Source of the DNA: Malacoraja senta
Lineage: Eukaryota
Assembly (NCBI GenBank): GCA_038087875.1
Contig: CM075994.1
Location: 5,396,001-5,460,000, forward strand
Direction: 5' to 3'
Length of the DNA: 64,000 bases
A program made the translations under genes and the position numbers. Shown piece by piece: positions 1-64,000 of this stretch. The notes under the pieces were generated by a model, which saw only the letters and a program-made list of their open reading frames with translations, had not been told where the DNA came from and made no database searches. The first letter of the stretch is position 1. The number at the start of each line of letters is the position of its first letter.

Positions 1-2315
1 TGTAGAAGTTAGAGAGAGTCCTCCTTGACAAACCGACTCTCCGTAATCTTCTCAGGAAGTAGAGGCGCTGATGAGCTTTCTTGATAATTGCATTAGTGTT
101 CTCGGACCAGGAAAGATCTTCAGAAATGTGCACCCCCAGGAATTTGAAGCTCTTGACCCTTTCAACCATCGACCCGTTGATATAAACGGAACTGTGGGTC
201 CCCATCCTTCCAAAGTCCACAATCAGTTCCTTGTTTTTTCTGGTGTTGAGGGCCAGGTTGTTGTGCTGGCACCATATGGACAGTTGCTGGATCTCTCTTC
301 TATACTCTGACTCATCCCCATCAGTGATACGTCCCACCACAGTGGTGTCGCCAGCGAACTTGATGATGGAGTTCGCACTGTGACGGGCTACGCAGTCATG
401 AATATAGGGTGCGTACAGCAGGGGGCTTAGCACGCAGCCTTGAGGTGCTCCCGTGTTGATTGTTATCGAGGCTGACAGATTTCCACCAATACGAACAGAC
501 TGTGGTATGTGAATGAGGAAGTTGAGGATCCAATTGCAGAGGGATGCGCAGAGACACAGTTCTGCGAGTTTGGTAAGCAGCTTGGAGGGGATGATTGTGT
601 TAAATGCCGAGCTGTAATCGATGAATAACAGCCTGACAGATGAGTTGTTGTTGTCCAAGTTGTGCAGGGCGGAGTGGAGGGCCAGCGAGATCGCATCCAC
701 CGTTGATCTGGTGTGGCGGTGACCGAACTGCAGTGGGTCCATGTTTTTGTCGGAGTAAGAGTTGATTTGCTCCATGATCAACCTCTCAAAGCATTTCATC
801 ATCACGGGCGTTAGTGCCACACGTCGATAGTCATTGGGGCACGTCACCTTCCTCTTCTTGGGCACTGGTATAATTGATGCGCTTTTAAAGCAGGTGGGGA
901 CCTCAGCACTCAGAAGTGTGAGGTTGAAAATGTCCGTAACGACTCCAGCTAGTTGGTCTGCACAAGTTTTTAGAACACGACCGGGTATACCATCAGGTGC
1001 AGGCGCTTTTCGAGGGTTCACCACTCTGAAGGATTTCCTGACGTCGGCCTCTGTGACTGAGACCGAAATACCATCACAGCGAATGGGGGCTCGGGAAGGC
1101 ACATCAGTGTTCTCCCTATCAAAGCGTGCGTAAAACGCATTGAGCTTATCAGGGAGTGATGTTTCGCCGACATTCGAGCTGCCTCCAGGTTTCGCCTTGT
1201 AGGTGGTGATTGCATTCAGGCCCAGCCACAGGTTCCGAACATCAGTATCAACCTCCAGTTTGGAGCAGAAGTCCATTTTGGCCTTTTTGATGGCCTTACC
1301 AAGGTCGTATCTGGACTTCATGTAGGGCACTGTATCATCAGACTTGAATGCCCGGTGTCTGGACTTCAGAAGAGTGCGGATCTCAAAGTTCATCCAAGGT
1401 TTCTGATTGGGAAACGCTCGGAAGATTTTGTTGTGGAGGCAGTCCTCCACACACTACTTAATGAAGTCTGTAACGACTGTAGCGTATTCGTTCAGGTCCG
1501 TTGCCGAGTCCTTGAACATTGCCCAGTCTACAGACTCCAAACAGTCCTGGAGTAGTTCCTCTGCCCCCCCCCCCCTGACCAGCTCTGTACTGTCCTCACC
1601 TCTGGGGTGCGCTCTTTAATTGCTGCTTGTAGGCAGGAAGAAGCAGCACCGCGGTATGGTCGGATTTGCCGAAGTGAGGGCGAGGGATAGAGCGATAGGC
1701 ATTCTTGATGGTGGTGTAGCAGTGGTCCAGGGTGTTTGGTCCTCTGGTGCAGCAGGAGACATGTTGGCGGAAGTTAGGGCGTGATTTCTTTAGATTTGCT
1801 TTATTGAAGTCTCCGGCTATGGTGGTGAACGCCTCGGGGTAATAAGTCTGGTGTCTGTTGACCACGGCGTGCAGCTCCTCCAGTGCCAGACGGACGTCTG
1901 CCTGGGGTGGGATGTAGACCGCAGTTAGGATGATGTAGGCGAATTCCCGTGGGAGGTAGAAGGGACGACACTTCACTGCCAGATGTTCGAGGTGTGGAGA
2001 GCAGGATTTGGAAAGGACTGCCACGTCTGAGCAGCACGCAGAGTTGACCATGAGGCAGACGCTCCCTACTCTCCCTTTCCCAGTTGCCAGTGTACGGTCC
2101 ATACGGTGGTTGGAGAAACCTTCAGGCTGGACCGCTGAGTCTGGGGAGCTTGGGGTGAGCCATGTCTCTGTAAAACAGAACACAGAGCATTCCCTCGGCT
2201 CCCTTTCATAAAGCAGCCTTGCCCTTACGTCCTCCACTTTATTTTCAAGGGATTGTACGTTGGCCAGTAGGATAGTAGGGAGACAGGGTCGAAGTTCCCC
2301 TGCGCTTCAGTCTGC
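1..2315 (-). mobile_element. Rex1/Babar-type LINE (APE endonuclease + RT), frameshifted, continues beyond window start
   Basis: ORF 1596-2237 has APE motifs (CFTETWL, AVYIPP, AGDFN, TLDHCY, SDH); RT remnants toward position 1 encode GAPQGCVL and FADDTTVV. Confidence 0.9.
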
Positions 2316-2339
2316 GAGTGTGAAACTTGTGAGTGTGAA

Positions 2340-4062
2340 ACCTTTAAGTATGTCTCTTACCGGACCAAACCCACCTACCTCGGGGTTTGCCGATGGCAAA
2401 TGTTTCCCCTACTTTCAGTGGGAATACTGTAACCTCCACGCATCCCAGGAGCAGTGCGCCAATAACGCGTGTATGGGAAAGATCGACTTGTTCCTTCTCC
2501 AGCCCCAGACATCCGTCGGTAGCGATACTGCCTTCGAATTCATCTCCTAAGCACCGGTGGTTTCATCATTCCCACGGTTTTTGCTTCTTCATTCAGGTCC
2601 TTTACCATTTTGGCTAGATTCTCTCCAAAAAGCAGATAAGGCATTTGAATATTAGATGGTTTACAGAGCCCCGCAAACGTAGGGTGAATATTAGGTCTTA
2701 TGGCACTTTTACGAATACTGTTTATTTCAAAGTGCGCACTACACATGAGTGCTAAGGCATCCTGTTGTGAAGCAGACACATGGTCCTCATTCAAACCTCT
2801 GGCGAAAGCCGTAAGGCCTGACCCCAGCAATTCAACACTCGTTGTAATTTCAATTCTTGTGTTCGTACTCCAATACACAAATAGCCCCATATCACGTTAT
2901 TCACCGCTGGGACTGCTAGCAGTGCACAATTCTGCGGGGTTTCATAATTTTTGACAGTCTCATCCATGGTTAATTCCTGGAGCTGATGGGAGAGCAAATA
3001 ATTTATAGTCATTGCTAATTCATCTCCAAAAGGTTCCCCTGTTAATCTGGGAACAGCAAACTTTTGTGCCAGTCCTGGTATTTTAGGCTCTGTTATTGGG
3101 CTCTGGTCCTCATATGATTCATCACCTGAATCTTGATGTTCCTCCTCATGATGGGGGAGTTCTGGCATCCCTGTTCAGGTGATTCTAGCACTGGCTCTTC
3201 CATAGGCCTAAGCATAGTAAATTCTTTACCAGATTCTCCCCGCGCGGGCTCTCCTGTAGGCCCACGCATAGGCAGCCCTATTTCAGGTGCTGCTGGCGCT
3301 GGCTACCCTGTAGGCCAACGCTTATACTGTCTTCCATCAGACATTGTTGGCGCTGGCACTCATTTAGACCTACGCTTATACTGCCTTTTTTCAGGCATTT
3401 CTGGCACTGGCTCACCTGTAGGCCAACACATATACTGTCTTTTTTCAGACATTTCTGGCGGTGGCTCTCCTGTAGGCCAACGCTGTGCCTGACCCATCCA
3501 AGGCACACCCTGCGCTGTCTCTCCCATAGGCCAACGCGGACTGTATTCCTCCTGATGTGGTTCTTGATATATCATAATCCCCATGAGGAATTCTAGACTA
3601 TCGAGCAGCCATAACTTCTGACTGAGGAAGATTAACCTCCGGGGCTGATTCCTCAGAGTCTACTGGTCGCACGCACTTTTGTACGGCCTTGCGCCTCAAT
3701 GGCACTGTAACGGTACTTTCTACCGCATCTGGAGTGATGGCCTTGCTGCCACCGACTGCTCTAACGGACGCCCGCTACCCTCAGACCCGCGGTCTTCTTG
3801 AGGTTTACCTGCGGTACGTCTTCTCCAACTACACCCTCTCTCCATACTAACTTATGTGGAACTCCACTACAAGTCTATCGAGAAAGGCGACCTGAAAGCG
3901 AAAGTGAAAGCACTTACCTTCAGGCTTTTACTTATTCACCGCTTGGAGGAGCTTTGCTCCTCCACACATTGTCGTTGCGCTATGCGTCTGATGATATGGA
4001 CGCGTGTGCGGCTGGACGGGCTCTTCTTCACGTAGTGACTCACGTGACTCCGAAGTAAAATT
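2340..4062 (-). mobile_element. DIRS-like tyrosine-recombinase retrotransposon, 5' part (terminal repeat + broken gag)
   Basis: ORFs 2791-3168 and 2540-2890 resemble DIRS gag (AVPAVNNVIW, DALALM, LLFGENL); terminus reads ATTTTACTTCGGAGTCACGTGAGTCACTACGTG on the minus strand. Confidence 0.7.
3301..3483. repeat. 54-bp tandem repeat, about 3.4 units, inside the DIRS gag region
   Basis: Units begin at 3301, 3355, 3409 and 3463; minus strand reads WPTGEPxPEMxEKRQY. Confidence 0.9.
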
Positions 4063-4319
4063 TCATTGTCATATCTGGGACACATGACAATAAAACGCTC
4101 TTGATTATTGACTTGGACTTAAGCAAAAAAGGGTGCTTGGGGAAAAGAGGTACCTTACATTTAGTTCCGTCTGGTTGGGTAACTATGGTAGGGTGAAGAA
4201 TATTCCATGCTTTAATTGTGCGGGGGAACTCGATGGAGCAGCCAGCAACTCAGGATAGAAGAAATTGGGTGACGTTTCAGGTAGAGACCCTTCTTTAGAC
4301 TCCCTCTGGTGTTTGTGTC

Positions 4320-4420
4320 TTTAGTTTAATTTAGAGATACTGCGTGGAAACAGGCCCTTCAGCCCACCGAGTCCACGCCGACCACTGATCACCCGTACAC
4401 TAGTTCGTTCCCACACATTA
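4320..4420 (-). mobile_element. 3' fragment of tRNA-derived SINE (HE1/V-SINE-like)
   Basis: tttagttt tail plus ggaaacaggcccttc...cccaccgagtcc shared with the other SINE copies. Confidence 0.65.
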
Positions 4421-4989
4421 GCGGAGTAAGTCAAGAATTATTCTCTCACGTCCCAATTAGAACAATGAAATCCTTACTTGCAGCAGCAAACAGGATATGT
4501 AAACATAGTACTCTGTAAACAATGTTATAAACGAGAAAACACAACGGTGTAGATTTATTTATGAATATATATCTATATAAATATATGTGTGTGTGGGTGT
4601 GTGTGTATAATACATATACCACCATACACACACACACACAATTTCCCTCCTGGGATTAATAAAGTTCTATCGTATAGTATCGTGTGTGTAGGAAGGAACT
4701 GCAGATGCTGGCTTAAACTAAAGTTGGATACAAAAAGCTGGAGTAACTCAACAGGTTAGACAGAATCTCTGGACAAAAGGAAAATATTACGTTTTGGGTT
4801 GTGTCTGAAATAGGTTCCTGCATACCTTTGGAATGTGGAAGAAAACAAGAGCACCCGGACAAAACTCATGCGATCAAAGGGAAAAGGAGCAAACTCCATA
4901 TACAGACAGCACACATATTCAGGATCAATTCCTAGTCTCTAGCACTTTTAGGCAACAACTTTATGGCCAATGTACAGCCCATAGTCTTG

Positions 4990-5590
4990 AACTTAATTAA
5001 AACGACAAGTGTAGCATTTCCAGCGGTTGCAAGGGAAAGTGCCAGGAGAGGGGGTGGTTTGGTTGGGAAGGGACGAATTGACCAGGAAGTTACGGAGGGA
5101 GCGGTCTCTGCGGAAAGCCAACATGGGAGGAGTTGGGAAGATGTGGCCAGTGGTGGGATCCCATCGGTAGACAAAAAAGCTGGAGAAGTCAGCGGGTAAG
5201 GCAGAATCTGTGGAGCGAAAGAATAGACGACGTTTCGGGTCGAGACCCTTCTTCAGCTTGATGTCGGGGGGGGGTGACATGAAAAAGACTGTTGGAGAAC
5301 TGGGAATGGGAGGGGAAGGAGGGAGAAAGCAAGGACTACCTGAAATTAGTGAAGCCAATGTGCATACCGCTGGGGTGTAAACTATCTAAGCAAATATGAG
5401 GTGCTGCTCTTCCAATATGTGGTGGGCCCCACTCTGGTCATGGAGGAGGCCCAGGACAGAAAGGTCGGATTCGGAATGGGAAGGGGAGTTGAAGTGTTGA
5501 GCCACCGGGAGATCAGGTTGGTTATTTCGAACTGAGTGGAGGTGTTGTGCGAAGCGATCGCCAAGCCTGCGTTTGGTCTCACCGAGGTTG
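4990..5590 (-). mobile_element. Penelope-like element fragment (GIY-YIG end, 3' UTR, pLTR-like tail)
   Basis: GETKRRLGDRFAQHL, VAQHFNS and CNRWKCYTC motifs; hammerhead motif at 5222-5260. Confidence 0.9.
5222..5260 (-). ncRNA. minimal hammerhead ribozyme motif (Penelope-type)
   Basis: CUGAAGA-A-GGGUC-UC-GACCC-GAAA-CGUCGUC: intact core with short stem II. Confidence 0.7.
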
Positions 5591-5957
5591 ATCATACGCT
5601 GAATAATCCAACCACAATTTTGCTTGGACGTGGAAACAAATAATAGAAATTGCATTCATTGCAACGTGTAAAAAGAGTTGAGATACTGTGTTATAATTTT
5701 GCTGCATGTCATTGTGGTATATATCATGTCTTGATTGGTGAATATGTTTAGTTTGTAGCTTTATTTGAAGCAGAAATAATATGTGAGTGCTTCAATGTGC
5801 ATAATTCCGACTGGTAACTACGAACTTCGTCCGAGCACATTATCGCACGCGCCATGCAAGCCGTCTTAAATGACCACCTAACCTGTCATTTGGCAACTTA
5901 AAAAGCTGCCAAGGTTGCCCTGCTGACAACAGAGAAAGAAATTAAGTGAGAGCCCTG
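5590..5957. mobile_element. possible DNA transposon end fragment (hAT-like terminus)
   Basis: Ends in ...gagagccctg (CAGGG terminus on minus) with ggcaac/gttgcc subterminal motifs. Confidence 0.3.
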
Positions 5958-5974
5958 TAAGGAATATAATTCAG

Positions 5975-6440
5975 TCAGTATTCAGTATCCAGTATTCAGT
6001 ATTTCTTTAATATCATTTCACTGATTACTCGCATACACAGAGGAAACGAAAAAACGTTGCTCAATCGGTTTCCATTCTGTGTAAAAAACAAAATGATAAT
6101 ACATAGAGCTTTAAAAACAAATTAAAATTGCCATTCTTAAAAAGAAAGTAGGCCTAAAAATTAACAACATTATAAAAACAGTCATTCTGATCGACAGTGG
6201 CTTCACAGTGGCTTTACTTGACAGGTGCCTAACTGTCAAAGTATGGGCGCGGTTGGATGTGTGGATGAGCGATGTTTTGGAAGGGGACAAAGTCCGTTAA
6301 TCAGTCTTATTGCCTGTGGGAAGAAGCTGAGGAGCATCCTGCTGGTTTTGCAGCTGATGCTCCTGTACCTCTTCCCAGATGGCAGAATGGAAAATATGTG
6401 ATGTGATGGGTGGTAGGGGTCCTGGATGATGGAGATGGCA
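5975..6440 (-). mobile_element. 3' fragment of a Rex1/L2-like LINE
   Basis: Minus strand encodes RYRSISCKTSRMLLSFFPQAIRL-type C-terminus followed by a (tcagtat)n tail. Confidence 0.6.
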
Positions 6441-7158
6441 AATGTTGTTTACACTGTCATAGGCCTTTCTTACATATGCTGTCACAACGCACTGTAGTCT
6501 CTAAACAACCCTTCAGTAATTTTCCTTGTCCTCCATTTCAGATTAATAGTGTTTTAAGCCAATAAATCGACACTTGCACTGGCAATAAATAAATAAATAA
6601 ATACAGCGCAGCTTTCCAGCCCCTTATCTCATTGGCCACGCTCGGCTGCAAATCGGTGTCAATCTGGTGGACCTACTTCCTCTAGTCGTGGTGGTGGGGT
6701 ATTGGGGGGGTGTGGTGAGCTCACAAGTGGAACAGCTTAGGCCTCTCTTCATCTAAATCTGGCCCAGCCTCTCCCGCTGAGTTTCTACAGATTTGTATGT
6801 CTATCTTCGGTTTAAACAAGCATCTGCAGTTCCTTCCTATATACTGTATATAAATGTTGCATTGTTCTTTAAATAATTCTGTGCATATGTGAGTACTCAG
6901 ATGAAGAAGACATTCTTCCTCTTCTTGCATATGGCGAGCACAGGCTAACAAAACACTACATCCATTTCTTTGTGCACGTCGGATTGATTGCATTAGAAGG
7001 AACAGGGTGGATCGCGTGAAGGATGCAAACTCCCACCCCAATGATGGCATTGTAAAAACGCTTTGAATTTGATTTCCTGTATAATAACTTGTTTCCCCGA
7101 ACATTCAGTTATCAACCTGCATACAGCAGAGCCATTCGTCTTACCGTTACACCTCTTC

Positions 7159-7510
7159 GTTTAGTTTAGTTTAGTTTACTTTAGTTTAGTTTAGTTTAGT
7201 TTAGTTTAGTTTAGTTTAGTTTAGTTTAGTTTAGTATAGTTTAGATTAGCTTAGAGACACATCACGGAAAAAGTGCCTTAGGCCAACCGGTTCCGCACCT
7301 ATCAGTGTTCCCCGCATATTAACACTATCTTACGCACACTGTGGACATTTTTTACATTTACAAAGTCAATAGACCAACATACCTATACGTCTTTGGAATG
7401 TGGGAGGCAACCGAATATCTCTGAGAAAGCCGACGCGCTCACGGGAAGAACGTACAGACACCGTACAGACAGCACCAGTATTTGTGATCGAACTCGGGTC
7501 TCCGCCGCTG
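7159..7510 (-). mobile_element. SINE with expanded (TTTAG)n tail (7159-7250)
   Basis: SINE body (acgggaagaacgtac...acagacagcacc) similar to the 31375-31685 copy. Confidence 0.75.
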
Positions 7511-7679
7511 CATTTGTTAATAATGGCTGAATTAAAGAGGTCACAAAATGGAGGATATCTGTATTTGCAGGGCCTGCTTGGCCTCTTTCTATGAAAGTTG
7601 CAAGCTGGGAGTCACGGCCCAAAGAGTCTGCACCCTAGATGGAAGTTGAGGATAAGGTTATTTCCAGTTGTCCTTCCTT

Positions 7680-10620
7680 TGTTAATATGTATGAGGGTTT
7701 TTGTAGAAGAGCTGAGCAGGTCTGCAAATGCATCGTTAGGATTGGGTATAGAGGGGGGGTGTAAAAGGTATTGTTAATTATGTTGCAAATTGTTTGTGCT
7801 GCTCTTGAATGATTGATTACAATGTGAAGTCTTGTTCAAATTGTTTATACAACCGTGCAAATGTTTCTTTACTTTAGTTAGCTATCTTCCTTCTAGAAGC
7901 TTCTGTGGAAACATTGTAATGGAGAACTTTGTAATTGGTTTAGTGTCATTAACTGTATAATATGATCCATATGTATGATTGGCTTGTAGTGGCTGCCATC
8001 CCCATATTGTTTCACGCCACGGATCCGATGCCCTATAAAAGAGTGAACCACAGATAGATCGGAGTCGGACTTCTCATGGTGCACTAGGGATCGTGAAATC
8101 TGCTGGAGGTGTTTGTTCGCAGGAGGCTGAAGGGCTTGGACGAGTAGAGGCAAGGATCGTACCCGCGGTGGTTAGGTATTGTATAGGGAGTTCATTTGTG
8201 TTTTGGAAGTATGAACAATAGTTGATCCAATGCTTGACACAGTGTTTTACTGAACTAGTCTAGGAAGGTAAGATTAGGAGCATAATTACATTGGCTCATC
8301 GTCCGGGAGTTCCACAGACACCTGGAAATAATTTTATGATCGGGTTGTTGAGTAGTTTCAGATTGCGTAGGGGCGAAATCGGCGCCACAGTGCTGTTTTA
8401 CACGGGTTTTCCTCAATTCGCTGATCGGGCCGAATCAATAATTCGCGCGCTTGCGTTAGGGTCTCAATGAGATCTAAAGAACAGAGTCTAGCAAATACTG
8501 AGTTTAGAGGAAAGGGAGTCCTTGCCTTAGGGTGTGGTAGTAGTTCGGCTCACAAGGCTTTTCTCTAGTGGGTTAGAGACCCCGCACCTAGTTAGTCACC
8601 AGCTTTTGCAGGCAGGTACCATTGAGTTGGCCAGGCACCAACAGGGTTGTTGAGTGGTTCCAATCCCTGTTCAGACTGGTATATCCGAATTGGCTGGGTA
8701 TCTTAATTGACAGGGTTGTCGGGTTCAGTACTAAGATGTGAAGTACTGCGTCGTGGCGGATGGTGCGATTCGAAAGGCACTTTAAAGTTCGGCACCGAAT
8801 TCAAGCGTGAAGCGGACATGCGTTGAAGCCCAGTACCAAACAGGTTGAAAGGAAGAAGCTCGCGGGTGATCCAATGACGGTTTCATTCACCGCCTGTGTA
8901 AGTAGTACATAGAACTTTGGAGAGAGAGAGGTTCCGTAAATGTACTGGGAACTCAGTGGTTGGAGTATAATTGACTGAAAATACACGTGAACGACACTGA
9001 GAATTTCAATTAAAGGCACGTCGATTCTATACTTGAATTTCTGTGGAAGGAAGCTAAAATGCGTTTGAATAACAGAGTAAGAGAGGAAGAGTAAAGAGCT
9101 ATTTTTTTCGATCCAAATATATAAAATTCCGTGCTTCTTATTGAAGGACTGGCTAGTTCTATTCCAGACTCCCATTGTATATTGTAAAGTGTAGATATCG
9201 TGTGCGGACGTGGCGCCGCGGACGAGAGACCGAAGGAAACAAGTTGAAGCCAAAGAACCGAATGCCGAATGGAAACGAGGCCGAAACGCCAATAAACGCC
9301 AAGAGTACGAAGACGAAACGCCTACTAACCGAAAGGATGGGGCGCCTAAATGCAAACTAACCGAATGGGCGGGACGTCTAAAAGCCAAAGAACTGAAAAG
9401 CTGCGTCGCCTAAAAGCAAATTTACCGAATGGCCGCCCTGTCGGAACGCCACCGACCCGAAAGGCAGCGTCACATACAAGGCAACGGAACGACTGCCGTT
9501 CAACAGAAAAGTCCAATAACGGACATGACGTTAGCGGGAGCGGGATTTCTCAGCGAATGGTCCAGACCCTCGCGTTCATCACATCACCGTGAAAGGATGA
9601 TCATTGTCCTACACCGCCGCCCACCCCGACCTGCAGCCCCCGGCGGGTGGCCGTGGGAGAGTAGGGGCTGTCCCGAAGGATTCTCACCATCAGCCGCTTT
9701 CAACTTGGTGCTTGGGTTCAGATTCCCCAGTCACCTATGGCTTGTGTGTGGAAAGGAACCCCGCGATCCCGTCTCTTCTATCTCGCTCCACCCTCTCCCT
9801 CCCTTCTCTCTCTCTCTCTCTCTCCACAATTCCCTCTTTTCTGTTCGTAAGCTAAAGGTCGCTGATTAGTACCTGTTAGTGGAAGGGTCAATTGAGGTAG
9901 CGTAAGAGCATTGTTAGTGAAGAGTAAATCGATGGGAACTGTACCACTTAGTCTAAGCATTTAGTGCGAGGAAAGAGTACCTGACAGAAGAAGAATAGCT
10001 TGATAGGAAGAGTACCATGAAGAGTACTTTGATGGGAAAGTCTTCTGGGAGGGGTTCCGTTGGTTGAAAACAGCACGCAAAGGATTAAAAATAAGTGTGA
10101 TGTGTTTGTGGGACTGTGCAGTTAACGAACGCGATATTAGACGAATGAATGTATTTTACATTGGAGTGTGTTTTTGCATGATAGTAATAAGTGATATGAT
10201 TTATTTTCTAAGTACGATTTTGCTTGCATGTTTTGAGCTCATTTTCTGTGTTTAGATTAGAGTGTTTTGAGTGGGAGAATTATTGCTGAAGAGTGTGTTT
10301 AATTGTCTGCTGAAGCACCATAATATTTTGTCGACCAAGGATTGTACTTGAAATTGTTTACTGGTTGAAAGTAGCGTGAGTTGTGAATTGTCTGAAACTG
10401 CAAAGGAATTTGTGTACATAATTGAAAGGATTGATTGTGTGGTTGTGCTGTGAGAAGTGCGAGACGGCCAACGCGCTGCGGTACTTTTGGACATTGTTTG
10501 GGAGCCAGTTTGATAAGTCTTGAGATTGCGAATGAAGTGTGAATTGTTGGCAGATTGTGTGAATTGCCGAGAGTTTGTGTCCATTGTTGGTAAAGGTAGG
10601 AAATCAGATCGAGCGACATA
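7680..10620 (+). mobile_element. ERV remnant: 5' LTR (about 7680-8290), PBS-like site and long leader, no coding region
   Basis: TGTTA...TTACA ends; TATAAAA near 8034; TGGCTCATCGTCCGGGAG after the LTR; 9862-10050 matches the leader of the 38386-45080 ERV (tgattagtacctg, tctaagcattta.tg.gaggaaa.agtacctgac). Confidence 0.6.
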
Positions 10621-10639
10621 TGGTAGAGGATCAATATAG

Positions 10640-11100
10640 TCCGTTCCAATCCAGGTACAGGATACTGAGTTGGATGATCAGCCATAATCATATTGAATGG
10701 CGGTGCAGGCTCGAAGGGCCGAATAGCCTACTCCTGCACTTATTTTCTATGTTTCTATGTTTCTATGAATAGAATGGATGTGGAAGGGATGTTTCCAAAG
10801 GTGGGAGTGTCTAGAACTAGAGGTCACTGCCTTAGAATTAAATGGCGTTCTTAAAAAGGGGGCGAGTAGAAACGTATTTAATCAAATGGTGGTTAATCCG
10901 TGGAACCCATGGCCACTTGGCTGCGGAGGACAAGTCAGTGGATATATTTTAAAGCAGAGATAGACAAGTTCATGAATAAAACGGGTGTCAATGGTTATGC
11001 GGAAAATGCAGGGAAATGGGATTCGCTGGCAGAGATATGCCATGATTCAATAGCGGAGTAGAGTCAATGGGCCGAATGGCATAATTCATCTCCTATAACT
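10640..11100 (+). mobile_element. two CR1-type LINE 3' fragments
   Basis: gaagggccgaatagcctactcctgcac...(ctatgttt)n tail, then a decayed CR1 3' ORF/UTR. Confidence 0.75.
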
Positions 11101-11118
11101 TGCAAATTGTAATTGCAT

Positions 11119-12168
11119 GCTTCATCATCAGAGCGACATATGACGTTTCCATCACCAAAGAACCTCCATCAGTGGTACGGTGAGGATCCAACCTGTGCCA
11201 TCTGCCCAACTCCAGCGACCCTCAAACACATCATGGTAGGCTGCAAGACCAGCCTCACGCAAGGGAGATACACGTGGCGGCATAATCAGGAACTAAAAAG
11301 CCTGGCATCAGCCCTTGAGAACAGGCGGTGTGCGACCAACTCCTTGTCTCCGAGAGCAAGCAACCCCCCTCCCCTAAGGGTAATAACCTTTGTCCGAGGA
11401 ACAGAAAACTTCTAAACTTCCTTCCACCAGATCAGAAGAAGGAAGCCAATGCAGGGCCCGTGACTGGAGGATGCTGGCGGACATCGGCCGACAACTAATT
11501 TTTCCACCTGAAATTGCTTCCACCACCCTCAGGCCAGACTTGATGTTCTGGTCCCCTTCACAGAAGACTGCTTACATCATAGAGCTCACAGTTCCATGGG
11601 AGAACTCTGTAGAGGAGGCCTATGAGCGTAAGAAGCTGCGCTACGCAGAGCTTGCAGCAGAGGCAACGCAGCGTGGCTGGAACACCAAAGTCTATCCAGT
11701 TGAAGTGGGATGCAGAGGATTTGTTGCGTCATCTACCATCAGAATGCTGAAGGAGCTTGGAATCCACGGTCAGCCTCTGCGGAAGACCATAAGATCACTC
11801 TCAGAGGCGGCTGAAAGAAGCAGCCGGTGGATTTGGCTCAAGCTGAAAGACCCATGCTGGGCCCCAAGTATGTCGGGGTGAATCTTTGGGACGGTTGGAC
11901 ACGGGACATGCGCCGAGGGTTGATCATCCTGCAGCGGGCCGCCCTTCTGGAGGGTGTATAGTGTTAAAAGGCCGAAACACCCAGTGATGCAAGGGTACAC
12001 TACTGATGATGTGTCCTGTGCCCAACTGTCCTGAAGGTTCCCCCCCCACCCCCCCCCCCCCCCCGATGTTGAGCGTCTACCACTCTCAACAATCAACGAA
12101 TGTCGTGAAATGCTCCCCACCTATTGGCACAAGGACTTCTTAACATCATGTCCTGTGTATTTGATTCT
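11119..12168 (+). mobile_element. 5'-truncated Hero-clade non-LTR element (CCHC + restriction-like endonuclease + 3' UTR)
   Basis: CAICPTPATLKHIMVGC, WRHN, LRPDL, IIELTVPWE, PVEVGCRGF. Confidence 0.9.
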
Positions 12169-15100
12169 GATAATCTGGACTCGTCCAGTGACTGCTGTGA
12201 AAGGACAGCTAACAACATGGGAAAGTCCATGTGACAGCTTGGAGAGACAGCTGACAGGAGGGAACAGACCCCACTGGGGCCGTCATGGGCTAGCTACCCA
12301 TGACAGCAGTCCCAACGCTGTTTCAGCTAGTTGGAGACACCCGCTAAATGCTACTAAAAGTAAAATAAAGAGAATACCCCTAGAGCCTGCGAGAGCGGGG
12401 GCGGAATATGGCTCACCGATTGATAACACGGTTACAGACAAGGAGAGCATGGCACATGAGACATCCACAACAGCTGCGGGACACAAACTTCAGGTGTGCA
12501 TCTGTGGTTGGGAGAAATTAACATCAGTGAAGGGCTTGAAGATCCACCAAGGGAAGAAAAAGTGCTTGAGAGAGCAGAAACATGGGCTTCGCATTGACCA
12601 GTACTTCCTACGAAGCAACCAGTCAAATCAGTCGAGTGAAGCACAGCGACGGGACACAAACCAAAGTTCGCAGAGCATCAGCACCCATGTCACTGAAGAG
12701 GGTGATACAAGCACAGAAATGCCGGTGGAGGAGCCCACGCAACAACTACAAAAACCTCCATTGGAGGGAAAGATCAAAGGGCACAAACCTGGAGTGAAAT
12801 GGCCCAAGGCTGTTGAAAAGAAAGAGTGGGAGACGGTCAACAGTGACCTTATACATATCTTGGAGCAACAAGCGGGCACAGCAGTGGAAAAGCTTGAAAG
12901 GATGGGCAACACAATCTACAGCTATGGAGAAGAACGGTTTGGGGTGAGTAAAGGGAGAGTTGGAAAGAATTACCAACACCAATCAAGTCCAGGAGGCAGC
13001 AGGAGATCGAGAGGCTAATCAGAGAGAGGAGACAGTTGAAAAAGCAATGGAAAAAAGCAACTGACGCAGAGAGAGAAGGTCTCATGCTACTCCAAGAGGA
13101 CATCAAGAACCGATTGGCAACCTTGCAAAAACCAGAGAACTTGAGGAAACTTCGCAAGAAGAAAGAACACACAAGAACACGGTTCTATAAAAACCATTTC
13201 AAGTTCATCAAAGACCTCTTCGCAAAGGAAAAAAGTGGAACTTTGAAAACATCAAAACAGGAATTGGAGGAACACCTGGAAAAGGCCCACAAAGACACGA
13301 AAAGGCATGAGCAGTTGGTCATCCCACATGACATCCCGCCTATTCAACCACCTGAATTCAACATGGACACCAGCCCTCCGAGATGGAAAGAGGTGGAGAA
13401 CACGGTCCGGCGAGCAAGAGCATCATCAGCTCCGGGGCCAAACGGAGTACCATACAAGCTCTATAAGAACGCACCGGATGTGTTACGCTTTCTATGGAAG
13501 CTCATGAGGGTGGTGTGGAAGAAGCAAACAATACCTAAGGCGTGGCGAAGGGCCGGCGGCGTGCTAATACCTAAAGAAAAAGATTCGTCAGACATCAGCC
13601 AATTCCGGCCAATATGTCTCCTCAACGTCGAGGGAAAAATCTTTTTTAGCATTGTATCAAAAAGGCTGTCCACCTATCTGGTTACAAACAAGTACATTGA
13701 TACATCTGTACAGAAAGCAGGAATTCCATGATTTTCGGGCTGCTTGGAGCATACAAGCATGATCTGGCACCAGTTCCAAGCAGCTAAGAAGGACAAGAGA
13801 GACCTACATGTGATCTTCCTCGATCTGGCCAATGCATTTGGTTCAGTTCCCCATGAACTCCTTTGGGAATCTTTTGCCTTTTTCCATGTACCAGAGCTCA
13901 TCACCACACTGGTCAAGAAATATTACCAAGACCTGCAGCTGTGCTTCACAACAGCTGACTTCAGTACAACATGGCAGCGCTTGGAAGTAGGCATCATGGC
14001 AGGCTGCACAGTCTCGCCCTTGGCCTTTACAATGGCCATGGAAGTCATCATCAGGGCCTCAAAATGGGTGGTGGGCGGTGAACGAACCAGGGTTGGGCTC
14101 CGTCTGCCACCCATCAGGGCATACATGGACGACATGACAACACTAACCACTACTGCAGCATGCACCAAGCGGCTACTTGGAAAGCTGCCGGAGAACATCA
14201 AGTGGGCCCGAATGAAAATCAAACCAAGTAAATCTCGAAGCATCTCCATAGTGAAGGGGGTGCTTAGAGACACAAGGTTCCGTATCGGTGATGACCCAAT
14301 ACCAACAGTTTCTGAGCAGCCTGTTAAAAGCCTGGGAAGATGATATAACGCAAGTCTCAAGGACAAAGAGCAGGTGCAACAACTAAGGCAAGAAATTGTC
14401 AATGGACTGGAGAACATCAATCAGACCCTACTGCCTGGGAAACTGAAGCTCTGGTGCCTACAGTTTGGACTCCTTCCTCGGACAATGTGGCCACTGACCG
14501 TTTATGAAGCCCCAATAACAACTGTGGAGAAGATGGAGCGAACCATAACTTCATACGTGAAGAAATGGCTCGGTGTCCCACGATGTCTAATTAACATCGG
14601 CCTCTATGGCAAAGGGGTCCTGGAACTACCTCTCACTAGTCTAACAGAGGAATATAAGTGTTCTAAACTAAGACTCCAGATGACACTGAGGGACTCTAGA
14701 GACAAGATCATCGGTGCTGTTGCGCCGCCCCTAGCAACTGGCCGGAAGTGGACACCATCTGATGCAGTACAGCAAGCTTCATCAGCCCTGAGGCACAAAG
14801 ACATAGTGGGGCAAGTCCAGCAGGGAAGAGGAGGCTTTGGTCTTTTCGACAAGTAAACCAACTTGGCGAAAGGCCACAACTTCAGAGCGGAGGACGTTGG
14901 TGGTTGTGGAGGTGCGGCTACAGGAGGAGGCCGCAAGAAGTGCAAAGGTGGTCTCTCTTGCCAAGNNNNNNNNNNNNNNNNNNNNNNNNNNNNNNNNNNN
15001 NNNNNNNNNNNNNNNNNNNNNNNNNNNNNNNNNNNNNNNNNNNNNNNNNNNNNNNNNNNNNNNNNNNNNNNNNNNNNNNNNNNNNNNNNNNNNNNNNNNN

Positions 15101-16035
15101 NNNNNNNNNNNNNNNNNNNNNNNNNNNNNNNNNNNNNNNNNNNNNNNNNNNNNNNNNNNNNNNNNAAAAAAGCCTGGCATCAGCCCTCGAGAACAGGCGG
15201 TGTGCGACCAACTCCTTGCCTCCGAGAGCAAGCAACCCTCCCCTAAGGGTAATAACCTTTGTCCGAGAAGGACAGAAAACTTCTAAATTTCCTTCCACAT
15301 ATCAGGAAGAAGGAAGCCAATGCAGGGCCCGTGACTGGAGGATGCTGGCGGACATCGGCCGAACAACTAATTTTTCCACCTGAAATTGCTTCCACCACCC
15401 TCAGGCCAGACTTGGTGTTTTGGTCCCCTTCACAGAAGACGCTTACATCATGGAGCTCACAGTTCCATGGGAGAACTCTGTTGAGGAGGCCTATGAGCGT
15501 AAGAAGCTGCGCTACGCAGAGCTTGCAGCAGAGGCAACGCAGCGTGGCTGGAACACCAATGTCTATCCAGTTGAAGTGGGATGCAGAGGATTTGTTGCGG
15601 CATCTACCATCAGACTGCTGAAGGAGCTTGGAATCCACGGTCAGCCTCTGCGGAAGACCATAAGATCACTCTCAGAGGCGGCTGAAAGAAGCAGCCGGTG
15701 GATTTGGCTCAAGCGGAAAGACCCATTCGGGGCCCCAAGTATGTCGGGGTGAATCTTTGGGACGGTTTGACACGGGACATGCGCTGAGGGTTGATCATCC
15801 TGCAGCGGGCCGCCCTTGTGGAGGGTGATATTGTTAAAAGGCCGAAACACCCATTGATGCAAGGGTACACTACTGATGATGTGTCCTGTGCCCAACTGTG
15901 CTGAAGGTTACCCCCCCCACCCCCCCCCCGATGTTGAGCGTCTACCACTCTCAACAATCAACGAATGTCGTGAAATGCTCCCCACCTATTGGCACAAGGG
16001 AACTTCTTAACATCTTGTCCTGTGTATTTGATTCT
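12169..16035 (+). mobile_element. near full-length, defective Hero-clade non-LTR retrotransposon (zinc finger, RT, RLE)
   Basis: N-terminal CICG...H...C finger; RT motifs LDLANAFGSVPH, GIMAGC, YMDD; RLE after the gap; TGA stops at 13729-31 and 14341-43 plus frameshifts. Confidence 0.92.
14966..15165. other. assembly gap (200 N)
   Basis: Run of N. Confidence 1.
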
Positions 16036-18984
16036 CAGGTTTAATTTAAAATGTCACTTACGCGAAAGAGATGCAACCCCCTCCCCCCACCACCACCACC
16101 CACCCCCCCATCTTTGCACAGCTCCAATCCTGGACTTCCACCCGCCACGTTTCATTCATGTTTCATGTATCTTATGTTTTGTGACTGTTAGCCCTTGGCA
16201 GCCCAATTTCCCTACTGGGATAAATAAAATTCAATTGCTTCGCATAATGTATTCGACCATCCAAGGAACATGCCAGTCTCCCGTTCCTCCTGCAAATACG
16301 ATGGACGCTTATGGGTCTACCCCTGCTGTAATTTGCTACATTTCTCTAAAGTCATTGAAATGAGTACATAAGGTATATTCATACCAATTATTAAAAAGCA
16401 AGCAAAGCGTGAGTTTATATTTTTTATTAATTCCAAAACAGCCGAATAACATATGAACTGAAATATTAGTTGTGTGAATAAGTAAACATATATAAATCAG
16501 AAAATGAATACAATGGCGCAGATCATGAAATTGGAACGCAAATTCGCTGTCTGGAATTCGTCATGACAAATTGTACTATGTGAGATTTAAAGTGTAAATT
16601 TGACGTTGTGTTATCGTGCAGCTCAACAGAGAATCGAGTACGTTAACTAAACATGTATATGATGTGATCCATTCCTCACTGAGTAATTCATCAGAACAGT
16701 TTATTACGGGAACAACATTTGCAAAATATATAGTTTATCATCATTCACGTTATCCTGAAATATATTGATGTTATTTTACTCCCATTGTTTAATCACATTC
16801 CCATTGCGGCCTAATCTCCAAAAATAACGAGACTGGTTTGATGGCGGTTTATGTTCAGTTAAGTCTATATCGTCCGATTTTTACGAAATTGTGTTAAAGC
16901 ACTCGTACGAACTGGATTCCTCTTTTGAGTAAAGCTTATCTTAGAGGTTCATTGGAAGGAGAGGTAATGTTCCGAATCTAACAGTTTTAAAGACATATCA
17001 AGAAATTGAACAGAAATCTAAGATGTACAGAATCTGTCTAATTCTAAGGTATTGATATAAGCAATCTAAATACAGGCATTCAGTTGTGATACTGAACGTG
17101 TGAATGGACAGTGAAAAGACCGGAATGCTCCGCACGATAGGCAGCATTTCCGTACAGAAATGTTGGTGTGTATTTCAATGTATAGAGCAGTTGAGAAACC
17201 GTCAACAAATAACCGCATTAAATCAATCTCCTACAGGACGTGCTTTGCAATCCCATCCCGCCGCTTCATTTGGAAGTTATCCTGTAATTTTGAAATATGT
17301 TTTCTCGTTTTTGCCTATTTTCACAAAGATGTAATTATAATTTTGTTTTCATATTCTCTTATGCACCATCCAGAGAAAGTGAACAATTCAAAGGAAACCG
17401 CCATAAGCCCTCGTTGGGAACATTTCAAACACACCTTACATTTCCAAAGTACACATCTCGTCATGCAACGGAACAATTTGAGTAGTGTGTAGTTAATAAA
17501 TGCACCCTCTTTGTGGTCACATTCTGATTCAAATAACAAAGTACAAAGACGACGAAGGCTTAGTATTTCGATATCGTGGGCAACGTGCTGCTCAATACTT
17601 ATTCCACTCTAGGTTGGAAGATTCCTCAATTTTCAGTTAAAATAAAAGAGAAACCAATTTCTCAATATCGGGATCTAACCTCTTCAAAATCTAAGTTGTT
17701 TTTGTTATCACTTACAATGTGACCTGCCACTGAACACATTGAACATGTTTCCTGGTAAAAGGGAGATTTCTGTTACATCGTTCTGCACGTCGTCCAACCA
17801 CTTAGAAAATGATGAACAAATCAACAGATTTTACAGCTTGTTTCAATAATGCAAAGCATGTTTTACACCTTAGTGAGAAAGCTGTATAATAAAAGAATGT
17901 TACGAGCACGTATAAAATATAACACACTATGCAGTTGAAGTAAACGATGTTTTCTCTGCAGCACCGATACTGTGGTAGCGTGAACGACAACGGGATTAGA
18001 TGAGATCTGCAAATAAAAATAAGTAACGTTAGGCACAACGTAACTGTGAATATTAATAATTAATCTTTAAAAACATAATCATTTGAAAATAGTGCGAAAC
18101 TGCAGAATTTGTATTTGATTTTCTACTCCTTTGAACTAAATCATTCCGAACCAGCCTGTAGCTAAGATTCTTCATCCATGTTGTTTGTTTGGCCAATCAT
18201 AATCGACCCCGGAAGGCGTCACGGTTTTTGACACTCAACACTCAAAATGGTGGCAGCAAGGCTACGCGTTAAATAGGCCTCGAAATGCTGTGAACGCTCA
18301 GATATAGTGGAGCATATTAAATTGTCCACGAAAGGTCTTCTGTGCTAATTAGGGCCCAATATGACAAATTACTAAGCGTTTCACGAATGGTTTATTCTCG
18401 ATCGACAAAACATAGCTATAAGCTAGACGATTGGTAATTTAAATTCGCTGCGCAAAGGCAACACGTTAAGTACGGGACAATGCATCTCTTGAATTCTCTA
18501 CCCACGGCGTTGCGGAATCTACTTTGTCGTGCGTAGATATAAAACGAGGTTATATACATTTTTGAAAGATGGTGGGGTTGAGAGCTGTGGGGAACTGACG
18601 CAGAGAACTAGATGACGTGCAAATCAGCATGCTGACCCGAGTTCACAAGTTATAGAAGTATAATTAGGCCTATCGGCTCAGCAAATCTTCTCTGTCATTC
18701 ATTCATGGCTGAACTCCAGCTCCTAATCCCACTTTCCTGCCTTCTCCCCATGACCCTAGACAGACGTTGGGATCGGAGGTCGGAAGCCTTGATGGGTCGA
18801 AGGACCTCTTGGTGCACTTGCTTCTTTTTGCTTCGAATTTCGCCTTTAAGCACAGCTTTCTGGGGGGACCTTGCTATGCTTCATTTAAAGCATTTAATTT
18901 ATTTTCCAAACTTTGCCTTCGAAATTCTTACGGAAGATGGCAATTCAGTTGTTTCTCATTTGAGTCCGAATGTGAATTAACTGT

Positions 18985-19740
18985 TTTGCAGAACGATGCC
19001 AATCTGACAAAGGTATTGAAGCGTGCCATGGTCATCAATCTCATGATAAATCCTCAAAATGCACATTCAGAGTGAATGAGGTAAAATACTTAGGCCATAT
19101 ATATATACCAAAGACGGCCTAAAACATATCCAGCGAAAACTAGTGCTATCAACGAGCTTCCCGCTTCCACATACGTGCTCAATCTGCAGAGATTCCTTGG
19201 CATGGCTAATTATTTGAGCGAATTAATTCCGGATTTCAGCGCAATATCAGCCCCATTGCGCCAACGTATACACAAAGACTCAGCTTGGACTTGGTACGAG
19301 CAACAACTGACAGCATTCGGCACACTTATGCTGCAGATGTCTGGTGCTCCTGCCCTGGCTTACTTTGATCGGAAACAATCGATTACGCTTACGTGTGACG
19401 CCTCACAACACGGGTTGGGAGCAGCATGCCTTCAGAATCATGGCAACGGCAACTGCTGCTGACAATTCCCTACGGTCGCTTACCTCCGTCAAAGCGCGGC
19501 TGGCCAGACAAGCACTACAACATTCCGCTGCCAGTCCGGCCTTTCTTTGCTATACGTGATGAGCTAGTGCTGCAAGATGACATACTTTAAAATGACACAA
19601 GGCTGTGGTTCCTGCTTCGATGTACAACCAGTTCTTCATGCAGGGCACCCGGGCGCTGAAGCTACTGTCTTACGGGCAAGAAGAATGTTTTACTGGCCTG
19701 GCATGGCCGAATACATCACCAAGAATGTGACGTGCAAGTG
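18985..19740 (+). mobile_element. degenerate Gypsy pol fragment (RT-RNase H-integrase remnants)
   Basis: LQRFLGMANYL, LTCDASQHGLGA and HAGHPG...YWPGM are similar to the 22440-25496 pol. Confidence 0.85.
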
Positions 19741-20478
19741 TGAAGTCATATTTGCTGTACGGTTCATAAAGTCTTCTGACCTTTATCTTGGTGTAAGGCT
19801 CCAGTAATTTATAACAGCCGAAACACAACAATAATAAAGTAAAGTTTTGCATATTACAAGACCTTATTTATATCAGAGTTTAAACAAACAATTTGACAAG
19901 TAATCATCAGTGTTACGGTGTCTGAATTGTGTGTGGAATATAAGTCATCCTTTTCGTGCTGTAATATTTGCTGTAATATGAGCTACGTCTCTGTTGCAGA
20001 TTCGGTCTTCGTCGTACATTGCAACATTCTTCATTTATTCCAGAATGTAAAACATATAATCGAAATTAAACTGGATTTCACTCTATCTTATGCATCTTTG
20101 CATTTGCCTTTGCTTCCTTTATTCCTGCAATTATTCTTAATGATCCTCGTTCATCCTTCCCTATTTCCCATACCGTCCACGTATATCTGTTATTAAAGAG
20201 ATGCATTTCGGTATCACTGAAATTATTCTCCCGCAGAAACAAAATCCACGAAGAGTTCTGTTGATTATTGATGCGCGCATCGAGGTGTGAAGTTGTTGAT
20301 TTCTTGCTATCTTATCGAACATAATAGTATACATGAATACAATCAGGTCGTCCGCAGAGTATAAGTAAAGGGGAAAGGTTGCAGCATTTAGTGCACGATA
20401 TACCATTGAGCTCCGCTCAAGTCAGATTAAGAATGGTTCAAAGATCTCCGATGAGGTAGATGGGCTGAGGACCACACT

Positions 20479-63788
<43,310 letters not shown>

Positions 63789-63929
63789 CTGTGAAATTAA
63801 AATGTGGACAGTTATATGAAGGCTATTTGCACCAAATCCGAAAGTGCATGCAGAGGGTAATGAGGATTTGGACGACTCTACCTGAAAAATTGGTGAACAA
63901 TTGAATATTAATGTATTGAACGAGAATAC

Positions 63930-64000
63930 AGGGCGCAGCGGTAGAGCGGTAGAGCTGCTGCCTTACAGCGCTTGCCGTGCTAGAGACCAGGGTTCCATCG
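63930..64000 (+). mobile_element. SINE head, truncated by the window end
   Basis: ggcgcagcggtagag...gccttacagcg. Confidence 0.7.

Follow-up and report, generated by a model that had tools for sequence, protein, structure and literature searches.

A hammerhead-like RNA fold with an interrupted core, likely catalytic, in the 3′ UTR of tandemly arrayed animal LINEs

Elements of the HERO clade, such as Zebulon of Tetraodon, carry a single open reading frame (ORF) with a reverse transcriptase (RT), a CCHC knuckle and a motif of the restriction-like endonuclease (RLE) type, end without a tail and occur in tandem arrays. HERO is named as a clade in PMC7650587, and no ribozyme was linked to it in the literature searched. 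Among other retroelements, R2 and L1Tc bear self-cleaving HDV-like ribozymes at their 5′ end, where the cut is the element boundary (PMC6765202); Penelope-like elements, which are autonomous, of the GIY-YIG kind and found in tandem copies, bear hammerheads of minimal type I topology with a palindrome in helix III that suggests dimers (PMC4209133); and metazoan non-LTR retrozymes (Cervera and de la Pena 2020, PMC7229834; bioRxiv 10.64898/2026.07.22.740005) are non-coding, Penelope-linked tandem units with one type I hammerhead each, for which cutting, closure by RtcB and a circular template have been proposed. The closest described fold is the type-SGC hammerhead HRIMA-1 (Eckert et al. 2023, PMC10085705), which has its blocks in the order S-G-C, a short linker between stems I and II, a bracing helix at the far ends of these stems and a full core; the motifs of that study came from metatranscriptomes and metagenomes and, with the exception of one GCS candidate, not from known genomes. 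Eckert et al. assumed a break between A9 and G10.1 to be impossible, because known alignments show at most one or two bases there (PMC10085705). Our searches returned only Eckert et al. for type SGC and only R2 work for hammerheads combined with restriction-like endonucleases.

Here we describe a fold with such a break, encoded on the coding strand of a LINE immediately 3′ of its stop codon, in a 64,000-nucleotide stretch of Malacoraja senta DNA (the window; Table 1). The LINE is a tandem, single-ORF, RLE-type element. Its intact unit measures 3954 bp, with one ORF of 1181 amino acids that contains an RVT_1 domain and has R2 proteins as its best solved relatives; protein relatives occur in fish, lamprey, lancelets and bivalves, among others. 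The ORF also reads RPDL...ELTVPWE and a CCHC pattern, which we take to be a restriction-like endonuclease motif and a zinc knuckle; on that reading it combines the RT, zinc knuckle and restriction-like endonuclease that characterize HERO. We presume the element to be HERO-like, the name given in the original prediction: its features match those described for HERO and Zebulon. In the window, a further copy of the motif, absent from the original prediction, lies in the downstream unit (at about 15752-15908, or about 15805-15882 in a narrower delimitation, with a damaged cut site).

Table 1. Features of the tandem LINE locus and of a decayed non-coding relative (positions in the window).
Feature	Position	Strand	Remarks
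5′-truncated upstream LINE copy	11295..12167	+	End of ORF with RLE nuclease region, stop codon 11879-11881, 3′ UTR
P0 5′ strand, long closing helix	11882..11909	+	Begins right behind the stop codon; 27 of 28 pairs form with 12011-12038
Px hairpin	11911..11935	+	Apex holds UGAUCA (palindrome, 11921-11926), which may serve as a kissing loop
Relocated stem II, 10.x strand	11937..11940	+	G10.1 = 11937, pairs with C11.1 = 11973
P4 5′ strand	11941..11946	+	Counterpart of the type-SGC stem I-II interaction helix; 6 of 6 pair here
Kink-turn GA, non-bulged strand	11950..11951	+	Pattern in 34 of 42 relatives
Block S	11952..11964	+	Stem III 5′ strand, GUA, predicted cut 11958/11959, stem I 5′ strand
Block G	11970..11982	+	Stem II 3′ strand, G12 A13 A14 A15.1, stem III 3′ strand
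Kink-turn 3-base bulge and GA	11983..11987	+	Pattern test in relatives
P4 3′ strand	11991..11996	+	Covariation; pairing at the window copy
Stem I 3′ strand and CUGAUGA	11997..12009	+	C3 = 12003, A9 = 12009
P0 3′ strand	12011..12038	+	Pairs with 11882-11909
Tail-to-head junction of tandem units	12163..12175	+	Boundary 12167/12168
Downstream full-length unit	12168..16035	+	ORF broken (stops, frameshifts); contains an N gap
Decayed piece of non-coding family	52505..52752	+	G10.1 52530, predicted cut after 52551, CUGAGGA 52597

To assess the fold in relatives of the LINE, we searched with a C-terminal protein profile and took the 80 best among 400 metagenome loci, together with 2 loci from genome contigs (44-85% identity). 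Of the 72 loci that extend 200 nt or more past the ORF, 52 carry a loose GAAA...CTGAnGA pattern behind it. A four-helix parser could place 59 of the 82 loci (17 long and 6 short loci stayed unparsed), and a sequence-only profile matched 70 of the 82 at E values up to 1, a few of them weakly. Eight of the 72 long-enough relatives gave no match to this profile (L146, L150, L095, L100, L110, L123, L145 and L151), so the motif is common but not universal; two of these, L146 and L150, have head-like sequence downstream despite the missing match and may therefore be tandem with another processing signal. Two of the loci came from prokaryotic assemblies (L161, with the full motif, and L162), on short contigs that are probably animal contamination.

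The covariation set comprised the parsed loci, the window copy and one copy of a non-coding family (see below), of which 42 sequences were kept below 85% identity and 19 near-duplicates dropped; these were aligned by sequence alone, with rows and ends chosen by the parser and three rows corrected by hand. Across the 42 divergent sequences, pairing holds in 91.4% of the 939 cells, and both partners vary in 20 of the 23 pairs, in keeping with the covarying, multiply pseudoknotted, hammerhead-like 3′ UTR fold of the original prediction, and controls with slid partners pair at 35.9-44.5%. No alignment shuffle among 500 reached the observed percentage paired or covariation score (12 of the 500 reached the pair count), and the observed parse score was never reached in 4200 shuffles that left the core words in place. 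As a further control we used 119 viral loci that contain the same words by a loose pattern and were rejected as true copies, being chance matches by parse score: none reached the lowest true score of 41 (highest, 32). Viral contigs held no motif by the strict pattern and no relative by protein search. The Rfam scan of the window returned only microsatellite-driven miRNA noise and that of 10 relative loci no hammerhead match; the fold had been proposed to be undescribed, and neither Rfam nor the literature searched offered a counterpart (the available portions of PMC13725137 and PMC6765202 do not describe it, and that of PMC6765202 makes no mention of HERO). A third family, seen in RNA reads, carries further compensatory changes in P4 and stem I.

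Stems I and III pair in 97.5% and 94.8% of cells, with 5 of 5 and 4 of 6 pairs changing on both sides, and all seven pairs of P4 covary. Contrary to the initial view that a normal stem II is absent, this stem is formed by the two GGCC words at 11937-40 and 11970-73, with its first strand drawn from upstream and with G10.1-C11.1 as its closing pair; 4 of its 5 pairs covary, and 10.1-11.1, before GAAA, is G-C in 32 and G-U in 5 of the 42 sequences. A conventional stem II, with its strand after CUGAnGA, was considered and rejected: it pairs at chance level (47% versus 44%), with no pair in 57 of 61 loci and two pairs in the other 4, and just 3 of the 42 sequences allow a pair between 11.1 and the base that follows A9. 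The remaining words of the original prediction are likewise in place (CCCTT 11942/AAGGG 11991, GGGTGT 11952/ACACCC 11977, TAGTGT 11959/ACACTA 11997, CTGATGA 12003 and GAAAC 11974), as is GGACAC 11897/GTGTCC 12011, which does pair but proved to be an off-register part of the longer P0 helix; the whole structure, at 11882-12038, is larger than first reported.

The elements run in the order stem II 10.x strand, P4, stem III-UH-stem I, stem II-GAAA-stem III, P4′ and stem I-CUGAnGA, and A9 and G10.1 are unlinked, with P0 departing from A9 and Px leading into G10.1. The helices cross, as had been noticed, and do not form the nested three-way junction of types I, II and III. With type SGC (PMC10085705) the fold shares the features listed above, yet here block C is interrupted, the 10.x strand precedes block S, the A9|G10.1 step is occupied by two helices, a kink-turn pattern is present between stem III and the bracing helix and the carriers are animal LINEs; we do not file it as type SGC, because block C (CUGAnGA and then the stem II strand) is not intact. 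Covariation shows stems I, II and III together with P4 and P0, the pattern of the kink-turn, and blocks in the order 10.x-S-G-CUGAnGA. The original prediction did not include the relation to type SGC, nor the kink-turn, the hairpin with its palindrome or the tandem arrangement.

In 41 of the 42 relatives, P0 starts one or two positions past A9; it has a median of 10 contiguous pairs, with at least 7 in 30 of 41, versus 14% of 1620 cross-pairings. A permissive test, run with no control, placed the end of a hairpin within 2 nt of G10.1 in all 42 sequences. The apex of Px is a palindrome of at least 6 nt in 27 of 42 (shuffle mean 5.1, maximum 14), namely UGAUCA in 17, GACGUC in 4, UGGCCA in 4, UGUACA in 1 and UCAUGA in 1; because related rows share palindromes, the number of different palindromes outweighs these totals. 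A GACG-like tetraloop sits at the apex in 11 of 42. Palindromic kissing loops drive retroviral dimers. Between stem III and P4, a kink-turn sequence pattern (C-stem, 3-base bulge, tandem G-A/A-G and NC stem) occurs in 34 of 42, with L3 being U in 23 of these 34 (2000 shuffles: mean 0.95, maximum 5); judged by this pattern, stem III would connect to the stem I-II pseudoknot through a kink-turn. A compact subgroup (L104, L143, L149, L156 and L157) has no kink-turn, and in it P4′ follows directly behind stem III and the opposite linker is longer. P0 and Px would stack as a four-way junction that keeps A9 beside G10.1 and leaves the active site whole.

The core of the 42 sequences is invariant at U4, G5, A6, A9, A13, A14, A15.1, U16.1 and G16.2-C15.2, with G8 and G12 kept in 41 and C3 in 40 and N7 taking all four bases, a conservation partly imposed by the parser, which required the CUGAnGA, GAAA and UH words. 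Position 17, at which G was allowed, is U in 23, C in 23, A in 14 and G in none of 60 parsed loci, and the 3-8 pair is C-G in 58, U-A in 2, U-G in 1 and C-A in none of 61. The U3-A8 pair is confined to one family and so represents one event; it is a natural covariation of the hammerhead core (PMC4209133), and a conserved extra base between 9 and 10.1 is reported in the same study. Both features are shared with the Penelope-like hammerheads, as are the autonomous carrier, the tandem copies and the palindromes, whereas the topology, the place of the palindrome and the class of element differ (PMC4209133). The original prediction had offered a ribozyme-like fold or an RT-recognition element; the pattern of conservation favours catalysis, and the two roles are not mutually exclusive. 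We consider it probable, from this pattern, that the RNA cleaves under some condition, and the predicted site, after 11958, is placed by analogy with hammerheads. RNA reads of a related organism gave a depth of about 50-140 across the site and no pile-up of ends (4 runs, 1-5% of each), a weak test because the reads derive mostly from decayed copies of 85-95% identity in oligo-dT libraries. Short reads from such libraries would look the same whether they came from circles or from tandem transcripts. After a cut, stems II, III, P4 and P0 clamp both halves, so release needs strand exchange.

The genome holds 435 copies that match exactly across the cut and 142 exact matches to the start of the unit. 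Among the first 30 unit starts, 28 follow at least 71 nt of element tail, with neither insertion nor deletion at the junction (two have a substitution), and the other 2 begin within 7 nt of the junction. The pieces upstream run through the cut in 20 of 30 cases, start at the cut in 1 and are shorter in 9. A genome-wide pattern search, which detects only part of such cases, gave a single copy with its start no more than 4 nt from the cut, and a control window for starts gave 2 matches, 1 of them a truncation; this near-absence of starts at the cut fits a circle and equally fits an RNA that never cleaves. All of 45 copies sampled regardless of cut site are intact at the cut. Seamless junctions together with intact cut sites imply a template that includes the junction and is whole at the cut.

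The 3′ ends of the LINE are sharp, without a tail, fixed 205 nt past the predicted cut and read GATTC or GATTCT in 33 of 40 cases. Compared by eye with the next unit, 40 ends showed no match above chance beyond one T (11, 22, 4, 1, 1 and 1 ends with matches of 0-5 bases). Within 9 arrays, units differ at 18 of 12,360 sites (0.15%), and between arrays at 1269 of 264,195 (0.48%), with one array having 8 alleles in common that are absent from all others; linear tandem transcripts, gene conversion or assembly polishing can also explain the identity within arrays. In distant relatives, head-like sequence lies 3′ of the tail at 12 of 82 loci. An excess of second-round truncations, which the circle model leads one to expect from strand displacement, was unsupported (12 of 25 terminal copies versus 7 of 20 upstream pieces reach the locus edge), and a pile-up of three starts near unit position 3787 was dropped, the genome-wide pattern having left it unconfirmed. 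The head of the unit (12168-12300 and, in the non-coding family, 52643-52752) contains short repeated purine-rich words (GGAAAG, GGAGAGACAG), common to both families and distant relatives, as a candidate internal promoter or protein-binding site.

The same motif occurs in a non-coding family with tandem units of 526-535 bp joined tail to head, from whose 987 first-look candidates 30 copies were read, 2 of the 30 loci having two motifs in tandem. At the decayed window piece, which has lost the P0 5′ strand and continues into the head of the next unit, all nine words listed for the copy at 52530 and GAAAC were found. The mismatches noted there in three stems exist but are private decay: the majority of the 30 family copies pairs perfectly, restoring all three and supplying a closing helix of 11 pairs. 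The distance from the cut to the 3′ end differs between the families (205 versus 91 nt). This 535-bp family resembles a metazoan non-LTR retrozyme, but its topology is not type I.

Of the explanations considered, a circular RNA template fits the genomic evidence best. Cleavage after 11958 would, on this reading, be followed by circularization of the cut-to-cut RNA, which RT would copy more than once round, a sequence of events whose chances we regard as evenly balanced. Read-through of a locus with two motifs would yield unit-length RNA by cutting at both, and this RNA may be sealed by the reverse reaction of the ribozyme or by RtcB, as in retrozymes, for which a circular template has precedent (PMC7229834). 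Target-primed reverse transcription would then begin internally at GAUUC(U) and run round past its own start; the products would be [truncated][full] arrays, and arrays with two motifs could become the next masters. Such a template would explain the seamless head-to-tail genomic copies, and an internally primed circle unites in one model the conservation of the core, the seamless join between units, the copies longer than one unit and the absence of a pile-up. Here, in comparison with retrozymes, the carrier is a protein-coding RLE LINE together with its own non-coding family. More speculatively, palindromic Px loops may kiss, bringing two cut ends together so that half-ribozymes swap partners. 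The full proposal, that a widespread protein-coding LINE clade replicates via circular RNA from a four-way-junction hammerhead, with a kissing hairpin pairing the motifs, the halves swapping, the circle being sealed and a retrozyme-like non-coding family parasitizing the signal, is put forward tentatively, as possible rather than expected.

The same conservation of the core, the palindromic loops in 27 of 42 and the lack of read ends at the cut would also suit a slow or dimer-gated ribozyme on linear RNA, in which the templates would be uncut concatemers or a kissing RNA pair with precise RT jumps, and cleavage would trim or destroy surplus. Penelope-like elements and amphibian retrozymes provide known cases of hammerheads that depend on dimers (PMC4209133, PMC7229834), and the 2 of 30 units that begin no more than 7 nt from the junction agree with this explanation too. 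However, the RT jumps must then be error-free at 28 of 28 junctions and succeed in about 93% of cases, linear concatemers could presumably only shorten over generations, and it is not clear what a linear RNA would gain from a cut that takes away its RT start site; we hold this explanation to be rather unlikely.

We regard as unlikely, too, a scaffold that does not cleave, in which a kink-turned, hammerhead-shaped fold binds or positions the element protein and sets the RT start 90-205 nt downstream. Its location in the 3′ UTR resembles that of R2 protein-binding RNAs, the sharp 3′ ends, the intactness of all sampled copies and the retention of the fold by the non-coding family are consistent with it, and a core broken at A9|G10.1 has no precedent in the available text of PMC10085705. 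Protein binding alone, however, needs no full catalytic set, free N7, absent G17 or 3-8 pair across proteins of 44-85% identity, and the distance to the 3′ end varies among families (205 and 91 nt). As for 5′ trimming as in R2 and Penelope, in which a motif in the upstream tail would free the element from a host transcript and set its 5′ end, it is largely excluded as the main route and highly improbable, since 20 of 30 upstream pieces reach past the cut and the one start at the cut compares with one true truncation in the control window, even though ribozymes have a known role in non-LTR elements (PMC6765202) and one array does begin within 4 nt of the cut. The R2 and L1Tc ribozymes, which like the motif here sit in an RLE or other LINE, have another fold; the predicted cut here is internal to the 3′ UTR.

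Taken as a new topological variant of the hammerhead, the fold is real as a structure, likely catalytic by its sequence conservation and possibly a sign of a new replication route for LINEs. It contradicts the stated rule against any interruption of the CUGAnGA block and adds a topology beyond the six proposed, one that existing descriptors and Rfam missed despite hundreds of copies in the genome. If it cleaves, helices can be inserted into the core itself, which would be useful for switch design. Should the circular template hold, an autonomous LINE would use a viroid-like or retrozyme-like RNA circle with internal priming, the tandem arrays would be explained, retrozyme-like units would gain a non-Penelope partner, and the result would bear on RLE retrotransposons as gene-insertion tools.

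Upstream of the hammerhead, some 3′ UTRs of the relatives carry another conserved motif that resembles a pseudoknot (L081:1919-1987, L082, L086:870-937, L091:1865-1934 and L108:1880-1948), with the pairings UAUGCG/UGCAUA, CAGGG/CCCUG and GGAC/GUCC plus a variable hairpin. This motif is absent from the window and had no Rfam match in the four loci scanned; it is possibly a protein-binding element or another ribozyme. Elsewhere in the window, 1-2306 (minus strand) and 53323-56652 hold endonuclease-RT LINE fragments with long low-complexity G/A-rich tracts, and an LTR retrotransposon at 22172-25865 has an RT-RNase H-integrase frame of 1048 amino acids and two direct repeats of 204 nt that are 100% identical, so it is probably young.
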